Positions 1 through 64,000 are shown, numbered from the stretch's first letter. The stretch: 64,000 nucleotides of DNA from Octopus bimaculoides (GCF_001194135.2 NC_068984.1:72602639-72666638), one strand, 5' to 3'. Numbers and translations: made by a program. Notes: generated by a model not told the origin, from the sequence alone.

Positions 1-4
1 TACA

Positions 5-38
<34 letters not shown>

Positions 39-435
39 NNNNNNNNNNNNNNNNNNNNNNNNNNNNNNNNNNNNNNNNNNNNNNNNNNNNNNNNNNNNNN
101 NNNNNNNNNNNNNNNNNNNNNNNNNNNNNNNNNNNNNNNNNNNNNNNNNNNNNNNNNNNNNNNNNNNNNNNNNNNNNNNNNNNNNNNNNNNNNNNNNNNN
201 NNNNNNNNNNNNNNNNNNNNNNNNNNNNNNNNNNNNNNNNNNNNNNNNNNNNNNNNNNNNNNNNNNNNNNNNNNNNNNNNNNNNNNNNNNNNNNNNNNNN
301 NNNNNNNNNNNNNNNNNNNNNNNNNNNNNNNNNNNNNNNNNNNNNNNNNNNNNNNNNNNNNNNNNNNNNNNNNNNNNNNNNNNNNNNNNNNNNNATATAT
401 ATATATATACATACATATATGTATATATATATATA

Positions 436-469
<34 letters not shown>

Positions 470-1671
470 TTTGTGTGTGTGTGTGTGTGTGTGCTTACAC
501 ATAAATATCTGTGTATAATACTTAATGCAAATACATCGCTAAGAGGCAAAGTAACTGCAGAATTTGTTTTGTCCAATGATGATATCTCTTATAAATGCAC
601 TGTCTATAAAAATATAATTATATCTGTATCAGACAAGAGTCATCCATCAGTGGCGGTGAGAATACTAGATGTGCATTTCTGCATCGTTGAGCTTTGTCAG
701 TTTTATGTAACCAGAGTCATGAGTTGGCTATTTTAATCTAACACGCACACGCAGACAAACATATATGTACGTATATCTATAGACAGATATATAAATGAAT
801 AGAAGGAGATACCCGCAAACACATTCATGAGTGTGCGTGTGCGTGTATGAGTGTGTGTATCGTATAATTCTTGATTGAAAGTATTGACATAAAATTATAT
901 ATAAGATTATATAAAACGTGATATATACAGATAAAGCAATGTTTCTTAATTAGAGCACAGATACGAGTACAATATCGGAAAGATAGAAGTGTCCGTCTTG
1001 CTGTTCTCAGCTCATACCCATATCTCCACGTCTTAAAAACAAGTACTCAGTACGATCTGTTTGACTAAAATCATTCAAGGCGATGTCCAAGCATGACCGC
1101 TTCCCAACTGAAACAAGTATAAGATAAACTATAAAGATTACCTCTGTACACGTGCAAAATTTGGGGCCAGAACTAAGGCGTTAGCGAAAAGCTCTCGTGA
1201 CACATTGTTAAATTCGTATTATTGTGTGTGAGTGTTATACAGAAAAATACGAACATGTATACGCATAAACAACTATACATGCATACATACATACATACAT
1301 ATATATATATATGTGTGTGTACATGTGTGTGTATACACATGCGTGTGTGTGTACGTAAATGTACGTAAATATATGTAATCGTGTGTGTGTGTATGTGTGT
1401 GTGTATGTGTGTGTGTGAGTAACTTAGTTAACTTAGCCATTTTTGGCGGCGAACTGGTAGAATCGTTAGCAATCCGAACAAAATGCTTTGCGAGACTTCT
1501 TCCTGCTCTCAACGTTCTGAGTACAAATGTCATTTCGAGGTCGATAAAATAAGTACTAGTTGAGCACTGCGGTTGATGTTATCAACTTCCCCTCCCTTCA
1601 AAACTTGCTAGACTTGTGTCAAATTTAGAAAGAATTATTGTCCGGGGCCACGTTTAACTTAAAAGGTCCAC

Positions 1672-1825
1672 CTGATGCAATCTTTTAACTCGTGCTTTGG
1701 AACACATTGGCCCAGACAAATCGAAGAAATTTTTTAGGCACCGTTTTGGTGTCATAGGTTTTTCTTCTTTGATTTCTTTCGAAATGGTTTTACAATGGAG
1801 TATGGTCATTGGAGGTAAAAATGTG
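1672..1825 (-). CDS. Candidate exon (TFLPPMTILHCKTISKEIKEEKPMTPKRCLKNFFDLSGPMCSKARVKRLHQ)
   Basis: Acceptor tttgccacag|, weak donor CAG|gtggac. The antisense register is also open and has a strong + strand donor at 1849, so the strand is uncertain. Confidence 0.22.
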
Positions 1826-2673
1826 CTGTGGCAAAGTTACTACGTAATGTGAGTTCTATTTTTGTACAGTGGTCTAGAAAGGCAAGGTTTATAAACTTGA
1901 TACCGGAATCGTTGGAACAGTATGAATAGATTCGTGGAGAATAGAGAGTTTTACTTTTGTGGCGATCGCAATAATTCAATACATGCGCATCTGCATGTGT
2001 GCGTGTATCTCTAGTGCGTGTATCTCTATAGGTAGGTAAGTAGATAGATATATAGAGGGATAGATAGGTAAAAGAAGACAAACACACATAAATAATCATA
2101 AATATATATATATATATATATGGAGAGAGAGAGAGGGGGAGAGGGAGAGAGAGAGAGAGAGAAAGATGTGTACATACATGTTTACATACTTGCATTTATA
2201 CATAAATACATGGTGTCATGATTTATATATGTCTATACCCACACACAGAAAACACACAAACATATATATATATATATGTATATATNNNNNNNNNNNNNNN
2301 NNNNNNNNNNNNNNNNNNNNNNNNNNNNNNNNNNNNNNNNNNNNNNNNNNNNNNNNNNNNNNNNNNNNNNNNNNNNNNNNNNNNNNNNNNNNNNNNNNNN
2401 NNNNNNNNNNNNNNNNNNNNNNNNNNNNNNNNNNNNNNNNNNNNNNNNNNNNNNNNNNNNNNNNNNNNNNNNNNNNNNNNNNNNNNNNNNNNNNNNNNNN
2501 NNNNNNNNNNNNNNNNNNNNNNNNNNNNNNNNNNNNNNNNNNNNNNNNNNNNNNNNNNNNNNNNNNNNNNNNNNNNNNNNNNNNNNNNNNNNNNNNNNNN
2601 NNNNNNNNNNNNNNNNNNNNNNNNNNNNNNNNNNNNNNNNNNNNNNNNNNNNNNNNNNACTAGCGCTTTTAAT

Positions 2674-2710
<37 letters not shown>

Positions 2711-3355
2711 ACTCACACACTCACACACACACTCACACACACACACGCAAACAAACACACACAGCTACACACTCAGACAAACACACCCACATATACAAAC
2801 GCTTGTGAGTACACACAGGTTTATACATTTAAGCACACACAAACACGCACACACACAAACACGCACACACACAAACACGCACACACACACACGCACACAC
2901 ATACGGTCGTAAGAAAACACCTGAACACAGCCGACAGTTTTAAACTCTGCTTTAATGATGAATTTATGAGTTGAAATAAGCGAATGAAAATGTATGTGCT
3001 TGAAGCAGGGATGGATGGGGGAGTAACTGGTCTTCGTGGAAACATCTCTGTCTCAAAGCAATGATGCTGACATCATAAATCAAAGCAATTTAATTACTTT
3101 CCTTCAGCCACATTGTCAATTTAATTTTATGCTTCGCTGTCTGTTGACACACTTTTCTTTGACCTGGAGAGTTCATTTCGAAGATCTTCCAAATCACTAA
3201 ACATTGCCAGTTTTATAATATCCTAACTATGTTACTTGTCAAACACACATGTATTTAGCTGTGTGAATTGACAAATAATCTTCACTAGAATCCTTCGTTT
3301 TATGTATGCATTTAAAATACTTTGAAATAAAATATAACAAAATTGCATCAGACTC

Positions 3356-3419
<64 letters not shown>

Positions 3420-3434
3420 GGTGGTGGTGGTGGT
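3356..3434. repeat. Compound (TAG)n(TGG)n microsatellite
   Basis: Seen directly. Confidence 0.95.
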
Positions 3435-4524
3435 TTAAAACCAAGGCAATCGTAATTGTGCAAGTCTGAAAAAACGTGACCAACAGATATTTTATTTTCT
3501 TTCTTTTATTTAGTTTTTGGCAAGTCTAAGACGTCTCTTACTTTATTTAATATAAATTCAATCCCGTTCAATCCAGAATGTATTGCGTCAGCGTATGAAT
3601 AAGTATCCAAAATCTCAAGAACGAATACCGAAGATAATTAATTTACGCTGTAAAAGGAACACAATAGAGTTCAGAATTCAATGTTTCGAGCTTTTTAATC
3701 CTGCATTATGAGGCAGGATTTTTGAATGCTGTCTTTCACTAGTAACAGAACATAAAGTATGTGAGACTATAGTTAACGTAAATAAGATTGAGTGTGATTT
3801 CCATGGAATTAGGTTGTTATTTTTAGCAAGCTGCCAGTTGTTTAGTTCCTGAATGATATTATTATTTTCATTCAAATCCAAGACGGTTCTGGTCGAGAGA
3901 CTTGTGTTCAGAAATTTCAGACGTGAACATACAGTATGTTTTTTCTTAGACATACATAGTATATCAAGATTTATATTAACCAATGCATCTTAGAGGTTTT
4001 GTAACACAATGTTGAACGTTTTTCTACAAATTAGTAATTTAGGCATGGGTATACAGTTTTGGTATGTGTATATGTATCGATAATAGTTTGACTAAGCGCA
4101 GTATGACTTATAGTTTGTTGGCTCTTAGAACCAATGCATCTTATCAGATATATAAAGACGGCTTCTAGATGATAGGCCACTACTTCTCAGGTCGGGACAC
4201 ACATGGTGATATTTTTGCGGAAGCGATATAAGTTCTCCAGTGACTCTCCATCCCACGTGTCTCCCCCTTTTCTCCTCTTCCACATGACGAAAGATTTCCA
4301 GATAAAGGGTATACAATAAAAAAGAATGATAACAAAAAATATAAGTTCTTTTCTAAATTTTGGGGCCCTCGTGCTTTGGACATAACGTTGGTAGGTGGCT
4401 GTCGCCAATATATCTGCAAGCTGCAGCATAGGGTATTCAGCGACACACGCGCACTCGCATACACGTGTACACACACACACCTCTTATACATACACACATA
4501 CATACATACACACACACACGCACG

Positions 4525-4576
<52 letters not shown>

Positions 4577-4590
4577 NNNNNNNNNNACAC

Positions 4591-4625
<35 letters not shown>

Positions 4626-5053
4626 CACATATATATATACACAGTTGAAAATATGTGGAAAAAATATAAAAAGTGGAAGAGAAATGCCTTCGTTTCATAT
4701 AGTTTAATATAGTTTTATAAATATATACATATTACATGGATGTCGTGAAATCCAACCGGTTTTCGCTATTCAAATTAGCCTTTCAAGGAACACTGTACAG
4801 TAATCAGTTCTCGTGACAGAGGGGATGTTTGAAGAATAAGAAGAATGAGTCTAGAGAGTGAACCAAGGGAAGCAACAAGTTGGAAGGGGGACAACTGGTT
4901 TCTTAGTATAATTTTGAAATGGTCAAATTTGTATATTGAGGTGTGGTCTGTACTTTTGTGTGAACAGGTTTTCCTTGTTTAGGCGTTCTTGTACTGAGAT
5001 TGAATCTGTGCATTGGTATAATGGGAAAAAATGAAAATTCGGCGTTTTATTAC

Positions 5054-5091
5054 TTGCGCATTTGTCGATATGTCCGCTCAGTGCTATCTGC
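5054..5091 (-). CDS. Candidate 38-nt exon (ADSTERTYRQMR) phase-compatible with 7540-7705 and 1672-1825
   Basis: Acceptor tttccctcaatacag|, donor AA|gtaata; supported only by splice signals and phase. Confidence 0.22.
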
Positions 5092-5151
5092 CTGTATTGA
5101 GGGAAACGAATCTCTTCTTTATGCAGCGTGACTCTGCGTCTCAGAGTAAGG

Positions 5152-5199
5152 CTCGTTTGGCCCACATAATTGTGACCACAATTATGTGGGCCAAACGAG
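5152..5199. repeat. Perfect inverted repeat, 23-bp arms, 2-nt spacer
   Basis: CTCGTTTGGCCCACATAATTGTG-ac-CACAATTATGTGGGCCAAACGAG. Confidence 0.97.
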
Positions 5200-5645
5200 A
5201 ATAATGCTTAGCGTCATACTTTCTGAGCTTAAATTCCGCCGCGGTCGACTTTGCCGTTCATCCTTTCGGGATCGATAAAATAAGTACCAGTTGAACACTG
5301 GGGCCAATGTAATCGACTTACCTCCTCCCCTGAACTTGCTGGCCTTGTGCCAAACCTTGACATTCTTATTATTATCATATTGTTTNNNNNNNNNNNNNNN
5401 NNNNNNNNNNNNNNNNNNNNNNNNNNNNNNNNNNNNNNNNNNNNNNNNNNNNNNNNNNNNNNNNNNNNNNNNNNNNNNNNNNNNNNNNNNNNNNNNNNNN
5501 NNNNNNNNNNNNNNNNNNNNNNNNNNNNNNNNNNNNNNNNNNNNNNNNNNNNNNNNNNNNNNNNNNNNNNNNNNNNNNNNNNNNNNNNNNNNNNNNNNNN
5601 NNNNNNNNNNNNNNNNNNNNNNNNNNNNNNNNNNNNNNNNNNNNN

Positions 5646-5681
<36 letters not shown>

Positions 5682-5874
5682 CCTAGCCCCCATAGTTACC
5701 GAGAAAATCGATTAAAACAACCTGTGTGCGTGCGTGTATGTGAGTTTGTGTCACTGAGGCCATTCATGCATACATACATACATACATAATTACTCTCTCT
5801 CTCTCTCTCTATCGGTTTTTCTCTGTCAATCACTCACATTCACTCACTACAAAAACTGAATAGAAAATTTTAGT

Positions 5875-5902
5875 TATCTCTCTCTTTCTTTCTTTCTTTC
5901 TT

Positions 5903-5981
<79 letters not shown>

Positions 5982-6090
5982 CTCTCTTTCTTTCTTTCTT
6001 TCTTTCTCTCTATTTCTTTCTTTCTTTCTTTCTTTCTTTGTTTCTCTCTCTTTCTTTCTTTCTTTCTTTCTCTCTCTTTCTTTCTTTCTC
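5875..6090. repeat. (CTTT/CT)n polypyrimidine microsatellite
   Basis: Seen directly. Confidence 0.95.
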
Positions 6091-6266
6091 ATATACAAAC
6101 ACACCATCAACATTACTCTCTCTGTCTCGCATACCTCATCAAACATACATACAAACACACACACACACACATACGCACGCACATCAATTCTTCTGTCTCA
6201 CGCCAACTTCAAAAGAATTTCAGTCCATATCTCTTTTCATTTGACCTGGTACCAAAAATTTGAAAC

Positions 6267-6312
<46 letters not shown>

Positions 6313-7539
6313 GTTGTTGTTGTTATCATTAGAATGCTGGACAAAATGCGTAGTGGCATTTCGTCCGTCTTTACGTTCTAATTTCAAATTCTGCCGAGGC
6401 TGGCTTTGCTTTTCATCCCTTCGAGAAGGATATATTTAGTACCAGTTGAACACTGGGGCTTATGTAACCGACTAACCTCCCGCCTAAAAATGTCAGGCCT
6501 TGGGGCTATAATAGATACAATTATTACTCCAGTCACGTGGTGAGCTGGCAGGTCAGTTTGAACGTTAGTAAAATATTTTACCGTACTTGTTCATTCTGAA
6601 TCCAAACCCTGCCGATGTTAACTTTGCTTTACATCTCCCCATGTTCGATGAAATAAAGTGTCAACCAAGTACTAGGGTTAATGGTATACACTAACATCTC
6701 TCCCCTCAGAATTACTCTACTTGTGTCACAAACAAAAAGCATTATTTTTACTCCTGCGCCCTTATTGTTATTCGGCCTTTCATCTTTAATCAAAATTATT
6801 GTATTATTATTCTGTGTATTATAATATTTTCGTTCTTGTATCTGTCTTCATTATTACTGTAATTGTATTTGCTATTGTATTATTATGTGTTATGTGTTTG
6901 TTAGTTTGATATTGTACTTGAATCAATATTGCAGCTTTAACGATAAAGAAATTTTCATTGTAAATATAATAATTTTTTATGAATTGAATTGAAAATTAAT
7001 CATTGGATATCAAAAACCCTCACCATCTTGTTGAAATTATTTCATTTTATTGCATCTTTTCTTAATCTTAAATTATTATTGATGTATTTCATGATTTCAT
7101 TTCAGATTCTACACTGTATTCTCTCAGGAGAATTTTTGATATTGCACCTGTTTCTATTTTTTCCATCATAAACACCATTGATCGGTGAAAGTTTTTTCTG
7201 GACCTTTTACTAATCGATACAAATTATTTAAAACATATTTTAAATAAATTCATACTTTTTCTATCAATAAATTAGGAAATATATATTTTTATAACCGTTT
7301 ATTGTAGTTAAGTCGTTAGAGTATTAAATAAAATTCCTTGCGGTATTTGCTTTGGTTCTCTCCTTTTTAAGTTCAAATCCAGAAAAGGTCAATTTTGCCA
7401 TTCATTCTTCCTGCGTCATAAGATGAAAATTGTCTGGGATAGCACTGTCTAAAAGTTCGAGTGCTTTGTAGAGTCAATAATCTCAACTAAGCAAATTCCA
7501 TCATATTTGCAAGTACTTTGATCAAAATATTACTCATAC

Positions 7540-7705
7540 GTTATTTCGCTTATTAGCATCTTCTGAGTTTAAGAAGAACATCTGTATCTCTAGATCTTCC
7601 CAGAGAACACTGTTATCACTCTTGACCCAGGACAAAAAACCCGAGCACACGTCATACTCGTTGAAATGAAACAGGAACGACAAAATACTGCGAACCTTGG
7701 TTGTG
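7540..7705 (-). CDS. Candidate internal coding exon of an unidentified gene (TTKVRSILSFLFHFNEYDVCSGFLSWVKSDNSVLWEDLEIQMFFLNSEDANKRNN)
   Basis: Acceptor gttagctttcag|, strong donor AAC|gtatgagt, 55 stop-free codons of complex composition; family not recognised. Confidence 0.5.
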
Positions 7706-8851
7706 CTGAAAGCTAACACATACATCTAGCGACTGCAGTAGCTGAGCAAAAGACATATTCAGACCGACTCCAATACGTTAATATTGTAATAGAGTCATGT
7801 TCGATGGAGAGAAAAAAAAAGGGAGGTAACATACAATGTTTTGGTACAATATACAATCAGGGCTTCTAGACAAGGAATGGTTCTTTTGCAGGCATCGTCA
7901 AATATTTTTCCTCCTTCTTTTTTCAAAAGAACCTCATACAATATAAGATTTATCCAATCTTCGAGTTATCTTATCTTCTGATTATATTGATTCCAAATTT
8001 TGGCGCAAAGCCAGCTATTTATGGAGACGGAGATAAGTCGGTTACATCGACCTCAGTGTTTAAATGGTACTTATTTTATCAACTTGGAAAGAATGGAAGG
8101 CAAAGTCAACTTCGGCGAAATTTGAACTCAGAACATAGAGATGGATGATTTGCCGCTAAGCATTTTGCCCGGCGTGCTATCAACCCTGTCAGCTCGCCGC
8201 CTTGTCTTCTGGTTATATTAACATAAAAAATCTATCGCTCAATGTTTCGAAATAGAAGTTTCTAGAGACCCTTCCATTTTGTGTGTATTTTATTAGCATG
8301 TTATTGTATGTTTTCCATAAACTTAAGTTTGACTTTTCGTAAAGAAATGATGTTGAGAAGTATGTGATGTTGAGTGTCTCTGTAGTTGTTTTCGTTTATT
8401 ACTTTTCTTGTTTATTCTAATACTCTTTTTTACTGCGGTTGTGTATTTTCTGGTTGTTACTTTAGTTGTTATAGACTGGATAGATAGTTGTTGCTGTTAA
8501 GGTCTTTTCTTTTTTTTCTTTTTCGTGTCCTGAAGTTGTTGCGTTTGCGAATTTATTTAATAATGATTTTGTTTTTGTAGCTACAGGTTTAATATTTGTT
8601 GTTGATGATATTGTTGCAATGGTTGGATGATGGCGGTGGCTATTTCTTTGGTCAGTTCTTCGATGTCTCTTTAGAACGTTTGTTTTTCGGCGATACACGA
8701 CTTTTACTGATTTTTCCTTCCCCCTTTCTTCGTCACACCGTCGCTCTTTGTTATAGTTTCCGAATTTCCACTTTTATTACGCCACGATTATTCGGAGGGA
8801 AAAACATCGGAGGTGAAGAAGGGAAGCGACGTATCTATCTATATCTCTTAG

Positions 8852-8922
8852 CCAATGTAACGCTTCCGTTTCTTAAAAAATGGAAAGAGTAGACGCTTCA
8901 GTCTGGTCCGACATAAACTGCG
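8852..8922 (+). other. Candidate exon with ATG at 8880 (MERVDASVWSDINC)
   Basis: Acceptor ctatatctcttag|, donor GCG|gtaaga, inside a CpG-rich patch; downstream partner unknown. Confidence 0.3.
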
Positions 8923-10485
8923 GTAAGACACGACGCTGACCCTGTAATAGACATGGAAAGGGATGTAGACGTTCGCCACATCTGATCCAACGTTCGGGGA
9001 TAGGATTCTCTTGGCCCATTTGACTGGTACTATATTTTATTGGCCGTCCCCTCCTCCGGAAATATAAAAAAAAAAGTAAAATTTAACTCGGTAAGATTTG
9101 AACTCAGAAAGTAAATGTACATAGATCTAAATACTGAAAGGTAATTTCTTCAACGCTTAACTGATTCTATCATCAAAGATAATATTCACAATAACGATAA
9201 TATCATTTTTCTTTTATTTTTATATTTACTATCGTTATAATTCTTGCAATAATTATTTATTATCCAGCTTATAAGGTAGGATTTTACAAAGAAGGATTTC
9301 TATACGTTGAATATAAATGATAACACAAGAAGAAACGTAAACCAGAAGAACAATAAATCCAAGATTTAATAATTTATCAATCGTCTGTCCATGCATTCTC
9401 TTTTATTATTATTTTCGTTTTTTTTAATGTTTTCTCTTGAGCGAAGAATCGGTTTTAATCCTAAACTCATCACAGAAGGATTACAGTGACAGTTTTAATA
9501 TAATCTTTGTATTCGAAATATTTGACAAAGACAAACAAGGATTTCTATGAACATTACTGAAACAATTCAGATACTTAGGATGTATGGAATGATATAACTT
9601 ATTCTAGATTAATAGCATTTAGTGTATACGGTGTATATCTGGCTTTTGTCATTCAATGTAATGACTGTGATGATACACATACGCACATATATAATACACA
9701 CACACACACACACGCACACATACACGCACACACATACACGCACACACACACACATATATATATACACATGGCACCCTTCGACTTTTTCTATTCAAAGGGG
9801 ATTTTAACTCAATATTTGGTTACTGTTTATTGCTTTATGTGACGTGCCTCAAGAGACAATATTCCAATATATAAATATATAGATGTGTGTGTGTGAGTGT
9901 GTGTGGGGGCATAACACTTTAGCAAAAATAGTGTTGACAATGACTTCGAAGTTTCAGTCGGTTTAGCCTTTATCGGATAGTCCAATATAGGTTAAACAGG
10001 CCAAACCTATACAAAAACTTTTTAATGATCCTTCAGTTTAATGTAAAATTGTCTTTTTTTTTCCATAGCTCGATATAAAAACAACCCTCACCCCATTCGC
10101 TTTAAACGTTAAGAGCTTAGCCAAAACCTTTTTTACTGTAGTAGACTCTAACTTCCCACGTGACCATAAATACCATTCAATCTTCAACAGATCTACTTTG
10201 AAATTAACCTTCTCTCCGCCCAATATGGAATCTATTGTTGCCTCATCTAATAAGCGTAGACTTAATTCTTACTACCTAAATATATACAATCATAACGTAG
10301 GTCAATGCAGCGACAACACTAACACCGACCATAATAGCATATATCACACCCGTAGCCATATAACTAGCACTATAATTAGCATAAACCAGGATACATAGCA
10401 CTATAACTAGCATAATCCAGGATACGAATATCCTCGATTCCAAGGAAGGTCGGAGTACGGCTAAAACGAATGTTAATACAAATAA

Positions 10486-10486
<1 letters not shown>

Positions 10487-10562
<76 letters not shown>
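10487..10562. repeat. (CTA)n(GTA)n head-to-head microsatellite forming a palindrome
   Basis: About 12 CTA units abut about 13 GTA units at CTAG 10521-10524. Confidence 0.95.
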
Positions 10563-10619
10563 ACAATATTAATAATAATGCGAGCTAATCCCCTAATACC
10601 ACCCTATACTTTAACTTGT

Positions 10620-11950
10620 CCATAAATAGTACAGCATCATCCCATTCCACAACTAATCTACGTAAGACAGATAGCTACAACTGCCGGTCGGGGCCGAATG
10701 CCCGCTGCAAGACCATTGCAGAATGTTTAACATGGTATATAAATGCATTGACCACAACATATCATACAATTCTACTCGCCATTACATCGAGTCTACTATT
10801 AATTTGAAACAGAGATATTCTGCACATCGAAACTCATTTAAATATAAACAGCACGTCCCAAGCGAACCACATACATCAACTGATAAATAATAAAATACCA
10901 CATAGGATATCGTGGGCCATAATAGATTCTGGAGTCCCATAGAAAGGCCAACGCTCTACGTGTGGACCTTGCCTGAAAGAAGCCCTCCAAATATTTATTC
11001 CTAATTCACCACAATTACTCAATAAATAACACGAAGCATTCTCTACATGTAAACATAAATTCTGTCACACCTTTAGATTCTTTCATTGGTCCAAATGCAA
11101 GCAAAATCAACATACATAACACTTGCCTATATGCATCCACGGTCGTTACAATATACGTACGTTTTTTTTTAAAATTTTCTTCTCTATTAACAAAAGTATC
11201 TTAGAAGCTAGCTCGCTGCAATAATCTTTTTTGTAGTGTTTTAATTTTCAATCTGTAACCTTTTCAATTTTTAATTTCTAATTCTTTAATTTTTATCCTT
11301 TATCTATTTAATTGTATTTTTATCCTATATATACTCCCTTAAGCTAGGAATTAATTTTTAGCTATCTCTACTGACCACTGAATTAAATTTTCTTTCTGAC
11401 CACACCGAACCTACAATTCACCTATTTAATAAATCGACATAAATGCCTTCCTTCTCCACTTTACCAAAACTTTAACGCCTGACCTCTCACTCCCAACCGA
11501 CCCTTACGAAGAATAATACTGGCATCATATCTTTCTCTTTACTTTTTATTTTTTAAATCTTATTTTACTTTCACTCTCATTCATTCTTTCCCACACCTAT
11601 CCCATTCCTTTCTTTTCTTTCTTTTTTCTCTCTCTTCTATTTACTCACTCACAACTCATATCTGTCCAATATGATGTCTGTTTTTCTCACTCTATAGACC
11701 CACGTAGACCATTTTCATACTAGCAAACCACTTAATTCTATTCCTTCAACATGAAGGCAACATTCAAAATACAGCCTGGATTTACCTGGAATTATACCTA
11801 AAGGCCTATACCTTCACGGAAGTACGGACACTCTGGAAGAAGATGAGCTGTGAACTTTATTCTCCTCTATACTCAACCACCATTAAAAAAAAACATAACT
11901 GAATAATGTGACACTGGGCTCCCTGCACATGTGCAGAAGACTAGATGGTC
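10620..11950 (+). mobile_element. Penelope-like retroelement 3' remnant (GIY-YIG endonuclease plus pyrimidine-rich tail)
   Basis: Frameshifted YNCR...C, LKQRYSAHRNSFKY, NHIHQLINNKIPHRISWAII and C..CLKEALQI match the Penelope endonuclease layout. Confidence 0.75.
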
Positions 11951-13666
11951 GTGGTCAGAATGCCAGTGATCGTAGCTCCAAGCAGCGGTGAAACAACTAT
12001 AACTACGTTCAGTAGATTAAACACAAAACTGAACTTGAAGAAAAGTGAACATTTTGTTAGCCTCTCTTCCGATTCTGCTAGCCAAATGTAACGATAACGG
12101 TTTCCTTTCGAAGGAACATTATTACAAAACATAAGGTAGAGAAGGGTTGATTAAATTAACATTAGTACTTAAAAAGTACTTATTTGCTCGACAACATTGA
12201 AGTTAAAAACAAATTTTAACCCAATGGGATTCGAACTCAGAATCCAAAGTTACAGAGTTGATTACTGTCAAACATAGCCTCAGAGAGGAATTTTATCAAG
12301 AATTACGATACTGAAAAGTTATTGCGTTTGAGTAAAATAAAATATAGGTAGTTCAGCTAAGTATAATTTTATTCAGCATATTCACCTCTCAGATTCACAC
12401 ACTTATTGCAGTGGTCCTTCAGTTTTTCTAAGCCCTGTAAAAAAACTCGTAAGTCTGGGCCTCTAACCAGAGCTTTCGCGATACCCTTAAAGCCAGAAAT
12501 TTTTCAGCATCCCCTCATATAAATTTCTTTCGAGTCCTCTTCCTGAACTCTAAATCTCATTAACGCAAGTAATTTCCGAGATCCAAGAAAATACCCAGAA
12601 CCAAGTACTCTGTATCATTGTACCCTCTACTGACAGGCACCAATGCCTTTCCAAGTTTTACAGCCGCTCTACTAATTCTGTCATCCATCATACCTTTTAT
12701 TGTGACAAAAGAAATTAAAATCGTTACCCTTAGCCTCCAGCAACGTATAATGATTATTAAATGCTTCATATTCTTCANNNNNNNNNNNNNNNNNNNNNNN
12801 NNNNNNNNNNNNNNNNNNNNNNNNNNNNNNNNNNNNNNNNNNNNNNNNNNNNNNNNNNNNNNNNNNNNNNNNNNNNNNNNNNNNNNNNNNNNNNNNNNNN
12901 NNNNNNNNNNNNNNNNNNNNNNNNNNNNNNNNNNNNNNNNNNNNNNNNNNNNNNNNNNNNNNNNNNNNNNNNNNNNNNNNNNNNNNNNNNNNNNNNNNNN
13001 NNNNNNNNNNNNNNNNNNNNNNNNNNNNNNNNNNNNNNNNNNNNNNNNNNNNNNNNNNNNNNNNNNNNNNNNNNNNNNNNNNNNNNNNNNNNNNNNNNNN
13101 NNNNNNNNNNNNNNNNNNNNNNNNNNNNNNNNNNNNNNNNNNNNNNNNNNNNNNNNNNNNNNNNNNNNATCCGATGATGCTAAATTATGTGCAAATTAAC
13201 CCTCAAAATTTTGCAGCCATTGTCAACTATGCTGTGCCGTCTTCTGGGTTATCCTTCCTTCTCAAAGTGACGGATTAACGTGCAAAGTAATTGAGCACTC
13301 CACAGGCATACGTTTAGTATAATTCTCAAACAGAATCAGCATAACAGTGTGTGACGAGGCTGTATTTGTTGAATTATATAGGTACAATCCACCCCGAGGG
13401 ATTCTATACAGTTTCCGTGTACTCAATTCCTTTTTCAAAATATAGGTCGATCAGAGGCCATAAAAAATGGTATTTGTCCAAGATGCCACGCAGGGGATTG
13501 AACCTGGAACTTCGAGACTGCGAAACGAATTTCTTAATCATATGGCCATGATGCACCTACTCAACTAAAGTATGCAGATTAAAAACACAACTAATTTCCA
13601 CATTATGAAAACTGAAGTCAAGATTTCTTCCTCTTCTCCCACCCTTCCTTTCTGTGTGTGTGTGTG

Positions 13667-13706
<40 letters not shown>

Positions 13707-15488
13707 CTAAAAGAAATCTTTTTGGGCTAGACCGAGAGGGACAAAGACTCGGCCACGTTCAAAATGTTCATAGCGCGTTATATGCCCTCTCGATGCTCTT
13801 ACAAGTCGATGAAGAGTTGGGATCCTAAGGCAAGACATGTGTATGCGTTTGTGTGTGTTTGTGTGTAAATGTGCGGATTTGTTTGTTTCAGTGAGTACAT
13901 ATCAGCGAGGAAACCAATCAACAGACGCATTCCAACAAAAGAAATAAAAAACAGCCTTATGGCATTTATTCTATCCAAGTTGCACACACTGTTGTTCTCA
14001 GTCTGATCATCTTAAATAACCTAGAAAGGGAGATTGACGCCATGGAAACTTGTAACAAACGACGCTATTGTTCCCTACATGCAATATAAAATAATTGGCT
14101 GTGCTATTCTGCTTGTCATGACATGTGTTCGAGTGTTACGCTTGTCAATACTACATGAAAAAACATCGACGACCTTACCAACATCTTTAACACAAAGTAA
14201 CACGTTCGATCCTTACGCTTTCAACAACCTTAACTAATTAAATTTCAGTCGCAAGGTCTTGGTATACCCAAGGTATAGTGGAAGACTAATAGCAAGAGAC
14301 CAGATTTCGATCAAACAACAAAAATACTGAAAGCAGCGTGACCCCCTAACATCTATTATCAGAAGCATCGATCTTTATTATTGTTACAGTAAAGTAAGTC
14401 ACGATTTCGCAACACTCTATAGTATTGTTATATTTGGCGTTGGCTTCGCCCTTTAAACTATAGATTTTTATCGTTTCGTTAAGATACTTTATTTTGTTGC
14501 AGGAATTACCAGCGGTGTAGTGTTCTTACCACTTAATTATTTCGGCTTCCAATAGTGAAACCACATTTACATTAACTTATCATCGATTATTTTCCTTTAA
14601 AAATTTTACATACAACTTGATATGTCGTGATTTGTTTATACAGATGTAAAAAGAAAGGAAGTGCAGACTAAACAGCAACAGGGAATTGGAAATAAGTCAG
14701 TAACTTTCCTTCAATAAAGCACCAGAAGGAAAGCACGCAATTTCTCTGACATATTCTAGTTAACTGTAATATTAATGACGTTGTTTTGACTGTCAAGCAC
14801 AACACCAATGACGCTGAGGATGGTAGCAGTAACGACCACCTAAAGAGTTTAAAATGTTAGGGAAACTTAGACGTCTTGAACGTACATTTTCACTGCTACC
14901 AAGCAAAGTACTATTGTCACAGCCAGTGTAGCCTGCTCCAGTATCGAGGACATCAACAGCTACAGCTGCAACAGCTATACAGATAACACTAATGTCAATA
15001 TTATAAATATAAAACCAATAACTGAACCCGAACCCCGAAAGAAGAAGGCTCACTTACTGAAATAATATGTTCTTGGTGAAAAATACTTAGGCTAATGGTC
15101 CACTTAAAGTATCTACGTTAATTTTATTTTTGTTTTGATTTTGTAATCGATTCTGCACAAACTTTTCTTAATATCTGCTCTTCGATCGGCATTCTTGTCA
15201 AAATAAATATTGAACTTTTAGAGGGTCAGAGAAAATAACTTGCTGTTCTTTAGGTGCTAAGGTTAAATCCAGATGTTTACTATGTTTTTCGTCACTCCGA
15301 ATTACTGTTCAAATAGTGTGATCAATATATCAGGTTGTTCATCTTCTTGCAAATATGTGGCTTTGTGTCTGCGATAAAAAATTACTATTATCATTATTAA
15401 TTTACTACGATAAAGTCCTTTCATGTATCACTCTTGGAGCAAATAAAGGAAATCATTATTCTTCATTTATAATGATGATGATGATTTC

Positions 15489-16269
15489 AAATTTCATACA
15501 AGAGCAGCACGTTTGGCAGGCGGTGGGATAAGTCGATTATATAGACACCCAGTGCTCAAATTGTACTTCTTTTATTAATCCCGAAAGGGTGAAAGGAAAA
15601 CTCAGCCTCGGCAGAATTTGAACTCAGAACATAAAGCCGAATGAAATGCTGATAAGCATTTTGCCCAGAGCAGTAACGATTCTGCCAGGTCGCAGCCTTC
15701 CTTTCTAATATAGGCACAGGGCCTGAAAATTTTATCTCAGTACTCAATTGATCCTTATTTTATCAACCTCGAACGAATGAAAAGTTGACCTCAGCAGAAT
15801 TTGAACTCAGAACGTAAAAGTGGACGAAATACTACTACTAAGCATTTTGTCCGTCGTGCTAAGATTCTTTTCTTTTCTGCTCTAGGCACAAGGCTCGAAA
15901 TTTTGGGTGAGGGGCCAGTCGATTCGATCGACCCCAGTACGCAACTGGTACTTAATAATAATATAGACTCCGAAAGGATGAAAAGCAAAGTCAACCCCGG
16001 CGGAATTTGAACTCAGAACACGAGGACAGACGAAATACCTATTTCTTTACTGCCCACAAGGGGCTACACACAGAGGGGACAAACAAGGACAGACAAACGG
16101 ATTAAGTCGATTATATCGACCCCAGTGCGTAACTGGTACTTAATTTATCGATCCCCAAAGGATGAAAGGCAAAGTCGACCTCGGCGGGATTTGAACTCAG
16201 AACGCAGTGGCAGACGAAATACCGCTAAGAATCTCGCCCAGCGTGCTAACGATTCTGCCAGCTCGCCGC
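15489..16269 (-). mobile_element. Pile-up of four tRNA-derived SINE copies (family starting GGCGGCGAGCTGGCAGAATCGTTAGC)
   Basis: gaatttgaactcagaac (B-box complement) recurs at ~15615, 15797, 16005 and 16188. Other copies at ~1444, 5200, 6325, 6535, 8010, 9000, 12160, 21890, 24400, 37835, 56690, 56875 and 57090. Confidence 0.85.
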
Positions 16270-16271
16270 TT

Positions 16272-16308
16272 TAATAATAATAACAACAACAACAACAACA
16301 ACAACAAC

Positions 16309-16362
<54 letters not shown>

Positions 16363-16385
16363 CATCATCATCCCCATCATCATTA
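16272..16385. repeat. Compound (TAA)/(CAA)/(CAT) microsatellite
   Basis: Seen directly. Confidence 0.95.
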
Positions 16386-17666
16386 TTTGCAAAGGTGATA
16401 AAAGTTCGGTGGATTCATTTTTTTTTTATAAGTCTTCATATTTGTAATGCAGTTCCTTCAGTGCACAGTGTTCGTTTGCATCAAAGTTCCTAGATAACCT
16501 CTCTATTTGATGGGGGTGAAAAATGAAATAATAAAATGAATTTGGTTAGCCAATCGTGAAATTCAAAGAAGCCAATACATCTAACAGTCTCGTTTGTAGA
16601 GTTGTTTAGTTCGGTACATGATTTTACAACATGCCTGTAACAAAAACAAAATTTATTTTATTATTTAAGGAAAAAAATAATAATTTTCTCGTAATGGCAG
16701 ACGGCAAAAGAAAAAATGTTATGGTAAAACGTAGTCGATAGAAACGACTAATGTAGTTCGTGTCTGTCCATTCATAGAGCTCTTGCGCTCAGTTGAGCTG
16801 AGGTTCATGTACGGGTGTTTCTTTTTCTTTTTTTTTTTCTTGTGACCGTTAAGACATATCTTTATAGAAAGTTTATTATAGTCGTCTACGCTTTCTAGTC
16901 CTATACACAAACATACACGCAGACTGCGGATTTAATAAAACACTGCAAACAAATGAAACAATAGCGGTGGATAATATTGCAAAAGTAGATTAGTCTGTTT
17001 GAGTTAAATCTCTTTACGAATGGAACGCCATTATTTGGCTGATTATTTTGTGATCTAACTACTCGGTCTCGTGGACGCTGCCTCAATGAATCGCTAGTGA
17101 CAGAGTAACGACGTTGTTATTCACATTACTAGAAATAGTGACCAAATTTCCAACAATTGGCCTTACAATAATAATGTTGATGGAGTCCTGAAAATAAAAA
17201 GTGGAATAGTCAAGACCTTAACATTTTTGAAACACACACACTCGTACATGTATTCGGATGCTCACAAACGTATATCATCATCCTCATCATCATCATCATC
17301 AACATCATCATTATCATCATCTAGCGCCTCCCATGCTAGTATGGTTTGTATAAATCGTTACAGTTCGCATTAATTCTCATTCGGTTTTATTACCCCACTA
17401 AAGATGGCCCTCTTTCATCCGTTTTCATTTGACATGGCTCCTACGGCTGGATGCACTAAATCATAAGAGTGGAACTGGTGAGATTGCCTTGTCCCAGCAT
17501 CGTAACATGCTCTTTGTTGTCTCTGTTCGTTCATGATAACATAACTACTAGAAGAGGCAAAAGAGCATGTGATTGAAGAGGCTGGACTCAGAAGAGAGTA
17601 TTGACAAAAGATCGGGCCGAAATGGGAAAGATAGTACTAGGGGAGTAATGTGTAGTTGCTAGAGTG

Positions 17667-17711
<45 letters not shown>

Positions 17712-17739
17712 NNNNNNNNNNAGAGATAGAGAAAGAGAG

Positions 17740-18450
17740 AGCAGAGATAGGATAAATGTTTTGTAAATGGAGACAGAGTGGTAGGTAGCTGTAGGAATGG
17801 TTAATGGTTAGAGAGCATGATGGATATAAGAATGAATGAGCTGGAGACAAGAAATGGTAGGTAGAATATAGAAGTGTGGGTGGCGACTGGTGGGAGGATA
17901 ATTTAAACTAGTAAGATGTATTACCGGTGATAAATGCAAGCGATAGCTGTAGAACGACTTAGTGATGGATGTTAAATGAAGCATAATCTAACAGTGGTGA
18001 GTAACTAAAAAGTGTAGTTGACGAATGCTTCAGATACCTACAGACATGGTGTAATTCCAACTCAAGTTTCAAGATTCATGGAGATGAAATAAGGACGAGT
18101 AGCATAATATGGGTGGGAGAGGTATAGGTGATTGAGTAAGCGTAACTTGAATGCTTTCCGTTAAATTTACGAGTAGCATGGTGAGTATGAGAAGAGATGT
18201 GAGGGCACAATAGGCAAGAGAGACTGTAGTAGTTACACATAAGAGAGGTCCAATTGCTGATTATATACATATAAAGTTTATTAAAATATTTAAAAAATAC
18301 TCCGTTTAGAATGCTACTATATCTACATATATAGGGTCTACAGCAAACCAGGTTAAGACACGGTATAATTAACACACTTTTCGCAACCCACACAAAAAAT
18401 AATTAAGATCAAAATATACTCCGTCTAGCATAAATTAGAAAGTACTCTCA
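17740..18450 (-). mobile_element. Decayed Penelope-like GIY-YIG remnant
   Basis: LLCPHISS.T...KHS...T.TSPT.I pattern and a purine-rich + strand typical of these elements. Confidence 0.45.
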
Positions 18451-18984
18451 CACGTACAGCCATACCAAAATAACAAAATTCCTACCAACTTTACATAAAT
18501 GAAACCTACCACATTCAAGCATTCATGGATCGATTTCTGAAACTAAACTCTGATCTAGTTTCTTCATGCAAGCACAAAATATTAAGAACACTGAATAATT
18601 TTTTTCTTAGGGCTAAACATTTCATCAACTCTTATACCACCACCTACAGTACAAACTAGCCCCATAATATGTATAAAAAAGATATTTTACACGAAACAAG
18701 CACTCTTCAAATTATCTCAACGCTTCCCTATCTCCAACCAAAATCTTCATTAAAGATTTTCTCATTTAAGTATTCAGACCTATACACACGCACACACATA
18801 TTTGAATGCAAGCAAGTTGGAAACCCACCTGTTTTCGCCCATTCATTTTTTTTCTTTTCCTGTTTTAAATTAAAAAATTTTAAAACACTCTTTTTTAAAT
18901 TAAATTTTATTCTCATTTTTATTCCTGAATATATACACACCTTTTATAATACCTTACTTTCTCATATATCTTCAATTCGTAAGC

Positions 18985-19260
18985 TAGCGACCGGTGGAGA
19001 ATGGCTGTCCTCTCAGCGCGGGGGCCGCTGGATAACGGACTTCAATCTATGGCGCCGGCCTTAGCATAATCAAGATCGAGGTGGTGCGACTTCAGGTATT
19101 CTTCAATTTGTTTCGCGCATGTCTTCTCCAGTGCGTGGATTGCTGCCGCGACAAAAGTTGGTGCGGTAGTCTTTCGGTGTCCATCTTGTAGACGTGGTCA
19201 TCCCACTGTAGACTGCACTGCCGAATTTTGTTTTCAAGGGTCGGCTGTTCTGCTGGCATT
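18985..19260 (-). mobile_element. RTE/CR1-like LINE 3' fragment
   Basis: PTLENKIRQCSLQWDDHVYKMDTERLPHQLL resembles IR.RRLRW.GHV.RM...RLP.QLL. Confidence 0.65.
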
Positions 19261-21099
19261 GTTCTTGGATGTTACAAGAACATCATGAAATACATACATA
19301 TATTTTTTTATTCTTTTAGTTGTTTCAGTCATTTCACTACGACCATGATGGAGCACCATCTTACAGGGTTGTTTTAGTCGAAGAAACCGACCCCAGGACT
19401 TATTCTCGGTAAGCGTAGTACTTATTTGCCGAACCACTAAGTTACTGAGACCCAAACACGCCAACATCATTTGTTAAGGGATGGTGAGCGGACAAGCTCA
19501 GACACAAAGACAAACACACACACACATATATATATACGACAGTTTCCGTCTACCAAATCCACTCAAAAGGCTTTGGTCGACCCAAGGCTATAGTAGAAGC
19601 TTGCCCAAGGTACCACGCAGTGGGACTAAACCCGGAACCATGTGGTTGGGAAGCAAGCTCCTTGCCACACAGCCACGTTTGCGCCTCTCTCTCAATATAT
19701 ATATATACACACACACTCAATACAGATGAAGCTACAATGAATACTTACCCTGCCTCTTGCAATCACCAATAAAACAAATAAGAAAATAATCAGCCACTAA
19801 GAATTCATTTAGTTTTAATATTATTCATCTCTGATCTCTCACTAATAATAATTGTAATTAACCTCAGTGACTGTACCAACCAGCCTGTCCACACCATTCT
19901 ATGGATTTAATTTTTTAATTACATGGTTTCTTACAAATATATAGACACGCGTATACATACACAGCCATCACTACTCATGGTTTTAGCAATATATTGAATA
20001 TTTCAATACTCATGCACTTAACCAATATATAATTATATATGCACATATATATATATATATACATATGTATAAATAATTATATATGTATATATATNNNNNN
20101 NNNNNNNNNNNNNNNNNNNNNNNNNNNNNNNNNNNNNNNNNNNNNNNNNNNNNNNNNNNNNNNNNNNNNNNNNNNNNNNNNNNNNNNNNNNNNNNNNNNN
20201 NNNNNNNNNNNNNNNNNNNNNNNNNNNNNNNNNNNNNNNNNNNNNNNNNNNNNNNNNNNNNNNNNNNNNNNNNNNNNNNNNNNNNNNNNNNNNNNNNNNN
20301 NNNNNNNNNNNNNNNNNNNNNNNNNNNNNNNNNNNNNNNNNNNNNNNNNNNNNNNNNNNNNNNNNNNNNNNNNNNNNNNNNNNNNNNNNNNNNNNNNNNN
20401 NNNNNNNNNNNNNNNNNNNNNNNNNNNNNNNNNNNNNNNNNNNNNNNNNNNCACATATATATATATATATACATATGTATAAATAATTATATATGTATAT
20501 ATATATATTTATATACATATATTTATATATGTATGTATGTATATAGTTATATATATACATATACATACATGGGTACAGATATTTTTAAACATATTTGCAT
20601 ATGTTTATATAATTATATAATATGTGTATACACATGTAGTAGAAATACCATCAAAACGTCCGTCTTACAACCTACCATGTTAAAAAAAATATACAAAAGC
20701 TATGGACACCGTAAATAATGATGGGCTGGTCATAGATGGAATACCTTATGATTATAGATATTTTCAATCAGAGATGAGCAATAATATATGTGTAAGTGTA
20801 TATCACGGGCGTCTCCTTATATATATAAGGTGTGGCTGTGTGGTAAAAAGCTTGCTTCCCAATCAAATGGTTCCGGGTTCAGTCTCACTGCGTGGCACCT
20901 TGGGCAAGTGTCTTCTACTACAGTCTCGGACCGACCAAAGTCTTGTGAGTGAATTTCGTAGATGGAAAATGAAAGAAGCCCGCAGTATATATACATACAC
21001 ACACACACAACTATAAATAAGGGCAAAAGAAAAGAATTTTCTTTGCGAATATGGTGAAAAATAGATGCTAAATCGTCCAACCATATAAAATATTTTCAC

Positions 21100-21860
21100 T
21101 ATATTATTACACCATGTGTTGAAATGAAGAAAGCAAGCTAACAAATTCATAAATTCATTTTAGTTATCCCCGAATCGGTTCCGATTTTGGGATTAATCCA
21201 AAAGGATTTGAAAACAAAACAAAAATAAATTAAATACTTAGACATACCCACAGAAAAGCAGACGCAAAGCCATTAATATATTTCATCAAGTACCCCAAAT
21301 ATACCCAATTAGAAATTCCGTAGCAAGCCCCGACACGCGTATCCGGTCAGGAAACGCATGCAAGTGGTTAACCAGTCAATGGTCTGTAAACCTCATAAGA
21401 CGTGACATGGACAGCTGCGACAGAGACAAAGATGTCGTGGCCAGCAGACGTTCTGACTGCGTCTGCACGCCAGAATTCATTTACAGGATAGGGTGATGGA
21501 AGATCCGAGCAAGGAAATCCAAGTTTTGGAGTCGCCACCATGAATGACCTTCGCTACCACTCATATAAAGAGTGTAAGAGACAAAATCTGACAGCCAAAG
21601 CCAAAGGGAACAACTTAATGAAGACAAAAAAGTTCCTGAACAAGCCAATCCGGGGTTGATTTGGTTTGGTTCAGATGTAAAGTACTTCTGCCAAGACCAG
21701 ATTAATAAGTGGCTTGCCCACAATCCATGTGACGTCCCATGTATCATGAAAACCATGTTTTCCCAAACTATGTTGATCTTTGGATATCTAGATAGCAAAT
21801 TACTCTCTCTGTTTTCACAGTTCTTTCTCAAAACGATTTTTCTTCCTTACGTCCTTTTCT
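21100..21860 (+). mobile_element. Decayed Tc1/mariner transposase fragment of the maT/DD37D type
   Basis: WFGSDVKYFCQDQ..KWLAHNPCDVPCIMKTMFSQTMLIFG resembles the maT consensus WFFSDEKNFCQDQ..RWLA..P.DVP.VM.TKFP.TVMVFG. Confidence 0.75.
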
Positions 21861-24800
21861 TTCTTTTTTATTAGTATCCTTTTCAGCCACGCTGCTGAAA
21901 ATGCTTAGCGGCATTTCGTCCATCTTAACATTTTAAGTTCAAATTCTGCTGAGGTCGACTTTGCTTTCCATCCTTTTGGGGTCAATAAAAAAAAGTAACA
22001 ACTGAACACTGGAGTTGATGCAATCTACTTACCAACACTTCCACTGGAATTGCTGGCCTTGTGCCAAAAGTTGAAATCATTAGTATATTTCATTTTGATT
22101 AGTTATTTTTATCTCAACCATAACTCTACTTTCAATCTTATTTCTGTCACATTCTATTTCGCCAGTTTATTTTTTTCACTCGTACCAACAGTATATATTC
22201 TATAATAGTTTTTCCATTCAATGAATATTTACATATTTTTTCTGTTATGGTCAGCTCCCCTTTCATCCTACTGTATGCCATTCTTTGAAAAGTCGTTGCC
22301 TAGTCAGCTCTAATTGCTCATTTGTTGAACTGGTATCCATAAACACTAATGTATGTGTATATATATATATATATATATATAAGCACAGGCATGGTTGTGT
22401 AGTAAGAAGCTTGGTTCCTAACCACATGGTTTCAGGTTTAGTCCCACTGGACAAGTGTCTTCTACTATAGCCTCAGGCCAACCAAAGCCTTGTGAGTGGA
22501 TTTGGTAGATGGAAACTGAAAGAAGCCTGTCATATATATATACATATATTTGTGTATGTATGTATGTATGTGTTTGTCCCCCATCAGATGTTGGAGTGTT
22601 TACATCCCTGTAACTTAGCGGTTTGCCAAAAGAGACTGACAGAATAAGTCTTGGGGTCGATTTGTTCAACTGAAGGCAGTGCTCAGGATGCCTGCAGTCA
22701 AATGACTGAAACAAGTAGCAGAATATACTCAGAATTTAAATAAATTTCCTTACAAGTCTGTACTATCACAACTGTCTAGTGACTGGTTATATGAACTCCT
22801 GAGTAACTGTCTGTGAAATTTTTTCAGCTTCAATAACACACACACACGTGTGTGTGTGTGTGTATACATACACATATATATATATGAATATATATAAGCA
22901 TTTCTATGCAGCTGTTGAAAAAAATTGTGTCATTTTGGGGAGTGCAAGTTTATAAGATTAGTAATCTCAAGCTTGTAGACCTGCTGAAGAACAGGCAAAA
23001 TGCTTTAGTGAATTTTTATTTTAGTTTTTAAGCTTTTGTATGTTTCAAATTCCAATTCTTTGAAATCTGATATTTTTTTCCTACTGAATTAATGTTAATA
23101 AATTCATTATTATGAAGGTGGTGGTAGGGAACAGTGCATACTACACATCATCATTTAACTTCCACTTTTTCATGCTTGCATATTGCAGACAGAATTTGAA
23201 GATTTTCTATAGCTGGATGCACTTCTTATTACCAATGCTCACCTGTTTCCAAGTAAGGTAATATTTTACCATGGCCAGATATATTTTCATGGAAGAATGG
23301 AAATAGCACTCACTGCTTGTATGATGGTGGTGCTTGTTTACAACCATGATGTCAGGACCAGGATACACGCAGGCCACACACATGCATATGTTATATGATG
23401 AGCTTCTTTCAGGTTCCATCTACCAAATCTGCTCACAAAGCTTTGGCTGACCCAAGGTTATAGTAGAAGATATTTGCCCATGGTGCAATGCAATAGGACT
23501 GAACCCGAGCAAGCTTCTTAACCACACAGCCACACCTGGAAATTTGCAGTGTAACAAATCAGTGAAATAAAGCGAATGCAGCTAGCCTAGAAGAAAACCC
23601 TAACAGATTAATTTTATGTTAATGCTATTGAAAATTTACATGAATTATGAAACATATGACTGCTTGTACATTATATATATATGTATAAATTTGTGTGTGT
23701 GTGTGTGTGTGTGTGCATAAATACCCACGTGAGTATGTAAATGTATATTAAAATACATATTCAAACATACAATACTTTGCAAATAGGTATGTATTTGCAT
23801 AGTTTAAAAATTTAATAATATCCTTATTACAATAGTTAGAAAGAATTTGTTTTTTTTTTCAAGTGCATTAATTAGCTTATGTTGGTTAGTCACTGCAAGA
23901 GAATTTGTTTTCTTGCTATCAAAGAATTTTCCTGTTATTGGTGAAAATCCTCACTTCATGAAAATACATCAAAGAGTTACACTTAAATGAAAAACAGAAA
24001 ATTGCACTTAAATTTACATTAAGAGAGGATGAGCTTTTGAACAAAATTCTATGAATAATTAAATGAAAAAGGAAAAACAACAGCCTTTTAAAAATTTGAA
24101 TGTAAGTGAACAAGGGAGGTCAATTATGCAGTCTGCAATAAGAAATTTCAAAATAAAGAACAAAACAAACAAGCTTTTGTTATGCAAAAATGATATTTTT
24201 AAAAATTGCCAACCTCCATTGAGCTTGAATAAATAAAATATTGTTTAGTAAGTTTATTCACTGAAACTTTGTAACAAATTATTCACTTTTGTATCTAACA
24301 TACTTTCCATGAGCTACGGAGGAACCTCAAAAAAGTTTTAAGTTTAAAATGAATAAGTAAATAAATAAAAACTGATGCTCTAACATTTAATCATTAACAT
24401 ATCGTTGCTTTTTATCCCTTTATGGGTCAATAAAATAAATACCAGTCGAACACTGCAGTTGATGTAATTGACATATCACCCCACTCCTCCCGAAATCACT
24501 GGCTTTGCGCCAAAATTTGAAACCGATATATCTTGGTATAAAGATAGTTTAAGAGTGTCCAGAGATGGTAAACCATCATAATCAGAGTAAAGAGCTAACT
24601 CATTGCATTTTCTCCAAGAAACAACAGCAATTTTCTTCTCAAAGAGCAGACTTATTCCATTTTAAGGACCTTTGCTTCTCACCTATAATTCTGAGTTCAA
24701 ATGCCAATGGAATTAATATTATGCATTGGTAGTATCATAAGAGTATTGGACTATATACATGTATTTAATCCTCTTGTTGCGGTATTACTATTGAAATAGT

Positions 24801-24914
24801 AATCCCTCGTCAAATCGCAGTTTATTATTTAAGCTTACAATCAATTCCTCTGTTGTTGTTTTGCATTTATAATAAAGTAAATATATACAATAAAAATAAA
24901 AATAAAAAAATATA

Positions 24915-25001
24915 CAGTACAATACCGTTTCTACTTTGTGGATTTTCACCTATCACAAGTGTTTTTGGAATGTAATACCTGTGGTAGTCGAGGGGTCACT
25001 A
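24915..25001. mobile_element. Short Tc1/pogo (Tigger-like) MITE remnant
   Basis: TA|CAGT start, ..CACT(a)|TA end; internal gattttcacctatc...tttttggaatgtaa resembles short Tigger-type elements. Confidence 0.45.
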
Positions 25002-28000
25002 TATATTGCTTTTGAAGTAATAATTCCCCTGAAAGAAGAATGTATTGGAAATGCTGGGTTTTCCACTCCCCAATGCAAGTCTTGCTCACACAGAACTACA
25101 CCAGTCTCATTCGAGCCCGTTTGAAGATTTTACTAAGATAACTTTGTCATTATTATACTGGTATTAAGAATATAAAATAATGTGAAATTTTTATTTAGAT
25201 CACTTTAAAGCAAAACATTTCTATCACAGAGCCAAGGGTGGTTTCAGGTGTGCCAGAATCAAATGGATTGATTCTTTTAAATTCCGACTTCAGCTTTGTC
25301 TTTCTTCCTTCCAGGTGTTCATAAAATAATACTAGGATTGACTTAATATTCATTTAAAGCAGAAATGAATATATTTATAATAGAAAGCACTGCATTTCCT
25401 CAATCCCCATCAAAATCACATCTTACCATTAAATTTCTAGCCTTCAACAACTGGAAAGATGATACAAAGTTCACTCAGAATTAAAAGACCATAATTAAAT
25501 ACATTTATTTAGTCTGATGTTCTTATCAAATGAAAGAAATTAAACTGAACTTGCAAGTCCCTAAGTTAAGCTGAATAGTGTCATAATAGGTTTAATTGTA
25601 TGATAGAGATGCTCCACTCTCTTTATATTAGATGCCAATAAGAATTGCAAGAAAAGCAACCTAAAGTAACATAAAACTCTAATAAACTTGCTATGCCTGG
25701 AACTTTGGCACAGGTATAACTGTGTGGTTAAGATGTTACCTCCCAACCACATGATTTCAGATTCAGCCCCACTGCAAACCATCTTGGGTAAATGTTTTTT
25801 CTATAACCCTGAGTTGATCAAAACCTTGTGAATGGATTTCATAAGACAGAAAGAAGCCAATTTATCTATATGTGTGTGTGGTTGTGCTTTGTTGTCCTAC
25901 ATCGTTCATGGCTGTAAACAAGTGTCATACCATACAAATGGCACCCTTTCTTTCCAATTTTCCATGAAAATGTCTGGTCATGGGGAAATATTATCTTACT
26001 TGGAAACAAAGGTGGGCAGGTGACAAGACGAGAAAATTTATCGCACCCATGCAAATAAGGAAAAATGGATATTAAAACAATGACAATGATTCACAACCTG
26101 ATGACATCCTTCAGTTGCATATAAGCTAGCTGTTTGCAATAACACAAAGACAGTCATTGCATGCTTAAAGGAAACAGTTGTAACCACTCTTTAAGCATTT
26201 CAACCAGCCACTAATATTTTATGTTTCATGTTCAAACAATCCAGATCCGGTCTCTCACATCTACCCTACAATGCTATACTAAAAATAAACAAGAACATCA
26301 TATCATAACACTATGAAATAATGCATGATTAATTCAAAACAATGAATAAATAAGCATTACATTTAAAAGAAATCCGAATTCTAAAGGACTAATGCATTTA
26401 AGTTTATAAATGTTGAACCTCACAATTTGTTGTTAGGCTGCAAGACAGAAAAATAATCAAAATCATTTCAGCTGTGATGATCCCTTATTTTTCCTATGTG
26501 CAAGGAACTTAAGACTACATTATCCATGCTGCTTTTAAAATTGTAAGGTATGAATTGTATCTATTTCTAGGCTGTGATTTATCTGGAGGCTCTTATCAAT
26601 GACATCTCATGTATTTGACTAGATTATATTAAAAATGCATCCCACAGCCAATGAATATTTCAGCCTCATTGGTAATTCAAGTAAAATCCACACAGGAGAC
26701 ATACATTAGCATTGAGTATTTGATACATACACACACACATCTAAAAACAAGTATGTGGTTTATTCCACTTATTAAATATCAGAATTGCTAGCTCAGCTAT
26801 TTCTACAAATAGTCTTCTGAATAAGAGAGCTATACCACCTACCTTCTGGAATTATGTTTCCACCTTCATTTTATTTCTATGGGTCAAGTGTTTCTTTTGC
26901 AATACAAGACTCTCAACTTTCCAACTGTAAGCATTGCACTTTCTCCAAATTAAGGAAAATTATTTTATTGCATAAAATTCTGATTTAATAAAATCCTTGG
27001 GGGGGGAAAAAAAACCATATGTTGAGACATGGTTAATGCCTTTTAATGTAATTGACCAAGCACCCATTTTCTTTACCATTTAATGTGCTGGTGCCATGCT
27101 AAAAGCATCCAGCACACTGTTAAAGGGTTGGCATTAAGGAAAGGCATCAAGTCAGAAACCAAGACAATTAAGACTGGAACCTGGTGAAGCTCACCAGCTG
27201 TGGTCAAACAATCCAAACCATACCAGCATGGAAAATGAAGAGAATATATTTAAACTTGCGTGTTCATGAGAACCATTAGCAATCAACCCCTACCTCGTTA
27301 AGTATAGTTATATAAAATAACTAAATGAAGTCTAATGTCATTGGTAATACATAATGAAGGCATCATACCCAGCTCACTAACTTTAATACCCAAAGTATAT
27401 TCATAGAAAGAAGCATTCCACCCACATTAATAAGTTCAGTTGCAGCTTTTTCAGGAACATTCAATATTCATAAATAAATTTAAACACTTTTCCTAGAAAA
27501 GTTATTTCATTTCAGATATATAATTGAATAACTGAAATAAATCTTGGAAAAAGCTCAGCCAATCAACCAATGTTTTGGGAGACAATATTAGAAAATGATT
27601 AACACATTTAATCTTTATTTTTTTCTTTGTTAAAAAAAATTTAATTTTCTATAATTTTAGCACCAAGACATTAGAAAACAGCTACAAATTGATCTGTGCC
27701 ATTTGCTTCATCTGCACGAGTAAAATTTAGTGGAAGCTGCTTATTATAATCAAGGATAATGTTATCACATGGGTATTGTTATTAAAATTAGTAGATAAAC
27801 TCCTTATCAATTATCAGCTGATTATTATGAAAAATCTATCTCGAAGAGATAATTAAGGTGGATGCTACAAAAATGAACTCCAGTACTTAGTTATGTTCTT
27901 TGAAATTAAGTTCAAATCCTTCAGGAGTGACCATTGTTGTTTATTACAGGGAAGTAGAGAGGAGGCAAAGAAGTACTGGTAGCTTAGTCAATTTCATCAA

Positions 28001-28369
28001 TTGTTCCTGCTACGAACACAAGTGTTGTTGTTTCAATATTTTAATAGAAGTCAATATTGTTGTCTTTATATAAAAAAAAATAAAATAAAAGACATTGCCA
28101 GTATTTTCGTTGTAATTGACAAAGGACATCTTTCATTACAAGATCATTTTAACATCCAGCTTTCTATGCTTGCATGGATCGGATAAAATTTATGAAAAGA
28201 TTTTTTACAGTCACATGCCCATCCTGCTACCAACCCTCACTTGTTTTCTGGTGATAGACTTCCTCATGAGAGGATGTTTCCAAAGAATGAATAGGACAGC
28301 ACTTTTATGATGGTGGCACTCATTTACAACTATCACACATTCTCAATACGAGATACACACACACACATA

Positions 28370-28830
28370 TATATGTGGGTTGGGAAAAGTTCAGAGAGCT
28401 ACTACCTCCGTTAGTAACAAAGGGCCTCTCCTTCAGAGTGGAAAGCAAATTGTATGATGCCTGTGTACAAACAGCTTGCTACATGGCAGTGAAACATGTT
28501 GAGGATATGCAGAAGCTTGAAAGAAATGAAGCCAGTATGCTCGATTGGATGGATAATGTTAGTGTGCACACAAGACAGCGTGAAGGATTTGAGGGTACAG
28601 CTGGGTACACAGGGCATCAGATGCCACGTGCAAGAGAGTAGACTGTGCTAGTACGGCCATGTAATGCATATGAAAACAATTGCATCAAGGAGTATTGAAC
28701 TCTAATCATGGAGAGAACATGTCGAAGGAAGACATGGAATGAATTGGTGAAAAAGGATCTTCAGATGTTGATCCTCAAAGTGGGGATGACAAGGCACTAA
28801 GATGTCTGGTGATTTGCTAAGTAAATATGT
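28370..28830 (+). mobile_element. RTE-clade LINE ORF fragment
   Basis: WEKFRELLPPLVTKGLSFRVESKLYDACVQTA...EDMQKLERNEASML.W. Confidence 0.8.
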
Positions 28831-29089
28831 GGTCATCCTTGCATACAAGTATGTCACCTGCATCCCTCATCTTGCAGCCGTGTGTGTGTGTGTGTGCAGG
28901 TGCCACATAAGAGCACTGTAAAGTGGTTGGCATTAGAAAGGGCATCCCACTGTAGAAACCATGCCAAAACAGATATAAAGCACAGGCAGCTCTCCAGCTC
29001 CTGTAAAACTGTTCAACCCATGCCAGCATGGAAAATGAAAAGAGTCAGTAATTGTAGACCAATAGTCTACCTAACATCTTTTTCCATCT

Positions 29090-29300
29090 ATAATGAGGTT
29101 GTAGAAACCTTACAAACATTCATGACTGTTCAATGTACAAGAAAATGAATTAGGTTATTGTGAAAGCTAAAACCTAGGGATTTCACCCACAGATGTGCTA
29201 GACAAGACTCAACAACAAAATGGTGAAATGTTTCTGATGATGGAATCACTGTTTTGAAATACACAATTTAGTTTCATAAGTGGACACTTTTCCAAGTAGA
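29090..29300 (+). mobile_element. Possible decayed mariner N-terminal (HTH) fragment
   Basis: Broken VKAKT.(E)IHP...VKW..F..G pattern; weak. Confidence 0.3.
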
Positions 29301-30643
29301 CTAGCACATTTTTTTTAGAATGACACAGATTTATACTTGTTAAATTTCTTTGCAGAATTATTGAGTCAGTTTTACTTGCACCTCTGCAATTGTGTCAGGT
29401 GTAATACCTAAATATTGTTTTAGAGATAGCAACAGGATACAGGAACCATATACACACATACATATATATAACTTTACAGCTAGCCATATGCAACCCAAAT
29501 AGTTTACTTATGCTCAAGCCAGCTGAAGCCGGCCTTTCACACCTACCCTACAATGTAATTCTAAAATTAACCATTACACTATTGAAATCTCAAAGCTATG
29601 AGATAATGCATGATTAACTCAAAATAAGGTGAATAAATAAGCATAACATTTGACAGAGTAACCTGAATGCTAAAGGGTTAAACTCTAATAAGAATGAGTA
29701 CATAAGTACACAAAATGAAGTAAGCCAAGAAATTTTAATTACTTAAAATTACAGCTTGAATGATGAGCAAAGTGAGTATCTGACTAATTCTAATTAAATT
29801 TAAAAAAGGGCTTAATTTCAATTAAATGTGGAATGTGCAGGCAATTTTTTTTTATTTAATCTATTGCAATACATGAAATAACATTTTAATCTCTAAAACA
29901 CGTATATGCAAACAAAAACTAAGAATTATGAGTAGATTAATCGCTAATGTTTTTAACAATCAGTTATATTAAACAATCGGAGAGAAAACAAATTCAAATG
30001 GATATACTATACAGGCAGCCGACTGTGTTAATAGTGTTGGCTAGAGCTTAGTTTTTTTAACACAAAGTGGATGGGTTTCTTTTGAATTCCAACTGATTTT
30101 ATCATATTGTAAAGCATGTCAGAATATATATATATATCTCAAGCTTAGAAGCTTGAATAAACTCTTCATACTCATTGTTCAGTTTTCGACACTCAAGTTG
30201 TAANNNNNNNNNNAAAAACTAGTCATACCCCATTAAAGTGTCAGATCACCATCTGCGATCTGAAATACAAGATTACATGCATACACACACACAGAATTTT
30301 CAGAGAAACCACAAACACATCATCGTTGTTTAATGTCTGTTTTCCATGCTGGCATGTATGTATATAATGGGCTTCCAAACAGTTTCCATCTTGTAAATTT
30401 ACTCACAAGGCATTAGTTCGCCAGGGGTCATAGAAAACACTTACCCAAAGTGTTGCACAGTTATACTGAACCCAAAACCAAGTGGTTGCAAAGCAAGTTT
30501 CTGAACCACATTGCCATGCTTGCATCTACACATGCACACACCCATTATATTTAAGTTTTTAAAATATATAAGTTAAAAATTAGAGATCAATATAGCTACA
30601 GTAAACTTTCACTAGATAGTTACTGTCATCCAAAAAATTCATG

Positions 30644-30649
30644 TTTATT
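30644..30649 (-). terminator. Candidate polyadenylation signal AATAAA of geminin
   Basis: TTTATT on the + strand, ~55 nt past the stop codon. Confidence 0.55.
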
Positions 30650-30702
30650 TACATAAAAATTAAAATAAAATAAAATAAAGCAGTATAATTTTTTTAATTC
30701 CA

Positions 30703-30786
30703 TTATAAACTTTGGCTTTCCTCAGTAGATGTAGCATCAGCAGACCCTTCTTTGTCTTCTGTATTTTCTGATTCACCAATGGCAGA
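30703..30786 (-). CDS. GMNN: Geminin terminal coding exon (SAIGESENTEDKEGSADATSTEESQSL*), acidic tail
   Basis: Acceptor tatatttcag|, phase 0, TAA at 30705-30703, followed by an AATAAA. Confidence 0.88.
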   Translation of the reverse strand, partial: SAIGESENTEDKEGSADATSTEESQSL

Positions 30787-31024
30787 CTGAAATATATACA
30801 TTTTTAAAAAAGTGTAAAAGATATATCACAAGTCAGGTTGTATTTATTTAATTTGAAAACAATAAGAAATTGTTTATTTTCATCAACCCTTTTCCAACCA
30901 TATTTCTGTTAAAACTTTTCTATATGCTGCTCTTTGGAACTTTAATACAAAGAAGTTTGAAGGAGAATGTTTGTATGAGAGTCAGAATCAATCTCAGGCA
31001 GGTTGGTTTAAAAAAAAATGTTAA

Positions 31025-31406
31025 CCCTTTCATGACTATATTTCAATAATAAATATCTTACTTACATAGCAAGTTTTTCAAATGTTTGATGAGGGAAAAG
31101 TTAATTTTATCAACAAGTACAATGAAATAAAGTCAGCCCCAGTAGGATTTGCAATCAGAATGCAAAGCAATGGAAATAAAGACTATTGTTGCTGTCAGAT
31201 CAGCCAATTTCAACAACAAATATATTCCCCCTGTTGGAGCAATTTACTAAAATAAACTTCATTAGTAAGCTGGTGATTAAAACAAATTGAGCACAAATGT
31301 ATCAACTTGTGGTCGAAAGCTTTTACTTCAAATATGATTTAATAAAATGACTAGTCTTATATCTTAAGATAGTGGAATTCTCAAGCTGGTTGTGCTAAAT
31401 AAAGGG
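31025..31406. mobile_element. Possible piggyBac-like MITE with nested SINE fragment
   Basis: TTAA|CCCTTT ... AAAGGG|TTGA ends. Confidence 0.4.
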
Positions 31407-32122
31407 TTGAAAATATGAGATTCAAGCAGGCATAATGATTGTATGTGTTAATTGTAGTACACTCTTGTTGGCTTGAGAGAGAGTGCGAGAGGCACATATA
31501 AAGCACTCACTACACTTTTGGAGTGGTTGGTATTAGAAAGGACATTCAACTATAGAAACCTTGCCTAATCAGATTGAAATTTGGTGCAGCTCCCCAGTTT
31601 ACAGTCAAACTATCCAACCCATACCAGCATGGAAAATGAATGTTAAATGAGGATGAAGATGCAGATGTGTGAGGCAGTGGAATCAAAGCTAGGAACACGT
31701 AACTGTAAAGTGGACTCACTGATTATTTAATGAAGCTTGTGCTAAATGACAACACTACTGATGACTCAACAAGTCTCTACATGGTTGCCCAACTTGCAAG
31801 AAAGAGCACACAAATAATCTTCAAATCGCATCTAACTATTCCAAGGTATGCATATCAAATGTAGTTCTGAATGTACAAAAAGTTGAGACAGTTATAGAGG
31901 GAAAGACAAGAGATTTGCTCAATCAACAACTAGATGCAGCAGCTTCACTTTTGATAACAACACTCATGAACCTTATAATACAAAACTACCCATTTTGGTA
32001 TGTCTACAATGAAATTAAAAACTTCTGTTGTAACCCTTTGTTAGCTTAGTAAAGAAAAACCTAATTATTTTACGAAATCACTCAGGCAATGTACTCCAGA
32101 AATATGAAAAAACGTCTATTAA

Positions 32123-32347
32123 CCCATTAAGTCCCACTGTCCTATAAACAGGACACTAAATGAGAACATTAAATAAGCTATATCACATTGTCTCAGTGTC
32201 CTAATTATAGGATACTGAGTATTTCTATTTCTACTTGAAGTAAAGGAGTTTTAATAATTTTTTTCTTTTCATTTTAACCTATTTTCAATCATCTGTAAAA
32301 ATTTAAAAGTAATATTCAGAAATTTAAGTACTCTGGGACTTAATGGG
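32123..32347. mobile_element. 225-bp piggyBac-type MITE in geminin intron 5
   Basis: TTAA TSD at 32119-32122 and 32348-32351; perfect 14-bp TIR CCCATTAAGTCCCA. Confidence 0.88.
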
Positions 32348-32375
32348 TTAAGGGGAAATATGTTTTAAATTTTAC

Positions 32376-32465
32376 CTGTACAAGATTTGCAAAATCCTCA
32401 GCTTTTGATGCCAGCTCAGATAATGTTTCATTTTCATGTTTTAACATGTCATTTTCAAAAGTCAG
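32376..32465 (-). CDS. GMNN: Geminin coding exon 5, coiled coil (LTFENDMLKHENETLSELASKAEDFANLVQ)
   Basis: Acceptor ttttatccttttag|, donor CAG|gtaaaa, 90 nt; LK.EN..L.E.A pattern. Confidence 0.92.
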
Positions 32466-32650
32466 CTAAAAGGATAAAAATGTAAAACATGTATTTCGTT
32501 TTTTTTTATTTATCAATACATAAAAGGATGAAAAAGATTGATACATACTTCCTCAACTTTGGACTTTAATTGTTTGTTTTCCTCATGTAACTAAAAAAAT
32601 AAAAAATTTAAAAAAAAACGGAGTTTAGCTCACCACTGAACAAATGTATT

Positions 32651-33515
32651 TGAAATTTAATTCAATTAAGTAAGCAATTTCTAGAAATTGCTTACTTTCT
32701 AGAAACTTCAGTTAGATTTTTTTTTTAAAGTATGGCAATACACAATTTTTGTGACAGAAAAACATACCTAAGAGAATGGAAGAAAACATTATGAAGAAGG
32801 AGAAAAAAACATACATGGGCTGATAAAACTTCACAAGAATAAAGCAATCCACATATATATCACTTCATGCAAAAGCCAACAGAGGCAGTCTCAAAGAAAC
32901 CTGATGAGTGGCATACTATACACCAAACCCAAATAATCTTCAAAAACAGACACGAATTTTTCCTTGACCATATTTCTAATGAAGAGATTATTTTAATTGG
33001 CTTTCAATATACCTTGGAAAAGTATAGTAAAATATCACATTTTATATTTTGGTAATGACCAGCTGCAATTATTTAGGTTACAAGATCTTCAATTATAAAC
33101 ACTTTAGTACAAGAGGATGTGCATTTAAATCAGTTACAATGAAAATTAGTGATATGTGAACTTGGCACACCAAATCAACTGTAAAAGGTTGGTATGTTTA
33201 GAAGTGGCTGATACCAACCAAAGTTGAAGTAGATAAAGACAACACTTTTTGTTAGGATGGAAAGAGATCAAAAGAGAAAGGCTTTAGCATTGTGAAACCA
33301 ATAGGAAAAGTGTATCAAGTAACTTAAATACTAGAAAAGAACAGAACATATTTCCCATGAAATTTAATTCAATTAAGTAAGCAATTAGTAAAGTCTGACT
33401 TTCTAGAAACTTCAATTAGATTTCTTTTTTAAAGTATAGCAATACACAATTTTTGTGTCAGAAAAACATACCTAAGAGAATGGAAGAAAACATTAAGGAG
33501 AAAGAACACATGATA
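32651..33515. repeat. Local direct duplication, ~150 bp (32651-~32815 and 33358-~33515)
   Basis: tgaaatttaattcaattaagtaagcaatt ... gaaaaacatacctaagagaatggaagaaaacatt is present twice. Confidence 0.92.
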
Positions 33516-35214
33516 ATGCATTTTGGTAAGCTGCTACAAAGGTGCATGCCACAGTACAGTTCAAAAGTTCTTTGACATAAGCAGGAGAATATACTAGCAC
33601 AAAAATTTCTCCTAGACTTTTATGATTGGTACCCAGAGAGGTCTCTGTAGCAGAAAGGCTACAAACATTTCTATTTATAGGGAAAAATAGGATCACAGCT
33701 ACTTGTGGCTTTTTACTTGAAAAAAGCATGGTTAAATTTGGCAGAATGATTGCAGATGTTATCACATACCTAAAGTTCTCAACTACATTCAAGCTGCAAA
33801 TTACAAACAGTGAATACGTATCTTTATTCTGGAAGTACATATATTGCACATGACAAGATATTTTGTGCAAATCGAATTGTGTAGCTGTGCTTATAGTTGT
33901 AGCCATGAAGTAGTGGTTATACAACAAAAGCACTAATGAATTATGTGCTGCATCAGCAACTTGCAGATTTATACTGTACTCCACTACGGGAACAATTTAC
34001 AGTCAGACAGAATGGAGCAGAAGAAATTTAAGTGGCTGGACCTTTGACAGAACAGTGCTGTGAACAATATACAAATTGAGCATTTCAACTTCTCCAGCTT
34101 TCATTTGAGAAGATATTACAAAATGAAGCATACAGAGCTAATGATAGCCACCAGGTATTGAAAGCAAGAATTTGTTTTTATTCCAACTGTTCATTTTAAT
34201 GCATTTGGAATCAGAAATGAACCCTTCCATCCTAATTCTATGCAAGATTTTGTTGACTTACAATCTAAACATCAAATTAACCCTTTTGATATCAATTTAG
34301 AACAACTCATTTACAAGTTAGGATTTTCCATCATAATTTTAGCCAAGAATCATTTGTAATGTTCTAAACACCTAAATTAATTCTCTATTTTCAAAACTAA
34401 GTGAAATATTTAGATGATGCCCTTCGTTAAGATTGGCTAATAACGAAGTAAATTACTTAGTTAAATTTTTTCAAATTCATGATTATTTTCAATGTCACAT
34501 TTTCTTTGTAAACAGACATTGAGACATTTCTTGAATTGACCAAGTCAACGAACAAACTATTTGGCAAGGAGATTGAACAACACATTAAGACAAATGATGT
34601 TTGCCAACTTGCAAGACTTTAGCTGTAAAATTTTACACTCTATACCAGATTCACTTTGCATTAACTGAAAGACTTACTCAGGCAGCAACCTGAATATTTT
34701 CATATTATCACTAAAGACAATTGTTCATTTACGAGCCCAGCAATGTTCAGTAAAATCTTGTTTTGCCATCCCTTTTCACTGCCCTAGGTCATTACCGAAC
34801 AATATATCAACTGAAATGATGAAAAACAGCAGCTGTAAGAACGTTTTCATAACTCTGCTTTTGAGCTTGAGGCAATAATTCTAAAATCTTACTTGTATCA
34901 CTGTTTAACCTCTAAGTTTCATTGCGACAATTAACCAGATTAAATACAAGTTGGTCTTAGAATTCAATCATTAGTGGCAGAAAAAATGCCCACCATACTA
35001 AAAATATTATCTCACCTAGCCTAGAGGAACATAAGCATATACATGGTGAATTAATTAGAACCACAAGGGTTAAACAAAGAGGTGACAATACAAGAGACAA
35101 GTGGGGTCAGGGATTTATTGAATGACCTGAATATATAATTACAAAAGAAGATGAAATAAAAAAATGGATGCGGAATGGGTTTGACCCACCAACCACATTC
35201 TTGCATTGCACCGT

Positions 35215-35870
35215 TCATTTTGTCTTTTTATTTTTAAACTCCGCTTATTCTGGCACTTACATACCCAACATTCAGACTACTCTAGACATGCTTTCCCTCT
35301 TAGGTGATATAAAAAGAGGTTCACTAAAGCATGCCCAGAGGCAAAGGTACCTGATGCGATACCTCTTCCACATCGCTTCTTTCGCTATAGCTATTTTGAC
35401 TAGAAAACAAAATTTCTCTTCTTTTAGAGGAGGTGGCAGAATGATCTTATTAATCAATTTGGCTGACAGCTGAACTCTCCCCAGCTGTGACAGTACCCAT
35501 TTGGTAGAAACACACAGTTCCGAGACACGGACACTGTGTGATTGCGTGCAGAACAGTTTTGTTGCCCCATCTGCAATGTGGGCATATAGGCGAAACAGTG
35601 ACACCGTGCCTCATGAGTTTATCACAAACTGGCAAGGCATTTCGGAAGCACAGCCGAGCCAGGAACCGCTGGAAGTTGTCCATAGGTCCCCGGCTGAAAG
35701 TCCTTTGATGCAGGTTGGCAAGCCGACTTTCATCGAAACCCAGAGTCTGCCCCATCACACTTGCGCTCTACCAGCACATACACAAAGAAACAGCTTTAAT
35801 ATCAACAGCCCTTTGAACCTAAAATACTAAATTTGTATTCCTCTTCATCATGATGTGTGCTTGATGGTTG
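35215..35870 (-). mobile_element. L1/Tx1-clade LINE 3' fragment (zf-RVT) in geminin intron 4
   Basis: CFRNALPVCDKLMRHGVTVSPICPHCRWGNKTVLHAITQCP is a C-terminal zinc knuckle of LINE ORF2; A-rich tail at ~35220-35236. Confidence 0.8.
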
Positions 35871-36538
35871 CAAACAATGCCTTCTTAATCAACAGTGTGG
35901 TTGCTTCTTGAAATGTGTGATCTTTCTAAACAAAATGTTCATCGAACTGGTGTCACTCGTTTCCAGTTCATTGCATAATTCCATATAAGCTGTTTGTTGT
36001 GCAGTACACTGGGAAATCATTACCTCATTTGGAAATAAGTAGGATCAAGAAGGCCATACAAAACTATTCCAATCTACTCTCCTCTGATCCATGCTAGCAC
36101 AACAGGAACATTTAAGACATTGGGCAGCTGCTTATGCTAGTACACCACTGAAGCTATGGTAGGAAGAAAAAAATATTTGCCAAAAAAGCTGTACAGTAGG
36201 ATCATACCAGAACCAATCGGTTACAAGATGAACTTAACCCCACACATAATTAGATCATGGATCTTATCACCTCTTGACAAATGAGGTGGTGAGAATGGGT
36301 GAAATACTGACCAGTGTTTCTAAATGTGCTAAAAGATTTATAAAACTGTAACAAGATAAAAAAATGAGATGTAAATAATCAAAACTAGCATTTATAAATT
36401 AGTCTTTTTGAAGAAATGGCAAAAAAACACCTTCAACAGCAATAGTAAAATGCTGCATTATCTTTTAATATGAAGCCATTTAACCAAAGACTAGTCAGGT
36501 TCCAACACGATTTCAATAATGCATAACAATGAATGTAA

Positions 36539-36572
<34 letters not shown>

Positions 36573-36857
36573 CATGAGAGATGAAAAGAGAGAGAGCAAA
36601 AGAGTTAGAGAGAATGAAGAGAAAGAGTTAGAGGAAGAGATGAGACACAGCTTGAAAAGAGTGTGGAAGACAAGGGAAGTGAAAATGAAAGACAGTATTA
36701 GTGAAGAATGAGAGAAAGAAGATGTGATTATTAAACTTGGAAAATGGAACCCTAAAGGTTGATAGACTAATAATGAAAGAAAGAATTATTTGAAATGTCA
36801 AATTATATTTAGTATCAAATTTGTTATCAAAGAGAAAAACAGAAGATGTATCCATAC

Positions 36858-36940
36858 TGCTTTATTTTCTTCTAAAGTTTCAGCAAGGGCTTGCCGTTGT
36901 TGTTCAGAATAATCTTTCCAGTAGGTTTCAGGAATATTTG
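36858..36940 (-). CDS. GMNN: Geminin coding exon 4 (NIPETYWKDYSEQQRQALAETLEENKA)
   Basis: Acceptor tttttttcag|, donor GCA|gtatgg, 83 nt; hallmark geminin motif YWK..E..R.AL...L.EN. Confidence 0.95.
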
Positions 36941-39617
36941 CTGAAAAAAATATTGTCATCATTATTACATAAAAAAAAAAAAGAGAAAAAAGAGAAAGAA
37001 AAGGCAGTACAGAACAACTGAAAGCCAATGAAGCAGCCTGACCTACACTGCTCAGCTTGGTAGAAATAACAGTCAAAGTTTCCTAAAATCAGTCGTAAAC
37101 AAACAAAAGAAAAAAGTTGCAGGTATGGTTTTGTGGCAAGAAATTAGCTTCCCAACCCCTATGGTTTCAGGTTCAATCCACCTGTTTGGCACCTTGGGCA
37201 AGTGTCTTCTACAATAGTCTCAGGCCAATCAAAGCCTTATAAATGGATTTGGTAGAAAGAGAAAGAAACCCATTGTATAAGTGTGTGTGTGTGTGTGTGC
37301 GTGCTAAGTGCTTGTCTGCTCCTTCTACAGCTTGACAACCAGTGGTTTGTTTATGTTCCAGTAACTGAACTGGTTCAGCAAAAGAGACCGAAAGAATAAG
37401 TACTGGGGTCAATTGCTTTGGCTAAAGCCTTTCAAGGCAGTGCCCCAAGCAGCAGTCCAATGACCGAAGCAAATGAAGATAAAAACCCCTAATGAAATAG
37501 AACAGAACTCTTACTCCAGTGAATTAAATTCTAAGATGATGTGGTGACTAAATCCTTATCCACCTCCTCCACTTAAAGTCAGCAAAATTTGTAAATCTAT
37601 TTTGATACTTAGATTACTCAACTCTGAGATCAAAGCATTCAATTGCTTAAATTCTACTTCATGAATCAAAGGTTGAAGAATACCTAAGTAAGATATCACA
37701 GCAAATTGCTACAAGGTGTGAAGGAAACCACCAAAGGGTGAACACTGTTTCAACTCCCACCCACCTCCATCACTACTTCAACTTCTAAAGTTCACATAGG
37801 CTCAATGGGACACTTAATATTAAAATCCAAGTAGCAAGATGGCAGAATCATTAGAAAGGTGAATGTAATGCTTAGCATCCTTTCGGGGGTTCATAAAGCA
37901 CCAGATAAGCACCGGCATCGATATAATTGACTAGCACCCTCTAAAATTTCAAGGGATAAAAAAAAAGCAATGAGTGCAATCTGATTTAATGAGTACCTTA
38001 ATTCTAATCTATGACAACACATACATGGGTGTTCAAATTCCTGAAGAAGATTACAAAAAGAAAAATCAGTTGAAATGATCCCTTGTCTAATGTATTGAGT
38101 TTAGTTTACACATATGCAATGCTGGTTGAAAAACTGACTTCCTCTAAAATTACACAATAGCATCAAAACATTTCATAAATCAAAGATATCAATTAAATAC
38201 TAAAGATGAATAGTTAAGATTATATATAATTTCATAACTATTAACCTTATCTTTAAAGATAAAATATTTACAGCTATATTATGTTTCAATCAATTCAATA
38301 ACCATCCTTATCCTGAATGTATACACAGTACCAGACAAATTCAAACACCCACCCGCCCACCATCACCATCATACACACACACACAAACTAAATTAGCATT
38401 CTTATATCCAAGTATATAAGTCAGTAGCCTTAGTGGATAAAGTAATATTTCCAAGAGCTTTATTCAAATGACATCTGATTTTTTTTTTTGTTGTTGGTTG
38501 CAGTTTTTGCCCAACCCTCATCAACCATGACTATCCAGACTTTTGATTAAGACATCCCAGCTGTAAGCATCCTGTCTTTTTCTACTACATACACAGGCAA
38601 CCAATTTGTCCAATGTTGTGGGCTCATAGGTGCTGATGACATGTAAGCACACTCAGTACACTATATCAAGTGACTGGCATTAGGAAGGGCATCCAGCTGT
38701 AGAAACCATGTCAAACACACGAAGCCTGGGAAGCTCTTTAGCTGGCCAGCTCCAGTCAAACTGTCCAGCCAATGTCACCATGGAAAACGGACGTTAAATG
38801 AGGTTTTCTAAAGCAGTGGGAAATAATTTATGAGAGGTTTGTTTGACAGCTATTTCTATTAAGCAACCACACAAGATCCCACAATAGCTGCTATACACTA
38901 TACTTGAAAATCACAATCCTATTTGTTCATCATACTGCCTCAAGAAGTCTTGACCAACATGTGCCAACATGGAAAAAGAAAGACGTATGCATAAACACAT
39001 CTAACAAGTTACAGTAGCTATCTCCTATTAATTTTCACTCACAAGACTGACTGATGGCATCAACTACTTGCCAAAGATGCTGGACATTGTGATCAAACTT
39101 GAAACCATGCAGTTGCAAACATCTTAATCATATTAAGAAGATGCTTTTAAACTAAAGGTAAAACATCAGATCGAATTATCTCCAATCTATACTGTAAATA
39201 TTGTAAGAAATAAACATATGTAAAAAAGTTAAGATCATAAGGAAAAGAAAGCATGGCTGTGTGGTGAGAGGCTTGCTCCCCAAACACAGGTTTACAAGGT
39301 CAGTCCCACTGTGTGGCACCTTGGGCAAGTGTTTTGTAATGCAGTCTTGAGCCAACTGAAGCTTTGTGAATGGATTTGGTAGAAACAGATTGGAAGAAAC
39401 GTGCCTGTGTGCATTTATATGTACACACACACACACACACATGTATTTATATCTCCATCGATTGACAACTAGTATTGGTGTATTTTCATCCCAGTAACTT
39501 AGCGCTTTGGTAAAAGACTACAACTAAAGCAAGTAAAAGTATATATAATCAGAAAAGACACATAGAAACTAAAAGAAAAAAAGTGAAATGAAGAGGAGCT
39601 GAAGGAAATATAATTAC

Positions 39618-39792
39618 TTTCACACATTAATTCATTAGCCTCCTTTTCTGCGCTCTCTATGTTGGAGGTCTGCACAAGCCTTCTCTCAGTTTCTGTTGCC
39701 TTCCCTTCTGGTTTCGGTGAGTTTAAGTTCAGCTTTGAGTCTTGCAAAACAAGTGTTCTCTGTGTGGAATCAACCAACTTCGATTTTCCTGA
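39618..39792 (-). CDS. GMNN: Geminin coding exon 3 (SGKSKLVD...EANELMCE)
   Basis: Branch-point-like TTAAC, pyrimidine run, then first downstream CAG acceptor; donor A|gtaatt; 175 nt. ELMCE aligns with human DLMIK just before the coiled coil. Confidence 0.85.
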
Positions 39793-40789
39793 CTGTTTTA
39801 CCACCATAATAGAAATAAACAGTTAATTTTTGAAATAAACTTACAAAAGAAAAAGCAAAACTATTTTATAAATAATAGATAACATTTTCATTAAAATATT
39901 GTGATATTGGTTATTTGTATTGTGAAAGTTCAAGCATTCGATAAACATTTTTCCAATTAAGAATATGATTCAAAAATTTATCTCTTAAAAAGGATAAAAG
40001 TTTTCAAAACAAAGTATAACTATATCAAGTTAGAAAATTTAACTTTTTTTCTTTTAGAGATTATTTGCTAATTTACTAAGAAACTATATTAAAAATTGAA
40101 ATCTCCCAACATTTAAATAAAACTGCAGATATTGACTTTTAAGATTGTCCACAAAGCTGATTTTCGCTAAGTGGAATTTATAGCTGTTTGAATTCTCGCC
40201 AATTGCAAAGAAAATTAATGGCTAGAACTCAAAAGGGTAAAAACAGAATGCTGATAGGGATTACAGCCATAATTAAATTAAACATTACAAAGCACTTTGT
40301 ATAGTGTTTAAAAACCGACTGAATCACCACCTAAATATAACCAACTTACAACCAAGATGCTCACTCAACTTATAAGAAATAGCTGTTCCAAATCTTCTCT
40401 AAATCACACCACTTATTACACGAGATTGCTGTAATTTGAATGTAGATCATAGGTCAACTCATTTAGAGTAGCCAGTTTACTTTTCTCTCACCAAAATTAA
40501 AGACCACGAAAGTTAAACATTAAACTCCTGTAAACTATAGTAGTCACTGTTTAACCACAAGACAATACTGAGCAAGCAGATCAATGATCTAAAGCACTTC
40601 AGTCAAAAACTTCCTAGGGTTCTTAAAGCTATTGTAAAGTACAGTACCTGGTATATCTGGTGTGGCGTTAATGACAATTTGGTTAGTATTCTAGTGGATT
40701 GACCAAACAACCAGAGAGGCTTCTTTGCTGACTTGTAATTTATCTTGATGACTCAGCAGAAACGAAACTGCCCTACACTTTTGACTTAA

Positions 40790-41232
40790 CCCCTTAGCAC
40801 TTAAACCAGCCACACCCAGCCCAAATATTCTACCCATTTTATGTTCAAACCAATCAAATCTGACCTCTCACATCTACCCTACAATGTTATTCTTTAAATA
40901 AACAATCATCAACATCATCATTTAGCGTCTGCTTTTCCATGCTGGCATAGGTTAGACTGGAACTGGCAAGCAGGATAGCTACACCAAGCTCCAGCCTGAT
41001 TAGTTATGGTTTCTATGACTTGATGCTCTTCCTAATGCCAACCCCTCCAGGAGTCTAATGGGTGCTTTTTATGTCCTACCAGAATGGCTGCTGGCCACAA
41101 TTATGATTTCACTTGGCTTGATGAATCATATCTTTCAAAATCTCAAATGCTACAAAATAAATGCGTGATTAATTGAAAACAGAATGAATGAATAAGCATT
41201 GTATTTAACAAAGTAACCTGAATGCTAAAGGG
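40790..41232. mobile_element. piggyBac-like (TTAA-CCC...GGG) MITE with a nested RTE-tail insertion (~40910-41110); related copies at ~26190-26395 and ~29480-29680
   Basis: TTAA|CCCCTTAGCAC...TGCTAAAGGG ends; shared internal sequence tctcacatctaccctacaatg...taatgcatgattaatt in all three copies. Confidence 0.6.
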
Positions 41233-41476
41233 TCAGATTCCATTAGGTCAATTTTGTTTTTCAACCATGCCAAATTAAGTTCAGCTAGTGTAATGAAGAT
41301 AGCTTTATCAATTCTTTTACCACCACCACAAAAAGCTGGTCTGTGCTTATATTTGTAGGAATACAACTCAACACATGAAAGAATAAACAGCTCAGTAAGT
41401 ACAACTGAACAGTGTAGTTCAAATCACTGCTCCATATACAGTTGCAAGAGAAATANNNNNNNNNNTGATGATGATG

Positions 41477-41505
<29 letters not shown>

Positions 41506-41509
<4 letters not shown>

Positions 41510-44500
41510 GGCATTGCTAGGGTAAGTGGTGCCCAAGGCAAACATCAAAATTGCTCTGCACCTCAACCAAAAAGTGGAAACTCACATAGAAAAAAATAAC
41601 TGATTTTTAAAAATTGCAATAACATTTAATTAAAAACTGACGAAAGATTACAATTTTATCCTCCATACCTTTAAGGAAGCAAACTGATCAATAATTTGTC
41701 TAAAATCCTTTCTCTCAAATTCATGACTTCCCATGCTGAGAAGGGCGAGATAATTGAGTTGTTGCTGGCTCATGGAGGTTCTCATATACGAAAGTATTAA
41801 TTTCAGCTGGCTGAAAGACCTCTCACAGCTGGCAATTGAAACAAAAATTGTCAGCATGATTTGTAGGCTGATTCACAAATTTTGAAAAATGCATTCATCT
41901 CCAAATTGAACAATGAATTCAAGGAGGGCTTCTGGTCTTGTAATCATTTTGGCTGTCCAAGTGGTCAGCAATGCTCTACAATTCAGTATTTCTTTGAAAA
42001 GGTGCTCTCCATTAACATCAGAACTGCATATGCCAGCAAAGACAGTTGCACTTCTTAAAGGTAGAGTTGTCAGAAACAGTTGTGTAGCACAAGCTACGGA
42101 CATCGAGAAGAAAACCAAACAAAGTCAGTTTCGTTAAGGCGAGTGAACCATTCTTCCATTTCAGTTTGAAGACAATTAAGACCATCCTTCATTATTCTTT
42201 CCAACTCTATCCTCGTGGTTAGTTTAGCGTCCTTAATATTTTCACCAGTGGATTGACGTCTTTCTTGCCTTCTCTGAAAACCGACATTCCATTCCTGGCA
42301 CAGAGCAAAGCCATCTTCAAGGGACTCACAAATCAAAGATTCTCCATCTTCAAAATAAATTCAAAGAGACTTGATAGCAGCAGCAGCACTGTGAAGTTCA
42401 TACTGGACTCTCAAAGTCTCTTTTGCACCTGGTCAATGCAAGAGAGAGAGAATCTTGTTCCAGAATCCCTGCAAGTTCAAGAAATAGCGGAGCATCCAAT
42501 TATAGAAATTGCAAGCATTACTCCTGGTCTCAAGTCTCGGTTTCATCATCACTAATTTTTTTAGAAAACTTGAATTAGTGAGAGATAATTCGCCACTGGT
42601 CCAACTGCAGCACTTCTTGCACGCCAACATGTATTTGACAGATATTTGACTAAGAGTTTCCCAGCGCAATAGCGAGTCACTTGTGCTAAAGAAGTTGATC
42701 ATAACCATATTGTTTTTGGCTGCATGTAGACCTGCCAGATTGAGGGAATGATTGTCACAATTATCGAAGTGTACCAAGTTCTTTTTCTGAGTCTTTGTTG
42801 AACCCCACTTCGGTGCCAGCCATTATAGCAGCATTGTCATAGCATTGTGATCAGTAGTCTTGCAGTGTAAGTTCATCGGTATCTAACTGTCAAAATTGTT
42901 TCAACAAGGCTTGCAGAATCTATTTTGCTTATCTGGATGAATCCAAGAAAAGATTCCTTACAAAGTCTTATTGACATCAACGTCCACATATTGCACAACT
43001 TTTGACAATTGCATGATGCGCCTGGTCAAGGGTCGAATCAATCAGTAGACCGTAATTTCTTGCTTCACGGATAGGCTTCAGTAAATTCTGACAAACTGCA
43101 GAGGGCATGATGTAGATGAATTTGTTTTGTATTTCTGGCGAAAGATATGACATGGATCCAGGATGGTATTCTGTTTGAGGTGTTCTTCCATGACGGGGTC
43201 AAATGTGGCAAGCAATTTAAGCAATCCAATGAAATTTCCGTTTTTGAACTCATCCTTCAGCTGAATTGACTCTCCATGCCCCTTAGATCCAGATTGTGAG
43301 TTACTAGGAATTTAATACAGTGAAGGATTCTAGTTAAAATTTCATACCACTTCTGTCTTTCATTTTCAATTTGTAGCTGAACTTCCCTAACGATAAGCCC
43401 TTTATTTTCAGCGACATTTCCCTCCATTTCTTCCCACAGCATAAAGCACTTGCAATGATCCTTGGAATTTTTGTGAATATGCATTCTTTCTGGTGCTTTC
43501 CGGTGATTAACCTCACATTCTTGCTGTAATGAAGATTGATGCTCTGATCATGAAAAGAAAAGGCAACATATGCGGAATAGACTTTTTTTAAGGAAAGTAA
43601 GTCATTAACTTCCTCACCACGACCATTTCCAAGTTTTTTCTTGAACCAACAACTGTTCATTGTCCATTTATTAGTATGGTAAAAAGGCCCTTCACTATCC
43701 TGAAAATATTTTGGACCCAGTTTTAGTATCTCCATTCTCAGTGATTCACACATAACTGCTTTCCCAGTCCCCTTGTTGAACTTCAAAAGCTTGATACCAT
43801 GTTGTACAATAACGTCTGACATGTCAGTTGGAGGTTTCTCATTTCCATCAAATTTACTTAATTCAGCTGCAGAGTGAATTTTCAATCACATTTACATCAT
43901 CAGCAACACAACTGCATTCTTCCTCTGATAGAACCGTATAAACAATCTCTCTAGCAGCTTCACTTTCCACCTCTTCTGGTTTTGACTGACCTGACGTATA
44001 TTCATCACTGTCATGATGTATTGCATTCAAAACTGCTTCAAATGCCTGTAACAGGTTCAGCCAACTTTGTTGTGCTGTTTGTCGAACAACAAGGTCCATT
44101 CCTAGCAAAATAGGACAATAGCATCTAGCTTTACTTCTGCCTCCAATTTTTGCCTGTTCTGTCCTTTGGCTCCACTTACCTTTTTCCCAAACATACGTTT
44201 GTTATGAAGGAAGAAAACGACAAGGTTTAATGCATATACGCTCATGATTATGAGATTGGAAGGCTACAATGGATATTACAATGTAACTTCATTATTCAGG
44301 CTGACACCAGTAATCTAACTTGTTCAAACAATTTCAAAGAAGACAAGTATATTTTCGTATAAAGTTTATTGTAGAAAAGATTTTCAGTACAAAAATAAGC
44401 AAGCAAAACTTGAATCAGAACTTTACAATCACACTAAAATTTGCTAGGAAATGAAAATCATGACTTCAGTGTAAGCCAAGCCTACATTTTGTCTCATATA

Positions 44501-45104
44501 TGGTAAAATTGACTTGTGTTTGTGTAATAATTCACACTGGTTTCCGAAAAAGTGTGCCAGACTCAAACCCAGGGAGAGAGAGAGGGAGGGGACATCTTGT
44601 TTATCAGTTACCAGACAAAGTGTGATTTCATTCCTTTTACTCTTGTTGCTACTTATCCACATTCTACTAAAAATGACTGCTAATTTTATACGATTGACTA
44701 CATTTGTTCTGCAAACCAGACTTCTCTTATAACTGGGTGCTTCTGGAAGGGGGTCTACAGTCTTTAATAGTCAACCAGTTCTAGAAATACTGGTCCAACA
44801 ACAATGAGATAATATTGTTAGAAAAACAGAACAAAATAACTGTGTAGCACACAAAAGCACATTTTCATGAATTCAAACAGAGTAAACTAGTCGGTGGGGA
44901 TAGGGGGGTGGGGGTCAGCATATGCATTTTGTGAGGTCAAGTAAGAAAACCTATTCCGTCTAGTGGCATGGATGGCAAAATCTGAAAAGGCTTTAAATTG
45001 TTTTTAATGGCTTAATTAGATAATGATCTTGGCCAAAATTGCACCCCAATCAGAATGGAATCCAAGACAAGTGCCTTGCTTGCCCCACCCTAGCTATGCC
45101 CCTG
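41506..45104 (-). mobile_element. Full-length decayed hAT DNA transposon (ZMYM1-like/TTF-zinc-finger type) in geminin intron 2
   Basis: 18-bp TIRs CAGGGGCA(T/A)...GCTAGGGT at 41506-41523 and 45087-45104 with one mismatch; transposase remnants inside; no 8-bp TSD recognisable. Confidence 0.9.
41648..44194 (-). pseudogene. hAT transposase pseudogene (many stops and frameshifts)
   Basis: N-terminus MFGKKVSGAKGQNRQK; C-terminal hAT dimerisation motif SIASCERSFSQLKLILSYMRTSMSQQQLNYLALLSM; intermediate fragments LGPKYFQ..GPF and KFLVTHNL..RG. Confidence 0.88.
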
Positions 45105-45819
45105 TATATGTGTGTGTAGCTGAAAGAAGATTCAAATCAAGTAGGTTCATTAACCCTTGATAAAACAAGCTTATAAAGTAGAGCCCTATATAACCTAAAC
45201 AGATGTTATACCCAAATATACTTACTGTATATAATAATTACCTCTGAATAACAGTTCCAGAAAAAGCAACCAGTCTTATAAACACAAGGGTACGGTTTGA
45301 ATAAGCTGTATATAGTGGTTCAAGAAAAAGGATCTGCTAAACTTTAATAAGTCATAAGATGACAGATCTTTAGGTCTCACACTGATGACATACAAATTAA
45401 AGCTACAAGAAAATGCATAAGATCAGAAATTCTTTCAGATTCAGCAGCTGCTAAGGAACAAGAAAACTGAATGATTTAATAAAACCAGGTATATTTTCCC
45501 TATTTAACCAATCAGGGACTTCATATGCAATTTGGACATTTAAAAAAATTTGGGGATTTGACTGATCCAATGCAGTATCTTCTAAGTTGGTCACTAAAGG
45601 ATTAAGCCCTTCAAACCGACCACCTGCTAACCTGCTCAAGCATCATATGCATATTATTGCTTACTTTAAATCAGCCCTATGACAACTGTCTTTTTCTCAG
45701 GAATCATATATACAGACTACAAAATCCAATGCAACATTTTTAAGATAGTAGGGTGATTTGGATGAGATTTACTTGTTTGAGCAACCTAGTATAAGCTCTC
45801 AAATTGGCTCATTTGCAGA

Positions 45820-46150
45820 TTGCTGAGACCCCCTTCAGTCATGAAGGGCCATGGGATTGCACCTAGAAAGTTACCCTCCTAGGCACAAGTTCGGGCAAGG
45901 TTGTTTATGGAAGACCAGCAGTCACCCATGCATACCAGCCTCCCCTCTACATGCCACCAGTGTTATCTAAAGCAAAGGCCGATACAGCTTGGCACCAGTG
46001 ACGTCGCAACTCATTTCTACAGCTGAGTGAACTGGAGCAACATGAAATAAAGTGTCTTGGTCAAGAACACAACACGCTGCCCGGTCCGGGATTCACACTC
46101 ACAACCTCACGATCGTAAGCTCAACACTCTTAACCACTGAGCCATGCACC
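45820..46150 (-). mobile_element. tRNA-derived SINE with Deu/Nin-like domain
   Basis: Complement of gttcactcagctgtagaaatgagt plus a tRNA-like head near 46080-46150. Confidence 0.6.
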
Positions 46151-48057
46151 TTTGCAGATTACAGATCTAGTTAACCTATGACAAGTAAGCAATATGGATA
46201 TCTGATATCAAAATGTATGTGGGGGTGGTTCCTTTCATGGCAAGGTTTCACATGTTATATTATGTAACTGTGTTACAACAGAGGATGAGAGTGAATATTA
46301 TTTTCTAACTAAACAAAACAGCCCTGCAGTCAAAGGGAGACGTAAGGAACATTGAACATGGGAAAAATTTGGCTCCAACATACAATGTGATAGCAGCCAG
46401 TTATCCTCTTACAAGAAATACTTCATGATGCAGTCTTTGACAAACTATATCTGTGAAACAAAATGGTGTTTAAATTGAGATCAGCTCTCATCAAGGACTT
46501 AAAGGCATTCCAGCCATGACCATCATGTCTTTCCCATGAGAACAGGCAACCCAAGACCACATTATCTAAAGTCTCCTTTTGTACAAGAGATTTAGCTACT
46601 ATTTCTGTTAAGTCAAGCAACTACATAGTGACTTTTCATTAAATCAGGGCCAGTAACAAGTGGTGGATGGGTGAATGAACAGAACATTTGACAAAATGTC
46701 TTACATTGCTATTACATGCCTTTGTTTCAAGTTCAAATTGCAGAAGTCCATTTCAAACCTTGATTCTTTCAGACTTGATAAAATAGGTATTAGTAAAACA
46801 CTGAAAGTGGTCTAATACTGTTCCAGTGTTAAAAATCATAATTTAAGGATTGGCTAAAATAACAACATGCTAAGCATGAGATTTCAGAATTGGAGAGTCA
46901 AGATTCAAATGAAAATGTTTAATCAATTGAAACATTTGCATTAGGTTAGCTAGATTCATTTTCCTCAATATAAATTTAAGCATTCTTTTATTTTTTCCCT
47001 CTACTTATTTCAGTCATTTGACTGTGGCCATGCTGGAGCACCACCTTTAGTTGAGCAAATCGACCCCAGGACTTTTTTTTGTAAGCCTAGTACTTATTCT
47101 ATCGGTCTCTTTTGCCGAACTGCTAAGTTACGGGGACATAAACACACCAGCATTGGTTGTCAAGCAATGTTGGAGTGACAAACACAGACACACAAACACA
47201 TATATACCACGGGCTTCTTTCACTTTCCGTCAACCAAATCCACTCACAAGGCTTTGGTCGGCCTGAGGCTATAGTAGAAGACACTTGCCCAAGGTACCAC
47301 GCAGTGGGACTGAACCCGGAACAATGTGGTTGGTAAGCAAGCTACTTACCACAGCCACTCCTGTGCCTGCATGTTAATATTAAATTAAAATAAGGCCATG
47401 ATGTAATAATGTTATATACAAAACTGCTTTTATGAGGAGAGAAAAAATTAGAAAGGCTATCTCAAAGATCTGCAGCAGGACTTTCAAGGTATGGAGAAAT
47501 GGAAGAAACCAATTATCATGGAAGCAGTTCAAGATGATGTATTATCAGACTGGATTCAAATGCTAGCAAGTGAGCACACTAAAGACACAATGTCTAGACA
47601 GTGGCCAAAACCGGACAACAGATTAGATTTAGCATTTTGGTACTATGAATAGAGTATGAACTTTTACATTGGCTGTCTTTACATATTTATATTTAGTAAT
47701 AATGTTAATGTAAGACAGTGAAACAGATTGTCACATAGTTAGACTGAGGAAAACAATTAGGCAGAGAGCAACAAAAGACTAATGGTAGCCTGAAGAGACA
47801 TGTTATGCAGCTAATTGAAGCATCAAGGGGAATAATTGCATTAAAAATTTTAAAAAAGACCCAGACACCAGTTACCCTATAATCCTTATTCCCAGAACTG
47901 AGCAAGGAATTAACATTATAAAGAGGATTGTGACAAAAACAATCTTTGTTAATTGTGTTACATCCACGACTTACAACAATGGTTCTCAAGGATTTTTGCC
48001 CTCTGATTTTACTTGGGTGGCTCCTCATAACAATTCAATGCCCAAAAAAATTCTACT

Positions 48058-48680
48058 GTATCCTTAGGTCCAGGAAGACCTGGGATGAGGTGGTGAGGCA
48101 CAACCTCCGAACATTGGGCCTCACTGAGGCGATGACTTCTGACCAAGACCTTTGGAAATACGCTGTGCATGAGAAGAGCCGGCAAGCCAAGCGAGATGTA
48201 AATCCAAGGCCTCTGCCAGGGGTGTAGCCAGCTCACTTATGGGTACCTTCCTTCATTGGACACTAAACTTCGCTTGCGAAGACTTGTTGAGACAAGTGAA
48301 ATCGGAATCAAACTAAATTCGACGACTGGCACCCATGCCAACGTCGTCTCCTCCATTGGACACGAAACTCGGCTTGTGAAGACCTGTTGGGGCAAGCGAA
48401 AGCGTGACTGCATCTGTGCTCAGCGTCGCCTTCCTGGCACGTGTAAAGACATTCGAGCGAGATCATTGCCAGTGCCGCTGGACTGGCTCCTGTGCAGGTG
48501 GCATGTAAAAGCACCCACTACACTCTCGGAGTGGTTGGCATTAGGAAGGGCATCCAGCTGTAGAAACTCTGCCAGATCAGATCGGAGCCTGGTGTGGCCA
48601 TCTGGTTCACCAGTCCTCAGTCAAATCGTCCAACCCATGCTAGCATGGAAAGCGGACGTTAAACGATGATGATGATGATT
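48058..48680 (+). mobile_element. RTE-clade LINE 3' end with (GAT)n tail; young, CpG-retaining
   Basis: RKTWDEVVRHNLRTLGLTEAMTSDQDLWKYAV, then a 3'UTR ending gcatggaaagcggacgttaaacgatgatgatg. Confidence 0.85.
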
Positions 48681-49559
48681 AAGAATTGTTAAAATATTGT
48701 GTGACAATAAAATCTTGTAAGGATATCTAAGGGCCATATGGACCTCAGTTGAGAACTACTGACATATAACAAGGGTGTAACTAGTTGTCAGAGTAAATAC
48801 TTTGATAACCAAATGCTTTCTCACTAATCACCATGAAACGGTGACAGTAATATTAATGTCCATACGGGCAATAATCCTGCCCTTTAGTATCAATCATTGT
48901 GCCTCAACATTTACCATCCATGTCTTTCCTATTAAAACTGCAGTGGATAGGAGAATGTGCTAAACCAATACAGATAGCTTTTGATTTCAAAGCTTTTACA
49001 TTACGAGAACATTTTGTTGCCAAAAGTTTTATAGTATGAGGAACTTGCATGTAGCTCTGATGCTATGTTGGCAACCCCTAGCTAAGTATCTTCATATCTG
49101 TTACAATTCAACAGAATGGTTCTTTAAATTGTAATACATAGCATCTTAGCTTGCTTTCCTTTGCTGCTTGTTTGAAAACATTTGTGTTACAAGTTCTCAA
49201 TTAAGAGATAATTAGGAACAAATAAACTGCAAGTTGAAAGTTACCTATAATTCTGCTGCCTACCCCCCTCATCAACACATTAAACAGGTCTATGACTAAA
49301 AGGCATTCCAGCCTTGATCATTCAACTATTTTAGGGATATCAAGAGCTTTCTCTAACTAGATCTTGTTTCTGTTTGGAATGGTGGATGCTGTGTACAGAA
49401 AGCAGAGAACACATTTAACATATCTGCAGGCTGTTCAGTAGAAGAGTAAAAATCCCACGAATGTCATTTTGTCTTTTCATCTGCCTAAAAATTTAAAATT
49501 ATACTAAATACCATGTATCATTTGCAGTTCTATCATTTGTTACTTGCAGTCTATGAAAA

Positions 49560-50380
49560 TTATAGACTACAGAAACCAAGTTAACTGAAGACCAAGGTAG
49601 CAGATAAATTTGGATGTTCAAAGGTTTGGGGTAATCCACTTTGGTTGGAGAGGTTGTCATGTTCCTAGATAAATTTTATTAGGAGTTACTGTTCTAGAAA
49701 AGACAATGCCACATCTTCATTGAACATTATCTTTCTGGTACAGGTTCTATGACTAGATGCCCCACCTAACATCAGCCTATTTATAGAGTGTATTGTGTGC
49801 ATTTCATCATGCACAAGCACCAGTGAAATTGTCCTGTGCACCACAATAACCTAAGGCATCTCTACTCATCCAAAGCAATATGCCTAAGAGAGTAAATAGA
49901 GAGAAGTGTTAAAGTGAGCAGGTTGAAGGAACCAGAAGTAGGACAGGAGAAATCAAGGATTATAATAGAAGACAGGGACAGTAATGGCAGATTGTAATGG
50001 GAGAGAGATAGTAACAGTAGAGGGAGGTAGGAGTGAGTTGATAACAGTAGAGGCAATGAGAACCAGATTAGATAACAGAAGAGTTTAATGAAAGAGACAG
50101 TGGTGGCAGCTATGTGTCTGTGTAATAAAGATTGAGTGGCAGGTAATAAGGATGAGAAATGGAAAGACTAAGCAATGGGCGACTGTGCAACCCGGAGCAT
50201 AGAGAGTGATGGCATGTAAGACAAAAACACTGACAGAGAGGAATGCAAGCAGAACTATACAAGTATTCTTGATAAGAGAGAGAGAGGTAGAGTGATAGGG
50301 GAGGTGGGACAGGTAGGGGTACTGAAGAAGAGCAAGTTTAGTGTAATTGTGCATCACTCAGGGACTTGATGCAATAAAAT
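49560..50380 (-). mobile_element. Decayed Penelope-like remnant in geminin intron 2
   Basis: Same composition and fragmentary motifs (TVAH..F, ILDFS..TSGSFN) as the other Penelope remnants. Confidence 0.4.
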
Positions 50381-50469
50381 GAAGAAGGGTGCCTCTACAT
50401 TTTCTGTCAACAAAGAGTTTTTTTTTTTTACAGCAATTTTAACCATATTTAGAATTTAATGAACATTAC

Positions 50470-50559
50470 CTTGGTAGGAATTAATCCACTTTTGCCCACT
50501 AGATGTGTGGAACCAACTGTTGCACATGGCTGGAGTTCCTGCAAAGAATCTCTCTTATT
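50470..50559 (-). CDS. GMNN: Geminin coding exon 2, destruction box (NKRDSLQELQPCATVGSTHLVGKSGLIPTK)
   Basis: Acceptor ttctctgttctttgcag|, donor AAG|gtaatg, 90 nt. RDSL..Q..A....LVG resembles human RRTLKMIQPSASGSLVG. Confidence 0.88.
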
Positions 50560-52801
50560 CTGCAAAGAACAGAGAATGGCTGAGTGGTAGGAAAAGGTAA
50601 ATGTAATAACTATTAAGTTCCTAACAAAAAATTGTATATGTCAAAAGACAAGACTTGTAATGATTTGAGCAGAAAATATCCAAAACCAGTGTCTTTATAC
50701 AACTATTTGGAGCATCTTTGTTTTAATACATTGGCTGTAATGCAACTCTTAGTTTCAATTTTTTTTCTTTAATATATGTAGCCATTTGGACTTAAAATAA
50801 TGTTGCACATGTATAAAGTTTAAAAAATGGAGAATAAAGATGTTAATAATGAATTAAATGCAATTACTATCAGTAATGATCATACATGTACTGCAAAAAA
50901 AAAGTCGTCCCACCTGTCCCATGCAGTTTAATATAAATTTGCAGGTAACAAAAAAGTAGTTTTGACTATTTTAACACAAAAACAGTTCACTTTCATCCTG
51001 TAGTCCTATGATTTATATCAAGAGATCGACCCATCGTCCATTAGGAACCTTCCTCCCAATTTTTTTGGCTTATAACCCAAATTACCTGAAAACATGTGTC
51101 AGCATAGGAAACGGATGTTAAATGATGACCTTGTCATATTTAAATGAGATTAATGCATATGTTGCTATGCCATGATAGCACAAGTACGTTACATTGCTGT
51201 TTGACTCGGATAGTGTCAATGAGGACCTGCAGAACTGATATACACTTGTATGCACATGTTGGGCTTTCAGTTTCCTTTTCCCAATTCCATTCAAAATGTG
51301 CTTGCATTAAGATATAGACAGCAAAACCAAGCCCCAAAATATGAAGCTGTGAAGTGAATTTCATAGCCACACAGCTATGCCTGCCCCTATAATACATGCA
51401 CACATCCTCTCATAATTCTATACTGATGGTCAGGTTTGCTCCCTTCTTAGAGACTACAATGATGTGGTAGGCCAATATCAGGGACTATTTTGTCAACACA
51501 CAGATTGTATTAAAAAAAAAAAAATACTTGATTGAAATGGCATGAAGTGTATCACCAACACAACTCGGTTCTTTTCAAGACGGCATAGCAATTCTCATCA
51601 CAGTAAAAATGGTGAGTTTTCTGAAAATTCAGGTTGAAAATGAGGACCAAGTTCGAGTATTTGAAAATTGACAAAACTACTCGGAAACGAATAGAACACT
51701 TTCGTTACTCAATAGTTTCGTTCTTCAATAATTTTCGTTTGCACTTCGTCATTTATATTCAACTTATCAATATGATCTTCTATGATGTGTTAATGTAAGA
51801 AACTGAGATACCATTGTATAAAACTGATACGACCGTCTCTGTACAAGTCCTTCACAGGAGGTCAATGGAGTTTCAAGTTTCCATAACAACATCAATTGCA
51901 TAAGTTCTGCATTAGCATTTCCTCACTACACACAAACAATATCTAGTTCTAGAAATTACATTACATTCCAATAGAAATTCAATGACATTAGCAAGATTGA
52001 TATTATTCATTGTAAAAGTGACATTCAAAGGCATGATTAAGCAATTTAAGAAGTTTACGTGTATCGGACTACAATAAATAACGAAAGTATTCAATAACGA
52101 ACACATTAACAAACAGAAGCATATAATAATGCCTCACAAGCAGAACTATTCAAATGAAAATGATTTTTCACTTTCTACGTATCAGTTCCTAAAGTTTTTT
52201 TGTTTTTTTTTTCTGAAATGGCATTCTTAAAACACGAGTACAAGAATACATGCTGTTTACATATTCACGTGAAAGGATACTAATTAAAAGCACGCCACAC
52301 ATTCTCTCCTAGCTAACAATTAAGTCTATTTCAAGACAAATTTCTAAAAATCTCGTCCGATGAAAGCGGTTTCGAAAAATGGTTGACGGATTTTAGGAAT
52401 AGCTGTCACGAATAAAATGGATTTTCTTTATAGAAAAAGCACAATTTAAAATTTTTCTAGACATTCTGGGATTTCACGTGTAACATAAATAATACTTCAT
52501 GAGCCAATGAGGGAGCCAGTGAAAACTAAAATTAAACCGACTTATTAAGTTTTAAAATATGATTAATGAACACCATACTTAGGAATTTTTGTAGATATTC
52601 GCGGATTCCAGCATGTCAATTCAATGTAGTCACATTTTGTAAAGGTATTGTTTACGTACATATCCAAAAACTTTACAATAGAACACTGACAAAATAATTT
52701 ATCCTAATATCAACGACATAATGAATTATAAAAAAAAGATTAAATTATCAGAACTAATAATACATTAATCCAGTATCAGAAATTCTTTCGCTTAGTGGTA
52801 G

Positions 52802-53163
52802 CTACAGCACACCTATACAAGTGTGTCCCCGACTTAGTTTCCTAAGAACGTTCAGAAAAATAGGTAAGTTTTGATGAACTTTTTCAACCTTTCACATGGT
52901 TTAACATTACGATTATATCGGAATTCAATGTGGAAAAAAAAAAAAGAATTAGGAGCAGATACAGATCCATACTGACACATTATGTCTATATAACTACGAA
53001 ATGAAACTAGAAATTCTGAAAAAATAAAATATTTGTGAGTATTTAATTTTGTTTTCCACATTAAATTCCAATACAGCACCTGAAAGGTATTTGTAAAAAA
53101 AATTCATTAGAACACAATTTTGCATGAAAGTTGGTGGGGTACAATTGTGTAGGTATGCCGTAA
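52802..53163. mobile_element. Degenerate foldback/MITE in geminin intron 1; related sequence at ~55440-55800
   Basis: The ends are imperfect inverted repeats (ctacagcacacctatacaag vs reverse complement ttacggcatacctacacaat); internal cctttca..ttatat..gaatt(c/t)aatgtggaaaa is also inverted and recurs at 55740-55800. Confidence 0.5.
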
Positions 53164-53367
53164 TTATATATGCTACATTTTCGGAGGAACAACGGCGAAA
53201 TAAAACTTAGATTTGTTTCGACCAAAGATTAGTCCAGGCCATGTCTAACTTGATAATATATTATTTAAATCATAAGTTAGTAAACAGTACTTGTACAAGC
53301 ATTAACTCTATAATATGTGTCACTGTATTTAATGTTAGGATAAGTAGAAACAAATGTAATAACTAAC

Positions 53368-53391
53368 CGACAACTGGCATTTCTTTCCCAT
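53368..53391 (-). CDS. GMNN: Geminin coding exon 1 (MGKKCQLS)
   Basis: ACC-ATG-G Kozak context at 53391; phase-0 donor TCG|gttagt at 53367; lies just downstream of the E2F/CCAAT cluster. Too short to confirm by homology. Confidence 0.7.
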
Positions 53392-53485
53392 GGTTTGATA
53401 TAAGTATACAACTGAGGCAGCAGAAGTAAATACAAATGGCGAACAGCTGATTACTGCTTCTCTTCCAAACTTTACTTCCTCCAAA

Positions 53486-53563
53486 TTTCCCGCTACATTT
53501 GTAGGCGCGATTTTGATTGGTTTAATTTCTGAAGCATGATTAGCATAAATTATCGTAAATTGG
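53486..53563 (-). promoter_or_regulatory. Geminin promoter: E2F site TTTCCCGC (53486-53493), E2F-like GGCGCGATTT (53504-53513), CCAAT boxes (ATTGG at 53516 and 53559)
   Basis: The motifs are seen directly ~100-170 nt upstream of the ATG. Vertebrate geminin is an established E2F target, and E2F plus NF-Y is the typical cell-cycle promoter architecture. Confidence 0.7.
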
Positions 53564-53769
53564 ATTGACAGTGAATAGTGGAATACGAAGTTTTGATACA
53601 AGTTGGCTCATGTGTTTACATATAAACACGTATCTATCTCTTTATCTATCTAATGCATATGGATATGATATATGTCTATATTTATAAAGTGAGAGAGAAA
53701 GCGCTATAATAACATACTCAGCATAACAACCCGTTATTAATTCAGGGCTAATTTAAACACACTCATACA

Positions 53770-53803
<34 letters not shown>

Positions 53804-55221
53804 GTATGTATATATTTATATTTCATGGATAAAATCTATCTATTTAGGATTGACAGTGCTATATAAATAGTTTTTATCAAACTCTTGACTACCTTCTATT
53901 TCTTCACATATACACATCAGCAGTTCTATGCAGCCGCTTAACTTTTAGAAACAACAGCTAAATCGCTCTTAAACCACTATTATTTCGTATTGCAAATTAT
54001 TACAAAATATTTATAAAGAACATATTAGATATTCTAGATACACATAGCCTGGAAATAATTACACAGGAAGCATGTCTTTGATAGGAATTCTTTTAAATAA
54101 AAATGAAAATAATACGAAAAAGAGAGGGGGGAAAAAAAAACATTTCTGTCAGTATATTGTAAATTATCAACTACAGTAAAGTCACATTCGTATTTTTCAT
54201 CGGCTTTTATTGTTGGAATTTAAACCCTTTTAACACCCTCTTTCTACCGAAGTACACTGCCTCTGTTTCAATTAATATTGTAAATAATGAAAATTTAAAC
54301 TATCATTATTAGCTGGTGTTTGGAACGTGAGTTTAAATATAATTTTGATGGCAGTTTTTAGTTTAGATCACTTTAAAACGAAGTTTGCATCATAGAATTA
54401 GGAGCAGACTTAGCAGGTTGTTAGTAGAAAATAAAGTAAGATTTCACTGCTATTTCTAGCATGTCCGACAGCTGAAAAATACTTTCTTTTAGTCTATTAA
54501 ACGGCTTTTTTTCTTCTTTTTTTTTCTGATGGTGATGAATTTTATCAAATAAATTCTGCTCCCCTAAAGCTGTTGAACCACAGTACTGACCAAAAGCGTA
54601 CTACGATCGAAATCGAAAACAACCACAGAAGTGTACTTGGTTTCTTTCAGAGGAAACTAATGCTGGCCTACACCGGCAATTAACGAGTAGGCATGATTTC
54701 AATCGTCTAAAGCATCTTCTTCGTGGAAGACACATTTATTCAACATTTAAGTCATTTGCACTTGTTTAGGCTTAGCGGATTTGTATACGGTCAGTTTTCT
54801 TTTTCTTTTGTTATAAAGGCGATCGAAACAAAAATAAAATAAGTACATGTTGTGTTTGATCGAAAGAGAGAGATAGAGAACAGAGAAGTTAATAAGCAAA
54901 ACAAGAAACAGGAAAAGAGAATAGAAACTGTATAGACAGGTAGTTAAGGAGAAGGAGAGGGATGAAGAAAGATACTGAATGAAAACTGTAAACCATAAAT
55001 ACATCTTGAAGCACTTTAACTTAACTTTTCTTGTTTGTTTTAGCAACGACAAAGGTCACTTCCGTTTTCTCACTCACCCTCGCGCTTCGATACATGTCAT
55101 CTTTATTTTTATTTTTGCTTTTTTTAATTTTTCTTTCATATTTTTTTGTATTTATTGATTATATTTTGGATTTTTATGAGATAAAATTTTCTCAATAGCA
55201 CTAAGAGTAAAAGATGTTTTA

Positions 55222-55428
55222 GGTACTACTAAAGCAGCGTGGTCCCGAACGCGCAGTCACGCGTCCGCGCTAGCTAGTCGTGATTGGTAGATCCTAACCC
55301 TAACCCTAAACACGTATTCATTTACGCGCGCACGCGCACTTTTTGTAGGATCGACCACTCACGACTAGCTAGCGCTGACGCGCAACTGCGTGACTGCGAG
55401 TTCGGGACCACGCTGCTTTAGTAGTACT
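55222..55428. mobile_element. 207-bp foldback MITE with 9-bp TSD (Mutator-like) and internal (CCCTAA)n
   Basis: Perfect TSD GATGTTTTA at 55213-55221 and 55429-55437; long TIRs GTACTACTAAAGCAGCGTGGTCCCGAAC...; CCTAACCCTAACCCTAA at 55293-55309. Confidence 0.9.
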
Positions 55429-56111
55429 GATGTTTTATATGACACATTCTACCAGTGTCCCAAGTTTGAAAGTGTTTCGTTAAGAAAACAAGAGGCGCCC
55501 GCCAAATCAGAAATGTACCCCACTGATTTTGTTTCCTCATAACTTCCACAAAAATGGTTACTTTTTAACGAAATTTTCTACAAATACGTTTCACATGGTG
55601 TAGAAGCCGCTTATATCTAAATATGTTGTGATAAAAACGTTTCGGGGAAGTTTGGACAAAAGATTTTTAAAATTCACAAGAGTCGACTTTCTTTCCTCAT
55701 GACTTTCGAAGAAAAGGAGTATTTTTAAATCAAAATATCTACAAATACCTTTCAGCGTGTCTAGAGTACGATTATATAAGAATTTAATATGGAAATACAA
55801 AGTGGTGGGATAGAACACATACATACTGACATACATCACATCTTTATATATATATACAGACATACATACATGCATAAAGCAATGCGTATACATATACAAA
55901 TGTTCCCCACCAACTTTGTTTCATTATATCTTCCAGAAGAATGAATATTTTTCAATTAGTCTTTTACAAATATGTTTAAGAGGGTTCAGATTCCGATTAT
56001 ATCTGAATTTGTTGCGAAAAATGTATTAAGGGTGTGTAGGGAGAGAAGATACAGAAAATTGATACAGGTCGGCTTTCAAGAATTCGCTTATTTCTTCCTT
56101 CCAAGCTACAG

Positions 56112-56325
56112 AATGGCAGTAACAGGAAAGTTACTTCTTCAAATGTAAATAAGTTTGTGAATAGCACAACTCATTTACAAAATAGTACATTCAAACCAGA
56201 GTGGGTGGAACTGTCAGATAGGTTGGGGCGGTTTTCAATTCGACTCTCTGAACTGAGTTCAATATCTACTGACATCAATTTTAACATTCAAGATTTCGGG
56301 ATTAGTCCAAGACGCTTGAATGAAG
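56112..56325 (+). CDS. Candidate coding exon of a gene divergent from geminin (NGSNRKVTSS...KPEWVELSDRLGRFSIRLSELSS...DFGISPRRLNE)
   Basis: Pyrimidine tract ttatttcttccttccaag|ctacag|, donor GAAG|gtatta, open frame extends to 56474; family not recognised. Confidence 0.35.
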
Positions 56326-57279
56326 GTATTATTAGAGTGTTGAATATTGAATCTACTCCCGAGAATTTATTAACCCCCTCAGCAGTAGATTGTCTTCATT
56401 TCATTGACCATGCCAAGTGTGTTCACGTATTAGTTATTTTACTACGTGTGATGTCAAGTGATCGCTCTACTTGAACCAGACTTTATAAATTGTTGCACGG
56501 GGTAGCGCAGAAACTATACTTGCGTCATCTAGCTAAACTGTTACACTTAATAACTGGAACTTAATGGTTGAAACAGTGTGACAATGATAATCAAGATGAA
56601 GCAATTAGTCCGAATATATTAGTGCGTAGTACTTATCTCTGGTTAAGATACAAGACCAGCAAAATCGTGAGATGTGGCCAGTCGACAGCACCGACCTAGT
56701 ACTTACTTGACTGACGCTTTATTATATCAACCCTGAGAATATTGAAAGCAAAGTTGACCTCGACAGGATTCGAATTCGGAAGGTAAAGAGCTTGAAGCAA
56801 TACCACAATTTAGTTTTCCGATGCTCTCACAATTCTGTCAGCTCAATGTCTTATAATAATCCTTTCTACATTAAGGCGCCGAGCTGGCAGAATGGTTAGC
56901 ACGCCCGGTTAAGATGCTTAGCGACAGTTCGTTCGTCTTTATGTTCTGATTTCAAATTTTGCGGACATCGATTTACCTTTCATCATTTCTAGGTCGATGA
57001 AATAAGTACAAATAAAGCATTGAGATCGGTGTTATAGACTTTACCCCGAAAGTGCTGCCAAAATTTGAAGCCAATAATCCCTGCTTCTAGTTACAAGGTC
57101 AATCATTTTAGAGGGAGGGGTCTAGTTGATTACATCGATACCAGTACTTGGCTCATACTTATTTTCTCGACATCGAAAGGATGAAAGGCAAAATCGACCT
57201 CGGCAGAATTTAAACTCAGCGTATAGCGAGGAAAAATGCTGTTAACCATTTTGTCTGACGCGATAACAATGATGAATCT

Positions 57280-57545
57280 TCATCATCATCGTTTAACGTC
57301 CGCTTTCCATGCTAGCATGGGTTGGACGATTTGACTGAGGACTGGTGAACCAGATGGCTACACTAGGCTCCAATCTGATTTGGCAGAGTTTCTACAGCTG
57401 GATGCCCTTCCTAACGCCAACCACTCAGAGAGTGTAGTGGGTGCTTTTACGTGCCACCGGCACGAAGGCCAGTCAGGATGTACTGGCAACGGCCACACTC
57501 GAAATGGTGTATTTTACGTGTCACCTGCACAGGAGCCAGTCCAGC
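57280..57545 (-). mobile_element. RTE 3'UTR tail copy (other copies ~17300-17460 -, 27080-27240 +, 28880-29035 +, 31490-31660 +, 38620-38800 +)
   Basis: Reverse complement of 48480-48680, nearly identical. Confidence 0.85.
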
Positions 57546-58800
57546 GGTACTCACCTTAGAAATTCAGATAAAATGTATCACAATTGTCTCGAGCATATGC
57601 CATACATTTTGGGGAAGGGTTAGTAATTCCATCAATCCCAACTAGTTCTTGACTACAACGTTTTTTTTTTATTGATGAATAATGAAAAGCAAACTCAATT
57701 TAAGCGAGGTTTGAACTTCACAATCAGGTTTCACCCGAGGCTAAGCAACGAAAGTTCGTTTTGTCTTTCTCGGTCGCGATTAAAATAACAGCTCAGGCAC
57801 CTACCACGGAGTTACTGAAAGATAGATGGAAGGATACTAAATTACTGCCTTAAGAAGAAAAATTGTTACTTTCCTAGACGAGTCTATCTTTGTCAGCTGA
57901 CAATGTGATGAAAATGAAAAAAATACTAATAAATCATTTTTGAAAAATATAAAAACAGAAACTCGAATGTAGATTTGATCATAAACGGCAAAGAAAATAA
58001 AAAAGTATTTCTGAATCAAATTTTCTCGTTAAGTCAGGTAATACAAATATTAAATAGCAACTGACATTAATGCGATAGACACCTTGAAGACAAACGCATC
58101 TTATCTCTTTACTTCTCAAGACGATGTCATCACAAAGTCTGTGTAAAGATGTATAAGTCTTAAAGAAGTTGTCAGAGAAACAATAAAAACGTTCTTCACG
58201 CGAAAATTTCATTGTATAACCATATTAACATACACACACACACTTCCTTCTCTCTCCCTCCCTCACTCCCCCCTCTCTCTATATATATATGTATGTATGT
58301 ATGCACACACTTTTATTTACATGAGTCATCTGAATGTTGCCATATAACGAATAGAGAAGTTAACTTATATAAGGATGCAAATCAATGCACCAATTTATAA
58401 CTTGATTGTCGAGGTTATAAGAATTATTAACGTGGAGAGAACGTGAAATAATCCTCCTTTGTAACATATCTTAAAGCAGATTGATTTAAAGAATAGCGTG
58501 TAAATCGTCAACAAAGCCCTTCGGATAGAAAGAAAAAAAAGACGAAGGATAATTGTGAGACTTGGACTTACATCTCCTCTAAAGCAATCCCTCGAATTTC
58601 TGTATGTGTTCTACAAACCTCATACTTACCAGCGAGAACTCCTTGTTGCTGACGTCGAAATTCTTAAACTTCGAGAGAACGTGAAATAATAATTTTTGCA
58701 ATAGTGATTCTCGAAGCAAATACACGTATAAATGGAGAAATTCAATAGATGGCCTTGGTCCACTGGTAGTATGCATATACGTATATCCCAAGGCAAATAT

Positions 58801-58801
<1 letters not shown>

Positions 58802-58884
<83 letters not shown>
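58802..58884. repeat. (CA)n microsatellite (many similar CA/TA/GA tracts throughout the window)
   Basis: Seen directly. Confidence 0.95.
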
Positions 58885-58893
<9 letters not shown>

Positions 58894-58906
58894 AATATAT
58901 ATATAG

Positions 58907-58941
58907 GAGAGGTTTTGGTGTCCAGAAAACTCAATAGGCAG
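58907..58941 (+). CDS. Candidate 35-nt exon (GEVLVSRKLNRQ), phase-compatible with 56112-56325
   Basis: Perfect donor CAG|gtaagt; acceptor tatatatag|. Confidence 0.28.
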
Positions 58942-59018
58942 GTAAGTGCTACGGAAGGTTCGATAACAGTATGACTGAGGAGTCTAATGAGGGGCGTGTA
59001 CATGTTAAAATCTGACAA

Positions 59019-59422
59019 GAAAGCCAAGGCAGCGTGAGATTTCTAAGACATTTATAAAAAGAAAGGTAGTCTTACAGCTGTTTCAGGGATTTAAGATATA
59101 TCCCATCATCAGAGACGATATAAGAGAGTTAAATATAAGGAAATAGTAGAGTTCAATATAAGATGTTAGTTTGGAAAGGGGGAGATATAGGAAGTATAAA
59201 GGGAAAAATGAGTATAGAATAATTTTATTCTTATATTTCTCTTTATACTTCCTATATTTCCCCCTTCCAGAATAACTTCTAATATTGAACTCTCCTATTT
59301 CCTTATATTTAGCTCCCTCGTATCGTCTCCAATGATGAGATATCCCTTGCATCTCAGAAGCAGGTGTAAGACTACCTTTTTCTTTATAAATGTCCAAGAA
59401 ATCTCGCACTGCCTTGACTTTG
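59019..59422. repeat. ~400-bp imperfect palindrome (foldback), centre ~59222
   Basis: 59019-59220 aligns by eye over its whole length with the reverse complement of 59225-59422, with scattered mismatches. Confidence 0.9.
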
Positions 59423-59483
59423 TTGTCTTTGTGGTCAATGTGAAAATCTCGCATGTTTAAAGATGATTTAAGAACGTGAACTA

Positions 59484-59620
59484 TTAGGTTGAGGAAAACG
59501 TTCCTGCGCCGTGAGTCACCATTGAACATGGCACGAAGTGAATGAACAAACACACCATAAAAATATATTTTAAAAAAAGCATTATTTTGACGCTGCGCAC
59601 GAACTTTTTCCTCAACCTAA
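59484..59620. mobile_element. 137-bp mariner-type MITE
   Basis: TA TSD; TIRs TTAGGTTGAGGAAAA(C/A)GTTC, similar in style to Hsmar1/MADE1 ends. Confidence 0.85.
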
Positions 59621-60584
59621 TATTTTATGATTGGAATAACGGTTAGAATAATGCATATACTCACAAGCTGATACTGGAATGAAAGCGGTTATTTAAGCTA
59701 TTGTTAACGGTATAGAAATATTTTCGGTTTCTAAAATTATACAACTTATATTTTCTGTGAACATAGTTTGCATTCTTTCTTAAATTCTTAAACGGCAATC
59801 AAGTAAATGGGGTACTAGGAAAAGAAAAAAACAAAACAAAAAAAAACGAAGCATGTACACACACACACACACACGCACACACACACACACATAGATATAT
59901 GCATATATGTATATATAAATATCTAAATACTCATACACTCAGAGGAAAGGGTATATTTGATTCTGAACATATAAAAGTTGATGCTTGAGTTTGTCAATAT
60001 AAATATATAATTGTATGTGTTCATGTATGTGTGTTGAAGTGTATATTTGTATATATGCATGTATATTTGAAAACGTTACTTTTTCAGTGTATGTGTACAA
60101 ATATGTCTGTCTGTGTGTATGTATGTGTGTGTTTGTGTGTGTGTATTATTCATATTTATTTGATACATCAGCACATAAACAATTTTCAAAGACGATATTT
60201 ATATATCAAAACGATATGTGTTTATCAGGAAATATCATTTGTTATTCACAGAACTTAAGCGTGACACATTTTTTTGCCTATGAAATCATTTATTTACAAA
60301 ATTTAATATAATATAAAGTACGTATGCATATGCACACATATGTGTGTGTGTGCGCGCGAAGTATACATATCCCCCATCTACACACACACACACACACACA
60401 TAAGTACATATGCATATATAATACATATGTACGTACGTAAGTACACACACACTTTTATGCGTATGTACATATATATATATATATGTGCTTGTGTATGAGT
60501 GAGTGTGTGCGCGTGTATAAACACACACATAAATACATATATATACATCTATCTATCTATCTATATATTTATATATATATATAT

Positions 60585-61469
60585 NNNNNNNNNNNNNNNN
60601 NNNNNNNNNNNNNNNNNNNNNNNNNNNNNNNNNNNNNNNNNNNNNNNNNNNNNNNNNNNNNNNNNNNNNNNNNNNNNNNNNNNNNNNNNNNNNNNNNNNN
60701 NNNNNNNNNNNNNNNNNNNNNNNNNNNNNNNNNNNNNNNNNNNNNNNNNNNNNNNNNNNNNNNNNNNNNNNNNNNNNNNNNNNNNNNNNNNNNNNNNNNN
60801 NNNNNNNNNNNNNNNNNNNNNNNNNNNNNNNNNNNNNNNNNNNNNNNNNNNNNNNNNNNNNNNNNNNNNNNNNNNNNNNNNNNNNNNNNNNNNNNNNNNN
60901 NNNNNNNNNNNNNNNNNNNNNNNNNNNNNNNNNNNNNNNNNNNNNNNNNNNNNNNNNNNNNNNNNNNNNNNNNNNNNNNNNNNNNNNNNNNNNNNNNNNN
61001 NNNNNNNNNNNNNNNNNNNNNNNNNNNNNNNNNNNNNNNNNNNNNNNNNNNNNNNNNNNNNNNNNNNNNNNNNNNNNNNNNNNNNNNNNNNNNNNNNNNN
61101 NNNNNNNNNNNNNNNNNNNNNNNNNNNNNNNNNNNNNNNNNNNNNNNNNNNNNNNNNNNNNNNNNNNNNNNNNNNNNNNNNNNNNNNNNNNNNNNNNNNN
61201 NNNNNNNNNNNNNNNNNNNNNNNNNNNNNNNNNNNNNNNNNNNNNNNNNNNNNNNNNNNNNNNNNNNNNNNNNNNNNNNNNNNNNNNNNNNNNNNNNNNN
61301 NNNNNNNNNNNNNNNNNNNNNNNNNNNNNNNNNNNNNNNNNNNNNNNNNNNNNNNNNNNNNNNNNNNNNNNNNNNNNNNNNNNNNNNNNNNNNNNNNNNN
61401 NNNNNNNNNNNNNNNNNNNNNNNNNNNNNNNNNNNNNNNNNNNNNNNNNNNNNNNNNNNNNNNNNNNNN
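60585..61469. other. Assembly gap (N). Others: 39-394, 2286-2658, 4577-4586, 5386-5645, 12778-13168, 17712-17721, 20095-20451, 30204-30213, 41456-41465, 62352-62636
   Basis: N runs, nearly all bordered by microsatellites. Confidence 1.
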
Positions 61470-61830
61470 CGAATTTCACAGATAATGACATAATTACCTC
61501 GTGCTACGGATGAAAGCAAAGCAACAGTTAAGGAGTGGCATATTTTACCACGACAGACACGTACACAGCATCGAATACCACGATGTCAGTGAAAGCTGCT
61601 TTCACTGTATTGTCCGGTGTCTGGTAATCCCTTCGATACCGACATCAAACCAAAAAAAGAATCCTGACCACAGAGTGTGGGTAATTATGTCAAATGTTAC
61701 TGGCAATGTGCATTCAGCTGATTGCAACTGTTAAAGCAAGTCACTGAGCATGCGTACATGTCATACGGGAGAGTTCCAATCAGGGGTGGATAACACCTTA
61801 TAGGAAAGCCCTATAACCTGAACCTTCGAA
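61470..61830 (+). pseudogene. Decayed SWIM-zinc-finger protein fragment, probably transposon-derived (Kolobok-type accessory nuclease or MULE)
   Basis: ..NYLV..MKAKQ..SG..Y...V.....C.VRC.V.PS......HRVWVIMSNVTGNVHSADCNC-(frameshift)-KASH*ACVH gives a CxC..CxH motif. Confidence 0.6.
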
Positions 61831-62049
61831 ATAATTTAGCTCTTTTTCCTTCAAATTTATATAAACATGTTATCTTTTTAAAAAGCATTATGTGATCCTT
61901 AAGAGGCACAATGTTCACTCACAAATACGCATATAAACAGTCAACACCACACATACAACACACACACATGCTATCGTGCTATTACACACCAACACACACA
62001 CACATACACTTGCGCGCACGCACGTAGCCGCGCATGCACACTGATACCT

Positions 62050-62310
62050 CCTTCTCTTACACTCTCCTGTTGTAGAAGGAACTTTTTCTTCACCTATTCC
62101 TTTCCGGTCATTTCAAAATGTAATACATGTGGATCGTTGGCGATTTTCTTCCCTCCGTCTTCCTTTTCTCTTGGAATTTTCTCTGTCTCCTGTTTCTGAA
62201 GAAGAGATTTGCTCGAAACGTAAACCTACCTTTCTTTTCTCCTCTTGGCGTCTGGTAATACTTTGCATGTATCACGTCCACGCGTTGTTATTTTTTTCTT
62301 GCGTCTTTTC
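62050..62310 (+). mobile_element. Penelope-like terminal-repeat remnant containing a minimal hammerhead-like motif
   Basis: Pyrimidine-rich tract with CTGAAGA-A-GAG-ATTTG-CTC-GAAACGT at 62196-62221. Confidence 0.55.
62192..62225 (+). ncRNA. Minimal type-I hammerhead ribozyme-like motif (probably degenerate)
   Basis: CUGAAGA core, GAG/CUC stem II, GAAA, palindromic ACGU stem III; GUUU/AAAC stem I is out of register by one base. Confidence 0.45.
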
Positions 62311-62644
62311 TTCGGTTTCTTTTTTGGGAGATTAATTATATATATATATATNNNNNNNNNNNNNNNNNNNNNNNNNNNNNNNNNNNNNNNNNNNNNNNNN
62401 NNNNNNNNNNNNNNNNNNNNNNNNNNNNNNNNNNNNNNNNNNNNNNNNNNNNNNNNNNNNNNNNNNNNNNNNNNNNNNNNNNNNNNNNNNNNNNNNNNNN
62501 NNNNNNNNNNNNNNNNNNNNNNNNNNNNNNNNNNNNNNNNNNNNNNNNNNNNNNNNNNNNNNNNNNNNNNNNNNNNNNNNNNNNNNNNNNNNNNNNNNNN
62601 NNNNNNNNNNNNNNNNNNNNNNNNNNNNNNNNNNNNATATAGAC

Positions 62645-63035
62645 GTAGGAGTGGCTGTGTGGTAAGTAGCTTGCTTACCAACCACAAGGTTCCTGGTTCA
62701 GTCCCACTGCGTGGCATCTTGGGCAAGTGTCATCTACTATAGCCTCGGGCCGACCAAAGCCTTGTGAGTGGATTTGGTTGACGGAAACTGAAAGAAGCCC
62801 GTCGTATATATGTATATATATGTATGTGTGTATGTGTTGTGTCTGTGGGTGTCCCCCCAGCATCGCTTGACAACCGATGCTGGTGTGTTTACGTCCCGGT
62901 AACTTAGCGGTTCGGCAAAAAAGACCGATAGAATAAGTACTAGGCTTACAAAGAATAAATTCTGGGGTCGATTTGCTCGACTAAAGGCGGTGCTCCAGCA
63001 TGGCCACAGTCAAAAGACCGAAACAAGCAAAAGAG
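62645..63035 (+). mobile_element. tRNA-derived CORE-type SINE (GGAGTGGCTGTGTGGTAAG...CTTGGGCAAGTG...)
   Basis: A/B-box-like head plus CORE-like CTTGGGCAAG. Copies at ~19290-19680 -, 20828-20990 +, 22385-22725 +, 23160-23540 -, 25705-26060 +, 30340-30525 -, 37120-37475 +, 39250-39530 +, 47005-47368 -. Confidence 0.85.
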
Positions 63036-63104
63036 TAAAAAAGAATAAAAGAGTATATATATATAGATATATATATGTTTGTGTGTGTGTGTGTGTGTGT
63101 GTGT

Positions 63105-63405
63105 GGAAGGCGCAATGGACCAGTGGTTAGGGTAGTGGACTCGCGGTCGGAGGATCGTGGTTTCGATTCCCAGACCGGGCGTTGTGAGTGCTTATTGATC
63201 GAAAACACCTAAACTCCACAAGGGTCCGGCAAGGGGTGGTGGTGACCCCTGTTGTACTCTTTCGCCCCAACTTTCTCTCACTCTTTCTTCCTGTTTCTTG
63301 AGTAACGCTGCGATGGACTGGCGTCCCGTCCAGTTAGGTGGTGGGGGACGCCATAGAAACCGGGAAACCGGGCCCACGAGCCTGGCTAAGCATTGAAAGG
63401 GCGAC
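63105..63405 (+). mobile_element. tRNA-derived SINE with V/Meta-SINE-like central domain
   Basis: Head ggcgcaatggaccagtggttagg...ggtttcgattccc; body gctgcgatggactggcgtcccgtccag. Confidence 0.65.
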
Positions 63406-63763
63406 GAAATCATAAAATCATATTTTATTTCACCTATAACTGATTGGTCAAGAACTCACGAACAGTTTATCACAGAATAAAACCCTCCAATGTAAAACAT
63501 CTTATGAAACTGATTTTTTTTTCCTGCGCAAGGCACTTGATGCAAACCTTTTTAGGAGGGATAGAGAAGTTTAACTGAGATATCATTGTCAATTAAAGTT
63601 TGGTGACTGTTCAACGTGTGGGAGTAGATAATATTGCAGGCACTGACTTGTTCAAAGAGGCTATGTCAGGGCTCTTAGAGTAAAGAGCTTAAGTTAAGTC
63701 TGAGAGAGAATAAGTATGTAATCCATAACCGTTAGTCTGGCAAAACATTTTATTTCGCCTTAG

Positions 63764-63808
63764 GCTGGGGCTCATTGGTCACACCAGGATGATACTTTCC
63801 CCTATTAG
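63764..63808 (+). CDS. Candidate terminal exon (AGAHWSHQDDTFPY*)
   Basis: Strong acceptor ttttatttcgccttag|, phase 0; otherwise unsupported. Confidence 0.17.
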   Translation, partial: AGAHWSHQDDTFPY

Positions 63809-64000
63809 GAACTTCCGTTTTTATTATTTTATTTTAGTTAATTGTTTCTCTTTCATTGTGTTCATGTGTATATGTAAATAACCACTGACCATTTCGTCTT
63901 TGTATTTTTCTAAATATTTTTGGGGCGGCCCTCGTGGCTAACAAAGAAAGTATTATAATCATTGATATTAACGAAAATGACGAGTTGGCGGATCTGTTAT

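Follow-up and report, generated by a model that had tools for sequence, protein, structure and literature searches.

Before Cdt1 can license origins, APC/C has to destroy geminin at mitotic exit, and the D-box-deleted geminin of McGarry and Kirschner (1998) is reportedly the textbook non-degradable licensing inhibitor. In vertebrates this destruction box (D-box) reads RRTLKMIQP; residues 23-26 of human geminin (RRTL) lie within it, and an Aurora-A consensus, R-x-S/T-L, has been reported for Thr25 (PMC3675325). The closest precedent for the splicing that we describe here is that of Nek2, likewise an APC/C-targeted cell-cycle protein with its degron in an alternatively spliced segment: the alternative splicing that distinguishes Nek2A from Nek2B takes out APC/C degrons, and the resulting isoform is more stable (PMC4729826). 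A similar case, although for a different protein, is Drosophila MCPH1-B, reported as an isoform-specific APC/C-Cdh1 substrate, so that one splice isoform alone would be targeted (PMC4154303). As for acceptor choice, splicing selects the first AG that follows the branch point, and competition is confined to AGs less than about 12 nt apart (PMC1431707). For geminin itself, skipping of the D-box exon is already recorded in databases; our full-text literature searches found no paper that describes it, nor any description of a natural D-box-less geminin isoform.

The window that we analysed, that is the whole stretch of 64,000 nt of Octopus bimaculoides DNA (GCF_001194135.2 NC_068984.1:72602639-72666638, to whose positions all coordinates refer), is the geminin locus of this octopus. 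The spliced 195-aa product of the window matches the Pfam Geminin profile PF07412 at 56.8 bits (cut-off 22.2; residues 4-190) and is identical to UniProt A0A0L8HYC3 / XP_014768380.1, which bears out the gene identity given in the original prediction. A composite of the exon peptides, used as query, retrieved the O. bimaculoides and O. sinensis geminins, and PF07412 is also precomputed for the database matches of our homology searches. The central coiled coil is preceded by a YWK..AE.RR.AL segment, and YWKDYSEQQRQALAETLEENKALHEENKQLKSKVEELTFEND... aligns with the same segment in the 69 relatives that were found by an exhaustive HMMER search with O. sinensis X1. When octopus geminins were taken back to the window by tblastn, seven coding exons were found on the minus strand (slashes in sequences mark exon boundaries):

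53391-53368, minus strand: exon 1, MGKKCQLS, ATGGGAAAGAAATGCCAGTTGTCG (ATG...TCG); ends in phase 0; donor TCG/gttagt, with gt at 53367
50559-50470, minus strand: exon 2, NKRDSLQELQPCATVGSTHLVGKSGLIPTK; 90 nt, phase 0/0, donor AAG/gtaatg; annotated cassette exon with the D-box
39792-39618, minus strand: exon 3, SGKSKLVDSTQRTLVLQ...; 175 nt, phase 0 start; directly joined to exon 1 in D-box-less isoforms
36940-36858, minus strand: exon 4, NIPETYWKDYSEQQRQALAETLEENKA
32590-32549, minus strand: exon 5, LHEENKQLKSKVEE; 42 nt, second annotated cassette exon, within the coiled coil
32465-32376, minus strand: exon 6, LTFENDMLKHENETLSELASKAEDFANLVQ
30786-30703, minus strand: coding part of exon 7, SAIGESEN...ESQSL and then the stop

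Exon 2 is flanked by introns of 2.8 kb and 10.7 kb, and has a donor (AAG/gtaatg) of average strength and a strong acceptor. The exon layout and the orthology of RDSLQELQP, to which we turn below, confirm that the D-box-bearing exon is exon 2 and that it starts at 50559; on re-reading from the minus strand, all of the coordinates and frame arithmetic originally given proved correct.

The D-box was examined by scanning 88 sequences (87 proteins and the exon-2 peptide of a transcript contig, L004) for the pattern R..L..[LIVM]Q, which was found N-terminally in 48, a set that includes several near-identical cluster members. The consensus is R-[KR]-[ST]-L-[QK]-x-[LI]-Q-[PL], followed in many of the 48 by xAxxxxxLVG; position 2 is K/R in 38/48, position 3 is S/T in 42/48, position 5 is Q in 33/48 and position 9 is P in 31/48 (the L at position 4, in 48/48, is there by construction of the search pattern). 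Octopus RDSLQELQPCATVGSTHLVGK fits this consensus, with D instead of the usual K/R at position 2, and by this alignment RDSLQELQP is clearly the orthologous geminin D-box, the RxxL motif having been correctly placed in exon 2. It resembles the vertebrate D-box (PMC3675325) in lying near the N-terminus and in the order R-x-S/T-L-x-x-L/I-Q-P then xAxxGSxxLVG, and its RDSL keeps the R-x-S/T-L Aurora-A consensus; it differs in its position 2, and in that the octopus degron is predicted from sequence. Only one other RxxL can be read in the octopus protein, RQAL, where the coiled coil starts. A candidate second D-box in exon 3 (STQRTLVLQDS) was rejected, as it reads QRTL rather than RxxL, and its R is replaced by T in Argonauta (QTTLVLKNK).

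Among gene models of O. bimaculoides, O. sinensis and O. vulgaris, exon 2 is included in four and skipped in five. It is present in O. sinensis X1 (XP_029635304.1, 196 aa) and in O. bimaculoides A0A0L8HZH7 (181 aa), A0A0L8HYC3 (195 aa) and XP_014768380.2 (264 aa); it is absent from O. sinensis X2 (166 aa), from O. vulgaris CAI9721777.1 (166 aa) and from O. bimaculoides A0A0L8HY95 (165 aa), A0A0L8HYC5 (151 aa) and XP_052823105.1 (234 aa), in which MGKKCQLS is joined straight to SGKSKLVD.... In UniProt, the four O. bimaculoides entries represent every combination of the cassette exons 2 (90 nt) and 5 (42 nt). In O. vulgaris, whose genome has an intact exon 2, the one product recorded for the gene is the skipped form, in a database that indexes just the longest product per gene. 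Exon 2 has the make-up of a cassette exon (cag/...AAG/gtaatg; 90 nt, a multiple of 3), and lies between an exon 1 that ends and an exon 3 that starts in phase 0. A discrete phase-0/0 D-box exon is also found in Argonauta hians (90 nt; L003 5834-5923), in the scallop Mizuhopecten (96 nt; L006 2809-2904) and in the abalone Haliotis (93 nt; L007 1429-1521), so that skipping would keep the frame in each.

We propose, with a probability of roughly 0.7, that exon 2 has an ordinary strong acceptor and, within the D-box, a look-alike made by codons; that this inner CAG amounts to a weak cryptic acceptor at most; and that the degron is removed, in the public models, by skipping of the whole exon. Inclusion of exon 2 would give APC/C-degradable geminin, while skipping of its 90 nt would give a geminin with the Cdt1-binding coiled coil (exons 4-6) and without the canonical N-terminal D-box, which, because of that loss, is predicted to be stable: it should resist APC/C and persist through G1. 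Thus splicing probably toggles the geminin degron in octopus, by the exon skipping seen in the gene models. The original prediction had likewise suggested a splice switch between degradable and stable geminin; the idea of toggling is supported by the annotated skipping of exon 2, but not by the distal AG to which the switch was attributed, which no model uses. If octopus tissues truly make D-box-less geminin, this would be a natural route to a stable form in animals, and such stable geminin, if made, could keep post-mitotic cells out of cycle or serve non-replicative roles. Compared with Nek2, which loses its KEN box and MR tail via a C-terminal alternative end, octopus geminin would lose its D-box via an internal 90-nt cassette exon; moreover the stability of the Nek2 isoform has been reported (PMC4729826), whereas the octopus degron-less isoform is known from gene models alone and its stability is predicted.

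The start of exon 2, at which the alternative acceptor had been proposed, contains these features:

50601-50597, minus strand: nearest yUnAy branch-point-like motif, UUUAC, predicted; branch A at 50598, -39 from the proximal AG and -60 from the distal AG
50579-50560, minus strand: polypyrimidine tract and proximal, annotated 3′ splice site, ccattctctgTTCTTTGCAG; outer decamer at 50569-50560, AG at 50561-50560; used in protein models P0005, P0007, P0076 and P0077
50556-50549, minus strand: purine-rich AAGAGAGA, codons K-R-D; supplies three AGs between the two CAGs
50553-50527, minus strand: D-box codons R-D-S-L-Q-E-L-Q-P
50548-50539, minus strand: inner decamer TTCTTTGCAG, potential cryptic distal acceptor; AG at 50540-50539

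The decamer TTCTTTGCAG does occur twice at the start of exon 2, 21 nt apart, as had been noticed; on the minus strand 50579-50527 reads ccattctctgTTCTTTGCAG/AATAAGAGAGATTCTTTGCAG/GAACTCCAGCCA (the text across both decamers being ...ccattctctgTTCTTTGCAG/AATAAGAGAGATTCTTTGCAG/GAACTCCAG...), and use of the second AG (exon start 50538) would indeed remove 21 nt in frame, that is NKRDSLQ, with the R and L of the D-box. A repeat search returned the pair as an exact 10-nt direct repeat with 21-nt spacing, and no inverted repeat near it. In the whole window the decamer is present in three copies against 0.27 expected (0/100 shuffles reach three). For one 10-mer to recur as close as 30 nt to a chosen site is improbable a priori; the window, however, contains 51 exact direct repeats of 10 nt or longer at spacings of 10-30 nt, against 3.2 in Markov-1 simulations. 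The inner decamer consists of the codons (GA)T TCT TTG CAG, for D-S-L-Q of the destruction box. Since short-range repeats are common here and the inner copy is dictated by codons, the decamer pair is real, yet it is not strong evidence of function. On our preferred reading the 23-nt spot would be the normal strong 3′ splice site of geminin exon 2, and 21 nt into the exon the GAT-TCT-TTG-CAG codons for D-S-L-Q would simply happen to give the same ten bases.

O. sinensis and O. vulgaris carry the decamer pair unchanged; their divergence from O. bimaculoides is about 2% in exons and 7-15% in introns (introns being about 85-93% identical). This identity is uninformative, because the exons are about 98% identical and 28/28 exon 2 codons for the same residue are unchanged across the three Octopus species. 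Argonauta has the acceptor tgttgtttgcag/AAT and, at the inner site, AAC ACC TTG CAG (AACACCTTGCAG), a 7/10 match to the decamer with interrupted pyrimidines and a splice-site score (PWM, see below) of -2.65; in L004 (SRR27666070), a Logan transcript contig of a cephalopod-like animal, ATT TCA TTG CAG is a 9/10 match. TTG CAG is kept in all three lineages (Octopus, Argonauta and L004), in which 42-56% of synonymous codons differ; 11/19 comparable codons are unchanged anyway in Argonauta and 8/18 in L004, and the retention appears unremarkable (p about 0.1 by rough estimate). In scallop and abalone the two Leu-Gln pairs of the D-box read CTG CAG / TTA CAG and TTA CAG / TTG CAG. YTR-CAG thus stands at the position of the inner AG in every mollusc geminin examined, because L and Q are conserved D-box residues, and from these codon comparisons the internal YAG is a by-product of the conserved Leu-Gln. 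The tandem acceptor serves mainly as a caution: a conserved degron that ends in Leu-Gln (YTR-CAG) automatically makes acceptor-like exon sequence.

Use of the distal AG only as unregulated splicing noise, at a level of a few per cent or less and to no functional effect, is in our estimation rather unlikely. Alternative acceptors at short distance are common minor events, and an in-frame CAG with a 6-nt pyrimidine run means that the product would escape nonsense-mediated decay; the intervening AGs, on the other hand, argue for very low use. We scored 3′ splice sites with a hand-made PWM, a crude and generic approximation, by which the proximal acceptor reaches 9.45 bits (6/7028 window AGs score as high) and is the strongest acceptor in the octopus geminin gene, and the distal AG reaches 0.23 bits, about 9 below (1048/7028 score as high); pyrimidines at -20 to -5 number 14/16 and 7/16 respectively. 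The genuine acceptors of exon 3 (-5.0), exon 4 (0.18) and exon 7 (-5.0) score no higher than the distal AG, so that PWM strength alone does not decide against the distal site. Its surroundings are less favourable: AGs lie at -23, -17, -15 and -13 within a purine-bearing stretch, which, with the 7/16 pyrimidines, is in line with the caveat of a short pyrimidine tract and AGs just upstream that had been attached to the original prediction. Between -40 and -4 there is no AG at exons 3, 4, 6 and 7, one (at -40) at exon 5 and one (at -22) at the proximal exon 2 site. The 59 nt upstream of the distal AG contain no yUnAy motif, and the nearest one, at -60, is the UUUAC shared with the proximal AG; the proximal CAG, as the first AG past the branch point, should win under the scanning rule (PMC1431707). 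The purine-rich AAGAGAGA at the exon 2 start may in addition be an exonic enhancer for the proximal site.

The expected product was also sought among proteins. A protein with the 7-residue deletion is absent (0 of nine) from the sequences, all gene models, in the clusters that hold all octopus geminins; no exact match among about 15 billion proteins was obtained for any of the three deletion products that would be expected, of 188 and 174 aa in O. bimaculoides and of 189 aa in O. sinensis; and two homology searches, one with the N-terminal 124 residues, returned just the four known clusters, with no 7-residue deletion. The isoforms in public models are proximal-site or exon-2-skipped products alone. 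Look-ups of the exact 165-aa and 195-aa O. bimaculoides isoforms returned no transcript contigs for either. From these gene models and the sequence context we infer that the distal AG is not appreciably used.

We consider it unlikely that the skipping of exon 2 is itself an annotation artefact or noise, with octopus geminin always carrying its D-box. All of the skipped forms are computational models, and an acceptor that is the gene's strongest by PWM is not what a weak exon would be expected to have. The skipped forms, however, come from separate sources (UniProt/GenBank submitter entries, RefSeq and an ENA-submitted annotation) and from three species, and the O. vulgaris record is of the skipped product alone. 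The symmetry of the 90-nt exon also speaks against an artefact, as does the conservation around it: conserved exon flanks are a pattern typical of regulated exons, and when Octopus is compared with Argonauta the 60-nt flanks of exon 2 are the best conserved in the gene (z about 2 on either side, other exons ranging from -1.8 to 1.3; a weak statistic). Within Octopus these flanks are 90-93% identical, barely above the 85-89% typical for the introns of this gene.

The original prediction, of a regulated tandem 3′ splice site whose distal AG would delete the D-box core in frame and so produce stable geminin in particular cell types, is as stated probably wrong, and we hold a regulated site of this kind to be very improbable. 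The two sites do share an identical sequence from -10 to -1, and the distal site has G at +1; the 21-nt distance preserves the frame, the pair is identical in three Octopus species, and the distal site reaches the same PWM score as the genuine exon 4 acceptor. The identity among Octopus species is uninformative, given 28/28 unchanged synonymous codons, and outside Octopus the pyrimidines of the inner decamer are lost in Argonauta. Four AGs and a purine run stand just upstream of the distal site, which lacks its own branch-point motif; scanning would favour the first AG (PMC1431707); and the 7-residue deletion is missing from the annotations and from the roughly 15 billion proteins searched. 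Octopus geminin is like NAGNAG-type and other short-distance tandem 3′ splice sites in having two close in-frame AGs, each after YAG, but whereas tandem sites compete at less than about 12 nt (PMC1431707), its two are 21 nt apart with three further AGs between, and no known isoform uses the distal one. Were the proximal AG lost, for example by editing, the next AGs after the proximal CAG would be AAG at +6 and GAG at +8 and +10, and not the distal CAG; the AAG at +6 is in frame, and its use would lose N-K alone and keep RDSL.

Nor does RNA structure offer a means of hiding the proximal AG. Local folding gave no structure better than shuffles in four species, with z-scores of -0.67 for 126 nt and of +0.79, +0.17, -0.51 and +0.19 for 56-nt windows in the four. 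A hairpin that would hide the proximal AG or the pyrimidine tract was rejected, as the minimum-energy folds pair the tract with AAGAGAGA no better than shuffles do; an Rfam scan of 47000-56000 returned no match.

A control at two levels, in which exon 2 skipping is joined by an Octopus-specific duplicated acceptor that excises the 7-residue D-box core, would use the distal AG in certain tissues or once the proximal AG is lost, and its product would keep the conserved LQPxATVGSxxLVG; if true, it would be a natural and exact equivalent of the laboratory D-box deletion mutant. It depends on the same distal site, and we rate it just as improbable as the regulated tandem site. A recent tandem duplication of 21 nt at the border of intron and exon, which the exact 10-nt repeat at 21-nt spacing might suggest, is hardly credible as the origin of the two decamers and was rejected: the repeat is of the 10-mer alone, with unrelated flanking bases (matching by eye at merely 1/10 positions upstream and 1/11 downstream), and the exon length is conserved, the Argonauta exon being also of 90 nt with the same peptide layout, so that nothing was inserted.

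Two smaller observations concern the same sequences. The third copy of TTCTTTGCAG in the window is an unrelated one, at 29346 on the plus strand. Upstream of the exon 2 acceptor, a UCAG block at about -25 to -22 is common to octopus and Argonauta.

A second cassette exon of geminin, exon 5, is annotated downstream of the D-box exon; it and the other features considered here are as follows.

32549-32590, minus strand: geminin exon 5, 42 nt, LHEENKQLKSKVEE, a cassette exon by annotation
39735-39770, minus strand: D-box look-alike STQRTLVLQDSKLN in exon 3
About 41600-44250, minus strand (geminin's strand): run of ORFs within intron 2, with a Pfam match
55027-55095 and about 53392-53553, minus strand: upstream extension in RefSeq models XP_014768380.2 and XP_052823105.1
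L004 1-396 and L005, Logan contigs (SRR27666070, SRR27666073): geminin transcript of a cephalopod-like animal

Exon 5, with an intron of 83 nt between it and exon 6, is missing in the gene models A0A0L8HYC5 (151 aa) and A0A0L8HZH7 (181 aa). It codes for 14 residues within the geminin coiled coil and, because these amount to two heptads, skipping of the exon would shorten the Cdt1-binding coil while leaving the heptad register unbroken.

The hypothetical splice of exon 1 (53368-53391) to 50538, on the minus strand, would delete seven residues and create the junction K-C-Q-L-S-E-L-Q-P, which is spaced like the D-box R-D-S-L-Q-E-L-Q-P, with K replacing R. This spacing is probably a coincidence; the product might nevertheless not be a clean D-box null. 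A separate stretch of exon 3, STQRTLVLQDSKLN, resembles vertebrate RRTLKMIQPS, and was rejected as a second D-box: it reads QRTL instead of RxxL, and its R is T in Argonauta.

Both RefSeq models carry 69 extra residues ahead of MGKKCQLS, beginning at the ATG of an upstream exon (MYRSARVSEKTEVTFVVAKTNKK) and continuing across an apparent 5′ UTR stretch of exon 1. In the octopus UniProt models and those of O. sinensis and O. vulgaris the protein begins at MGKKCQLS, and in Argonauta at its counterpart MVKRTQSS, so this N-terminal extension is probably a model artefact.

In the Logan contig, 300 nt ending in tttag, with an in-frame TAG, lie ahead of the D-box exon (NKRISLQSLQPSATVGSNELVGKNTLINPIFK, 96 nt), which suggests that intron 1 has been retained or that there is an internal start site; no upstream AUG could give translation of the D-box in the transcript as assembled. 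The protein P0009 (MINPIF...) in the database, which begins at a TTG, is an artefact of prokaryote-style gene calling.

Within the 10.7-kb intron 2, the ORF at 41648-41857 (minus strand) has a Pfam match of 26.9 bits to PF05699, the C-terminal dimerisation domain of hAT transposases; none of four other intron 2 ORFs checked against Pfam gave a match. The ORF run is a degraded hAT-type transposon.

P0014 and P0078 are two models of one geminin of the ant Ooceraea biroi, in the same 90% cluster: the 179-aa model has a D-box (RKSLHELQP) and the 140-aa model lacks it, and the latter could be either an older truncated model or a further D-box-less isoform.
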